Source of the DNA: Octopus sinensis
Taxonomy: Eukaryota
Reading direction: 5' to 3'
Assembly: GCF_006345805.1 (NCBI RefSeq)
Contig: NC_043001.1
Span: forward strand, 106,640,001 to 106,704,000
Length of the DNA: 64,000 bases
Positions 1 through 64,000 of the stretch are shown here, piece by piece (position 1 is the stretch's first letter; the number at the start of each line of letters is the position of its first letter). The notes beneath the pieces are model-generated. The model ran no database searches, was not told where the DNA came from, and saw only the letters and a program-made list of their open reading frames with translations. The translations under genes and the position numbers were made by a program.

Positions 1-335
1 CACACACACACACACGACCACACACACACAGATGCAGACATATGCTCACACTCGTACACACGCAAAGACACACACATTTATTTACATATATTATATAGCT
101 GAATATATACATACATGTATATATATATATGCACATGCAAATATGTGTGTATATGTATATATTATATATATATATATATAATATATAGATATATATATAT
201 ATATATAGTATATGTATAATATTTATATATCTATATGTATGTGTATTATGTTTTTAATACACATATAACATATATATTAATTATTATATTATCATTCATA
301 TTATTCATATATATATATATACATATATATGTGTA

Positions 336-366
<31 letters not shown>

Positions 367-794
367 CAATATAGTATAATATGTATATATCTGTATGTAT
401 GTGTATAATATGTTAATACACAATATACATACATATATATATGTGTCTATGTGTGTATATATATATATATATCATATATATCTATATATATTGACTATTG
501 TATATATATATATATATATATCATATATATATAATATACTATATATATAATATATATATATATACGTGTGTGTGCGTGTACATTTTATTTGTTTTGATCT
601 TACTTTCACTTTCACAATGTGTTACTCGGTATCTGTTTTCTTTTTATTTTGTTTTATGTATTGGTGTGTTTTCACCATAAATACATTCTCACATTTTTTT
701 CTAATTATACTTACGTTTTATTTTTTGAGTATACATATATATATATATATATATATTGTGTGTGTATGGATATATAGATGTATTTATATGTATG

Positions 795-861
<67 letters not shown>

Positions 862-1292
862 TGTATGTATGCGTGTATGTTGTGCTTGGTGTATATTTGT
901 ATTCTATATGAGACTGAACTATATATGCGTGTGCATTTGTGTGTGTATGTGTGTGTATGTGTGAGTGTGTGTACGAGTGGAGAGTGACAGGATGAGAGGG
1001 ACCATACGAACAAACACTTATAGACACAAAGACGCCAAAAAGAACGAAGAGACAGAGACAGAGACACACAGAAGTGTATATGTATGTATATGTATATGTA
1101 TGCTTGTGTGTACATATATATATATGTATACATACATACTTACATATATACATACATTCATACATACACATGTATATATATATATATATATATATATACA
1201 TACACACACTTACATATAAAAGACAATGAGAGGAAGGTGAGACGTGTGTTGTGTTTTTGTGTGTGTGTTTGTGTGTGTAATGTGTGTGTGTG

Positions 1293-1346
<54 letters not shown>

Positions 1347-2016
1347 TGTTTGTGAATGTTTGTGTTTTCTATTTGGAACTCCAACGAGCCACTGTTTGAC
1401 TTTCAAATGTTGGTATGAGGGGTACGGTGCTTATTGTTCTTGATGCTCTCATTGCTGTTGTATTATAAGCTGCATTTTTCAGGCGGCGAGCTGGCAGAAT
1501 CGTTAGCACGTCGGACAAAATGCTTAGCGGCACTTCGTCCGTCTTTACGTTCGGTGTTCAAATTCCAGCGAGGTCGACTTTGCCTTTTGTCCTTTTGGGG
1601 TCGATAAAGTTATTACCAGTTGAGCATTGGGGACGGATGTAATCGACTTACCCCCTACCCCGAAACTGTTGGCCTTGTGCCTAAATCGGAAACCATTATC
1701 TACGTCATTACTTATTGATGTGGTTGCTGCGTATGTAATTGTGGTTACTAAAGTTCTTGCAGCTGTCGTCGTTGTTGCTGTTGTTGTGACACCAGATGTC
1801 AGTTCTGACAGGCTTCGTAACAACTCACCCGTCACCGATTTTCATGGTGTTTGCTCAGGAACCTTGGCTAAAGGGAGATTTATCTTCATCGTTTTTCTCC
1901 TCTTCCACCCTGCCTCACGATACCCACGTCTCCCCGGCATCGCCTGAGCGGTCAGAGAAGAAGAAAAACCCTGTTCACGTAGGTTATGTGTATATGTGCG
2001 CAAATGTTTGTTTTAT

Positions 2017-2052
<36 letters not shown>

Positions 2053-2738
2053 TTGTGTGTGTGTGTGCGTGTCTGGCGGGTATTTCTTTGCTTTTATTTC
2101 AGTTGGAAAAAGATTATTTCAGATAGCAAATTCTTTGTCGTTTCCAGTATGTTAATATTAATAAACAATTCTTACACACACACACACACGACCACACACA
2201 CACACACGACCACACACACACACACACGACCACACACACACACACACGACCACACACACACACACGACCACACACACACAGATGCAGACATATGCTCACA
2301 CTCGTACACACGCAAAGACACACACATTTATTTACATATATATATATAGCTGTATATATACATACATGTATATATATATATGCACATGCAAATATGTGTA
2401 TATATGTATATGTATAATATATATATATATATATCTATATATATATATATATGTATAATATTTATATATCTATATGTATGTGTATATATGTTTTTAATAC
2501 ACATATACATATATATATATATTATTAATTTATTATTAATCATATTATTCATATAATATTATCATATATATATGTGGTGTATATATATATATTATATATA
2601 TATATACAATATAGTATAATATTTATATATCTGTATGTATGTGTATATATGTTTTAATACACATATACATACATATATATATGTGTCTATGTGTGTTATA
2701 TATATAATATATACATATATATATATATGTGTCTATGT

Positions 2739-2783
<45 letters not shown>

Positions 2784-3036
2784 CGTGTGTGTGCGTGTAC
2801 ATTTTATTTGTTTTGATCTTACTTTCACTTTCACAATGTGTTACTCGGTATCTCTTTTCTTTTTATTTTGTTTTATGTATTGGTGTGTTTTCACCATAAA
2901 TACATTCTCACATTTTTTTCTATTATACTCACGTTTTATTTTTGAGTATACATTATATATATATATGTGTGTATGGATATATAGATGTATTTATATGTAT
3001 GTATATATATATATATATATAATATATATATATATT

Positions 3037-3082
<46 letters not shown>

Positions 3083-3600
3083 TGTATGTATGTATGTATG
3101 TATGTATGTATGCGTGTATGTTGTGCTTGGTGTATATTTGTATTCTATATGAGACTGAACTATATATGCGTGTGCATTTGTGTGTGTATGTGTGTGTTGT
3201 GGTGAGTGTGTGTACGAGTGGAGAGTGACAGGATGAGAGGGACCATACGAACAAACACTTATAGACACAAAGACGCCAAAAAGAACGAAGAGACAGAGAA
3301 CACAGAAGTGTATATGTATGTATATGTATATGTATGCTTGTGTTACATATAATATATGTATACATACATACTTACATATATACATACATTCATACATACA
3401 CATGTATATATATATATATATATATATACATCACACAACTTACATATAAAAGACATGAGAGGAAGGTGAGACGTTGTGTGTTTTTTTGTGTGTTGTTTTG
3501 TGTGTGTATGTGTGTGTGTGTGTGTGTGTTGTGTGTGTGTGTGTGTGTGGTGTGTGTGTGTGTGTGTGTGTTGTGTGTGGTGTGTTGTGTGTGTGTGTGT
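1..3600. repeat. Tandem duplication with ~2250-bp period (1-1340 repeats as 2251-3590)
   Basis: Unique spacers such as gatgcagacatatgctcacactcg and ggagagtgacaggatgagagggaccatacg occur in both copies. The copies diverge after the (GT)n. Confidence 0.9.
1482..1692 (+). mobile_element. SINE family B copy (head ggcggcgagctggcagaa; core gaggtcgactttgcctttcatcctttcggggtcgataa)
   Basis: Matches the many other copies in the window. tRNA-like head with GTTCAAATTCC B box. Confidence 0.8.
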
Positions 3601-4081
3601 GAGTGTGTTACAGTGTGAGCAAAGTTATGCATAAAAACATACACACGCGCACAGGTAACATTCATACCTCTGTGTATATAATTGTGTTTGAAATCTAATA
3701 AATAATAAATATCGAGCTGGAAGTTTGCTATGAAAATATTATTAAGACAGCGCACATTTATAAACAACAATACAATAGCACACGATAATACCAGTCTTAT
3801 TACGAAAAAAAATGTTATCACACGCGTCTTGCTCTTCATGGAATAGCTGTGAGATAACTGTGACATAATAGTGAGTTGAGCTGCCATTGTGGCTCGGATA
3901 TCTCATGGCTTCTCCTGGAAAACGCCAAATGAGACGTACACGTTCGTTTTGAGGTAAGAGTTATGTTTTGTTCTGAATTTGTGTTTGGGTGTGACATATG
4001 TGTGCATGCGTGTGAATGTGAGAGGATCTTTGTGCATTTGTGTGTGTGTGTGTGTGTGTGTGTGTTGTGTGTGTGTGTGTG

Positions 4082-4113
<32 letters not shown>

Positions 4114-4322
4114 AAGGCGCGTGGCGTCGTGGTGAGAGTTTTTGGCTCGCGATTATAAGGTCCAGTTCGATATCCGGCTGTTCATTGCGTCCTTCAGCTA
4201 GACCAGTGGTTCCCGACCTGGGGTCCGCGGACCCCTGGTAGCCCCAAAGGTAGTACTGAGAGTCTGTGAACTAAATTCAACATTTCATATGTATATATAT
4301 GTATATACACACATGTATATAC

Positions 4323-4667
4323 GCAGGCGTGGCTGCGTGGTAAGCAGCTTGCTTACCAACCACATGGTTCTTGGTTCGGTCCCACTGCATAGCACCTTGG
4401 CAAGTGTCTTTTACTATACCCTTGGGCCAACCAAAGCCTTGTGAGTGGATTTGGTAGACGGAAACTGAAAAAAGACCATCGTATGTGTGTGTTTGTGTTT
4501 ATCCCCCCACCATCGCTTGACAACCGATATTGTCGTGTATACGTCCCCGTAACATTAGCAGTTCGGCAAAGGAAACTGATAGGATAAGTACTAGGCTTAC
4601 AAAGAATAGGTCCTGGGGTCGATGTGTTCAACCAAAGGCGGTGCTCTAGCATGGCCACAGTCAATGA
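4323..4667 (+). mobile_element. SINE family A copy (tRNA head, CORE-like ccttgggcaagtgtc, tail aaggcggtgctccagcatggcc)
   Basis: Matches about 20 other copies in the window. Resemblance to described octopus CORE-type SINEs is from memory and unverified. Confidence 0.85.
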
Positions 4668-4807
4668 AGGATGGAGCCAAACAGACACACATAAATATAA
4701 ATAAATATATATATATATATTATGTATATAGTGACCACGTTATTTAATTTCATATATAACGATATTATCCTCAAATATATATATATAACCAGATAGATAG
4801 ATAGATA

Positions 4808-6465
4808 TGTTTCTTTATTAGCCACACAGGGCTGCACACAGATAGAACAAATTACAAGGTAGAGCTTTCTTTTGAAGGTTTAAAAATAAAAAAAAAATAA
4901 AAAATAAAAAAATAAAATAAAAAATAAAATAAAAAAAGGGAGTCGATCAAAAGGGATCGTAAAAGGAGAGAAAGAGGACAAAAAAGGGGGGGGTTAAAAA
5001 AAAGGGGGAGAGGAAAAATTGATCAATAGGGGGTCGTTATCACAGAAATATCAATATGAAGTGTAAAGGGAGGACAGGTGAGGTTTACCCGTGGAAAGAA
5101 AAGCCTACGGAAAAGACCACGGTAACCTCGGTCAATGAAGTCACATGTTATACTTCTTTTTTTTTTTTTTTTGGCAAATAAGCACTCTCTGTATTAATTT
5201 TTACGGTTCATAGAATCATAGTCAAGGTGGCTTCGTCATTCATAACGTGCCATCCTTGCTACATTCACCCATCTTTTTTAAACATTCACTAGACAAAAAC
5301 TTGCCTCTCTACTCTCACTTTTTTCTTCAAGTGATACTTGAAGAAGTTGATGAGAGATTGACCAGAGAGGAAAGTGTTTGTCTCTAATCCTTTCAGACGC
5401 GTCCACCAGATACATTCTTTCGCCATAGCCACAAGTATGATAAAAATAGCTCTTCCTTCCCGTTTGAAGGAAGGAGGCGTGACGATATTAACGATAGACT
5501 CGGCTGATAAACCGACACGTCCCACAACGTGACAGCAGTCGTTCGACATAGCCCCAGGTGGGAAATTGCTGGACACTGCACGATTGCGTGCAGAGCGGTT
5601 TCGTCGGTCTGCCCGCATCTCGGGCAGGTCGGCCCGTGTTTCTCGGAGCCATGCCTATAGAGCTATCCCGAACGGGTAGCGCTTCCTCGGTATCACCGCC
5701 AGGCCGGGATCTCTGGAAGTTGTCCATAGGTCCCGGCCGAAAGTCGTTTGAAACAGGCGGGTCAGGTATTCCTCGTCGACGCCCAGGTTTGCCCCGAGCT
5801 CGTCGTCGTACCTCCCCTCCACTAATCCCCTATAGAATGCTTTGGTTGTGTTGAAGTCACTCAAGGTCGACCCGGGACGGCAAGATTGCTTGAGAGCAAC
5901 GCGACACTCGCGGTGCCATTCGCCCTTCTTCGCCTCTTTTTGATCCACGACTGTAGTTCGGTCATGGAGACGAGTGCGGGAATGCGTGCCTCACAAACGG
6001 CGACCACACCTGTTCACCGTCGTCTACATAGAGCCGGAGATGTCGCAGTCTCAGCGCGTGTCTGCGCATCATCAACCACGGCATGCCCAGCCCTCCTTTT
6101 AACGGGTGTTGACAGCAAATGGATCGCCTGACCATCGGACGCATCCTTCCACAAGAAGCGGAAGAGGATGCGTTCTAGTTTGGTGATGGTAGGGTCGGGA
6201 CAAGGTACGACGGTCAGGCGGTAGTAGATGATGGACGCGATGTACGCGTTCACCACCTCCGCCCGACCTTTTAGGGACAGTTTCCTCTCGGCCCATTGCT
6301 GGGCGAGAGTGACCACCCTACTCGTTATCTCGTTCCAGTTCTTCTCCATTTGGAGGTCCGGACCGAACCAGACCCGAGCCAACTCAACCGGCCGTCTGTT
6401 TCAGCGTCCCACGACGGAGGTACTGGTGGACGGCATGGGCTTGCTTCTCCAGGTGCGAGCCGCAA
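4808..6465 (-). mobile_element. 5'-truncated Tx1/L1-clade LINE (ORF2 C-terminal part, frameshifted; 3' UTR with AATAAA and (TATC)n end)
   Basis: Minus-strand peptides WAERKLSLKGRAEVVNAYIASIIYYRLTVVPCP...LERILFRFLWK and QCPAISHL, typical of L1/Tx1 RT C-terminus and Cys/His motif. AATAAA at 4819-4814. (GATA)n on both sides. Confidence 0.85.
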
Positions 6466-6473
6466 TAGATAGA

Positions 6474-6542
<69 letters not shown>

Positions 6543-6681
6543 GTAAGATAGATAGATAGATAGATAGATAGATATGGTGGTTACGACTCCTAGCTTTCAC
6601 CCAGGCGGCCCGGTGTCCAGCGTCCCACGACGGAGGTACTGGTGGACGGCATGGGCTTGCTTCTCCAGGTGCCGAGCCGCA

Positions 6682-6780
<99 letters not shown>

Positions 6781-6823
6781 TGGTGGTTACGACTCCTAGC
6801 TTTCACCTAGGCGGCCCGGTGTC
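6402..6823. repeat. Tandem duplication of a ~210-bp unit spanning the LINE 5' junction, (GATA)n and a tRNA-like fragment
   Basis: Units 6402-6617 and 6618-6823 both read cagcgtcccacgacggagg...gccgcaa(TAGA)n tggtggttacgactcctagctttcacc.aggcggcccggtgtc. Confidence 0.9.
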
Positions 6824-6840
6824 GATTTCCGGCATCAGAA
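6776..6840 (+). pseudogene. tRNA-Glu(TTC)-like sequence with damaged 5' end (pseudogene or SINE head)
   Basis: Anticodon arm CCTAG-CT TTC AC-CTAGG (6795-6811), followed by CGGC CCGG TGTCGATTT CCGG CATCAGA A, closely following eukaryotic tRNA-Glu. The 5' acceptor strand is replaced by (GATA)n. Confidence 0.65.
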
Positions 6841-6960
6841 CTTATTATTACTGGCGGTGCCCCAGCATGGGCGACAGCCTTAGGGCTAAAACGTATAAAA
6901 GAACAAAAGGATAAAAGAATATAAATGTACGTATATATGCATATATATATTTATATATAT

Positions 6961-7346
6961 CTTTTTCTCGCTTCGGTCATTAGTGCACGACCATGCTGGG
7001 GCACCGCCTTGAAGAATCTTAGTCGAACGAATCAACTCCAGTATTTATTTTTTAACCTCGTACCCATTCTATTGGCCTCTTTTGCCGAACCGTTAAGTAA
7101 CACGGACGTAAACGCACCATCACCGGTTGTCGAGTGGCGGTGGGGGACAAACACAAACACAAAGGCAAACATAGATAGATATGTACACGTCGGGCTTCTT
7201 TCAGTTTCCGTCTACCAAATGCACTCACAAGGCTTTGGCTGGCTTCAGGTTATAGTAGAAGACACTTGCTCACGATGCCACGCAGTAGGACTGAACTCGG
7301 AACCATGTGGCTGGTAAGCAAACTTATCACAACCACGCCTGCGCCT
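6961..7346 (-). mobile_element. SINE family A copy
   Basis: Reverse complement, tail to head. Confidence 0.8.
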
Positions 7347-7377
7347 ATGCTGCACCGGCGTCTCTGGCACACCTCTG

Positions 7378-7421
<44 letters not shown>

Positions 7422-7489
7422 CATGCATATATATATATATATATATATATTATAGAGAGAGAGAGAGAGAGAGAGAAGGATAGAGAGGA

Positions 7490-7559
<70 letters not shown>

Positions 7560-7604
7560 AGAAAGAAGAAAGAAAGGGTGGGACAGTGAGAGAAAAGTTT
7601 AAAT

Positions 7605-8340
7605 CTGTATGAATTCGACATAATACGAACCCGATATAATACGAATTATGAAATGAAACCATTTTTTTGTATTTGTATTTTTGCGTGCGGAAGTTGAAAT
7701 CTGTTTGCTGTGATCCGATTAGTCATCTGTCAATTTACTTTTGGTTGTCATTGTACGACAACGTCCTACATTTATTTATCAATTTTCAAATACAACTGGT
7801 AGTGTTGTTTTATTTTCACCATTCTCGGTAAATATTAGAAATGGGAAAAATTGTTGTATCGGATATGATTTCTCTGTGGAAAAAAAAGAGATTTACTATT
7901 ACATTGAAGCAAAAATTTTATGCAAACGCGATAGCTATTCGAAAATTGTTAGATATTTTAGCATGCATCTATCCCCTGTACAAAAGGTAATAAAATACAC
8001 AGTTGCAATAAAAGAAACGGTAAATTAACATCAGCTGTTTCAGGTTTACAAAACACCCAAAAGCATTGCCATGAAAGAAACGGAACGTCTTTTCGCTGAA
8101 TGCATTAAAGATTGTAATCAAAAACGTATTCCTCTTTGCAAAGCAAATGCTTTGGGCATATTTACTGGCGTGAAAAATAATGGTAATCAAATCAACACTG
8201 GAGAGAGATTTACTTCAAATGTTCACTTATTTGAATGATTTAAGAATAGAATTCAGCAGCATAATGCGAAATTTTATAGAGAATTAACCAGTGCTGACGA
8301 AGAATGCGGATATACAGACAACACATATCTAAGATGGAAA
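7605..8340 (+). mobile_element. Decayed pogo/Tigger DNA transposon, N-terminal HTH/CENP-B region
   Basis: From 8071: MKETERLFAECIKDCNQKRIPLCKANALGIF...FE*FKNRIQQHNAKFYRELTSADEE, resembling Tigger transposases. Upstream SVEKKEI...IKETV. Subterminal repeats cgacataatacgaa / cgatataatacgaa near 7617-7648. Confidence 0.6.
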
Positions 8341-9399
8341 ACAACGGGACTTTTTTTTTGTTTTTTGGAAAAGAATTCCTTCAAGGTGTTACATTTTTTA
8401 AAATCAAATAACTCAGCCAGCATTATTTACAGTGTGTAAGGATCGTTTACCATTTTTTTATATATATAGGCTGTATGTAGGCAGTATGTTTAAAACTAAT
8501 GGTTTTTGTACAATTTATCAAATTCATGTTCACTTAAATAATACAACTTTAACAATAAAATTAATTTTAAAATGATGAAAGGGTTCAATGAAAAAAAAGA
8601 GTAGCGTATTATTCGCAGTTCATCAGCTGTTTTATTGTTTAGAATTTACATGGAATACGACCGTTCCAAGAAAACAAAGTATAGTGACATTGGTGAGTTC
8701 TGTTCTTTGTAGAATAATGTGTATTCAAAGAGAATGAAGAATGTGCCTAAGAAAATGGTGAGTACAAGTTTAAGTGTTGACAGTTCTTTCTACGGCACAG
8801 TATTTTGAGGCATAACTCCGGAAGCTACCAAAATCAAGATTTTGGCTGCCGTCACGTTTCTCTGCTCACGTCACTAAGTTCCTGACATCTAAATTCATTC
8901 TGTTTGTCTTCGGGTCTGTTTTGTTTTATTGGGCCCCAGAACAGATCCGACTGGACAGGTATTTGGTGACGTCATCCCTTAAAATCCCGGATGCATTTTT
9001 TATAATTTCATTGGTCAGATTTTTGCTGATGCCATTACTCGATCTAAAAAAATCTTGTGTAGTTGTTTACAAAAACCTCTAAATTAAAGAAAACAGTCGG
9101 TGTTCAAATTGAAGCAGAAACCTACTACACAGCCATCGATCTTTTTAGCTATTTTGGTGTATCAATAAAAAGGCATTGATGATCAGATTCGTTTTAGAAA
9201 ATAGGTTTCTACATATTATAATCCAGCCGTTGTAAATTATTTTAAGAATATAATATTGCCTTTTATGGATTGATAAGTTTAGGTAATGTCCCTCATCCTC
9301 CGGTGACATGCGATCATTAGTGTGAAAATATAAAAGTTATTTTTTACCCCTTAGTAATGGGACAAGTAATGGCTTCAAGTCCAACAAATTATGGCCAGG

Positions 9400-9628
9400 G
9401 GTTAGTCGACTATGTCGACCCCAGTACTCAACCTATTTCATCGACCCTTGGGCTTAACCGGCACTTATTTCATCGACCCTGGTTCTCAGCTGGTACTTAC
9501 TTTATCGAACCCGGAAGGATAAAAGGCAAAGTTGATCTCGGCGAAATTCGAACTTAAAGCGTAAAGAGCCGTAAGAAGTGGCGCTATGCATTGTATCCTA
9601 CGCGTTAATAATTCTGCCAACTCACCGC
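9400..9628 (-). mobile_element. SINE family B copy (diverged)
   Basis: Reverse complement of the family B core and head. Confidence 0.7.
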
Positions 9629-12600
9629 GTTAATAGGGAACATAATAACTGCACCATTAGAAGACATTGGCAAGCAATTTTGGTTTTGATAAAAGTAGTA
9701 CTTACATATGTTCGTGACTTACTCGATTTTCACGTGCGTGTATCAACTAACGACGACTTTAGTTTTAGAGAAGCGAAACATGCATCCGAATAAACAGATG
9801 AAGAAGTTCTCCATCAAGGAATTCTAATTTAGAAATATAGAAAGACTAAACGAAATTATGAATGCGATACCAACAGCGATAAAAGATGCGAGGTTGCTGA
9901 GATTTTCACAGTAGTTTTTTTTTCTAAGTTACATACATATGAAGATTTAAATTAAGAAATGTCGGTACACTCTACTCCATTTAATTAGTTGAAAGACAGT
10001 TAGACATGTAACACAGGCTGTGTGTTTTTCTTTTTTTTCTTTCTCTTTGTTAACATTTAAAATGTGCATACATTCTTTCATTCCTCTGTATAATTATATT
10101 TTTTAGCGAATTTTAAAATTTCGTTTTCCAAAATAAATTGTAATTTGTTGCATTGCTTATGAAGCATATAACAAAAATAAATATTCTTGAGATGATGTTT
10201 TAATTAGTAAAATTGAAAACACGAAAATTGAAAACGGAAAAGATGAAACGGAAAATTATTATTTGCTCGTGTGTGCTCAGAATGTAGATGGGTTTCGCTC
10301 TATAATTTCTAGAATTACAAATCGTAATGAATCTGTAATTTGAAAATAATAAACAATCCCTAATTATTAATTTTGTAAATTATCAGAATAAGAAACAATT
10401 TCAAATTATCCTACTTTTTTAAAATAATTTCTAATTTGCATGGAATCTGTAAGAACAGCCTATAAACAGAACTTAAGTACGCTTTGTTTCGTCATTTCCT
10501 TTAGAGTTTTTTTTTTTTATTTTACTTCGGAATTCGCATCAACTTGCTTGTTAAAGATGATCATTTTAAGAATATCTAAAATTATAGAATAAATGCATTT
10601 TGTTGCCTTTTGGTTTTTAATTAACATAAAAGCAAGTTTGAAACCAAAGCGCCTCTTCATTTACGGCGCTGGTTGCAAGTGTAATGCTTACCTTGTAGAA
10701 AGTAAAAGTGTTTCGCAAAGTTGAAGGAAAAGTGAAAATATGTATTTATATATTTATTTCATCTTTCATTAATTGCTCATATACATCATAATTTATTATG
10801 AATGATAAACGGATATAAAATCACGGCTGAAATCCATCAATGCAAATGCCTTAACGCTACACACTCTCGAATAAATAAGACTCTAATTGTGTGCGATGTA
10901 TATTCCATTGATTTGGTCTTTTTGTACAATTCCACAGCAATTTTGTATTTTCTAGTTGTATATGCAAGTGGGCAACCAATATTCAGTGATTGGGTAAACA
11001 CAAGTGAAAAATAGCAATTTGATTGATGGTTTTCGCATGATACTAAATTTGCTTATAAATGCTGGTCCTCGACAGCATAATCGTGTTGCACATTGGACAA
11101 TAATGTAGTTGTTTTTCCATCTAATGGAACCGGAAAACACCCAGAACTAATATGGAGGTCACGGAAAACCACTCAGCTATCACAAAATGCTGACATTTTG
11201 CCTACATCTCACAAACGTGCTCTCGGGAACTTCAACGTTGAAATGATCTGAATTGAATTTTTAATAAAATATTCTCTTCACATATATCACAGCAGTAGTT
11301 CTTCCATTTTACTATAGTTTCCGACTCGAGGCTTTGGCACACTGATCCATTGCTCGGTACCCCTCGGGTACAGAGGCCCAATGCTAAACTATGTATGCTG
11401 TGGCTTTCTATCAATACTATGGGTCCCTAAGCATTGTTTTTGCATGAGGCCCTACAATACTACTATGACGACTCTACCAGTGATACACAAGTTTACATTC
11501 ACATTTTATTATTTTGACGATTTCCATCTCCTACATTCTTAATATATCAAAGATTTGCTCAAAAGACATTTCCCCTTGTAAAATATATCTGCAATGACAA
11601 TAATTTCTTGTGGCAAATTATTTCGTAGGCCTCCAGAGGTATACAGTTGAAAAATGTATTCCTGAATAGTGAAGCGGTATCCTTCTATGTGAGAATTTGT
11701 ACGAATGTACGTCCGCATATGTATAATTTTTGGATGAAATTATGCATGCAAGTGTTTGTGTATATTTATTTATTCATATATCTGTGTGTGCGTGTGTAAT
11801 ATTTCTACAGTATGACAAAAGGGAGCGAAGTGAAAAAACAAAAAGTGATATATATTTTTATACAAAGGAGTAAATGTACGATGGATTTCCAGAGAGTTCC
11901 TTTTAATTAGTTTCACAAGACATTCTTAAATATCTATATATCTTATTCTGTTGTGTCTGGAGAGAGTCATTTTCTTTTTGTGCCTTATAATTTAACACAC
12001 TCACCGGTAAAATTTCCACTTCTTTCTTTTTTCCCCCTAAACTTTTCGTTGCGTCTTGCAACCTTTTCAATAGTCTTGACTCTCTTCCTTGTTATTTGTA
12101 ATTATAAGGCACAAAAAGAAAATGACTCTCCCCAGACACAGCAGAATATGCTTCACCACACGAACTCATATAAAGAATCTTGCAAACCAACTCCAAAAAC
12201 GAAATATATATCTTATATATATGTATTTACAAATTATTTATGTATGCATGAGTGTATAAACAAGTGAAATATCGAAAGAAACTGAGAAATCGAAAACATA
12301 TATAACTTTGAAAACGAAAGCACATTGAGCGTGTATATGCGTGTGTACTATGCGCATGTATGCGTGTGTACGGATGGGAAGTGAGAAAACGAAGCTGGGA
12401 AAAGCAAAACATAAATTCGTATCCTGGTCAGCTATTTCAAAATTTGGAGGTCACATAAACAGACTTTGAGAGGTTTTTCGCAATTTGCTACTACTTTTTT
12501 GACTGCTTTAGAAGCAAATATTTTAACATGTCTAGAAACCAGACGTTTACAAGACTTACTTAATAGGTACGAACACAAGTAGCATCGATCGCTAACACAC

Positions 12601-13161
12601 CGTGTGTAACATCACCGACCCACTTAATCATAAATGACAGCCAAGACAGCTAGAAAGAAAACATAGAAAATGTGCGGAAATCTGTTATATTAAATATGTA
12701 AATAAATTCTTTAAAACATTCTAACTTAATCACACGATTAGGAATACGTTTAATTATAATTATTTAACTCTTATAACTATTTAATTATAACAATTTAACT
12801 GTTATACTCACTTAATTATAGTTATTTAATATTAGCATGTTTCTTCATAATCTACTTCAACGAATGGGGTGACATTACGAATATTCTAACCTTGTATATT
12901 ATCACTACTTATACAATTATGAAAATTTAACTGGCAAAGATTTTACCATACTTAGAACTAAGTCAGTGATATGATTCTGGTCATTAGAGTGTTGCAGGTA
13001 AAGGCGACGTTCATGCATGGCCGCAGTCAAAGACATGACTGGATAATAAAATAATTGAGACTCTACCAACATTATAGAGCGTATAGAAAAATACATATAT
13101 TTCGTGTTGTTTACTACTGTTAGTGACGTCCTGTACGTATATATGCATATGCATACATACA

Positions 13162-13227
<66 letters not shown>

Positions 13228-13261
13228 ATATTGTAGAAAAGATCGTGGTTAAGGCCAAGAC

Positions 13262-13312
13262 AAAGTCTTATGAGTAGATTTGGTAGACGGAAACTGAAAA
13301 ATGCCCGTCGTA

Positions 13313-13396
<84 letters not shown>

Positions 13397-13508
13397 TATG
13401 TGTGTGTATATATACACACACATACATATAATTATATATATATATACACACATATATACGACGGGCATTTTTCAGCTTCCGTCTACCAAATCTACTCACA
13501 AGACTTTG
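13262..13508. repeat. Local inverted duplication of a SINE A segment around a microsatellite loop
   Basis: Arms of about 80 bp with 2 mismatches, sharing non-consensus variants. Confidence 0.8.
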
Positions 13509-14024
13509 GTCGGCCCGTGGCTATAGTAGAAGGCACTTGCCCAAGATGCCCCGCAGTAAGAATGAACCCGGAGCTTTGTAGTTGAGAAGCAAGCTTCTTA
13601 CCACACACCCACCATTTTTACGAGAATGAATTTTATCTCATATTTTGATAACACTATTTTTCTAATATATGTGAAGGCACGTAGCTTCTTGTTTAGTGAT
13701 ATTCGGATCACGATCGTAACGTCGGAGCTTCGACTCCCGGAGGGGCCGTTGCGTCCTTGAGCAAAACACTTCGTTTTACGTTGTTCCAGTTCACTCAACT
13801 GGCAAAAACGAGTTGTACCAGTCATTTAATGGGCCTGCCGGCGGACTGCCGGATGCTTTTTTTTTTTTCGAATATATTTCTAAATACTTTACATAAAAAA
13901 ATTGTCAGTGCTTACCTATTTACCTGACATCGGATGAGTAAGAATTATACTAATAATTTAATTAGATTATTTATTTCAAAGGTATATCAACATTAAAAAA
14001 TGAAGGTGACAAGCTGGCCGAATC

Positions 14025-14222
14025 GTTAACACACCGAAAAAAAATGCTTAGCGACATTTCATCCGTCCTTTCATTCTGAGTTCAAATTCTGCTGAGATTG
14101 ACTTTGCTTTCATTCTTTCGGGGTCGATAAAATAAGTACCACTTGTGCACTGGGGTCGATGTAATCGACTTGCCCCTATTTTGATATAGTGCTGGCCTCG
14201 TGCCAAAATTTGAGACCAATAT
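14025..14222 (+). mobile_element. SINE family B copy
   Basis: Family B head and core. Confidence 0.8.
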
Positions 14223-15619
14223 TAAAATCTATGAAGTGCAAAATAATACGTGACCTGAAGTTTACCACGTTGTTTTATTCAATTAAGAATTTATGCTAAT
14301 TACTAATAACGTAATTAAGAGATTATATGAGCACGTTCAGTGAAAGGTGGCGGTTTTGTTTCTCTTCCCGGAATATCCTCTTTTAGTTCTTGAATATGCA
14401 GATGATCACTGGAACTTTAGCTGCATCACAGGCATGGGTATATGTGTGTGAGTGTGAGTGTACATATGTATATGCGCGTATCTAATCGTAATTGCATACA
14501 TATATACATAGAGGCACACACACGTACACACACATACATACATACTCGTACATATGTATGTGCGTATATATATATTCGTGTATGTAACTATGAATACATA
14601 CATATGTACATAGACACAAACATATATACACACATACAAACATGCATCCATACATATGCACACATACATACATACATACATACATACATACATACATACA
14701 TACATACATACATACATACATACATACACACATACATATATATATATACTCGTACATATGTATGTGCGTATATGTGTATGTGTTTGTGTTTGTGTGTGTT
14801 ATCCCTGTAGCAAGGTAACATTGCTATTTTCTGAAGAATTCAGTTAATTTTAAGCATGTTGTATTTTGTGTGTGTATAAATAGTTCTTTGCCATCATTTA
14901 TAGACTTTTATCGAAGTGTATATCTCAACTGCGTAGCTTCGAGGTTGATAACGTTGATATCATTATTGAATTTAATTGGCATTTGTATATAGTTGGATTA
15001 AAATATTAGGCGTAAAGGTTAAAATAAAATTAAAGAGATGAGCAAACAGAGATACCTACTGTTTAATACCTCCAGCTAAAAACCATTCAGCGAGATACAA
15101 ACGGGTTTCTTCAGCGGAGAAATTATCTTTTGCATTGAAGATGTTCTGCTTTGTTAGAATGAGACCAAAATCTAACATGCAATAGAACTATTCTGTCACA
15201 TACGCTGATAGTATCTCTGATCGGCAGCTAGAGGCTACTCATTGTCACTAATAGCAACAAAGGAAGATGTACCTTTTATTCTTGATACGGAATTAAGTTT
15301 ACTTTCGTTTTTTTTTTTTTCGTTTTTTTTCGTCGTTGATATAGTGTCTTCGTAATGTGATTGTATTTCTAATTATCAGGTATTCTCCTCTCCCTCCAGC
15401 GATCATATTCTGACATCCTGGATATTCAGCTTGGACAAGAACTACTGAACGTTTGTTTTTGTTTGCTACAACGTAAGACCCTAAGACAATTAGTAAAAGT
15501 ATGGTATCCTTCATTCGCAGCATCACCGCCATCTAATTTCATTGTCTTCCGGTTGTACAGTAGCAGTTATTCCCACAAACAAATTTATTTTTGGAGCAGT
15601 TGTATACTGTCAACTTAAC

Positions 15620-15843
15620 GTGACAGTCCCATAAAGGGAATCACACCACCGCTATTTAGCCCTAGGAAGCACCAACGCTTCCTGTCGGCCTTGACACATT
15701 TCCTGTGTCCTTATGTTTACAAAGGGGAGACAAGCACCCCCATCCAGCTAAGCCTGCATCCAGAGACATGTTTCTGAGTCTTGCTCGTCATCAGTCTGGA
15801 GTAGCATGGTCTGCTAGCTGAAGATGCTTGTCTAGACTTTGTA

Positions 15844-15848
<5 letters not shown>
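15620..15848 (-). mobile_element. Structured ~230-nt hammerhead-bearing element (PLE pseudo-LTR or retrozyme-like)
   Basis: Long interrupted hairpin 15713-15848 carrying the hammerhead, plus hairpins at 15664-15683 (7 bp) and 15693-15709 (6 bp). Abuts (TA)n. Confidence 0.6.
15755..15806 (-). ncRNA. Type I minimal hammerhead ribozyme with intact core
   Basis: Minus strand UCCAGA-CUGAUGA-CGAG CAAGA CUCA-GAAAC-AU-GUC/UCUGGA. Stem I is 6 bp, stem II 3 bp (GAG/CUC) with a C-A mismatch at its base, stem III is the palindromic ACAUGU. GUC cleavage triplet, predicted cut between 15765 and 15764. Confidence 0.8.
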
Positions 15849-15899
<51 letters not shown>

Positions 15900-16481
15900 A
15901 TATATATAATTTCAGTGAAGTATATTCACTGATCATTGAATTCTTGTTGACAGTATACAACTGCTCCATTGTTCCGCCACTACTTATATCTCTCTGAGAT
16001 ATTTAGAAATTTAATATTTCAAAATTTATTTTTTGCTCTTAGATATTTGGTTGTTCCACAATGCCGCCTTTGACTTAAGAAGGTCTTTGGCTGTTGGTCT
16101 TTGACTATTTCATAGAATAATGCTAATGTGCATTAAGTGTTAGTTTCATCTGAATCAGGGTAAGCATTACCAGCGTGAAGAAGTATTTCTTAATAAATAT
16201 ATAAATTTTGATGAACGGGCTCAGCCGATCAAATTATAGAAAGCGAATTTCTAGTGGCTTGAGCGTGCATTTTATATCCGTTGTACACGAAGCTTTAATA
16301 TAAACTCAACAATTACATAAACATCTACGTATACCGGGACTGCGACAGAAGAGTCTTGCTCAAAGAGATTTCTAAACTCACACCTCAACTGCCGATGTTT
16401 ATAAAATACAGAAGTGTTCTGAACGTACTCACAAATAATCTCGTTTAGCATAATGTTGTAAAGTGCTTGTAGGTATTTCCA

Positions 16482-16722
16482 AGCCTAGTGTTTATTCTAG
16501 CGGCCTCTTTTGCCGAACTGCTAAGTTACGGGCAAGTAAACACACCAATACCGGTTGCCAAGCGATGGCGGGAGGACAAACACAAACGCAACTTTTTCCA
16601 GTTTCCGTCTACCAAATCCACTCAAGGCTTTGGTCGGCCCAAGGGTATAGTAGAAGTGGGACTGAACCTGGAACCATGTTGTTGGGAAGCAAGCTTCTTA
16701 CCACACAGCCACAACTGCGCCT
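16482..16722 (-). mobile_element. SINE family A copy (internally deleted)
   Basis: Reverse complement of family A. Confidence 0.75.
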
Positions 16723-16905
16723 ATATAAACATAAATTTTTAATATATATTTAATTTCTGGTATTCATTTATTTCGTCTATTTTTAAAATAAAATATTTAT
16801 TCACATAAAGACAAGTATTATATATAGGTATATGTGTGAGAAAGAGGAGAAAAAGAGAGGGAGGGAAGGAGAACGGGAAAGAGGGAGAGAGAGAGAGAGA
16901 GAGAG

Positions 16906-16950
<45 letters not shown>

Positions 16951-17313
16951 ATACAACCAGCTTTAACAATTATTATGCTAATAGTTCGCTCGGTTAGAGG
17001 TGATACTGTGGCCTCTAAACGACAGCAACATCACGCTTTGTCTCTTAACACGGTGCCACTATTCATTAAACACATTCTTCGGAATGAAATCGCTGACAAA
17101 TTTATGAAGAGTGAAATTATAACAAGACTGGAGCTAAACTTGTCTTTATACATTAGTGATAAAAGTAAACTTCTCGGTTTCTCTTTCCAGTTCATAATCA
17201 TTCATTGAGGTGCAAGCCGCTTAATATAATCGGAGATAGTTATTGGTTTTAAATTTCGGTACAAGGCCAGCGATTTCGGGGAAGGTAGTAAGTCAATTAT
17301 ATCGACCCCAGTA

Positions 17314-17553
17314 AATAAATAAGGGCAGCGAGCTGGCAGAAACGTTAGCACGCCGGGCGAAATGCGTAGCCGTATTTCGTCTGCCGTTACGTTCTGAGTT
17401 CAAATTCCGCCGAGGTCGACTTTGCCTTTCATCCTTTCGGGGTCGATAAATTAAGTACCAGTTACGCACTGGGGTCGATGTAATCGACTTAATCCATTCG
17501 TCTGTCCTTGTTCGTCCCCTCTGTGTTTAGTCCCTTGTGGGTAGTAAAGAAAT
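17314..17553 (+). mobile_element. Young SINE family B copy with 17-bp TSD, nested in an older antisense family B copy
   Basis: TSD TTATATCGACCCCAGTA at 17297-17313 and 17554-17570. Confidence 0.9.
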
Positions 17554-18349
17554 TTATATCGACCCCAGTATCCAACTGGTACTTATTTTATTGACATCAA
17601 AATAAACGACCCATAACTCACCAAAATTCCTTAACAAACACAAAGAAGCCTTCACAATGTGTAAACACAAATTCTTCCGCACTTTTAAATTCTTCCATAA
17701 ATCCAAATGTAAATTCACCCCACCCCACACCCGACGCATAACACTCACATACATACTTCCATCATCTTTAACGCATACCCTTGTATATCTTTTCTATCAA
17801 CCTTATATATACACACGCGTAAAAATATACAGTAAAGTAGAATTCAATCTCTCTTTTACAACCACGTGTAATATATCAAAACACTCTGCAGTGAATGCAG
17901 TTTTGATCAAGGAGTAAATTTATCAAATATTAATTATAATAAAGGGTAAAAATCATTAATGATTTTACCAGGGGTGTCAGCGCGAAAATAAAAACCTTAT
18001 AGGTAAATTTTACATATATTTTAATAGTAATATACTTAATTATAACAAGGGGTTGGCTATATGCCTCTCCGCGCGCTACAGAAATAGACGCCAAAAGACG
18101 CTATTGCCACCTTAAAAAATTATGAAGGCTTTCATAAGATATTTAGTGGTTCTAACTTCAATAATGAGAACACCATATTGGATTGTTTGGGGAATCGATC
18201 CGACATTCTTCTGCTCAAAATTTACTTTTACTGTCATTGTTGTATTCTTTAGATCTTTTATTATTTCATTTTCTTGGAAATAATTGCATTCCTTCTAATC
18301 CACTTTTTCTGGATCGTTTATTTTCATGCATACAATTGTTATTCTCAAG

Positions 18350-18990
18350 ATATAAGAAGTCTGCTTTCCAACCACATGGTTCCGAGTTCAGTCCGACTGC
18401 ATGGCATCTTATGCAAGTACCGTCTACTATATCCCTGGGCCGACCAAAGCCTTGTGAGTAGATTTGGTAAACGGAAACTAAAAGAAGCCCATCGTATGTA
18501 TGTGTGTGTGTGTGTTGGCGTCTGTGTTTATCCCCGATCTCCGCTTCACAACCGGTGTTGGTGTGTTTATGTCCTCTTACTCCAGAAATTCAAGAAGCAG
18601 CTAAAACGCGTGACTGTGTTGCAGGAAGTTTGGTTCGCTACCACATGGTTCCAGGTTCAGTCCCACAGCGTGGCACCTTGGGCAAGTGTCTTTTACCGTA
18701 GCTTCGTGCGGATTAAAGCCTCAGTAGTGGATTTGGCAGAAGGAAACTGAAAGAAGCCCGACGTATATATGTGTATGTGTGTGTCTTTGAGAGTGTGTGC
18801 TTGTGTGTGTGTGTGTTTGTGTGTGTCCTCCCAACACCGCTTTATAACCGGTGTTGGTGTGTTTATGTCCCATAACTTAGTAGTTCTGCAAAAGAAACCG
18901 ATGCTATAAGTACCAGGTTTTAAAAAAAGAATAAGTGCCCCAGCATGGCCACAGTCTAATGATTGAAACAAGTAAAAGATAGAAGATAAA
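18350..18990 (+). mobile_element. Two consecutive SINE family A copies
   Basis: Heads near 18350 and 18600, with the tail ending gaaacaagtaaaagatag near 18985. Confidence 0.8.
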
Positions 18991-19174
18991 AGATAATTCT
19001 ACCTTTGTGTGTATCTTTGAAATTTCCCTTTGTCGATTCCAACAAAAGAAAAATGTCAAAATTTGCCAACAATAAATGTTTGGCAGCGGAGCAAGTAATA
19101 CAAGATGTTATTGTGAAGGAGAGTTCACGGGAAAAGAAACAAAAGACAAAGACAGGTGGTGTAAAAAACAAATA

Positions 19175-19305
19175 GCTGTATTAGTATAACGCTCGGGAAT
19201 AGAAAAAGTATTTTACGTTTCGAGCCTACGCTCTTCTACAGAAAGGGACACAGAAAAAACAAGGAGAGAAACAAGGAGAGAAGAAAAATGTGTGTAGTGG
19301 CTCCA
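19175..19305 (-). mobile_element. Penelope-like terminal fragment (same family as 45450)
   Basis: Reverse complement of the 45450 element: ttacgtttcgagcctacgctcttctacagaaagg. Confidence 0.6.
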
Positions 19306-19517
19306 GATACGGATAGTGTGGAGGAAACATCACACGGAAAGAAAGTTCTCCACATCTTTCGGTCCTGCGGGGCGGCGAGCGCTCCTGTGTTCGACTCAGT
19401 TTATTTAAAAAGACTAAATCTATGGTGGATGAATCTGTGTAGTTTAAATGGCTAATACAAAAGTAAATTTTACCTCTGTACCTCTGTAAAATTTAGCATG
19501 GTTTTTTAAACAAACGT

Positions 19518-19923
19518 AGGCTTAGGAGTGGATGTGTGGTAAGTAGCTTCCTTACGAACTACATGGTTCCGGGTTCAGTCCCACTGCCACTTTTGGCAAG
19601 TGTCTTCTAATATAGCCTCGAGCCTACCAAAGCCTTGTGAGTGGATTTGGTAGACGGAAACTGAAAGAAGCTCGTCGTATATATGTGTGTAGATATATGT
19701 GTATGTGTGTGTGTGTGTTTGTATGTCTGTGTTTGTCCCCCAACATCGCTTGACAACCGATGTTGGTGTGTTTACGTCCCCGTAACTTAGCGGTTCAGCA
19801 AAAGTGACCGATAGAATAAGTACTAGGCTTACAAAGAATAAGTCCTGGGGTCGATGTGCTCGACTAAAGGCGGTGCTCCAGCATGGCCACAGTCAAATGA
19901 CTGAAACAAGTAAAAGAGTAAAA
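19518..19923 (+). mobile_element. SINE family A, full-length
   Basis: Head through ctgaaacaagtaaaagagtaaaa. Confidence 0.9.
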
Positions 19924-20144
19924 ACGTCGTTAGCGTTTAACATATGATTGACCGGGCTGTGGGAGAAACCGATGAGTATGAAAATAGTCACGTGCGAGTG
20001 AGTCGGGAGTGAATGAAGAAGCAGAGGTGTGTAGCAAGAGTAACATACAAATGACAAAAGCTGTGCTTCACCTTCTTCTGATTCAAATTTCCTAAACGCT
20101 TGGAAAGTAATTCGGTTTTTGAAGTAATGGTATTAAGAGATGAA

Positions 20145-20363
20145 AAGGCGGCGAGCTGGCAGAAACGTTAGCACGCCGGGCGAAATACTTAGCGGTATTT
20201 CGTCTGCCGCTACGTTCTGAGCTCAAATTCCGCCGAGGTCGACTTTGCCTTTCATCCTTTCGGGGTCGATTAAATAAGTACCAGTTACGCACTGGGGTCG
20301 ATATAATCGACTTAATCTGTTTGTTTTCTCTGTGTCTAGCCCCTTGTGAGTAGTAAAGAAATA
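20145..20363 (+). mobile_element. SINE family B copy with 16-bp TSD
   Basis: TSD GGTATTAAGAGATGAA at 20129-20144 and 20364-20379. Confidence 0.9.
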
Positions 20364-20579
20364 GGTATTAAGAGATGAAGCTTGTATCACTGGTCCGATT
20401 TAGTCTGAGGAAATGTGGAAGAAATGGAACGAAGATATTTTCTGATTAGGCTTTGAAGATGATAAACTTGGGTCTAAATGATGTACAAGCATCAATATTC
20501 CGTAACTGTTCGCTTCTAAGGGTTCAAAGGGATCAAATAAATTTCGGTTATCCCCCAAAGCCTCTTATGGAATCGGTAG

Positions 20580-21320
20580 ATGTATACGCTTGAAGTCTTT
20601 CGGAAAACAAAATTGTTGCTCGCAAACTATCAAAAACCCATATTCCTACTTTTTAAGTGGCGAAAATTAAGCAAATGAAAATGATCCTGGAAAATTATGT
20701 GGCAATAGAAACGCTTTGCATCTAAAAGCAAGCTGTTCAATTTTTCGTTTTACATATTATTTCGAATAACAGACCATACTCTGATCGCTTTAGCTTATTG
20801 GAACTTCAAAGGAAAACTCTATCGACATTGGAATTGGAGTACAATCTTGTACTAGTGCTGCAGAGATAATTAATCACATAGCCATTAACATGAAAATGAA
20901 AATTTGGCAGCATATCAGGCACATAAATGGCAAAATTTCTGTTCTCTTTGATGAGTCAATAAGCCTGGCCATTAAGACCGCCCTAATAGTTTATTTGCAA
21001 TGCGACAGTAATAAGGAAGGTGATCCTTGTTTTATGTGTTAAATCTAAATGAGCTGCCTAATCCGAAAACTGCGACTATTGCTAGCCATTAAGCTGTTTC
21101 GTCGACCATAGTTTGATTACGCTTGCTTTAAACAGAACCTTGTAGCATCTGTGAGCGATAGGGCAAGTATAATACTTGGCATCAAATTTGGTTTCGTAAC
21201 ATTTTATAATAAATATTATCCTAATATGATAATTTGGTTTTGTCTTAATCACACATTAGATGTTGCTGTAGATTATTTGCTGAGAGAAGTTTATGGAATT
21301 AATCATTTTCAATCACTTAG
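20580..21320 (+). mobile_element. Decayed hAT transposase fragment (KIAA1586-like group)
   Basis: Frameshifted peptides KISVLFDESISL...LIVYL and VSDRASIILGIKFG...PNMIIWFCLNHTLDVAVD...INHF, matching hAT DES, SDGASVMLG and CxxH motifs. Confidence 0.7.
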
Positions 21321-21736
21321 GCGGTGAAGTTGTGCAGTTGTTACAGTGTCAGTCGATTTGTTCTGCAGTTTTATTTCGGCTTTTTGCGTCCTTAGTTCAA
21401 ATCCTGACAAAGCCAGCGTTGCTTTTATCAATCAAGGATCTATAATTTAAGCACCAGTCTGGTCAAGTGGAGTGGCTGACGGCATACTATGAATATAATT
21501 TAATAATTGTTTATGTTATATATTATGTTATATTATATTCATAGTATATCATATAATATTATAATATAAATTTATTATTGTATTGTCAATAGTATCTCTC
21601 TATTTTATTTATATTCGTAATTGCGTTATACCCTAATTTATATCCAACTGACGTACCAGTGAATTGGATGTTAAACACACTCCTGTGAAGGAACTCGTTT
21701 CCTCAGTTTGTCACAATATATATGTATGTGTGTGTG

Positions 21737-21783
<47 letters not shown>

Positions 21784-21820
21784 TATATATATATTAAAAA
21801 TAGGGAGAAGATCTGTTTAT

Positions 21821-21880
21821 GGGATTACCTTAGGTTTCCCGACCATAAAGGGTTAGCTTTATGGCGTATCGTCAGATCCC
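21821..21880 (-). ncRNA. Type I hammerhead ribozyme, left arm of palindrome
   Basis: GGGAU-CUGACGA-UACG CCAUAAAG CUAACC CUUUAUGG UCGG-GAAAC-CUAAG-GUA/AUCCC. Stem I 5 bp plus distal GAUCU/AGAUC, 8-bp upper stem II with an irregular base, GUA triplet. Confidence 0.75.
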
Positions 21881-21956
21881 GAAGATCGGTTGGCCCATGA
21901 CCTCTTAAAAATAAGGAGGGAGAAAATTTTAAGATGTCATGGGCCAACAGGTTTTT

Positions 21957-22017
21957 GAGGTCTGACGATACGCCATAAAGCTAAACCCTTTATGGATGGG
22001 AAACCTAAGGTAATCCC
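21957..22017 (+). ncRNA. Type I hammerhead ribozyme, right arm of palindrome (stem I partly decayed)
   Basis: CTGACGA 21962-21968, GAAAC 22000-22004, GTA 22010-22012. Stem I GAGGT/ATCCC has one mismatch and one G-U pair. Confidence 0.6.
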
Positions 22018-22194
22018 ATAAACCAGCCTTCTCCATTTTTAATATATACTGCTCTACATCTTAGAGTCTGCTTCTTCTTTCGGATTTGTTTTTTACAAAC
22101 GATGTATGTGTATGTGTGTGTGTGCGTGCGTGTGCGTGCGTGTGCGTGCTTGTCTGTATATATGTATGTGTGTGAGCGTACGTGCCGCATGTGT

Positions 22195-23010
22195 GAATAC
22201 GACGGGCTTCTACCGGTTTTCGCCTATCAAATTCCTTCACAAGGCTTTCGTCCGCCCGGAGCAGTAGCAGGAGATACTTGCCCAAGGTGGCGTGCAGTGG
22301 GGCTGAACTCTGAACCATGTGGTTTGGAAGAAAACTTCTTAACACAGCCACGCCTGTAAACGACAATTTACTATTAAAGCACAATCGAATTTAGCAGGTC
22401 TTCCCTTATCCATTCTTTAATGGATGACGAGATGCAAATTTGTTCACGATCTCGCGGGAGTTCCTAAACGTCACCTTTAATTTTTTTCTTCTCCGAAACT
22501 GCATAAGTGCAAGCACCCTTTTTCACCGATGGGTGTTAAGGATTTTGTTGGGAAACACTGCTCCAGACATTCAAGAAGCAGCTGAGAAAAGAAGTTTCAA
22601 AATCCTCAACAAGTGTGGCTGTGTGGTAAAAGGTTTGCTTCGCAACCACATGGTTGCAGGTTCGGTCCGACTGCGTAGCACCTTGTGCAAATGCCTTCTG
22701 CTATAACCTCAGGCCGACCAAAGCCTTGTGAGTGGATTTGGTAGACGAAAACTGAAAGAAGCCCATCTGTGTGTGTCTTAGTGTGTGTGCGTGTGTGTAT
22801 GTGTGTGTGTGTGATTATCCCCACCACCGCTTGACAACCAGTGTTGGTGTGTTTATGTCCCGTAACTTAGTGGTTCGGAAGGACACCGATAGAATAGGTA
22901 ACAGGCTTAAAAACAGAACAAAATAAGTACTGGGGTCGATTCATTCGACTAAAATTCTTCAAGGCGGTGCTCCAGCATGGTCGCAGCCTAATAACTGAAA
23001 CAAGTAAAAA
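22195..23010. mobile_element. Divergent SINE family A pair (- at 22195-22356; + at 22612-23010)
   Basis: Family A head in both orientations. Confidence 0.8.
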
Positions 23011-23802
23011 AATAAGTAACCACACAATTGTCATCATTAATCGTCTATAATTCTTTATCAAACCCAAAAACAATTTGCAACACTATGCTAAAGACAAAAG
23101 TTTTCTCAAATTTCTGAAGCCACGTGTATGTTCCAATCCCTGCTAAATGAAATGCGTTTCCTTGATAAAGGCCGCTGACCTTCTGAAATACCTGATTATA
23201 GAGAAGCTGTAACATAATCTCTGAGTGAGGTTTAAAATAGATTTTCTCACTTTGCAATAAATACCTTCAGAGATTATGCGACAGATTGTGGATGCTACAT
23301 TCCCCCCAAGATTTATGCTCATTTCTGAGTTGATAACAACTAATTAACGTTAGTATTACTAAGTTCGAGAGGAAATTCAGTCACAAGAATTTGATCATGG
23401 CAACACGTTTAAGAATTCTCGTAATTCATGCTTTTAACACTTACGTCCAATAAGCTGCGCAAACTTCCGCATTTTCAGCGGAATCACGAGAGTTGTGTGT
23501 CACATCGTGGATGCGGTGCAACAGATAAGGTGATGACACCATGACAGAGATTACTTCAGATTTCTAACCATAAATTACATCGAGCTCATTCTTGAATATT
23601 ATTTTGACACATTCATATCAATTAGTAAGTGGCTAATTACCTTTCAATTGGTGAAAGACACGATCGTCGTAATTGGGTTTACTTATTTGATAATTGTATT
23701 CTACGATAATTAGTGAGTGCAATTTTCCCCGTACACACTTCTAATTGTTTGCTACTAAGTAAGGTAGTTTTATGTGCCCGTTATACATACATGCATACAT
23801 AC

Positions 23803-23861
<59 letters not shown>

Positions 23862-23993
23862 ATAATATATATATATATATAATTGTTAAAGAGGACAATA
23901 AACATTAAGGGGCAAGGCAAACATCTCAAATCGTATACAATATTATTGTACCTAATCGTTTAGATCACTTGTGAACTAAACCCCCATACTTTG

Positions 23994-24042
<49 letters not shown>

Positions 24043-24900
24043 TAGACTTACTAGACTAGACTAGACTATCCGTGACACGTTGGGTCACCAATAGTTCAAG
24101 GTACCCGAAAAAACGCGTATTCAGTAACCTGTGGTTTGGTTTACGCGGAACTGTTTTGTTCCGTTTGTATTCACATGAGCATCCGATTCATGATGTCTCT
24201 TGCTATTGTCTCTTTCCCTCTGTTTTGCCAGACGCTCGGCCCTTGCTTTCTCAGTCTCATCGGTCCTTCTGTTAGCATGGCTGTCCTAATCTTGGGTAAA
24301 TATTTCGTAAAGGACCCATTCGTACTTCAGTGCGAAATATTTTCCACGGATTTTTATGAGTGCATTCAATGTATCTCACCTCCAAACTTAATGCAAACCA
24401 CTTTCTTCCGGAAAAGAAAGGGAGAAGGGTGGTGATCAAACAGACTATCGCTGGTCCCAATGCGCTCTACATCGTTTCAACATTCGAATCATGAAACCCG
24501 GCTGGCGAAATGATGTGCTTTGCTCAAGAACAACGCACTGCTCGGTCCGGAAATCGAACCAACGATCTAGCGTTCGTGACTGTAACATCCCAATGGGCTC
24601 CCTACCTTCACACACACATGCACATGCATGCACGTACACATACTGTGTGTGTATGCATGCATGCATGCATGTATGTATGTACTTTGTATATGTGCATGTG
24701 AGAATGTGTGTATGTATGCATGCACGTGGGTATGTATGTATTTACGTATGCGTGTGTGTATGTGCGTATATATGTATGTAATTATATGTATATGTATGTG
24801 TGCATGTGAGTATGTGAGTATGTGTGTATGTTTATATGTATTTATGTATGTGTGCATGTGTGTATGCATGATGTATGTATGTGTGTATGTATGTATGTAA

Positions 24901-25040
24901 GTAGGTAGGTAGGTAGGTAGGTAGGTAGGTAGGTAGGTAGGTAGGTAGGTAGGTATGTAGGTAGGTAGGTAGGTAGGTAGGTATGTAGGTAGGTAGGTAG
25001 GTAGGTAGGTAGGTAGGTAGGTAGGTAGGTAGGTAGGTGG
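24901..25040. repeat. (TAGG)n microsatellite
   Basis: About 35 units, visible directly. Confidence 0.95.
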
Positions 25041-25739
25041 GTAGGTTGGTAGAAATGTACGAATGTGTGTGTATGCATATATCTATATATTTATGTATGT
25101 ATTTCTTGTGTAAATTACCATAATCCACTCAGCTCCCAGGGCAGAGATTAGCTAACCACTGTACATAGTGATGTTGCTAGTTATGATACATAAGAATACA
25201 TGTAGCGTATAAACACTAGGATAATTATTATATTCCTACATACGTTTCACTATTGATGTTATTTGGAACTCAGCATGGATATTTCAAGTCCATTTGGAGG
25301 CCTAAACGCAATGGGTCAAAAGAAGATGAACGCTGAATTGCATTCTGTTGTAGTGACATAACACACACACACACATAATGTCGTTAGTTCAATTCCTGAA
25401 CATTAAATAGCGCATTGTGCCATTGAGTCTACTCAGCTGGATACGAATTCCTGCCGAATGCTGACACATCCTGCTTCCACCTCAAGCTGTCGCATCCTCC
25501 ATGTACCACTGAGTCAAGGGTTCGAGAAGATGTCTATGTTTGTATGCGACTAAGATTTGTTTTTGATCCAGCGCAGTGTTGTTGTTCATTTTAGAATTCC
25601 ACAGTCACAATTGAGTAAGATTTTTTTAAAAAAAGAACAAAAGGAAACAGATCTTTCGTTAAAAAGCGTCAGATCTTTCGTTAAAAAGAGTGCAGAGATC
25701 GTAAGAGATTATAATCGGGTAAAGATAGCCAAATTAATT

Positions 25740-26100
25740 CAGCATCGAAAATTTGGTTTGGCAACGTTCGTGAAAAGAATACTTTAATTAATGCGTCAAA
25801 AAGAAGGGTTTAAAAAGGAAATGCGTAAAGGAAACTTCACACCAACTAATGGAGGGTATAACAACTGGAAAAATTTAGAGAACATTGTGTCCTAATGCTT
25901 CATAGCGTGGAGAGTAGTGTTGAATTTTTTATCAGGTAAAGTGTGGATTAAAACAGATTAACTAAAAATACTTTCTGAATATTCTCCTGATAATATTTAC
26001 AACGCTTTCGAAATGGATCGTTCGTTTTATGCAGTGTCCGAGCATACTTATTTGTTTAAAAATTAAAATAGCAAAGTGCGAGTGAGGGTTCCTTACAATA
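25740..26100 (+). mobile_element. Decayed pogo/Tigger transposase fragment
   Basis: IWFGNVREKNTLIN and SEYSPDNIYNAFEMDRSFY..HTYLFK resemble the CENP-B HTH and the DIFNADETGLFY start of the DDE domain. Confidence 0.6.
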
Positions 26101-26694
26101 TGAAAGGACGAAAATGGGAAATTTTGTTGGCTGAGAAAAATAAAACAATCCCTGGTTAAAGAGTAACAAAAGCATTTTTTTTTTGTTTATTACTGTTCTA
26201 TCGTAAATCTGAGGATCTTTATTTTTTTTTTTTTTTCATCTTTTACTTATTTCAGTCGTTAAACTACGGCCATACTGGAGCACTTCTTTGAAGAATTTTA
26301 GTCGAATGAATCAACTGAAGAACTTCTACAATTATATATATATATATGTATATATCGTAAGTCGTAAGTCCAAAACATTGCTTTTTCAGAAAACGAAGAA
26401 TAGTTTCACCATTCCATTTCTTTTTACGTTAGCAACAGTTTCAGCTTAACAATAATACTTTGTTGAGTGCATAAAATCGTAACAACATGCATGTATATTT
26501 TCAGTCAAAATTGTCGTATATGGTACTTTTGGAAAATTTTGGAAAATGCTGAACCGTTGTACTACAATTTGACAATTTTTTCTGAAGCAGCTGGAGATAC
26601 GATAGTTTGACCAAAAGAACCAGCTATCGCAAGCAAAATTAAATATTGAAAAAAACGCGTTTGACCAAATATAGTAACGATATATATATATATA

Positions 26695-27027
26695 CTGCGT
26701 GGCATCGTGGGCAAGTATCTTCTGCTATAACCCCGGGCCGACCAATGCCTTGTGAGTGGTTTTGGTAGACGGAAACTGAAAGAAACCTGTCGTATATATG
26801 TATATATATTTGTTTGTGTGTCTGCTGTGTTTGTCCCCCTAGCATTGCTTGACAACCGATGCTGGTGTGTTTACGTCCCCGTCACTTAGCGGTTCGGCAA
26901 AAGAGACCGATAGAATAAGTACTGGGCTTACAAAGAATAAGTCCTGGGATCGATTTGCTCGACTAAAGGCGGTGCTCCAGCATGGCCGCAGTCAAAATGA
27001 CTGAAACAAGTAAAAGAGTAAAAGAGT
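26695..27027 (+). mobile_element. SINE family A copy (5'-truncated)
   Basis: Body and tail match family A. Confidence 0.85.
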
Positions 27028-27044
27028 ATATATATATATATATA

Positions 27045-27252
27045 TAAGGCGAGCTGAAAGACCCGTTAGCACGCCGGACGAAGTGCTTAGCGGCATTTCG
27101 TCCGTTTTTACGTTTTAAGTTCAAATTCTACCGAGGTCGACTTTGTCTTTCATCCTTTCGGGGTCGATAAATAAGCACCAGTTACCCATTGGAAATCGAT
27201 GTCATCGACTTACCCGCTACTTCGAAATTACTGGCCTTGTGCCAAAATTTGG
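27045..27252 (+). mobile_element. SINE family B copy
   Basis: Family B head and core. Confidence 0.8.
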
Positions 27253-27899
27253 TACTAATTCTATTGATCTCATTTTGGCGAACCACTAAGTTACGGGATC
27301 ATACACAAACCAAAACCGGTTGTCAAGCAGTGACGGGAGACAAGCACGAATACAAACACACGCGCGCGCGCGCGCGTACACACACATACACATACACATA
27401 CATGTGTAAGTGTGTGTGTGTGTGTGTGTGTGTGCGTGCGTGCGTGTAAAAAAATCATATGAAAGTTGTTTTTGCTTTTAAACATTGAATCATCAAAACA
27501 AAATGCAATAAAACGATAATTCTATTTTAGATAAATGAAGGGAAAAAAAACATTCCATGGAGGCAAATAATGAGCAATCCCGAAATAATCCAATATTTGT
27601 GCGATTTTAGTATTCGTTGATGATGCGTTGCTCGTTGCAATATTTTCGTATTACCTTTTATGATGTGGATTTTATGCGCTGATACTGTTTGAGTAGTTGT
27701 TCGTTTTTGATTGTTCTTTTTTCGAAGTATCTAAAAAATTTCCTGTATCGTACAACGGAATTTTATACTCAGAATTACTTTTCCATGGTTAGTGAAATGT
27801 GACGTATTCACTCTGTGAATAAAAACTTCAAATGAATAATTTTACTCTGTGATAAAAAGCATGACGATGAATTTACCAACAAAGTATTGCTTTCCGATG

Positions 27900-28460
27900 T
27901 TATTTCCTTGCAATGAAATTGTCTGGTTATGTAATTACCAGGTAGTGTAATTACCCAAGACGGAATTTACAACGAAGCATTTGTTTTTCTTGAATTCATG
28001 GCTGAAAGAAGCTGTTGATGCTCAGCTGAAATGAAAGAAGTAAAAACTCTTGAAAAGATTGCTGTAATAGGTCTGCAGAAAATTATGAAAGATAAATGAA
28101 TGTCGTAAATAACAAAGGAAAGGTTATTAAGATCGTGAGTATATCCAGTGGCGATGTGGAGAAACGAAAGTTAGACAATTAACAAACAAGATAGAAGGAA
28201 AATTGTTGCATTTGATATGTGGTATTGGAGAAGATTACGGAGGATATCATAGGCGGAGACAAAAACAAATAGATCGATATTTGTTGCAAGTGAAACCTGG
28301 CAGTACATTTGGAAGTATTGATTATCAAAGGTTAAAATTCTTTGATCACATTATGAAAGCCGATAGCCTAGGAAACAGTATTACGATCAGAAAAACTGGA
28401 GATTCGAGAGGAAGAAGACGATCAGACATGAAATGGACAGATGGAGTGATTAACCGAGTG
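27900..28460 (+). mobile_element. RTE (BovB-like) LINE 3' coding remnant
   Basis: GSVITQDG, IVAFDMWYWRRL and QRLKFFDHIMKADSLGNSITIRKTGDSRGRRRSDMKWTDGV parallel the RTE C-terminal FELWCWRRL...YFGH...RWLDG pattern. Confidence 0.75.
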
Positions 28461-28524
28461 AGATATTATTTTAGAATCAGCTCCACGAATTTAGGACCCA
28501 TTCAGAAGGATATAAATGAGTAAT

Positions 28525-28740
28525 ATATGTTGGTTTCAAATTTTGCCACGAGGCTAGCAACATCGGAGGAAAAGGAAAGTCGATTATATCGACCCAAGCG
28601 ATCAATTGCTATTTTATCAGCCCCCGAAAGGATGAAACGCAAAGTTGGCCTTGACGGAAATTGAACGCAGATTGTAAAGACAGATGAAATGCCGCTAAGC
28701 ATTTTGCCTGGCGTGGTAACGATTCTGCCATCTCGCCGCC
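28525..28740 (-). mobile_element. SINE family B copy (older)
   Basis: Reverse complement of family B. Confidence 0.75.
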
Positions 28741-28765
28741 TCGATCTGCGGTGCTTATTACTATA

Positions 28766-28995
28766 TATTTCTTTATTGCCCACAAGGGGCTAAACATAGG
28801 GGGGGCAAACAAAGACAGACAAAGGGATTAAGTCGATTATATCGACCCCAGTGCGTAACTGGTACTTTATCTATCGACCCCGAAAGGATGAAAGGCAAAG
28901 TCGACCTTGGCGGAATTTGAACTCAGAACGTAACAGCAGACGAAATACGGCTACGCATTTCGCCCGGTGTGGTAACGATTCTGCCAGCTCGCCGC
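28766..28995 (-). mobile_element. SINE family B copy with 12-bp TSD
   Basis: TSD CTTATTACTATA at 28754-28765 and 28996-29007. Confidence 0.9.
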
Positions 28996-29469
28996 CTTAT
29001 TACTATAATATCCTCTGTTCCTCTGTTCCATTTTTTGCACTATTGAAACAACTTCAGGCTTTATAACTTCCTCGTGTCACTATCTGCCAGACTTTCAAGA
29101 TATGTATTTTTTTTTATGTCCATGTTTAATACATAAATGTACAAGAACACGCGTATATGCATGCAACTACAAAGATGTGTGTATGAAAGCATGTGTACTT
29201 AAATGTGTGTGTGTATACATATAAACGCATACATACGTAAGTCTGGTTGTTTGTATGTTTGTATAGGTATCGTGTGCGTACAGATCTGTGTATTTCTTTG
29301 AAGAAACGACTTTATATTTATGTCTTTAAATTCAATGTCACATTTGGAGGTGAAAAAAAAATATTGATGTAAAACATGTCTTCCAAACTGACACTCTTGA
29401 AGTCGATGCTAGAAATAAGTAAACAGAATTGTTTGTCACAGAATCAGTAAACAGATAAATGAATAAGGA

Positions 29470-29549
<80 letters not shown>

Positions 29550-29568
29550 GTTGGTAGATAGATAGATA

Positions 29569-29728
29569 TGTTTCTTTATTAGCCACACAGGGCTGCACAC
29601 AGACAGGACAAATTACAAGGTAGAGATTTTCTTTTGGGGGTAAAAAAAAGGGAGGTTGGTTTTCGATCAAAGGGGATCGTAAAAGGAAAGAAAGAGGACA
29701 AAAAGGGGGGGATTAGATTTTTTTTTAA

Positions 29729-29729
<1 letters not shown>
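29569..29729 (-). mobile_element. ~160-bp 3' remnant of the same Tx1-like LINE
   Basis: tgtttctttattagccacacagggctgcacacaga...aaattacaaggtagag matches 4808 onward. Flanked by (GATA)n at 29471-29568 and 29730-29823. Confidence 0.85.
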
Positions 29730-29823
<94 letters not shown>

Positions 29824-29955
29824 TGTGCATTATACTAAGATACACACTTGCATCCATCCATCCATCCATCCATCCATCCATCCATCCATCCATACATACA
29901 TACATACATACATACATACATACATACATACATACATGCATGCATGCATGCATAC

Positions 29956-29986
<31 letters not shown>

Positions 29987-30705
29987 CATACATACATACG
30001 TAATCAAATAAAAGAAATTAAAATCCATTAATAGCAATACAACATTTTCCAAAATGTTATCACTCACAGCTCTGGGGATTCTGTGTAAGAGATAACTATA
30101 GATTATATACTTACTAAACCAACTGGAATTGGTCTCCTTGGTGTATTTCTAATGATTTTTCATGAACTAGATACTTTTTAGCTAGTACGTGACTAGTGTT
30201 TAATTTCCTAGCTGCGGCACTACTGTAGATAAGTCGTTTTATAAGTGTCTGCCAAACTTTGCTATCGAATTCTGATCGATAAGAACATGCTACAACGTTT
30301 TAATATCTTAATAAATAGCGTCCGACGAAGATAAAGTTTTCCTATGAAACAAGTAGTTCGTGTGGCGAAATATACACACAAACACACACATCCGTATAAG
30401 CGCATGTACTCGCACACACATATGTAAAATCTCGCAGACACAATCAGAAAGTCATGCGCAAGATTCACACATGCAAACACATGTTAAAGAACGTATACAT
30501 ATACACACACACACAGAGATTCCGTTTAATTCAATGTAGAGTCATTATATACAATTAGACCTCAATATACGTGCACCTGCATATGTATACACTTATTATC
30601 TATATGTGTATGTATAAGTGGGCGCTCACTTTCAAATGCATAAATATATATATATACATATATATATGCATACACACACACACGCATACAAATACATACA
30701 TATAT

Positions 30706-30770
<65 letters not shown>

Positions 30771-30795
30771 ATGTGTTGTGTGTGTACGTGTATAT

Positions 30796-30839
<44 letters not shown>

Positions 30840-30928
30840 TGTATGTATGTTTGTGCCAGTACATATATGGATGTTTGCGTGCGTATGTGTGTGTGTGTTG
30901 TGTGTGTGTGTATGTGTTGTATGTGTAC

Positions 30929-30976
<48 letters not shown>

Positions 30977-31204
30977 CACACATGTGCGTGTGCATGTAAA
31001 TATATGTGTGGTTTTGTGTCTACATCTATACATGTATGTATGTGTTTGTGAATAAGCAGAGTGTGATATGAATCTCGAAGAACCTATCGTATAATTAATT
31101 ATTTGTTTTGCTTTGTACACTCACCGACACACTGACACACACACCTCCAGACGCACAAACACACACACAGAAAGGAGCGCACATGTATGCATATGTCGTG
31201 GCTC

Positions 31205-31608
31205 TGTAGAATGAAGCTTACATCCCAGCCACATGGTTCCGGGTTCAGTCCCACTGCATGACACCTTGGGCAAGTGTCATCTACTATGGCCTCGGGCCGG
31301 CCAATCCATTGTGAGTGGATTAGGTAGACGGAAACTGAAAGAAGCCCATCGTATATATGCCTGTGCGTGTATGTGTGCGTGTGCGTATGTGCCTGTATCT
31401 GTGTATGTTTGTGCATGTGCTTGTGTGTCTTTGTGCCTGATTGTCTCCCACTGCTATTTGATAACCGGTGTTAGTGTGTTTATGCCCCCGTAATTTAGTG
31501 GTTCAGCTAAGACATTGATAGACTAGTTACCTGGCTTTAAAAAAATTAGCACTGGGCTCGAGTCATTCGAATAAAAATTCTTCAAGGTGGTTCTCTAGCA
31601 TGGCCACA
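31205..31608 (+). mobile_element. SINE family A copy
   Basis: Head, body and tail match. Confidence 0.8.
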
Positions 31609-32169
31609 GTATGTGTGTGAATGTGTGTGTGCGTTCGTGCATGTGTCTGTGTATGTTTGAATATAAATACACATTAAGTACAGGACATCACCAACGAGTG
31701 AAAAATACGGAAAGACACGAGAGATATGTACAGCACAAAATGCAAAAAAATACACCATAAGAACGGGACCTCAACAACGAGTGAAAATACGCAAACACAT
31801 AATGAGAGATAATACAAAACAAAATTCCAAAAGAAGTCTAATTCCTCCTTAGTTGTCGATTGTTTATGATTACTTCCTATTTTGAGCTTTCAAGGACAAG
31901 ATAGGAAAACTTCATAAGGCAGCAGCATCCAGACATTTTAGAAATATAAAATTTATGGAGAGTTAGGGCTTCGAATTGACAAACAGCAACAGAGTGGACG
32001 TACAGAGTAAACAATCGACGAAGACAAACATTGAGGGACGTTAGGCCAAGACGAATTGTAATGGGTAACGCCTGGGAGAAATTTCAGAAGAGAAGAAAAT
32101 AGTAGAAGGGAAAAATATCGGGAGGCAAGAGAAATGACGTCCAGCTAGGTGGACGTCTGGTTCAGAAAA

Positions 32170-32365
32170 GACTGAGGTCGATCTAATCGAATGCCCCCCC
32201 TCCCAAAAAATTTCGGGCCTTGTGTCTAGAGTAGAAAAGAGTACTCAAAGGATGAAAGGCAAAGTCAACCCCGGCGGCATTTGAATGCAGAACGTAAAGT
32301 CTGTCGGAAGAAATGCCGCTAAGCATTTTGTTCGGTGCAATAACGATTCTGTCAGCTCAGCACCT
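32170..32365 (-). mobile_element. SINE family B copy
   Basis: Reverse complement of family B. Confidence 0.7.
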
Positions 32366-33139
32366 CTCAAGGGAAATATTATTATGAAACATTTAAACAT
32401 CAGCCAAGTTTCTATCCTTTGGACATTACACTCCAATTTCCAGTTATAGGAGCATTTTGTACATTTGTTGATACAGAGCCATTGGGTTAGCCTGTCACTC
32501 TTTTCGAAGCATTGTGGGAAAATTTGCTTATTTTTTTGTCCAGCGATAAAATACCAGACGAAGAAAATGAGGGAGATTTCGATAATTAAATGTTGGAGCA
32601 CAAAAGGTATAGTCCTCAGTCCAAACAACATGCATAGAAAATTCATTACGTAGACTCGGGGATAAGGATACAGATAATAGGATTATATATGAAGACAATA
32701 TTGAATTAACCCATACTTTCTAGATTAGAAGATTACCTCCGATGTCATTAATCCCCGAAAATTGAGGTGCGTCACTTGTTCCAACGAAGATAAGTTTAGA
32801 AATGAAATAATACTTCTAACTTCAAAATGTTTGCATAGTTTAGCTTACTGGACAATAATTATACGATGCACATGTATTCGCTATTTGAGACTCGTAGTGA
32901 GAGATTTAGATTTCTTTTGCATCTCGAAACTGTCTTATTACTTTAAAGTATTTCTTTTTTAACTCAAATATATTACTGTGTATTTAGCAGCAATTGAAGT
33001 AGTTTCTAGTGTACTGTACCCCTATTTCTTAAGTATTTACTGTAATTTTATACAAAATTTGCAGTACAATGACAACTTGCAATAACGTAAACTCAAATCT
33101 CAAAGGCTGTGTTAAATGGAAAACCTACTATATATACTA

Positions 33140-33221
<82 letters not shown>

Positions 33222-33225
<4 letters not shown>

Positions 33226-33610
33226 GATATATATAAAGCTGAAGTTGCCTGTGTATGGCAGGGTTGGTAGCCTTCAACTAACACTATCTCCTCCGAGACC
33301 CTGCTGCGCAAGTTGACCAAAATTGAGAGTATGATAGAAGGCTTGCTCTTCCTTTCGTAGGAGAAAAAATTCAAATCGGACTTTGTTAAGACCAAAAATT
33401 ATTTACATCAAAAAGGTGTTTTCTTTCTATGAAAATCCCTATTTTTTAACGATTTTTTCACTGCTGTGTCGCCATTTTTCGGTGTATTTCAACCAGAGAA
33501 ATGTTCACTTAAAGAGAATAACAAGCTACATAATGCAAAATTTTACTTTTCAAAAATTCCAATTCTAAAGGGTCGAAACAAACCCGAGCAACGCGGGGCG
33601 ATACTGCTAG
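33222..33610 (+). mobile_element. Non-autonomous Helitron, copy 1
   Basis: Starts A|TC (tcccgatatatataaagctgaagttg), has a GC-rich subterminal hairpin region cccgagcaacgcgggg, and ends CTAG|T. Confidence 0.85.
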
Positions 33611-33641
33611 TATATATATATATATAATATATATATATATA

Positions 33642-34029
33642 TCCCGATATATATAAAGCTGAAGTTGCCTGTGTATGGCAGGGTTGGTAGCCTTCAACTA
33701 ACACTATCTCCTCCGAGACCCTGCTGCGCAAGTTGACCAAAATTGAGAGTATGATAGAAGGCTTGCTCTTCCTTTCGTAGGAGAAAAAATTCAAATCGGA
33801 CTTTGTTAAGACCAAAAATTATTTACATCAAAAAGGTGTTTTCTTTCTATGAAAATCCCTATTTTTTACGATTTTTTCACTGCTGTGTCGCCATTTTTCG
33901 GTGTATTTCAACCAGAGAAATGTTCACTTAAAGAGAATAACAAGCTACATAATGCAAAATTTTACTTTTCAAAAATTCCAATTCTAAAGGGTCGAAACAA
34001 ACCCGAGCAACGCGGGGCGATACTGCTAG
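33642..34029 (+). mobile_element. Non-autonomous Helitron, copy 2 (head-to-tail)
   Basis: Matches copy 1 apart from one 1-nt indel seen (ttttttaacg vs ttttttacg). Separated from it by 31 bp of (TA)n. Confidence 0.85.
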
Positions 34030-34074
34030 TATATATATATATATATATATATCACGTGATCAGGTGACCTACCA

Positions 34075-34310
34075 AGCTATCAGATATGTTGTCACACATC
34101 GCTTGTCACAATGCGCTTTTTGTTATGTCTTAGCCTTCAAATGATGCTGGCTAGGTGAGAAGGCCAACATTCCCAACTGATCGAAAGGGCAAGTGGATCA
34201 ACGTGAAATGAAGTGTTTTACTCAAGAAAACAACGCGCCGCCTAATCAGGCCATCGAACCCACGATCTAGCGATCGTGAGTGCAACAGCCTAGCCACTAA
34301 GCCACGCGCC
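34075..34310 (-). mobile_element. SINE family D copy (head aggcgcgtggcttagtggctagg; CORE-like cttgagtaaaacact)
   Basis: Related segments at 4113-4200 (+), 13673-13830 (+) and 24420-24590 (-). Confidence 0.7.
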
Positions 34311-34708
34311 TTTATATATATATATATATATATGATCCATTTTTGGAAAAGTGAAACTCAAAGCAGATAAACCTAAAAGCAGTAGCGAATAAATATTGGT
34401 CGAAAGGTACTCGTGGGAAATGAACCCGTGTCTCCTGTAAACATGATTGGCATACTACTGCTGAACCAAAGCATCCTTCGACTTCTGTCCATTTTGGTAT
34501 GCTTTTGATGTCATAAGATTTTAGAAACTTCGAGAAAACGTAAAATAATATTATTTTTGGAACTGTAAAACTCGAAGTAGATAAAGCGCTTTTAACCCAA
34601 TATTTTCATCTATTGTTTATAGCTTTATCTGCTTCCAGTTTCACCGTTCAAAAAAGGAATTATTTCACGTTCTTTTAAAGTTTATAAGTTCTTAAGATGC
34701 CAACAACG

Positions 34709-34809
<101 letters not shown>

Positions 34810-35916
34810 GAATGTAGGTAGGTAGGTATAATCAACTTCAAAGACAAGTGCATCACATATCCATATAAACACACTATGTTTGTGTATGCATGGATGTATA
34901 TATATATATATGTCTGTATGTGCTTGTGTGTGTGAGAGAGAATGAAAGAGAAAGAGAGAGGGCCTGTTTGTGTGAGCGCGTGTATGTGTGTATGTATGAA
35001 CAGGTTTGTGCGATACTTGCATCTATATAAATCTATGAAACATTGTTACTTTACATTTTTTGTATTTCTTCTACCTGTTTTCCTTTTTGGTGGGATAAAG
35101 ATGAAAATAACATGGTTTTAGTGGCGTTGCATGTAGCATCTAGGTATTTGTGAAATCAATCTTTTTTTTTTATATATATATACGAGAATTTGCTGCTTGG
35201 CAACCGAACTATTGTCATAGGATTAGATCATTGGCAACTAAGCAAAGAGTTTTAGTGGAATGAAGGAATGAATAAGAGACGATGTCTTCGTGGAGATAAT
35301 GGATGTTGGCGAATGTGTGCGAAAGATCTTTTCCCGAATGCTATTGTTTCGCTCTTGGTTGTCTTTCATATAACATACCACGGCGCTCCGTCGGTTACGA
35401 CGACGAGGGTTCCAGTTGATCCGATCAACGGAACAGCCAGCTCGTGAAATTAATTAACGTGCAAGTGGCTGAGCAATCCACAGAAACGTTTCTGTGGAGT
35501 GTTCAGCTACTTGCACGCCTTTTTCACACCGTTGTTGTTGTTCTTGTTCTTGTTTAAATAAAAGTTTAACAATACACTTGTATACACTTTATATGATGAT
35601 ATTAAATTTAAGGCTACACCATCACCGCTGTTTTAATCGAGACTCCATAGCAGCAAGTCTTACTAGTTATGGCTAAAGAGGCAGTCCTCCTCTTGACACA
35701 GATTGTGTCCCTCCTGTGCTTTCATTGAAAATGCTACATCTACTCGTAAACTAGTTGTGGACATTACACAAAATGTACTGCATCATTCAGGGTATATTAC
35801 ACTGGTTGCCGCACCAATTCTTGACTCCTCGTAAATCCTATGCTTTCACTATGATCCACTTATATTGACACTAGACTTCCATCGGTAATTTTAAACCTGG
35901 CAGTAAACTGACAGAT

Positions 35917-36335
35917 TAAGGAGGCGAGCTGGCAGAACCGTTAGCCCGCCGGGCAAAATGCTTAGTGGTATTTCGGCTGCCGCTACGTTCTGAGTTCAAA
36001 TTCAGCCGGGTCGACTTTACCTTTTATCCTTTTGGGGTCGATAAACTAAGTACCAGTTACGAACTGGAGGTTGATGTAATCGAATTAATCTCTTTGTCTG
36101 TCCTTGTTTGTCCCCTCTATGTTTAGCCCCTTGTTGGTAGTAAAGAAATAGGTATTTCGCCCGTCTTTATGTTCTGAGTTCAAATTCCGCCGAGGTCAAC
36201 TTTGCCATTCATCCTTTCGGGGTCGATAAATTAAGAACCAGTTACGTACTGGGGTCGATATAATCGACTTAATCCGATTGTCTGTCCTTGGTTGTCCCCT
36301 CTGTGTTTAGCCCCTTGTGGGTAATAAAGAAATAT
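35917..36335 (+). mobile_element. SINE family B copy followed by a second 5'-truncated copy
   Basis: Full copy to gtaaagaaata at ~36151, then restarts at ggtatttcg and ends gtaataaagaaat. Confidence 0.85.
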
Positions 36336-36539
36336 ATTACATTCTCCTGTACAAGCATACATTGATCCAGTTTGGATGACCGTTGGCTCTTATGAGTTCA
36401 CTCGTCTTTTGACGGGTTTTCTTTTTCCTCTTTTCATTGAGTTCCCACATGAAAGAAATTGAAATCAGCCTTTTCAAGTAGGCTCAGTGCGATTGCTGAG
36501 CTCGCCCGCACTCGGGTAGTGTTGGTTTGCACAATTCTT

Positions 36540-36594
<55 letters not shown>

Positions 36595-36919
36595 TCTCTC
36601 TCTCTCTCCCTCTCTCCCTCTCTCACCTCCATTTTTTTCATTGTTTGATCTCTCTCTCATTCTCATATATTACCACATTGTAGAGGCTTGGGTATACACC
36701 AGTAAGAAGAGTGATCTCATGTATGATCTTTGCTTTCATGTTTACATAAAAGGGCTTTCTCAACTTACAACAAGGATTTAAGAACAGGTTAAAGGAACGG
36801 AAAAGTTAAAAAGAGAAGAATTATATCAAGTTTACTTATCTTTTAAGTTCTAATCCTGAAAAGTCAAGTGAAAGAAATCATTATCATTATTATTATTACA
36901 AGTTTCACTTGAAAAGGAA

Positions 36920-37318
36920 GTTGAGGGTGGAGAGGGAAGTGTTGCCTTGGATGGGATGGAAGCACTCCGTCGGTTACGACGATGAGGGTTCTGGTTGATC
37001 CGATCAACGGAACTGCCTGCTCGTGAAATTAACGTATAAGTGGCTGAGCACTCCACAGACACGTGTACCCTTAACGTAGTTCTCGGGGATATTCAGCGTG
37101 ACACAGAGAGTGACAAGGCCGGCCCTTTGAAATACAGGTACAACAGAAACAGGAAGTAAGAGTGAGAGAAAGTTGTGGTGAAAGAGTACAGCAGGGAACA
37201 CCACCATCCCTGCCGGAGCCTCGTGGAGCTTTAGGTGTTTTTGCTCAATAAACACTCACAACGCTCGGTCTGGGAATTGAAACCGCGATCCTACGACCGC
37301 GAGTCCATTGCCCTAACC
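36920..37318 (-). mobile_element. SINE family C copy (tRNA-like head ggttagggc..ggactcgcggtcgtaggatcgcggtttc)
   Basis: Matches 42345-42720 and the partial copy at 35375-35495. Confidence 0.8.
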
Positions 37319-37545
37319 TGCTTTTGCCTTTAATTTTGTTATATGTCCTTTAAAGGATGTGTGCAGTGCCTAGTAGTGCAATTTTCTGTATGTTATATGT
37401 GTTTGTAAGTCCTGGTGTTTTTGTTATGCATTTGTCTGAATTTTTTTTTTATCATGCCTAATGCACCTACTATGATAGGAATTGTTTCTGTTTTTAGATT
37501 ACACATTCTAGTTACCTCTATTTCCAGGTCTTAGTATTTTGAAAG

Positions 37546-37582
<37 letters not shown>

Positions 37583-37922
37583 AATGTATTTGAGGATATG
37601 AAGATGGACAAAAAACCGCTAAGCATTTTGCCTGACGGGCAAAATGATTCTGCTGGCTCGTTGCCTTGCAAATATTATATAGTAATACAAGCATGTATTC
37701 GGGGGTTAAACTCAAAGAGATTCCCAAAAACCGTTTATCCACTTATGTTGTTGACAAGTAATGCTTCTCAAAACAACTGCGTAAAATAAAGATTTCTTTG
37801 CACGTGTAAGTATGCATTACCTGAAGCAACACGCTAAGACTAAATGGTTTGAAATGTCGTGTGTACATGTATATATTCGTGTGTATGGCGTGTGTGTGTG
37901 TGTGTGTATGTGACCTCTTCTC

Positions 37923-37979
<57 letters not shown>

Positions 37980-38112
37980 TCTTTCTTTAAAATATATCCA
38001 TCAGTCCAATAGAGCTCTGAGCTGACAATGGTGTTTTAACATCTAAACGTCTTAAGCGATAATTCTTTTTTTGCCAAGACAAACTGCAGTGAAAAACCTT
38101 TTACGGATTCAA

Positions 38113-38162
<50 letters not shown>

Positions 38163-38288
38163 GTGTGTGTTTACGCAAGTATATCTATGTGTGCATCTAC
38201 GTGTAGATATTTCTTTGCGTCCACAAGGTACGAAATACATGTGTAGAAATCATTGCTATAAACATTTGGTTTTGTCTCATTGCAAGAA

Positions 38289-38320
<32 letters not shown>

Positions 38321-38390
38321 CATTATTATTATTATTGTTATTGTTATTATTATTTATTATCATTATTATTATTATTACTACTACTACTAC

Positions 38391-38422
<32 letters not shown>

Positions 38423-38644
38423 GCGTTTTGTTTTTCTTCTTTTTATTTTTTCAGAAACTTGTAAAATGTGTTTCCTTTCGCAAAGTATGGCGGTTCCGTC
38501 TTCGGTAAAGGTGGCAAAGGGACATTGTGACATTCATATTGTCCTCCCTGCGGACCATCTTCACTCATCTGTTAATTTACATCTTGATTAACGGACTTTT
38601 AGGAAAAAATAATATTTAGAAAATTAATGAGAGACAATTTAATT

Positions 38645-39148
38645 AATCTTTTTTTATCTTTTACTTGTTTCAATCGTTGGACTGCGCCCTTGCTGGAGCA
38701 CCGCCTTGAGGAGTTTAGCAAAACAAATCAACCCCAGAAGTAGTTGTTTTAAAATCTGGTACTTATTCTATCGGTCTCTTTGCTGAACCGCTAAGTTACG
38801 GAGACGTAAACGCACCGACACCGGATGTCATACGGTGGCGGGAAACAAATACAGACACATAGATACACACACACACACATTATATATGTGTATATATATA
38901 TATATAATATATATATATATGTTGTGTGTGTGTGTGTGTGTGTGTGTCTGTGTGTGTGTGGTGTGTGTGTGTGTGTGTTTGTGTGTGTGTGATGGGATAT
39001 TTTCAGTTTCCGTCCACCAAATCCACTCACAAGTCTTTGGTTTGCCTGGGGTTATAGCAAAAGGCACTTACCCAGGTTTCTACACTTCGGGAATGAACCC
39101 AGAACCATGTGGTTGGGAAGCAAGTTTCTTACCACACAGCCACACCTA
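38645..39148 (-). mobile_element. SINE family A copy
   Basis: Reverse complement with an expanded internal microsatellite. Confidence 0.8.
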
Positions 39149-39630
39149 TTGAATAATATTAATCAAAATTTTTTTCACGAGAATCGTTAATTAATTGGAT
39201 GCTTGCTTGAAAGGATTCTCAAAGAAAATGGGCAACAATAATCCAGATTACTGATTTTGCTATCGTTTGTTTTTTTTGTGGGGTTTTTTGGGTTTTTTTT
39301 TTTTTTGTATTTTTGCAGAGAGTAGAAAATTCATAAAAGTGCTTGATGGAAGTATCTCATTGAAATATTGGCTTACCTCAAGCGAGCTATTGATTCACAG
39401 CTAACTAGACGTAGAAATGTGTTACATATGCAGGACATTGTTATTTTTTTAAAAAAGACATTTTTATTTTAGTTGTTTGATTAATAACTAGCAGACACAT
39501 TAACAGCGACAATACTGGCAACTACAACCACCTGAGTCGCAAACTAAACATTAAGAATAAAATCAATGCAGTTTTTTTTTTAAATTGCATAATGTTGCAA
39601 CGACACTCTATGGTGAATTGGCCGGAAGAG

Positions 39631-39661
<31 letters not shown>

Positions 39662-39838
39662 TCTTGGGTAGCGTTGAGTCTTCTCTCCAATATGATAGCA
39701 AGCAATGAGATGAGAGTATATACCAGTGCGGTTACACGGCTCTAGATTTTGACTATGTTGTGATGAGAAACTGTATTTGAAGGTCTGAGACAAGTGGCGG
39801 ATTTTGCAAAGAAAAAAGAAGACGAATGTTATTAAAAC

Positions 39839-39889
<51 letters not shown>

Positions 39890-39940
39890 AAGAAATTGAA
39901 GATTTATAGCAGTGAAGCAAAAGTCTTTTAAAATTATCAA

Positions 39941-40365
39941 TAGGCGCAGGAGTGGCTGTGTGATAAGTAGCTTGCTTGCCAACTACATGGTTCCGGGTTC
40001 AGTCCCACTGCGTGGCACCTTGGGAAAGTGTCTTTTACTGTAGCCTCGGGCTAACCAAAGCCTTGTGAGTGGATTTGTTAGACGGAAACTGAAAGAAGCC
40101 CGTCGTATATATGTATATGTATATACTGTATATATATATATATGTGTGTGTGTGTTTGTGTGTCTGTGTTTGCCCCACCACCACCACCAACATCGCTTGA
40201 CAACCGATGCTGGTGTGTTTACGTCTCCGTAACTTAGCGGTTCGGCAAAAGAGACCGATAGAAAAAGTACTTGGTTTACAAAGAATAAGTCCTGGGGTCG
40301 ATTTGCTCGACTAAAGGCGGTGCTCCAGCATGGCCGCAATCGAATGAAACAAATATAAGAGTAAA
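39941..40365 (+). mobile_element. SINE family A, full-length
   Basis: aggcgcaggagtggctgtgtg...gcatggccgcaat. Confidence 0.9.
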
Positions 40366-40777
40366 ATGAGTAATCCTTTCTACTGGAGGCTGACGGCCTC
40401 GAATTTGCGAAGAGGGGACTAGTTGATTACATCGACCCCAGTCTTTCACTAATACTTAATCCATCGACCTCGAAAGGAAAAGTCTCCTTTTGAACCCAAA
40501 ACGTGAAGACAGACGAAATACAGCTAAGCATTTCTGCCGGCGTGCTCACCATTATGCCAGCTCGTCCTCTTCCCTTTTAGAATTATCGATAATAGATGCA
40601 ACAGCAATTACTATAAACTGTCGTTTATATCAGTGTTTATCGATCGATTAATGTGAAACTGGTAGATATCGAAGATTAAGAATATAGAAATGAAATTCTG
40701 ATGAGGGAGAATCATATCGAAAGTATTTCCTACGTAATTGTTAGTGTAGAATATCCCTACTGCAGTTATTTTATACC

Positions 40778-41011
40778 TATTTCTTTATTACCCACAAGAG
40801 GCTAAACACACAGAGGACAAACAAGGACAGACAAACGGATTAAGTCGATTATATCGACCTCAGTGCGTAAATGGTACTTAATTTATCGACCCCGAAAGGA
40901 TGAAAGGCAAAGTCGACCTCAGCAGAATTTGAACTCAGAACGTAACGGCAGACGAAATACCGCTGACGCATTTCGCCCGGTTTGCTAACGTTTCTGTCAG
41001 CTTGCTGCCTA
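40778..41011 (-). mobile_element. SINE family B copy with 15-bp TSD (1 mismatch)
   Basis: cagttattttatacc (40763-40777) and cagtcattttatacc (41012-41026). Confidence 0.85.
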
Positions 41012-41159
41012 CAGTCATTTTATACCGTTGCTGTGTATCCTAAAGTGTATTCCGCTTCAAAAAACCCCATGGAGTGTTCTGAAGGCGATAGTCACAAGAA
41101 CTGTAAACAGAAGGATCCGGATTTCAAACACACGCACACATACAAAATGGCCATATTAA

Positions 41160-41409
41160 CTCTTTTACTCTTTTATTTGTTTCAGTCATTTGACTGCGGC
41201 CATGCTGGAGCACCGCCTTTAGTCAAGAAAATCGACCCCAGGACTTATTCTTTGTCAGCCTAGTACTTATTCTATCAGTCTCTTTTGCTGCACCGCTGTT
41301 ACGAGGATGTAAACACACGACCATCGGTTGTCAAGCGATTGTTGGGGGACAAACACAGACACACAAATACACACACACACACACACTCACTCACACACAC
41401 ACACACACG

Positions 41410-41441
<32 letters not shown>

Positions 41442-41590
41442 CATTCACATATATACGACGGGCTTCTTTCAGTTTCCTTCTACCAAATCCACTCACAAGG
41501 CTTTGATCGGCCCGAGGCTATAGTAGAAGACACTTTCCCAAGGTGCCACGCAGTGGGACTGAACCCGTAACCACGTGGTCGGTAAGCAAG
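41160..41590 (-). mobile_element. SINE family A copy
   Basis: Reverse complement, tail to head. Confidence 0.85.
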
Positions 41591-42344
41591 ATATTTACCA
41601 CACAGCCACTCCTGAGCCTATTGAACAATTTCTCAAAACCTTTCATTTTCATATCGCAAAATTTTGTGGATACTTCACTCTTATGTCAAACAACTCCTAA
41701 GTCTCCCTTCATCGTTTCCCTGGATTTCGTCAATAGTTGGGTTTCAGACAGACGTGGTATACGCGTTATTTCTGTATTTATGTTCAAAGTTCACATTTAC
41801 CTTACCCCTTTCTTAGAATTCTTCAACCGTATACTTACAACCGTATTTTAAAAATACGCGTACTCTAGATTTTCTTATTCTTCCTTATTCTTTCCGCCTT
41901 TTATGATAATTTTTTGTATACATTCATCATTTTCAGTTGTTTTAACTGACTTGAGAAACTCCTACTGAACAAAACAAACCTAACTATACTTAGTTGTAAC
42001 TCAGGTTATATATATTAATTTATTTTTTTGTGTGTTTGTGTAATATATTAATATTATTTAAATATCATAAAAACAATAGGTACTTAATGATATATATATT
42101 TAAATTATATTTGAGTATAAAATAGGTTATTTAATTTTATTGCTTTTATTATAATAGTTAATATAATTCATTTATGTGTTGTGTTGTTATAATCTAACTA
42201 AATTGATTTTAGGTATATATTATTTTAGAATTTTAGGTATTAATACTTGAACGTTATATATTATGTTTAGTATATTTAATTTAATTTATTACAAACTAAT
42301 ACTAGAATCCTTTATCTGTTAATAGTTTGTTGTCTCTATACGTG

Positions 42345-42720
42345 GCACTCCGTCGGTTACGACGACGAGGGTTCCAGTTGATCCGATCAACGGAACAGCC
42401 TCCTCGTGAAGTTAACGTACAAGTGGCTGAGTACTCCACAGATACGTATACCCTTAATGTAGTTCTCGAGGAGATTCAGCGTGACACAGTACGACAAGGC
42501 TGGTCCTTTGAAATACAGGTACAACAGAAACAGGAAGAAAGAGTGAGAGAAAATTGTGGTTAAAGAGTACAGCAAGGTTCGCAACCCCACCTCCTACCGG
42601 AGGCTCGTGGAGATTTAGGTGTTTTTTGCGCAATAAACGCTCACAACGCCCTGCCTGGGAATCGAAACAGCGATCCTACGACCGCGAGTTCGCTACCCTA
42701 ACCACTGGGCTATTGCGCCT
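42345..42720 (-). mobile_element. SINE family C copy
   Basis: Matches 36920-37318. Confidence 0.8.
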
Positions 42721-44491
42721 CTACGTTGTCTCTGCTACATCTTAATATTACATTCCCCTGTATTGAGCCCCTTATGATCCACATTGGAAAAATGCTAAAA
42801 TAACTAATCGATATTTTCACTAAGAACATTAATATTCCTTCAAGGAAACACAACACAAAATACTTTATAGCCATTTCATTAAAAGACTAATATGGTATGT
42901 ATTAGTCTTCAATAAACAATTTGATGACAAAAATAATAACTTTAAATATGGCTTCAACTTTAATAAATGCCCACTTATATCCTCATCCATCCTTTTCAAG
43001 ACGAACTCTTCCGTTAATAAAGAATATTAAATTTAGAAAGCAAAACAATGGGTTGCGATAAATTTAAAAGCAAAATTACAAAAAGCTGAAAATTCTAACA
43101 AGATCTTCGTACAATTGAATAAAACATAAAATTCTCTATAAAAGATACTTATCTAGTTCTATAACCAACACTTATAAGAAAACTAATTGAATATTTTAAA
43201 AGATATTAATATCTACAGCCAAAAATCATTTCTTTTCTTGAAATTGCCAATGGAACCCAACCGCTCTCACCTCAACACCCTTGAGAGATATTTCAGTTTG
43301 GCCGTTCTCTTGGTCGAGATATAATATCAAGAGAGATATAATATTAAATTGAAATAAAAACCTTTTAAAATAAAAATCATCCCGACCAAAATTGTTATAA
43401 GATTCATCTATAAACACATTCTAGGTAAAATTATACCCAACTTTCTAAGTTAAATTTACCTTTATAGATTAACACTTATGCTAATACACGTGCTGTCTTA
43501 TATTTGTTGCTTAAATTCCAAATAAAATTATTATCAATACTTTATTTCTTGATAATGAAGATTACTACCTGTATTTATAATTGTTCTTAATTTCTTGGAT
43601 CTAATAAGAAACATGCTCGGAGGTGTATTTGCCAAGTGTGTACAAACTAAAATGACACAGCGTTGGCAAACACATATTATCCATTCAAAAATACACAAAG
43701 ACTTTTAATTCCAGTGAAAACATTCATTACTTGGTGTTAAAATTCTGGTCACTGAAATCATATCAATGACTTGGTCACTGATATGACTTCGCTTCATCAA
43801 ACACAAATAATTCAGAAATAGAAATTTATTTTCTTGTTCATGAATAATTGCAATTAACTATAGTTACTAGTAACAAATTTATTTGAAACAAATAAAAAAT
43901 TCAATTTAATTAGAGAATAATTAGAAAATAATGGATTCAGAGAAATAAATGAGGTCTTCGATCATATTATCCAAATCTCCTAAATTATCAAATCTATTAT
44001 CCAATTCGCTTAACCTGAAAGTGAATTATAATGGGACGACAGTCACTCACTGTTTTTTTTTTTTTTGTTTGTTTTTGTTTTTTTGGTTCGATTATCCTTG
44101 AAATCCTTCTCTCTTACTCTCGTCTTTTGGTGCACAGTTACTGCGACACATTATAAAAGTACATTTATTGTCCATAATTTGGATTCGAGCTACTTGTTCT
44201 CTCGCAATTTCGCCAGTCGCTGATAACATCAGATCGGCGGGATTTTTTCCCCCTTATATAAATAGTGAAGTCTTGCTTGAACTTCGAAGCAAGCTGCTTT
44301 TTTAGTATTTTATATTCCTCGCTTGTTTTAGTGGAATTATAAGTGGTTGCGGCATGACATATTTGTTACTGTTGTCTTCGCCTGGGTCGTGTTTCTTGTC
44401 GATCAGTCTCTCCGCAGAGAAGAGTAACATTCATCCGATCCTGGACTGTCATATGTTGACAAAAGTCATTACTAATATATATATATATACG

Positions 44492-44612
<121 letters not shown>

Positions 44613-45449
44613 GCATATACATATATATATAAAATACAAAATGGGACAAGAATGCAAAACAGCCAGACAGACGATACAAGGAAAACAAGGACGGGTCATT
44701 CGGAGTTTTCTATCTTCAGTTGAGTTCCAGATTATCTTTGCAATTTCGGCTGGTTATACTCGAGATTGCGATATATATAGTTTACTATATATAGTTTACT
44801 GTTTCGTTTAGGCAAGATCCAAGAAAAAATGTTCCATCTAGTTGGAGATAAATATCGTTTTATGTATACAGTATAAAGATACCAGCTACAGAGCATCTTA
44901 TAAAAACCTCCCTAGACACGTGTCTCCAGTGCAAGAAACTAATAGTATCTCGTACCTTTATACTAAGTACATTAAATGATATGTGTGTGAGGTAGAGAGA
45001 GAGAGAGAGAGAGCGTGCGTGCGTGTGTATCAATAGATGTCATTCATATTTGTTTATTTATCCGTTTCCTGTAAATATTTTGTTTAATTCCATTATTATT
45101 TTAAATACATTCTTATTTTCATATTTATTTATTTATGCCAATTGCTTTCCTCTCTTCTTCATTTTCTCAAACTTATAAATTACTGTTTTCTATTGTTTCA
45201 TTTTCTATACAATGTGTATATACACTCAACGAATAATATTTTTGTTTCAAATTTATCCAATGAAATATATGTGACTCTACTTTCAGTGCTTTGTACTCTC
45301 TTTCCCCCATCTGCTACCCACCTCCCACACACACAAACAAACAAACGAACAAACAATCAGCAACAGAGACACAAGCATATGTGCGTTTTAGTCTCTATAT
45401 AAGTGAGGTGTGTGTGTGTGTGTGTGCATGCATGTTTGTATGTGTGTGT

Positions 45450-45630
45450 AGATCGTTAGCCACTACACACACTTCTTTTCTCTCCTTGTTTCTTTCTGTG
45501 TTCCTTTCTGTAGAAGAGCGTAGGCTCGAAACGTAAAAGACTTTTTCTATTCCTGAGCGTTATACTAATAAATCTGTTTGTTTTGTACACCACATGTCTT
45601 CGTCTTTTGTTTTTTTCGTAAACTCTCCAG
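45450..45630 (+). mobile_element. Penelope-like terminal fragment with degenerate hammerhead
   Basis: cttt-CTGTAGA-A GAGC GTAG GCTC-GAAAC-GTA-aaag at 45504-45539. Same family as the copies near 19200 and 52200. Confidence 0.6.
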
Positions 45631-45653
45631 TATTTATATATATATATTGTTTG

Positions 45654-45697
<44 letters not shown>

Positions 45698-46139
45698 CCA
45701 AACAATGAAGAACAAACAAGAAAAAACAACAACGCGAGGACGTGGTATTATCAGACTCTCAGGAAAGAAAGGAAAGAGGATTTAAAGTTTCGAGCAAAGA
45801 TCTTCTTCGGAAATAGAGGAAAGTCTCTAATGTGTGGCATTTGGTCAATGAGGGAGTTTGATGCTGCTGCCCTTATCTTTGTTTCCTGCCGTGAAGTAGG
45901 CTCGTCTGGAACCTGTAATACAAGGAATAGCAGCCAAATTTCCCTCAATTCACACCACCCAAGAACAAGACAAGACAGATTAAATCAAATAGATTTTTAT
46001 ATAATTTAAAAGAGCAGAACGGTCACAGCTGGAGTGTTTTTAGTCCAGTATCATCATAAGGCTAAAGGTCCAAGGCTTAAGTATGCTGTGGTTTGCCGTC
46101 AATAAATAGTATGAACCCCAGTGCATTGCTTTGTCCGGA

Positions 46140-46510
46140 GTTCGGCAATGCTTTAAGGACACTCATCATCATTATTGTTCGACCGGGGTTTCTTTGAAGA
46201 TTTTAAGTTTGAAATATCTTCTTAGATTTGATGACCAGATCTTATGCATATCATTACAGGCTGCCCAGGCCATACCCTTTCTAATTGGAAAATCTTTTTC
46301 AGATGATGATATGTATGACCCAAGATATTTGTAACCAGAAACCATATTTAAGAGCGTATTGTTGAGAGTATGGATGATGAAATCCCTGTTAGACAGACAC
46401 TTGTTTACATATTCAGTCTTGGACTCATTGAGGTAAAGACCTACACAATTTGAGGCTTGTTCAAGAGATTGTAAAAGAGACTGAACACTGCATTGACCAG
46501 GCCTGAGCAA
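46140..46510 (-). mobile_element. RTE-clade LINE RT fragment
   Basis: ORF 46172..46678: LEQASNCVGLYLNESKTEY...YKYLGSYISSSEKDFPIRKGMAWAACNDMHKIWSSNL, the RT domain 6-7/thumb motifs. Confidence 0.8.
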
Positions 46511-46702
46511 CAACGGCAGAAACAACATGAACATTATGGATATTTCCACTATTGCAAAACTGATACCGCGAGCCATATTTTTCTCCGTTTCAGAGTTCAT
46601 CAATAAAATTTTCTTTAAAAATAAATTAGCAATAAAGAAATTAGGATTGAAATTGTGAGAATTGTGGCTGAAACACATATATCAAACAGGCAGGCAAACA
46701 AT

Positions 46703-46733
<31 letters not shown>

Positions 46734-46881
46734 CTTACGACAGTAACAATAGCGTCAAGATAATTAACAGCAACAGTGCTGTAATATCCTTGCTTCCAAT
46801 GAAGTGTCAGGTGAAGTAATTAAAGTTGTAGGAAAGCAACACGATAAATTATGAGCTTATCAGGTAACTACTGTAAACAGG

Positions 46882-46975
<94 letters not shown>

Positions 46976-47235
46976 TAAATGACTGGATAGGTAGGCAGGT
47001 AGGTAGGTACGTATGTATGTACGTACGCATATACATGTATAGACTGACAGACAGATACATAGATAGATAAGAAGACGTGTGTGTGTGAGGCAAAAATCTG
47101 CATAAAACAAGCCGATATCGAAGTCAATTCCAGACAACAGCTGTTGAAGAGAAATTTATGTCTAAGCCGCTGGTTTTCCTTGGCCTTTTCCTTTCAGCTT
47201 TATTCTGTGTTCAATTTTTCCCATATAATATTTAT

Positions 47236-47279
<44 letters not shown>

Positions 47280-47541
47280 TGTGTGTGTGTGTGTGTGATC
47301 TCTATTGCTCAGCCCCAGATCAGTCTTGATCGAGCAGACCTAGCCGTGGCCATCCCAACGCTTACCGGTAGGCAAGGGAACTTACAACTATATCATCCAG
47401 TGTGTCCTTTTTTTTTCAGATGGTAAGGTTTTAATTTCTTAGGAATTTCGGCTGATGTTTCTAGCAGAATGAGTGACTACCTAGAGGTTGCCTCATATTT
47501 AGTCATTGCTAGCAGTCATGGTAGTGAAATAATGAAGACAC

Positions 47542-47645
<104 letters not shown>

Positions 47646-47859
47646 TCTCTGCGCAGCGCAGCTCCATTATGTATATACATATATACAACGGGATTCTTTC
47701 AGTTTCCATCTACCAAATCCACTCACAAGGCTTTGGTCGACCCAAGGCTATAGCAGAAGTCACTTGCACAAGGTGCCACGCAGTGGGACTGAACCCGGAA
47801 CCATGTGGCTGGTAAGCACGCTACTTACCACACAGCAAACTCCTACAGTTGTTTTTTTT

Positions 47860-48010
47860 TCTCTTTCTTTTCTTTGGACTTTTCCGTTTTCCTTTCCGAC
47901 GAAGAGCTATGCCCGAAACGTCAAACACTCTTTCTTTTCACTGAGCGTGAAACTAATACATTCCATGTGCACGTCCGCTTGTTGTTTGTTATTTTTATTT
48001 TTAATGTCCG
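47860..48010 (+). mobile_element. Penelope-like terminal fragment with degenerate hammerhead
   Basis: ttt-CCGACGA-A GAGC TAT GCCC-GAAAC-GTC-aaa at 47893-47925. Confidence 0.5.
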
Positions 48011-49114
48011 TTTATTTGATGTGACTCCACTCATCCAAGGTTGGCTTCGGGCTGTATGATATTATCCTCATTGACAGCAGCAGCACCAACGTCGCCACTA
48101 TCGTTATCATTACCACCACCACAATCACCCCTACCATACTGCTGTCACCACCACCGCCGCCACCATCAGCCTTATCACTTACACCTCCACCACCACCAAC
48201 ATCATCATCAACAGCGCTACCGCCACCGTCCCACTACAACCATCAGTACCATGAATGAACAGAACGGCAACAGCAACGACAAACCGCCGAAGTGTGAAGA
48301 CAAATTTAATAAAAAAAAAAACAAAAAAAAACAAATAAACAAATAAATAAATTTGCAGAAAATGAAAATGAGACGAAATCATACGTTCTCGCCTGGTAAT
48401 TAATGAAGTAATTAAAGTACATGACATTCCTTAACCATTAAAAAAAAAAAAAAAATGGGTAAAACGAAAGAATATTATTACCCTGCATGAAACACAATTT
48501 TGTCACAAAGTCGAAAATCAATAACTTTGTTTGAAGTGTCTGGTGAGAAAGAGAGAGACAGACGGACAGACAGGGAAAATGACACAGAGAAGGAAAGAGG
48601 CAGAAAGAGAGAGAGAGAAAAGAGAGAGAGAGAGAATGGCTTTCTTCACTCATCATCTCAGAAGGAAAACAGAATTCTTTCCGTTGACTGAATTTTCCAT
48701 TCTTTCTTTCTGTCACCAACATCACCGAACATAACCATATGCTGGAGTGTGTCTGTGTCTAGGTCTGGGTGTGCACATTTATGCGCGTATTTATGTGTGA
48801 GTGTGAGTGTATATATATATATATATGCGAACTTTAGATCAGTTAAGATATGTTTCTGACATATTTCAGCCTCTAAACGCAGAGTCGCTATTGCAGAGAA
48901 AATAATTCTTTCTTATAGTAAATAAGCTTATCTGTCTAGTGCTGCCTCCTGGTGGATTCCCAGACGCATTTCTAGCTCTTCAGCAATTATCAATAGGAAA
49001 TACGGAAGAGAAGTAACTCTGGACTTCTCTGGACTTGTAGTTTTATCTAAAACATAGTCAACAGCATTGACCTAGTTGCACCATTAGACCTCCAGATCAG
49101 AAGAAATTTATTTA

Positions 49115-49213
49115 TTCTATCGATCGCTTTTGCCGAACCGCTAAGTTACGAGGGCGTAAACACAACAACATCGGTTGTCAGGCGATGGTGGGGGACAACA
49201 CAGATACAAACAC

Positions 49214-49302
<89 letters not shown>

Positions 49303-49452
49303 TATATATATCCGACGAGCTGCTTTCAGTTTCGTCTACCAAATCCATTCACAAGGCTTTGGTTGGTCCGAGGCTATAGTAGAGGACACTAGCCAAAGGT
49401 GCCACGCAGTGGGACTGAAACCGGAACCATGTGGTTGGTAAGCAAGCTTCTT
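49115..49452 (-). mobile_element. SINE family A copy
   Basis: Reverse complement of head and body. Confidence 0.8.
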
Positions 49453-49699
49453 TTATACATTTAATTGGCCACAGGGCCTTACACAGAAAGGAACCTGTGG
49501 GCTGGACACATACATGATGATATGAATGACAAATGAAATGGTGAAAAAAGAGGGCAACAGCAACGCCCGCCGATTGCTGTTTACCCGAGCACATTGTTCT
49601 TTTATAAAACATTTTGAGGCAACAAACCTCTTACATGATAACACATTGACTACATGCGAAGCCATTTTGAGGCAATGAACATCTTACTCAAATCTATTT

Positions 49700-50290
49700 A
49701 GGTATCAAAAATACAATCTTCTTGCCCAACCAGACTTCTCGCCTCAGAAAAACACCTGGACGGCTCCAAGTCGGGCCAATTCAACATAAATCTATAGGTA
49801 TCCTTGGGGAAGGAATCCATTATCCTGAACAGGTTGTTCTCCCTCATGACCTTCGCAACCACCTGCGAAGGCCAGTCAGGGTCCCCCGTGCAGGACAGGA
49901 TCCCCTCCCTTCGGCCCTTCGTTTGAGCTTGCCAACAAAGCGCTCCACCGTCCCTCCCTTATGGAAGAGGACCACAAATTCCTCCTCCATATCACGGGGG
50001 GTAGATGTACAGTCTCCATCTTTGGTGGCACAACTTCCACCAAAGATACTTCGGGACACGCCAGCAGTGGATCATCAACCGCAGGCGATGCCCCATTTTT
50101 CGTTTTTTTCTTTTTTCCCTTTGAGTCACGGTGGGGTGGAGTTCCTCCTCTTTGTCCAGCAGCTCCTCCTTTCCTCCCGCAGCTCTCGGTTCCTTCGGTG
50201 GGCAACCATTGTTGACCACGTTTCGTTTTCTTCCTTTTCTTCGAGGAGGTTTCCACCTCCTTGACTTCCTCCTTCTCTCCCTCCAATGAG
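49700..50290 (-). mobile_element. GC-rich, frameshifted coding-like fragment, possibly LINE ORF1 C-terminus
   Basis: GC content well above its surroundings. ORF 49876..50286 (MEGEKEEVKEVETSSKKRKK...) continues after a frameshift as DWPSQVVAKVMRENNLFRIMDSFPKDTYRF. No diagnostic motif was recognised. Confidence 0.35.
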
Positions 50291-50384
50291 GGAGCAGGGA
50301 GTGGTACTTTTATTAACTGCTCCAGGAGCTTATTTTGGTCCTTGGGGCAGTTCTTCTTGATATGGCCCGGTTCCAGATATTATT

Positions 50385-50406
50385 AATATTATTATTATTA
50401 TTATCA

Positions 50407-50452
<46 letters not shown>

Positions 50453-50588
50453 CATTATTATTCAGGTCACTGCCTGGAATCGAACTCGGAATCTTGGGAT
50501 TAGTAGCCCGCACTCTTAACCCCTACGCCATATGCCCGTGGGCATGTAAATAAAGTGCATAATTCCTCGTCTCTTAAATATAGAACTG
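50385..50588 (-). mobile_element. Second, 3'-truncated copy of the tRNA-headed element
   Basis: Head 50543-50464 (TGGCGTAGGGG, GTTCGATTCC), then (TAA)n. It is preceded directly by a 45-bp inverted tail end (50544-50588) matching 58815 onward. Confidence 0.7.
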
Positions 50589-50981
50589 TAAAATATTTTA
50601 ACTCCTTATTGTACCCAGAACTATTAACGAGTCAACCATCCACAACATCCTCCATCATGTTAATTATAACAGCAATTTACAATCCATTACTTCACGAATT
50701 ACTACGAAACTTAACTGATCTTATTATGTTATAAATGATATCGCATTTATATTATGAATGATATCACATTTATAACATTACTTACGTAGTCTGTCTATAC
50801 GTTTCTTGTAGTTTGTGTCTCTATGGTATTTATTACGCAGTATTTATTTATTCCCATTATTTAAATCCAATCCATTATTACTTAATCACCTGTTCAGTTA
50901 ACCGTCGAGCAGTTTATTAACCATTAAAATTTCTCTCTATAACCATAATGCTACATGTGTGCGCGTGCGCAATATATGTAT

Positions 50982-51018
<37 letters not shown>

Positions 51019-51019
51019 G

Positions 51020-51052
<33 letters not shown>

Positions 51053-51065
51053 ATATATATACACA

Positions 51066-51142
<77 letters not shown>

Positions 51143-51292
51143 TAATATATATATATATATAATATATATATAATATATTATACATACATATACTTACATA
51201 TACGTATACATATCTATGCATATATATATATATATATACACGCATACATACCTATACATACACCTCTCTAAAATATATATATATATATGTAT

Positions 51293-51379
<87 letters not shown>

Positions 51380-52169
51380 CTATTCCGAAATCTCATTAAT
51401 CGTATAATCTTCCATAAATTATATACCCCTCGTTATCAAATTTAAGTTAATCTTCAACGAATCTTTATAATACACATCCAAAATCAGTAACAGAGCATAA
51501 TTATATAAGCTTTGCTATTCATAGTTGCCAAACTGTTCAATTGATAGCAAGGATATATCTCAGCGTTGATAATGAATTTCTCCAAACGAAGTTTGCTTAT
51601 CATTAAATGAGATTAAAATAAATTCTTTAAAGCCTGCATTTTGTGTATATAATGGAAGAGCCATTCTAGACATTCAGAGAAGTTAAATTTATTATATTTC
51701 AAGAAATGTCAAAATTTTCATCGCATATCTGTGGCCTGATCAATGACATGTTCTGCTTCAATATAAAGTCTGTAAACCTGATCTTTGTTTCAAATTCGTT
51801 TCTCGCCTGTCATGTAAATCTTCTAGTCTTTCTTTTATACTTTTCCTTTACTTGTTTCAGTCCTGGAACTACGGCCATTCTGGGGCAGCACCTTGACGGA
51901 TTTAGTCGAACAAATCGACCCCAGGACTTATTATGAAGTCTGATACTAATTCTATCTTTTTATCTTTTCTTTTTTCTTTTTTCCCGACCCGTTAGATTTC
52001 GAGGGCATAAACAAACCTGCATCGGTTGTCAAACAATGCTGAGAGACAAACACAAACACACACGCACTGTTATGTTCATGTATGTATACACGCACACACA
52101 TATATACATATATATGTATATGTGTCTATCTATCTAACTCTCTATTTATACATACAGTCGCCATGATAG

Positions 52170-52340
52170 ATCGATAGCCACTACACACACTTTTTTCTCT
52201 CCTTATTTCTTTCTGTGGAAGAGCGTAGGCTCGAAACGTAAAAGACTTTTTCAATTCCTGAGCGTTATACTAATACATCTGTTTGTTTAGTACACCACCG
52301 GTCTTCGTCTTTTGTTTTTTTCGTGAATTCTCCCTATATA
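52170..52340 (+). mobile_element. Penelope-like terminal fragment (same family as 45450)
   Basis: gccactacacacactt...ctgtggaagagcgtaggctcgaaacgtaaaagac...gagcgttatactaata. Confidence 0.6.
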
Positions 52341-52344
52341 TACA

Positions 52345-52402
<58 letters not shown>

Positions 52403-52411
52403 ATTATATAT

Positions 52412-52448
<37 letters not shown>

Positions 52449-52549
52449 TTATTTATTTATTTATATATATATATGCATATATATATATACATATATATAC
52501 AGATGTGTGTGTGCGTGAGTGGTTGACTGCGTTGTGGTGTGTGTGTGTG

Positions 52550-53849
52550 TAGTCAAGTATGAAATTTGTAGTAAAGAAAAAGTTTGCTAATGTTTTATAA
52601 ATACAAGTGTCTTATTAATCAAAGTATGCACCCATATCGTCAACACACTTTTGCCATTTCATCGGTATCTTGTCCAGCCCGGAACTGTAAAAGCTGGCAA
52701 TCTAGAGTCGATAAAATCTTGGACGGCCTGTTTTACAGCATCGTCGGAATTAAATTTTTTTCCTATCAAAAAGTTATCCAAATTCTGGAAGAAGTGGTAA
52801 TCAGTGGGGGCAAGATCACATGAGTATGGTGGATGATGGAGAACTTCCAACTCCAACTCCTATAGTCTCGCATTTGTCATTTTTGCGATGTGTGGGCGGC
52901 GGCGTCTTGCAACAAAATAGGAGTGGATCTGTCAACTAATCTAGGCTGTTTCTTTTTATTTTATTTTATTTATTTATTTTTTGTAGGTTCTGCATAATTT
53001 GATCCAGTTGGTTGCAGTATACTTCGGCCGTGATTGATGAGCCAGGATTATTGAAATCATAATGGATCACACCTGCGCCAGACCACCACATACACACCAT
53101 CAGCTTATTTTGATGAATTTTGCTTTTTGGACTGTGTTTTGATGGCTCGCCTTTGTCCAACCATTGTGCTATACGTTTACGATTGTTGTATAGGATCAAT
53201 TTCTCATCACATGTCACAATTCGATTAAAAAATGATTCATTTTTGTGACGAGATAGAAGTATAATGCAGGCTTCCAAACGTTGCTATTTCTAATTTTCAT
53301 TGAATTCATGTGGAATCCACTTATCCAACTTTTTCACTTTACCAATTTGAACTAGGCGAGTCAATATTGTTTGCTTGTTAACACCAAACAACAACAATAA
53401 TTCACGGGCACTTTGAGATGGATCTGCCTCGACGGCGGCTTTCAGTTCGTCATTATCTACCTTTGTTTCTGGTAGACCACGTTGCTCATTTGTGAAGTCA
53501 AAGTTACCAGAACGAAATTTTGCAAACCAGTTTGATACTAGCTGCTGTGTAATAACATTAGAATGAAATACTCCACTGATATTCCGAGCTGTCTGTGATG
53601 CTGTATTTCCAAGAAAGAACTCATATTTCAAAACTGTACGAATTTCCGACTTATCCATGTCTAAACAAAAATAGCAAAAACGATTTATAAATACTTTGTA
53701 AATCGCAAAATGAGTTAGAATAAAGAAAGAGATGTGTCAGCTTTCTAACAAAAAATTTAAATTGTCAAAATATAATAATAGCGCAAAATGAGCAGCTGTC
53801 AAATTTTATTGTATACCTTACGACAAATTTCATATTTGACGACCGAATA
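52550..53849 (-). mobile_element. Near full-length defective mariner (Tc1/mariner, DD34D-type) transposon
   Basis: Split transposase with WIPHE, TCDEK, LLQDAARPH and HPPYSCDLAPTDYHFF. In-frame stop at 53290 and an (AAAT)n expansion near 52950-52980. TIRs 52550-52574 and 53818-53847 match at 22/25, with TA at 53848-53849. Confidence 0.95.
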
Positions 53850-53949
53850 TGTTACTTTTATTTGTTTCAGTCATGTGACTGCAGCCATGCTGGAACACTG
53901 CCTTGGGGGATTTTAGCCGAACAAATACACACGCATACACATGCGCACG

Positions 53950-53979
<30 letters not shown>

Positions 53980-53980
<1 letters not shown>

Positions 53981-54440
53981 CATCATCATCATTTAGCGTC
54001 CGCTCTCCATGCTAGCATGGGTTGGACGGTTCAACTGGGGTGTGTGAAGCCAGAAGGCTGCATCAGGCCCAGTGTGATCTGGCAGTGTTTCTACGGCTGG
54101 ATGCCCTTCCTAACGCCAACCACTCCGTGAGTGTAGTGGGTGAGCAAATAGTATATATATATATATCATCATCATCGTTTAACGTCCGTTCTCCATGCTA
54201 GCATGGGTTGGACGGTTCGACCGGGAATCTGGGAAGCCAGAAGGCTGCACCAGACTCAAGTCTTATCTGGCAATGTTTCTACAGCTGGATGCCCTTCCTA
54301 ACGCCAACCACTCCGTGAGTGTAGTGGGTGCTTTTTACGTGCCACCTGCACAGGTGCCAGGTGAGGCTGGCAACGGCCACGGTCGGATTGGGGTATTTTA
54401 CGTGCCACCGGCACGGAGGCCAGTCGAGGCGGTGCTGGCA
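53980..54440 (-). mobile_element. Two copies of an RTE-type 3' end/SINE with (GAT)n tail (family E)
   Basis: (CAT)n-ttagcgtcc...ggatgcccttcctaacgccaaccac occurs twice. Opposite-orientation copies lie at about 57600-57812, 59655-59905 and 61745-61942. Confidence 0.7.
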
Positions 54441-54982
54441 TCATATATATATATGTATACGACAAGATTCTTTTCGTTTCCGTCAACCAGATCCACTTAC
54501 AAAACTTTGGTCGGCCCGAGGCTTTAAAAGAAGACATTCACCCAAGGTGCTACCATGTATTTGGGAAGCTAGTTTCTTACCACACACGTCTACGGTAATA
54601 AAAAATTCAGCAAATGTTCTCGATAAGAATTCTTACAGGACTATTACATCAGCTTCGAAACACTGCTTCAATGTGGGACTGGAATCGTTGATATGCCTGC
54701 ACTAAATGGCCCTTATTCATGTCGGACATAATCTGGAAAAGGGCGGTTTTCAGTGAAGCTATTGGATTAGGATATTTCAAAAACGCTGCAAAACTATCGG
54801 CCCATCGGATTTAAATCTGGTGAGTGTGGACGCCATAAGTCTGATGATCGTCGTTATTCATTGTGTGTATGTGTACACACACACACACACACACATATAT
54901 ATATCCTTAGCACTTACGTGAATTATATATATATATATATATATACACTTAAGTTTATATTATATATATATTCACTTACGTG

Positions 54983-55028
<46 letters not shown>

Positions 55029-55148
55029 TTGGCACTTACGTGAATTTTTGCTATCCTGGTAACTATTTATTTATTTATTTTTCCTTGTTATTTGTACACA
55101 TTGAAAAAATATATACATTTATATATCATATATGCGTACGTGTATGTA

Positions 55149-55179
<31 letters not shown>

Positions 55180-56265
55180 GTACGTGTGTATGTAAAAACA
55201 TATATACATACATATGTTCGTGTATATGTGTGTACATACTTACAAACATACAAACAAACGATGGGGTGCTGAAAATTCTTGGCTTTAAGCTCATCGCGAA
55301 AGGCCTGAGTGGAGGCCCAACCTTCAGAGTTCTTTTCCGGGGCTTAGAAAAACTGAAGGGCCGCTGTAATAAGTGTGTGAACCTAAAAGGGGAATATGTT
55401 GAATAAGATCATCATTTAACTGATCCTCTTGTATTTTCTTTTACCCAGGAACTATTCAATACCTCCTCGTACATATATGCACATACACACTTATCTATAT
55501 TATATTATATATATATATATATATATAGGAGATAAATAAGAATATATGCATACATACAAACATATATGTACGTACCTACATCTACATGTATATATACATG
55601 CATATATCAATAATTATACGGGAGTACAGGACATCACAATAAGACGTAGAAACGGAAAAAGCCAAAAAACAAAAAACAAGAAAACGGAAAACGAAAAACA
55701 AATACAGGACGAGCTACACAAGGACAAAACCCCCGTCAGCAGCTGTCGCTAAAGGAGTCAGGCATGTTTCGAAGGCATAACAGAACACTAATCCAATAGG
55801 CCTTCCTGCGAGAGAATTAAAATAAAATTTCAAGCAGCGGGGCACAATGAGTACGAACACAGACAAGACGTAACAATAAGACTGCAAAATTAAAATACAT
55901 GTACAAAAACAAACACAAGAGGACGAACGAAAAAGCCTTTTTTCTGGCATAGACAAACAATAAAACTGCAAAAATAAAAATACATGTACAAAAAGTACAA
56001 TTAGTTACAAAACGAGAAAATAACAAGAATACTATATATATATATATATATATATATTAAAACGTATTGCGTCCACAAGAACATTATCCAATGTCCTCTT
56101 CCTTTTACAAAATGTTTGGGTGTGACTTAAAGGACATTTTTCACCCACTTTTAGCAGGTCGACTGACATGGCAGACGATCTATTGTTGTCTACGATCGAG
56201 CTGTATTGTAGCCAAATACAACTCATCCTTTTCCAGATACAATGTGTCTAAGACTATAATGTCTT

Positions 56266-56330
56266 ATAAGGCGACGAACTGGCAGAAACGTTAGCACGCC
56301 GGGCTATATATTTACATGCTCACGTACATA

Positions 56331-56363
<33 letters not shown>

Positions 56364-56535
56364 GTTTACCGGTATTTCGTCTGCCGCTACGTTCTGAGTT
56401 CAAATTCCGCCGAGGTCGACTTTGCCATTTATCCTTTCGGAGTCGATAAATTAAGTACCAGCTGTGTACTGGGGTCGATCTAATCGACTTTCCCCCTTCC
56501 CAAAAATGTCCAGCCTTGTGCCTAGAGTAGAAAAG
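56266..56535 (+). mobile_element. SINE family B copy interrupted by a TA/TG microsatellite
   Basis: Head ends at gcacgccgggc and resumes at cggtatttcgtctgccgc about 75 bp later. Confidence 0.8.
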
Positions 56536-57829
56536 ATTATTTAAAGTCTTACTTTCTTCTTCAGTTGATAGAATGATTATATAAGAAAGAGTAACTTCTA
56601 CGCCAGTAAAAACATGGACGTCACTTAATCATTTGAATGCTTTTATTCGAGCTCGCTTTAAAGGGACGAAACCTAGGTATATACAAATTATCTCCCTTAG
56701 ATTAGTAATTCGTGTTTTACATTACCTGGATCTAATTCATTCTTGGAATTTGAACGTAAATATGATTTCCTTTAAATATTCTTTCAAGATAAGGCGGCGG
56801 TGAGTATGGTAGAATTCTCAGAGCCTCAACAGTTGCTACTGCGTTTTTATAATGTCCCCAGATTCAAAGTCTATGTAACTGACTCTTCGCTTTTGTCCAG
56901 TTTATAAGTTCGTGCTTATGTAATGAATATTCTTTTGAATACAAAAAGCATCCTGAAGTTGAAAGTCTGCTAGAACAAACATCCTCTGACCTATGCAAGC
57001 ATGGAAAAATGGATCGGCATCTTCATCATCTTTTAATGCCAGTTTTCCATGCTAGCATCGGTTGGATGCTAAATCAATGATTTAAATAATTCATTTAATA
57101 AAAGTCAGAAACATACTAATCCAGAGCAACAGATTATTCGATTTGTTAGGTATTTGATGGAATATTGTTACTATTTATTCTGCCTGTCATAAGAAACCAT
57201 GACCTTTTGGTCAGGAGTTGACAACTTGAAGTGGAGAAAGAAAACTGGAAAATGCCAAAAGACCCTTAACAGGCTGGCAAATCATGAAGGTATATTACCA
57301 AATAAAATTTAAACATGAAATGATAATTAACCCAGGTAAATGGAGAGTACTTTTTGTTTATTTGTCAATAACAATTTTTTAAAAAAACAACACACTGTGT
57401 CTGTCCCCCACTCCACCGCTTGCAAAACTGATGTTGGTTTGTTCCCATCCACTTAATGGTTCAGCAAAAGATCAATAGAATAAGTACCAGGCTTAACAGA
57501 AAATATAAGTACTAGGGTCAATTCATTCAGCTAAAAATTCAAGGCAGTGCCCCAGCATGGTCGCAGTCTTATGACTGAAACAAAAGAATATATACACATG
57601 TGGAACATAAAAAGCACCATTTAAGCGTAGTCGATGCCAATACCACCTGACTGGTCCTCGTGCCAGTGGCACATAAAAAGCATCCAGCTGTAGAAACTTT
57701 GCCAGATCAGACTGGGGCCTGGTGCAACCTCCTGGCTTGCCAGTCCTCAGTCAGACTGTCCAACCCATGCAAGCATGGAAAGAGGATGTTAAACGATGAT
57801 GATGATGATGTGTGTGTTAAATAAAATAA

Positions 57830-58620
57830 CAAGGCCAAGACAAAGTGATATTTCTAGGACATTTATAAAGAGAGAGGTGGTCTTACAGCTGTTTCAGGGA
57901 AATAAATGATATCCCATCAACAGAGATAAGAGTGTTTCAATAGAAGAAATTAGAAGAGTTCATTATATAAGTTATCTTGTCAAGGGAGGGATACAGAATG
58001 TATAAGGGAAATAAGAAAACAAAATTACATGTTGGATGTGAAAGCTGTTGTTCCATTATCCTAGGATTGTGCTGAGTAGAATGAGTAAAGACGTTTCTTG
58101 TCTATGGTGTGTAAATTCCGATAGGAGTTCATATGTTGTTATTTCAAATGGATAGTAAGCAGATATTAAATCCATGTTCTGTTCATTCAAAAGGATTTTG
58201 TAGTGTAAATGAAATTTTGATAATATACTGGTAGAGGAAGTAGATAGAGAGAAGAGAAGGGATAAGAATGTTAGAAAGAAAAATAGTATTGGTCAAAAGG
58301 ATTAGGGGAGGAAGAAGACAGGAGGAGGAAAAAAGGAAAATAGGAGTACTAGATGCTGGTCAATTGTGAGGGGATGGGGAGAGGAGAGCTATCAGTAGAT
58401 AAAAGGAATAGGGGGAGGGATAGAAAGAAGAGATAAGAATGTAAGGAAGGAGTATGTGTGAGAAGTTAGAGATGGGGGGATATGTTTGAAAAGGCACTAA
58501 GATGGAAAGATAAAGAATGTAGTACAGAGGAAGGAAATAAAAGTGAGTAGTAAACTTCGTGAAGGAAGGAAAAGTGTTAGGAATTAAGGGGTGAATATGG
58601 AAATATAATGATCAAGTTTC
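57830..58620 (-). mobile_element. Decayed Penelope-like 3' region with degenerate hammerhead
   Basis: Hammerhead-like TCT-CTGTTGA-T GGGA...TCCC T-GAAAC-AGCT-GTA-AGA at 57926-57882. Upstream purine/pyrimidine-skewed sequence only weakly resembles a PLE C-terminus. Confidence 0.4.
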
Positions 58621-58814
58621 TACAAATAATTAAACCAGGAAACTTGACTGCTAACATCTCTTTAAGAGGTATATATCCTCATAATAATAAGTATATATAT
58701 ATAGGTATTTTTTTTTAACGTTTCAGCTCAGAGCTGCAGCCATGCTGATGCACCGCCGTTTGTTGATGCAAACAGGAAAAACAGAACTCAAAATATGAGT
58801 ATATGTATATTTTT

Positions 58815-59331
58815 CAGTTCTATATTTAAGAGATGAGGAATTATGTACATTATTTACATAATTTTACATTTGACGGATATTTGTCCTCATCTTGTTTATT
58901 GTTAACGCAATGTTTCGGCTGATACACCCTCCAGCCATCATCAAGTTAAAATAATAGACAGAACACCACTGGAAAATACAAAAACTAAAAGAAGCAACAC
59001 ATATGTTAGGACACAATAACCTCCTAAGCAGACTGAGTGCAGATATGGGAATCGGTATTAAGGATAGGAGGATATTAGATTTATAAGCCTTAAAATTCAC
59101 TCCTTAGTTGCCCATGGATATATGGCTTAGTGGTTAAGAGCATGGGCTACTAACACTAAGATTCCGAGTTTGATTCCAGACAATGACCTGAATAATAATA
59201 ATAATATTAAAAAATACGTTAGGAATGAGAACCCAGGTTTGAAATTTCCCCAAGACACCTGATGAAGGCTGGAGGGTATATCAGCTGAAACGTTAACAAC
59301 AAACAAGATGAGGACAAATGTAAATAATGTA
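58815..59331 (+). mobile_element. tRNA-headed SINE-like element with PLE-type hammerhead tail and inverted partial tail
   Basis: Inverted tail 58815-58945. Head from 59110 with A box TGGCTTAGTGG and B box GTTTGATTCC, then (TAA)n, then a tail with CTGATGA (59259-59265)...GAAAC (59287-59291). Confidence 0.7.
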
Positions 59332-60072
59332 TATATTTATTAACATTTAGCAGAAGTAACAGAGTGACTCAAGGTCCGAGAGTTTTGTGCATTGATAGAT
59401 AAGTGCATGAGAGTCTCAGACCTTGAGTCACTCTGTTACTTCCACTAAATGTTAATAAAACTAAATATGTATATGTATATATTATACATACATACACACT
59501 AAAAAGTTTGATAATACAAACAGGATAGTAGAACTTGAAACATGAATATTTTTTATTTAATCAATAGAAGTTACAAAGTTACTCAATGGCAGAGAGTTTA
59601 GTACATTCCCACTTCATTACTTTCTAACTTTTGCCAATTAAATAAATAATATGTACATTTATGCCAGAGCCGCTTGACTGGCACCAATGCCGGTGGCACG
59701 TAAATAGTACATTGCCAGTGCCGCCTGACTGGCACCCATAAAAAGCACCCACTACACTCTCGGAGTGATTAGCGTTAAGAAGGGCATTCAGCTGTAGAAA
59801 TCTTGTCAAATCAGATTGGAGCCTGGTGCAGCTTCCTGGCTTGCCAGTTCTCAGTCAAACCCATGTCAGCATGGAAAGCAGATGTTAAACAACGATGATG
59901 ATGATTATGATATATATTATGTGGACAAGCAAAAACTCAGTAGAGTTACATTTCTTAATAAGTTTGACTCAGCTGCAACATGGTTTCAAATTTTGTGGGT
60001 GCATAATGGATTGGAGACAAATTCAAAAGTTTGTTCAAGCAAGATCAGACGAATGCAGCTGAACCTTGGATA

Positions 60073-60078
60073 TTTATT
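60073..60078 (-). terminator. Candidate polyadenylation signal AATAAA
   Basis: + strand tttatt about 50 nt downstream of the stop of the minus-strand terminal exon. Confidence 0.45.
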
Positions 60079-60126
60079 AAGCAAATTACATCCATCGTTG
60101 CTCGTTGATTGAGAGCCTTCTGGTAT

Positions 60127-61049
60127 TTAGGAATTAAAATTTGGTTTGTTAGTCCAAGAATTAACATTGCCTGCTTGTTGAGGAGGCCACTGGTTGTTAT
60201 TGGGAAGAAATCCTTGTGTCTGAGCAAAAGATGATTGTGAATTTTGAGTCCAGTTTGGTGCATTTGGAGGTGGGTTGTTTGGGATTGTGGAAGATGGTTG
60301 GCTTGTGGAATTTGAGGAGGAGCTATTCAAAGTATTTGGTGGGGGAACGCTAAAAGGATTTGAAGACCAATTGGTAGGCCAATTTGAAGACCAGGCATTA
60401 GGATTAATTTGTGATGAGCCCTGAGGGATATTTTGTGCTGAAATGTTTGGAGTATTTTGAGACCAACTATTAGGATTATTTTGGGTCCAACTATTCAGTG
60501 CAGGCCAATTATTAGGGGTCATTTGAGTTGAACTGTTTGGGGTATTTTGGAATGAAGTGTTAGGATTATTTTGGGACCAATTGTTTGGAACATTCGAGGA
60601 CCAGTTATTTGGGGTATTCTGAGACCAGTTATTTGGGGTACTTTGAGACCAACTGTTTAAGGTATTCTGAGACCAATTATTTGGGGTATTCTGAGACCAA
60701 CTATTTGGGGTATTCTGAGACCAACTGTTTGGAGTACCTTGAGGCCAATTGTTTGGAGTATTTGGCCATTTGTTAGGAGCATTTGTAGAAGGCCAGTTAT
60801 TGGTCCCAGTTTGGCCCCAACTGTTTGCAGGATTTGAGGGCCACTGGTTAGGCGGATTTGTGGACCAATTGTTAGATGGATTTAGAGGTCTGTTGCCAAA
60901 GGTGTTTGGAAACCTATTGCTAGAGGCTTGAAAAGATTGAGGTTTTGGATCTTTTGGTGGCCAACTGGTATAAGCACTAGAATGCCAATTGTTGGATTGT
61001 TGTGGCCTGGATTTTTGTTCATTTCGGTGGCCTTGATGACTGACACCCT
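60127..61049 (-). CDS. Terminal coding exon (~306 aa) of an unidentified gene; N/W/P/S/Q-rich low-complexity tail with tandem octapeptide repeat
   Basis: Acceptor ttttgtttttttttcag (AG at 61051-61050). Open frame ag|GGT GTC AGT CAT... to TAA at 60129-60127, length 923 nt = 2 + 307 codons. Reads GVSHQGHRNEQKSRPQQSNNW...PNNWSQNT repeats...NKPNFNS*. Extends ORF-track entry 60127..60522 upstream with no stop. AATAAA follows at 60078-60073. Confidence 0.85.
60565..60756 (-). repeat. Coding 24-bp tandem repeat, 8 Trp-containing octapeptides (consensus PN[NS]WSQNT)
   Basis: PNNWPQGT PNSWSQNT PNSWSQNT PNNWSQNT LNSWSQST PNNWSQNT PNNWSSNV PNNWSQNN, followed by degenerate units in the same 8-aa register. 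Confidence 0.9.
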
Positions 61050-62155
61050 CTGAAAAAAAACAAAATAATAATAATAATGGTACACATTAGTACAAAGCTA
61101 CAAATCTTTAAAGAGTGGCTTAACTGACTGAATCAACCCCAATACCGGAGCTATTTAATCAATCCCAGCACATGTGCTACTGTACTAAATCCAGCTCATA
61201 AGTGTTTCATTAACCTGAGAAGAATATAAAGGCAAGAATGCATTAAGGCAGGATTTGTAACCAGAAAATAGAGGGACACAATTGAAAAGTTAGAGGTTTC
61301 ATCAGATGTCCTACCATTTGTTCCACTACACACTCGACCTCTTCACTGTCTGTGACCCACTTTTAGAATAGGTACATCATCACCTTGCATGTCATAAAAG
61401 GTGACCAAACGGGCATCAGCTGTAAAGCGTTGCATGAGAAAAACCTGTCAATCTCCATGCCAACAAGAAAAGGCAGATAAAAAAACGATGGTAAGTTATC
61501 TCCCCACACACAGATGCAAACTCTTAACCATCCATCCATCCAGATCTTCTCTTCCTATTCTCTCTAATAATTTTGTACTTTCAAAACTACGTCCTAATAC
61601 CATCTTACCACAATGTTTATCTCACTTTCCTGTTACTCCCATTCACCATTATATCACACACAGAATATACAGTAGCCATATATCTTCTCTACTGCAAGAC
61701 ACCCATTCTAGTCTGTCCCACTCAAAACTTGCCAGTGCTTCCTGGCTGGCTTCCATTCCAGTGGCACATAAAAAGCACCCACTACATTCTCGGAGTGGTT
61801 GGCATTAGGAAGGTCATCCAGCTGTAGAAACATTGCCAGATCAGATTGGGGCCTGGTACGGCCTCCTGGCTTGCCAGTCCTCCATCAAACTGTCCAACCC
61901 ATGCCAGCATGGAAAGCAGACATTAAACGATGATGATGATGATTACATCCCCCATAATGTAGCGGTTTAACAAAAGGGACCGATAAAATAAGTACAACGG
62001 AGTCAATTTGCTTGGCAAAGCAGTGCCCTAGTATGGGCACAGTCAAATGACTGAAACAATCAAAAGATAATGGATATGTCTAACATGGCTTATAGTCCAA
62101 AGAGGGTAACAACATACAGATAGCATTTATAAGGACAAAAGAAATAAAATTGTAC

Positions 62156-62208
62156 CAGATTTCTTCTTGTAGTTTCTACTATTCTTCTGCGTCACTGGAG
62201 ATTTATTT
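62156..62208 (-). CDS. 53-nt internal coding exon of the same gene (K-NKSPVTQKNSRNYKKKS-E)
   Basis: Acceptor aatcatttttgcag (AG at 62210-62209) and donor G|GTACAA (GT at 62155-62154). Starts in phase 2 and ends in phase 1, exactly bridging the flanking exons. The donor is only moderately strong. Confidence 0.7.
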
Positions 62209-62264
62209 CTGCAAAAATGATTTTTAAAAATATTAATAACTGATTTCAAAGAGAAAAAAGAAAA

Positions 62265-63160
62265 TATGGTGGCTGTGTGGTAAGAAGCTTCTTTTCCAAC
62301 CACATGGTTCCATGTTCAGTCCCACTGCATGGTACCTTGGGCAAATGTCTTCTACTACAGCCCCAGGCCAACCAAAGCCTTGTAAGTGGATCTGATAGAT
62401 GGAAACTGAAAGAAGCCTATCGTGTGTGTGTATATATATAAAAGTGCACGAGTGGCTGTGTGGTAAGCCGCTTGCTTACCAACCACATGTTTCCGGGTAC
62501 AGTCCCATTGTGTGGCACCTTGGGCAAGTGTCTTCTACTATCGCCCCAGGCCAACCAAAGCCTTGTAAGTGGATATGGTATATGAAAACTGAAAGAAGCC
62601 CATACAATCGCTTGACAACCGATGTTGGTGTGCTTACATCATGTAACTTGGCAGTTCGGCAAAAGAGACCAATAGAATAAGTACTAGGCTTACAAAGAAT
62701 AAGTCCTAGGGTCGGTTTGTTCATATAAAGGTGTTGCTCCAGCATGGTCACAGTCAAAAGACTGAAACAAGTAAAAGAGTATACTTTACACAGAACACAG
62801 GCCTGGCTGTGTAGTTACGAGGCTTGTTTTGCAACCTCATAGCTTTGAGTTCAATCCAGTTGTGTGATATCTAGGGCAAGTATCTTCTACTATATAGCCC
62901 TTGGTTGACCGATGCCTTGTGAGTGATTCTGTATACAGAAACTGAATGGAAGATCATTTGTGTGTGTGCATGTGTGTTTGGTTTGGTTTGGTTTATTTCT
63001 CGTCACCATTTAACTGGTGTTTGTTTTGGTCTCCAAAACTTAGTAGAATGGCAAGGGACTCCGATAAGGGACCACACTTGTACTGGGGCTGATTTGTTTG
63101 ACTATGCCCTTCGAGGCAGTGCCCCAGCATGGCCGCAGTCCACTGACTGAAGCAAGAGAA
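62265..63160 (+). mobile_element. Cluster of three SINE family A copies inside the intron 62209-63913
   Basis: Heads near 62265, 62446 and 62800. Confidence 0.8.
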
Positions 63161-63913
63161 AGATCAAAGCTAAAATACGTGTATGTCTCCTAGATTTTAG
63201 GATGGTTATATCACATCCCTATTTTGTCATCAGAGGGAATTAAAAACGCTGACATCATGAAGAGTATTCAACCAGAAAATACAGCCTCACAAAGTCCCAT
63301 CCTACTCATGCCAGCATAGAAAAGTGGATACAAAAATGATGAGTGGGGTTTGTTATTATCATATTCTTTTGTTTCTTTCAGTCATTTGACTGCAACCATG
63401 CTGGAGCACCGCCTTTTAGTCAAACAAATCGTTCACCCCACACCTCGTACTGTTTCTACTTCGCAGATTTTCACCTACCGCGGCGTGTTTGCAATGTAAC
63501 ACTCGCCACAGTCGAGGGAGTTACTGTACCTCGAGTGTAACACTCGTAAATGGGCATTTAGTGCAATGGGAGGTAACCCATTCCATAGAGGGACGTAATT
63601 CCAGTTAAACCATTCGACAAATACAGACGAGGACTAGACTAAGTGATATACCGTATTTTAACGTGTATAAGCAACACTCGTTTTGGGGGCTTAAAATTTG
63701 GAAAAAAGGTTTTGTAAGGGATTATAATATTATCCATATATAAGAAACTCCCATATTTTTTTAACCTGATTTTTGACAAAAAAGGGTTCCTTATGTTAAA
63801 ATATGGAAATTGTTATGATTAACTAAAAATTCTTAAAACAATGCCCCAGCATGGCCACAGTCCAATGTCTGAATCCAATAAATAGAACAAGAACAAAATA
63901 ACAAATTCCTTAC

Positions 63914-64000
63914 TTCAAATAGAATGGATTGTTGGAATCTTTCTTTCGGCGTGACTGGTTTTGACCGTCCTTGTTCGCATCATCACTTTCAGAATTGTCA
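63914..64000 (-). CDS. Partial upstream coding exon of the same gene (DNSESDDANKDGQNQSRRKKDSNNPFYL-K), continuing beyond the window
   Basis: Open frame from 63999 to the donor AA|GTAAGG (GT at 63913-63912), phase 2. Acidic then basic composition. Confidence 0.7.

What the first reader, a model, noticed from the sequence alone, without database searches (positions are those of the whole stretch)
60127..64000. Three-exon gene end encoding a prion-like Trp octapeptide repeat tail
Seen in sequence: three exons join in phase (2, then 2-to-1, then 1) to give ...DNSESDDANKDGQNQSRRKKDSNNPFYLKNKSPVTQKNSRNYKKKSEGVSHQ.... This is followed by about 270 residues with no acidic residues, about two dozen Trp and eight perfect-register PN[NS]WSQNT units. 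The ORF track shows only the last 131 aa and misses the splicing. Established knowledge: aromatic stickers in N/Q/S/P spacers are typical of prion-like, phase-separating domains, and 8-residue Trp repeats recall the PrP octarepeat by analogy only. Inference: an acidic patch, an NLS-like basic stretch and then a low-complexity tail suggest a nuclear RNP or condensate protein with a lineage-specific repeat expansion. The gene identity is unknown.
Basis: partly seen in the sequence, partly recalled or inferred. Interest (0 to 1): 0.75.

Follow-up and report, generated by a model that had tools for sequence, protein, structure and literature searches.

The report
Octopus NAF1 gene's tryptophan-repeat tail
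This stretch holds the last three coding exons of the octopus version of NAF1, a housekeeping factor that assembles H/ACA RNA-protein particles; its tryptophan-repeat tail is an octopus-lineage form of the aromatic-rich disordered tail that NAF1 carries in all animals sampled, so it is a curiosity, not a new kind of gene.

Summary
The three minus-strand exons join in frame to give 353 aa with 24 Trp and 273 final residues without Asp or Glu. Trp recurs every 8 residues 13 times. Only 5 units match PN[NS]WSQNT exactly, not 8.

The gene is now identified as the octopus orthologue of NAF1, the non-core H/ACA ribonucleoprotein assembly factor. The translation equals the C-terminus of the Octopus sinensis protein named "NAF1-like isoform X2", except for two extra octapeptide units. 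It is 87% identical to O. bimaculoides NAF1, whose 9-exon locus is collinear with the window. The Gar1/Naf1 core domain lies beyond base 64000.

The Trp repeat is shared by Octopus (8-aa unit) and Argonauta (11-aa unit). It is absent from the other molluscs sampled; Mytilus has a different 14-aa Trp repeat.

Across about 65 animal NAF1 proteins the tail holds about 11% aromatic and about 2% acidic residues. Octopods use Trp where others use Phe or Tyr.

The tail is predicted disordered and shows purifying selection (omega about 0.37). Its high proline content argues against an amyloid-type prion domain.

I infer, without a direct test, that it is a multivalent aromatic "sticker" tail supporting NAF1's nuclear shuttling and recruitment to transcription sites.

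The parts
63914..64000 (-). 3' part (87 nt) of NAF1 coding exon 7 of 9. It encodes the acidic patch DNSESDD, the basic patch RRKK (63940-63951) and NNPFYLK. The exon continues about 22 codons beyond the window edge.
   Evidence: Exon numbering comes from tblastn of P0001 on the O. bimaculoides locus L001. The donor GAA|GTAAGG is identical in L001.
62209..63913 (-). Intron 7 (1705 nt), GT..AG, holding SINE-like repeat copies.
62156..62208 (-). Coding exon 8 (53 nt), encoding (K)NKSPVTQKNSRNYKKKS, with the KKK patch at 62160-62168. It is needed to keep the reading frame.
   Evidence: The same 53-nt exon with the same splice sites is present in L001.
61050..62155 (-). Intron 8 (1106 nt), GT..AG.
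60127..61049 (-). Coding part of the last exon (exon 9): 307 codons plus stop TAA (60127-60129). This is the whole low-complexity tail.
60955..60987 (-). WHSSAYTSWPP, a short Trp motif at the start of the tail. Both Trp are invariant in all four octopod sequences. A 'WPP'-type motif recurs in several other lophotrochozoan NAF1 proteins.
60568..60879 (-). In-register Trp octapeptide array, residues 104-207, with 13 Trp. The eight best units (T/V-P-N-N/S-W-S/P-Q-N type) lie at 60568-60759.
60643..60690 (-). Two octapeptide units (48 nt, NTPNNWSQNTLNSWSQ) present in the window but absent from the O. sinensis database protein P0039. Their exact placement is ambiguous within the repeat.
60448..60519 (-). 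Second, shorter block of the same Trp unit (residues 224-247).
60073..60078 (-). AATAAA 49 nt after the stop codon, a candidate poly(A) signal. This is weak evidence, because the hexamer occurs 175 times in the window.

Best explanation
Window 60127-64000 (minus strand) is the 3' end of the NAF1 gene of an octopus of the O. sinensis/vulgaris group. It holds the distal part of exon 7, exon 8 and exon 9.

From the literature, NAF1 binds the pseudouridine synthase dyskerin through a Gar1-like core. It escorts dyskerin-NOP10-NHP2 to nascent H/ACA RNAs at RNA polymerase II transcription sites. It shuttles between nucleus and cytoplasm, and GAR1 replaces it before the particle reaches nucleoli or Cajal bodies.

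The exons in the window encode the charged linker (acidic patch and K/R patches) and the entire C-terminal disordered tail. In octopods this tail is built from Trp-bearing units: W-S-Q-N-T-P-N-N/S every 8 residues in Octopus and every 11 in Argonauta. The array grows and shrinks by whole units.

The tail keeps the composition that NAF1 tails have across the animals sampled: about 11% aromatic residues, almost no acidic residues, and Pro/Asn/Gln/Ser spacers.

Inferred, not shown: the Trp residues act as multivalent 'stickers' in an uncharged flexible chain. They would give weak cohesive contacts, of the kind made by nucleoporin FG domains, by the GF repeats of the paralogue GAR1, or by the polymerase II CTD. 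Such contacts would help NAF1 cross nuclear pores and dwell at transcription sites.
For: Identity (shown):
- The full-library HMMER search found a 706-aa protein matching residues 1-353 at E 1.5e-154 and 87% identity.
- That protein carries Pfam PF04410 Gar1/Naf1 at residues 232-319, E 8e-25.
- Its sources name it O. bimaculoides LOC106868703 / NAF1. The O. sinensis 'NAF1-like isoform X2' (P0039) and about 70 NAF1 orthologues follow in the hit list.
- The window's translation is identical to the P0039 C-terminus except for a 16-aa, two-unit insertion.
- The O. bimaculoides locus L001 has 9 coding exons with the same last three exons and splice sites. It is collinear with window 58758-64000.

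Constraint on the tail (shown):
- Against O. bimaculoides, dS is 0.114 and dN 0.063. Omega is 0.37 over the repeat tail.
- All 21 O. bimaculoides Trp align with Trp in the window.
- Only 1 of 22 aligned Trp codons changed, against 4.9-6.3 expected neutrally (P 0.006-0.03).
- Sixteen Trp are invariant across four octopod sequences, including Argonauta at 52% identity.
- Between repeat units pN/pS is 0.25.

Composition rule (shown):
- In 64-67 NAF1 orthologues the tail's F+Y+W median is 10.8-11%, against 2.0% in the N-terminal disordered region of the same proteins (Wilcoxon p 5e-12).
- Octopods have 10.6-11.3% aromatic residues, mostly Trp. Other lineages use mainly Phe or Tyr.

Disorder: AlphaFold2 gives mean pLDDT 41 and no secondary structure.

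Literature:
- NAF1 shuttles, binds NAP57/dyskerin, sits at H/ACA transcription sites and is replaced by GAR1 (PMC2063812; reviews).
- Yeast Naf1 interacts with the polymerase II CTD (PMC5425277).
- GAR1's GF-rich disordered regions behave like FG repeats (PMC12951762).
- Cohesion of FG domains needs uncharged spacers without negative charge and rises as spacers shorten (PMC9918544).
Against: - No expression data could be consulted. The two supporting protein models are themselves database predictions.
- The Gar1-like core is outside the window, so membership rests on orthologues and on collinearity.
- The tail mechanism is inference from composition only. No binding partner of any NAF1 tail was confirmed in the papers I could read.
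- Nup98 FG domains select against Trp, so the FG analogy is imperfect.
- Trp are not significantly better conserved than the other tail residues (Fisher p 0.33).
- Alignments within repeats favour Trp-Trp pairing.
- The linker (first 100 aa) shows omega about 1.4, on few sites.
- Nucleotide identity of exon 9 to O. bimaculoides (86.7%) is no higher than that of the introns (81-91%).
Confidence: 0.85

Rival explanations
1. The tail is a tolerated by-product of replication slippage with no sequence-dependent role. NAF1's function lies in the Gar1-like core. Selection only keeps the last exon open and soluble.
For: - Unit number differs: 8 units in the window against 6 in the P0039 and P0001 proteins.
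- There are further 7-aa and 3-aa indels against O. bimaculoides.
- Unit length differs between Octopus (8) and Argonauta (11).
- Exon 9 nucleotide identity is about the same as intron identity.
- Trp are not more conserved than other tail residues (Fisher p 0.33).
Against: - Omega is 0.37 in the tail, and pN/pS between units is 0.25.
- Trp codons changed less than the neutral expectation.
- Sixteen Trp are invariant out to Argonauta.
- Aromatic content is held near 11% and acidic content near 2% in NAF1 tails across the animals sampled, five times the aromatic content of the N-terminal disordered region of the same proteins.
Confidence: 0.2
2. The tail is a true prion-like, amyloid-forming domain. 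It would switch NAF1 between soluble and self-templating aggregated states.
For: N+Q reaches 34 in an 80-residue window, above the 30-per-80 criterion recalled from Michelitsch and Weissman. There are almost no charged residues.
Against: - Proline makes up 15.8% of the tail, and the longest Pro-free stretch is 17 residues. From established knowledge of prion-propensity scales, proline is strongly disfavoured in amyloid cores.
- AlphaFold2 predicts no beta structure.
- The units have no His and almost no Gly, so they do not resemble the PrP octarepeat beyond the period of 8 and one Trp per unit.
Confidence: 0.05
3. The Trp array is a specific peptide ligand of the GW182/TNRC6 type, an 'Ago hook' or CCR4-NOT W-motif. 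It would link H/ACA RNP assembly to Argonaute/Piwi or deadenylase complexes in octopods.
For: There are 24 Trp, each flanked by small polar residues in a disordered chain. From memory of the Argonaute W-pocket structures, that is the general context accepted by those pockets.
Against: - Only 1 of 24 Trp has an adjacent Gly.
- The papers read here report no link between NAF1 and Argonaute.
- Other animals fill the same tail with Phe or Tyr, which do not fit W-pockets. This points to a composition-level role, not a Trp-specific ligand.
Confidence: 0.04
4. The model is an artefact. The long open frame is a non-coding tandem repeat that happens to lack stops, and the exons are not spliced as proposed.
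For: Tandem repeats can hold frames open, and no transcript data were available here.
Against: - The open frame extends well beyond the repeat on both sides.
- Substitution patterns are frame-specific.
- The same three exons, phases and splice sites occur in O. bimaculoides, and the full-length 706-aa protein is recovered there.
- An Argonauta protein has the same architecture.
Confidence: 0.02

Closest known systems
NAF1 (human NAF1 / yeast Naf1p), non-core H/ACA RNP assembly factor
   Same: - It is the orthologue. The annotated octopus proteins that share this C-terminus carry the Gar1/Naf1 core (PF04410).
- They also carry the GSDASW...EPP...YSDDE motif and K/R patches.
- They end in a long acid-poor, aromatic-rich disordered tail.
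   Different: - The aromatic residue is Trp, arranged in a regular 8-residue tandem unit. Most animals have irregular Phe- or Tyr- and Pro-rich tails.
- The tail is long, about 300 aa.
- The near-terminal D-x-R-[YFL]-[IV]-Q-N motif of other lophotrochozoan NAF1 proteins is missing.
Argonauta hians and Octopus bimaculoides NAF1 tails
   Same: They share the same W-S-Q-N-T-P-N unit. Sixteen Trp positions are invariant.
   Different: - The unit is 11 residues in Argonauta.
- O. bimaculoides and the O. sinensis database protein have 6 core units, against 8 in the window.
Mytilus NAF1 tail
   Same: It is also an NAF1 tail with a tandem Trp-bearing repeat, and Trp is 3.3-3.8% of the tail, depending on where the tail is taken to start.
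   Different: - The unit is different, a 14-aa SDNT[SN]WQAPxRSS type containing Asp and Arg.
- Mytilus keeps the terminal D-x-R-Y-I-Q-N motif.
- It looks like an independent expansion.
GAR1 glycine-arginine-rich (GF/RGG) disordered domains
   Same: GAR1 is the paralogue that takes NAF1's place on dyskerin. Its flanking disordered regions also carry periodic aromatic residues that mediate cohesive contacts (PMC12951762).
   Different: GAR1's spacers are Gly/Arg-rich and positively charged, and they target nucleoli and Cajal bodies. The octopus NAF1 tail has 2.6% Gly and 0.7% Arg.
Cohesive FG-repeat domains of nucleoporins (Nup98 type)
   Same: Both are charge-depleted, especially of acidic residues. 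Both have uncharged polar spacers and regularly spaced aromatic residues. Shorter spacers give stronger cohesion (PMC9918544).
   Different: - The tail has no FG motifs, only a single FG dipeptide.
- It uses Trp, which Nup98 domains avoid.
- Its spacing is 8 residues against about 12.
- It is attached to a soluble shuttling factor, not a pore anchor.
PrP octarepeat region and Q/N-rich prion domains
   Same: It shares the 8-residue period with one Trp per unit, and it is Q/N-dense.
   Different: - It lacks the His/Gly composition that defines the PrP unit.
- It is proline-rich, unlike yeast prion domains.
- There is no evidence of homology.

Membership tests
NAF1 (H/ACA RNP non-core assembly factor) | Gar1/Naf1 beta-barrel core domain (Pfam PF04410) | tested here: met
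   The core lies outside the window. It is present in P0001 (E 8e-25, residues 232-319). It is also precomputed for P0039, whose last 337 aa equal the window's translation apart from a 16-aa insertion.
NAF1 (H/ACA RNP non-core assembly factor) | NAF1-type motif GSDASW..EPP..(Y/F)SDDE followed by K/R-rich patches after the core | tested here: met
   The motif is aligned across 25 orthologues, including the octopods. The motif itself lies just beyond base 64000. The downstream RRKK and KKK patches are in the window.
NAF1 (H/ACA RNP non-core assembly factor) | No Gly/Arg-rich (GAR) domains, which distinguishes it from the paralogue GAR1 | tested here: met
   The tail has Gly 2.6% and Arg 0.7%.
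NAF1 (H/ACA RNP non-core assembly factor) | Orthologous position and gene structure | tested here: met
   Window 58758-64000 is collinear with the 3' end of the O. bimaculoides NAF1 locus. Exons, phases and splice sites are the same.
NAF1 (H/ACA RNP non-core assembly factor) | Binds dyskerin competitively with GAR1, and is absent from mature RNPs, nucleoli and Cajal bodies | not testable with these tools
   Known for human NAF1 (PMC2063812). It needs experiments in octopus cells or with recombinant proteins.
Q/N-rich prion-like domain | At least 30 Gln+Asn in 80 consecutive residues (criterion recalled from Michelitsch and Weissman 2000) | tested here: met
   The maximum is 34 N+Q in the window starting at residue 166.
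Q/N-rich prion-like domain | Few prolines and few charged residues, so that an amyloid core can form | tested here: not met
   Charged residues are few (no D/E, 1.8% K+R). But Pro is 15.8%, and the longest Pro-free stretch is 17 residues.
Q/N-rich prion-like domain | Self-templating aggregation | not testable with these tools
   Needs fibre or yeast reporter assays. AlphaFold2 shows no beta structure, which is only weak evidence.
PrP octarepeat | His- and Gly-rich copper-binding octapeptide unit | tested here: not met
   None of the 19 in-register units contains His. Gly occurs in only four of them.
GW182/TNRC6-type Argonaute-binding (GW/WG) domain | Trp mostly adjacent to Gly (GW/WG dipeptides) | tested here: not met
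   One of 24 Trp has a neighbouring Gly (W124, SWGQ).
GW182/TNRC6-type Argonaute-binding (GW/WG) domain | Binding of Trp to the PIWI-domain pockets of an Argonaute | not testable with these tools
   No complex prediction or binding assay was available.
FG-nucleoporin cohesive domain | Repeated FG (GLFG/FxFG) motifs | tested here: not met
   There is a single FG dipeptide (TFGN). The aromatic residues are Trp.
FG-nucleoporin cohesive domain | Charge-depleted, uncharged spacers with regularly spaced aromatic residues | tested here: met
   There are 273 residues without D/E and a Trp every 8 residues. This is a 'works like' resemblance only.

The most novel reading that the evidence does not exclude
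The octopod NAF1 tail is a natural Trp-for-Phe/Tyr 'sticker swap' in an essential RNP assembly factor. On this reading it is a dense, regular, acid-free Trp repeat that is cohesive on its own. It would act as a built-in module for crossing the nuclear-pore FG phase or for docking on polymerase II CTD clusters. NAF1 tails in general would then be selected for aromatic valence (about 11%) and not for sequence. That would make them a ready comparative system for testing sticker-and-spacer rules in vivo.
Probability: 0.25. Interest if true: 0.5.

Novelty: new variant of a known kind. Interest (0 to 1): 0.3.

Why it matters
The gene itself is ordinary and already annotated, so the finding does not reveal a new system.

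What is new, as far as my literature searches show, is a description of the tail. NAF1 tails in the animals sampled keep a fixed aromatic fraction and exclude acidic residues. The aromatic residue itself changes by lineage: Phe, Tyr, or Trp in octopods. The array also changes by whole units between close relatives.

NAF1 loss of function causes short-telomere disease in humans (reviews). From memory of Stanley et al. 2016, which I could not retrieve, the disease truncations remove C-terminal sequence needed for nuclear localisation. A comparative rule for what the tail must contain would therefore help in interpreting C-terminal variants. It would also give a simple natural test of sticker-and-spacer models of disordered regions.

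Tried and rejected
- The word-indexed protein search with the 353-aa fragment found nothing at E <= 0.001 among 1279 candidates. This was a false negative: the full HMMER scan later found the orthologue.
- A third word-indexed search with the Gar1 core alone returned only 8 short proteins and no squid, cuttlefish or Nautilus NAF1. Whether the Trp repeat predates Octopoda therefore stays open.
- Looking up the 131-aa mechanical ORF and P0039 by exact sequence gave no contig. The window's own continuation beyond base 64000 could not be fetched.
- Pfam, PDB and Rfam searches on the fragment or window gave nothing.
- The other 37 hits are unrelated low-complexity repeats, as the five I inspected show (P0002-P0005, P0012).
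- I looked for a downstream alternative exon encoding the lophotrochozoan D-x-R-[YFL]-[IV]-Q motif on the minus strand of the whole window and found none.
- Several primary NAF1 papers were not held in the library, so I could not read them. They are Stanley 2016, Hoareau-Aveilla 2006, Fatica 2002, Dez 2002 and Yang 2005. What I say about C-terminal function in human NAF1 is from memory and is marked as such.
- I considered a secreted, N-glycosylated protein, because there are 14 N-x-S/T sequons, 7 of them N-W-S/T. [quoted passage not shown]


Full report
**1. What is in the sequence**

On the minus strand, three segments join in one frame:
- 64000..63914;
- 62208..62156;
- 61049..60127.

All splice sites are canonical: donors GAA|GTAAGG and CTG|GTACAA, acceptors tttttgcag|A and ttttttttcag|A. 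The product is 353 residues ending in TAA at 60129-60127. The other two frames carry 36 and 7 stops. Without the 53-nt middle exon the frame shifts into an early stop.

Composition:
- 24 Trp;
- the last acidic residue at position 80, so 273 residues without Asp or Glu;
- N 79, S 60, P 48, Q 33, T 27.

Thirteen successive Trp (W108 to W204) are 8 residues apart, with one compensating 9/7 pair. The motif PN[NS]WSQNT occurs exactly 5 times, not 8. Eight units from W148 to W204 are nevertheless in perfect register. Tandem Repeats Finder gives a 24-bp period with 10.8 copies at 60505-60763.

**2. Is it coding?**

- The stop-free frame 60130-61086 (319 codons) is the longest in the whole window. Unlike the runners-up it is not a translated microsatellite.
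- It extends well beyond the tandem repeat on both sides.
- Differences between repeat units are mainly synonymous in this frame: pN/pS is 0.25 for the eight core units and 0.59 for 19 units. In the two other frames the ratio is 1.07 and 1.19.
- An AATAAA lies 49 nt after the stop. This is weak evidence in such AT-rich DNA.

**3. Identity**

Pfam, PDB and the word-indexed protein search found nothing with the fragment. The full HMMER scan of 1.84 billion representatives found one strong match. P0001 is 706 aa, with E 1.5e-154 and 87% identity, and covers the whole query with its residues 366-706.

- P0001 carries the Gar1/Naf1 domain PF04410 at residues 232-319 (E 8e-25).
- Searching with P0001 returned source names: O. 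bimaculoides LOC106868703 / NAF1; O. sinensis 'H/ACA ribonucleoprotein complex non-core subunit NAF1-like isoform X2' (P0039, 711 aa); Argonauta hians NAF1-like (P0040, 760 aa); and about 70 NAF1 orthologues from other animals.
- The window's translation is identical to the last 337 residues of P0039 except that the window has 16 more residues, exactly two octapeptide units.

The window therefore comes from an octopus of the O. sinensis/vulgaris group.

**4. Gene structure**

The O. bimaculoides locus was fetched as L001. Its NAF1 gene has 9 coding exons over 17.6 kb.
- The window holds the distal 87 nt of exon 7; 22 codons of that exon lie past base 64000.
- It also holds the 53-nt exon 8 and the whole of exon 9.
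- Splice-site sequences are the same in both species.
- Window 58758-64000 is collinear with L001 14816-23637 at 81-91% identity, introns included.
- In O. bimaculoides the upstream neighbour is a divergently transcribed Tim17-family gene.

**5. How the tail evolves**

Against O. bimaculoides:
- dS is 0.114 and dN 0.063, so omega is 0.56 overall;
- omega is 0.37 for the repeat tail;
- omega is about 1.4 for the first 100 residues, the charged linker, on few sites;
- indels are in whole units or short blocks (16, 7 and 3 residues).

Trp conservation:
- All 21 Trp of O. bimaculoides align with Trp in the window.
- One of 22 aligned Trp codons has changed, against 4.9-6.3 expected at the neutral rate (P 0.006-0.03). 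Trp are not significantly more conserved than the other tail residues (Fisher p 0.33).
- With Argonauta added (52% identity), 16 Trp remain invariant.
- Argonauta uses the same W-S-Q-N-T-P-N core in an 11-residue unit.

The repeat is therefore older than the Octopus-Argonauta split. It changes in unit number and length but keeps its Trp.

**6. Other animals**

- In 75 NAF1 hits, tail Trp content is 5-6% only in the three octopods.
- Mytilus species reach 3.3-3.5% with an unrelated 14-residue Trp unit.
- The median elsewhere is about 1%.

The total aromatic content of the tail is nearly constant:
- The median is 10.8-11% (interquartile range 9.6-12.5), against 2.0% in the N-terminal disordered region of the same proteins (Wilcoxon p 5e-12).
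- Acidic residues are around 2%.
- Phe dominates in 42 orthologues, Tyr in 18 and Trp in 4.
- Octopods have 10.6-11.3% aromatic residues.

The Trp octapeptide is thus a lineage-specific way of meeting a composition that NAF1 tails keep throughout the animals sampled.

Seventeen lophotrochozoan orthologues also carry a near-terminal D-x-R-[YFL]-[IV]-Q-N motif. The octopods lack it. No downstream exon in the window encodes it.

**7. Structure and prion question**

- AlphaFold2 on the four-sequence alignment gives mean pLDDT 41 and no secondary structure, consistent with disorder. The alignment is shallow.
- The tail reaches 34 N+Q per 80 residues.
- It is 15.8% proline, with no Pro-free stretch longer than 17 residues.
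- From established knowledge of prion-propensity scales, that much proline argues against an amyloid core.
- The units contain no His and hardly any Gly. The PrP octarepeat comparison therefore reduces to the period of 8 and one Trp per unit.

**8. What it most likely does**

Shown in the literature for NAF1:
[quoted passage not shown] - It competes with GAR1 and is absent from nucleoli and Cajal bodies (PMC2063812; reviews).
- Yeast Naf1 interacts with the polymerase II CTD.

Further context:
- The paralogue GAR1 has Gly/Arg/Phe-rich disordered domains. Their Phe mediate cohesive contacts likened to nucleoporin FG repeats (PMC12951762).
- For FG domains, absence of negative charge is required for cohesion, and shorter uncharged spacers increase it (PMC9918544).

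My inference is that the octopus tail, with a Trp every 8 residues in acid-free polar/proline spacers, is a multivalent cohesive tail. It would help NAF1, with its cargo, pass the pore and dwell at polymerase II sites. Proline would keep it from forming amyloid. I put this mechanism at roughly 40%, and the identity as NAF1 at above 95%. From memory only, Stanley et al. 2016 reported that human disease truncations remove a C-terminal motif needed for nuclear localisation. I could not retrieve that paper.

**9. Rivals**

- A neutral slippage product: about 0.2. Unit-number change and intron-like nucleotide divergence speak for it. Omega, Trp retention and the conserved aromatic fraction speak against it.
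- An amyloid-type prion domain: about 0.05.
- A GW182-like Argonaute or CCR4-NOT ligand: about 0.04. Only one Trp has a neighbouring Gly, and other lineages use Phe or Tyr in the same tail.
- A gene-model artefact: about 0.02.

**10. Verdict**

Its prion framing is not supported, and the gene is an already annotated NAF1 orthologue. The interest lies in the tail as a variant of a known kind, and in the aromatic-content rule that emerged from the comparison.

Noticed in passing
window 62024-62044, 62735-62755, 63120-63140, 63842-63862 (all minus strand), plus 7 more sites across the window: A SINE-like repeat marked by GACTGTGGCCATGCTGGGGCA occurs 11 times in the window, against 0 expected by chance. 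Four copies sit in the two NAF1 introns, in the same orientation as the gene. Related copies are scattered through the O. bimaculoides locus L001.
   Followed up: partly
window 60643-60690 (placement ambiguous within the repeat): The window has two more octapeptide units (48 nt) than the O. sinensis database protein P0039, and is otherwise 100% identical over 337 aa. This could be a repeat-number polymorphism, a sibling-species difference (O. vulgaris against O. sinensis) or an assembly collapse.
   Followed up: partly
C-termini of P0041, P0043, P0049, P0057, P0062, P0079, P0097 and others, against P0001, P0039, P0040: Seventeen lophotrochozoan NAF1 proteins (bivalves, Patella, Batillaria, a chiton, Lingula) carry a conserved near-terminal motif D-x-R-[YFL]-[IV]-Q-N. 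The three octopod proteins lack it. No minus-strand frame in the window encodes it.
   Followed up: partly
P0049, P0054, P0107 (Mytilus NAF1), residues about 640-830: Mussel NAF1 tails carry about 10-14 copies of a different 14-residue Trp unit (SDNT[SN]WQAPxRSS type). This is apparently an independent Trp-repeat expansion in the same protein region.
   Followed up: partly
window 53290-53658 (minus strand): A 122-aa ORF matches the Mos1/mariner transposase HTH domain (PF17906, E 2.3e-14). It is a transposon remnant about 6.5 kb downstream of NAF1.
   Followed up: yes
window 61049-64000, first 100 residues of the fragment: The charged linker between the NAF1 core and the repeat tail shows dN/dS of about 1.4 against O. 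bimaculoides (23 non-synonymous and 4 synonymous differences). That is faster than the repeat tail itself (0.37), though the number of sites is small.
   Followed up: no
window 63925-63933 and 60355-60363: There are two NPF tripeptides (NNPFYLK after the RRKK patch, SSNPFSVPPP late in the tail). Several other lophotrochozoan NAF1 proteins have R/K-N-P-F/W after their basic patch. NPF is the EH-domain ligand motif, but its relevance here is unknown.
   Followed up: no
window 566-3900, 13011-13499, 29338-31120 and elsewhere: Most other long mechanical ORFs in the window are translations of TA/CA-type microsatellites (Y/I/H/T/C-rich). Outside the NAF1 end the window looks gene-poor and repeat-rich.
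   Followed up: partly
tool behaviour: The word-indexed protein search missed the 87-100% identical octopus NAF1 proteins when queried with the low-complexity tail. It also returned only 8 short hits for the Gar1 core. The index-free HMMER scan found them. Negative results from the indexed search on low-complexity queries should not be trusted.
   Followed up: yes
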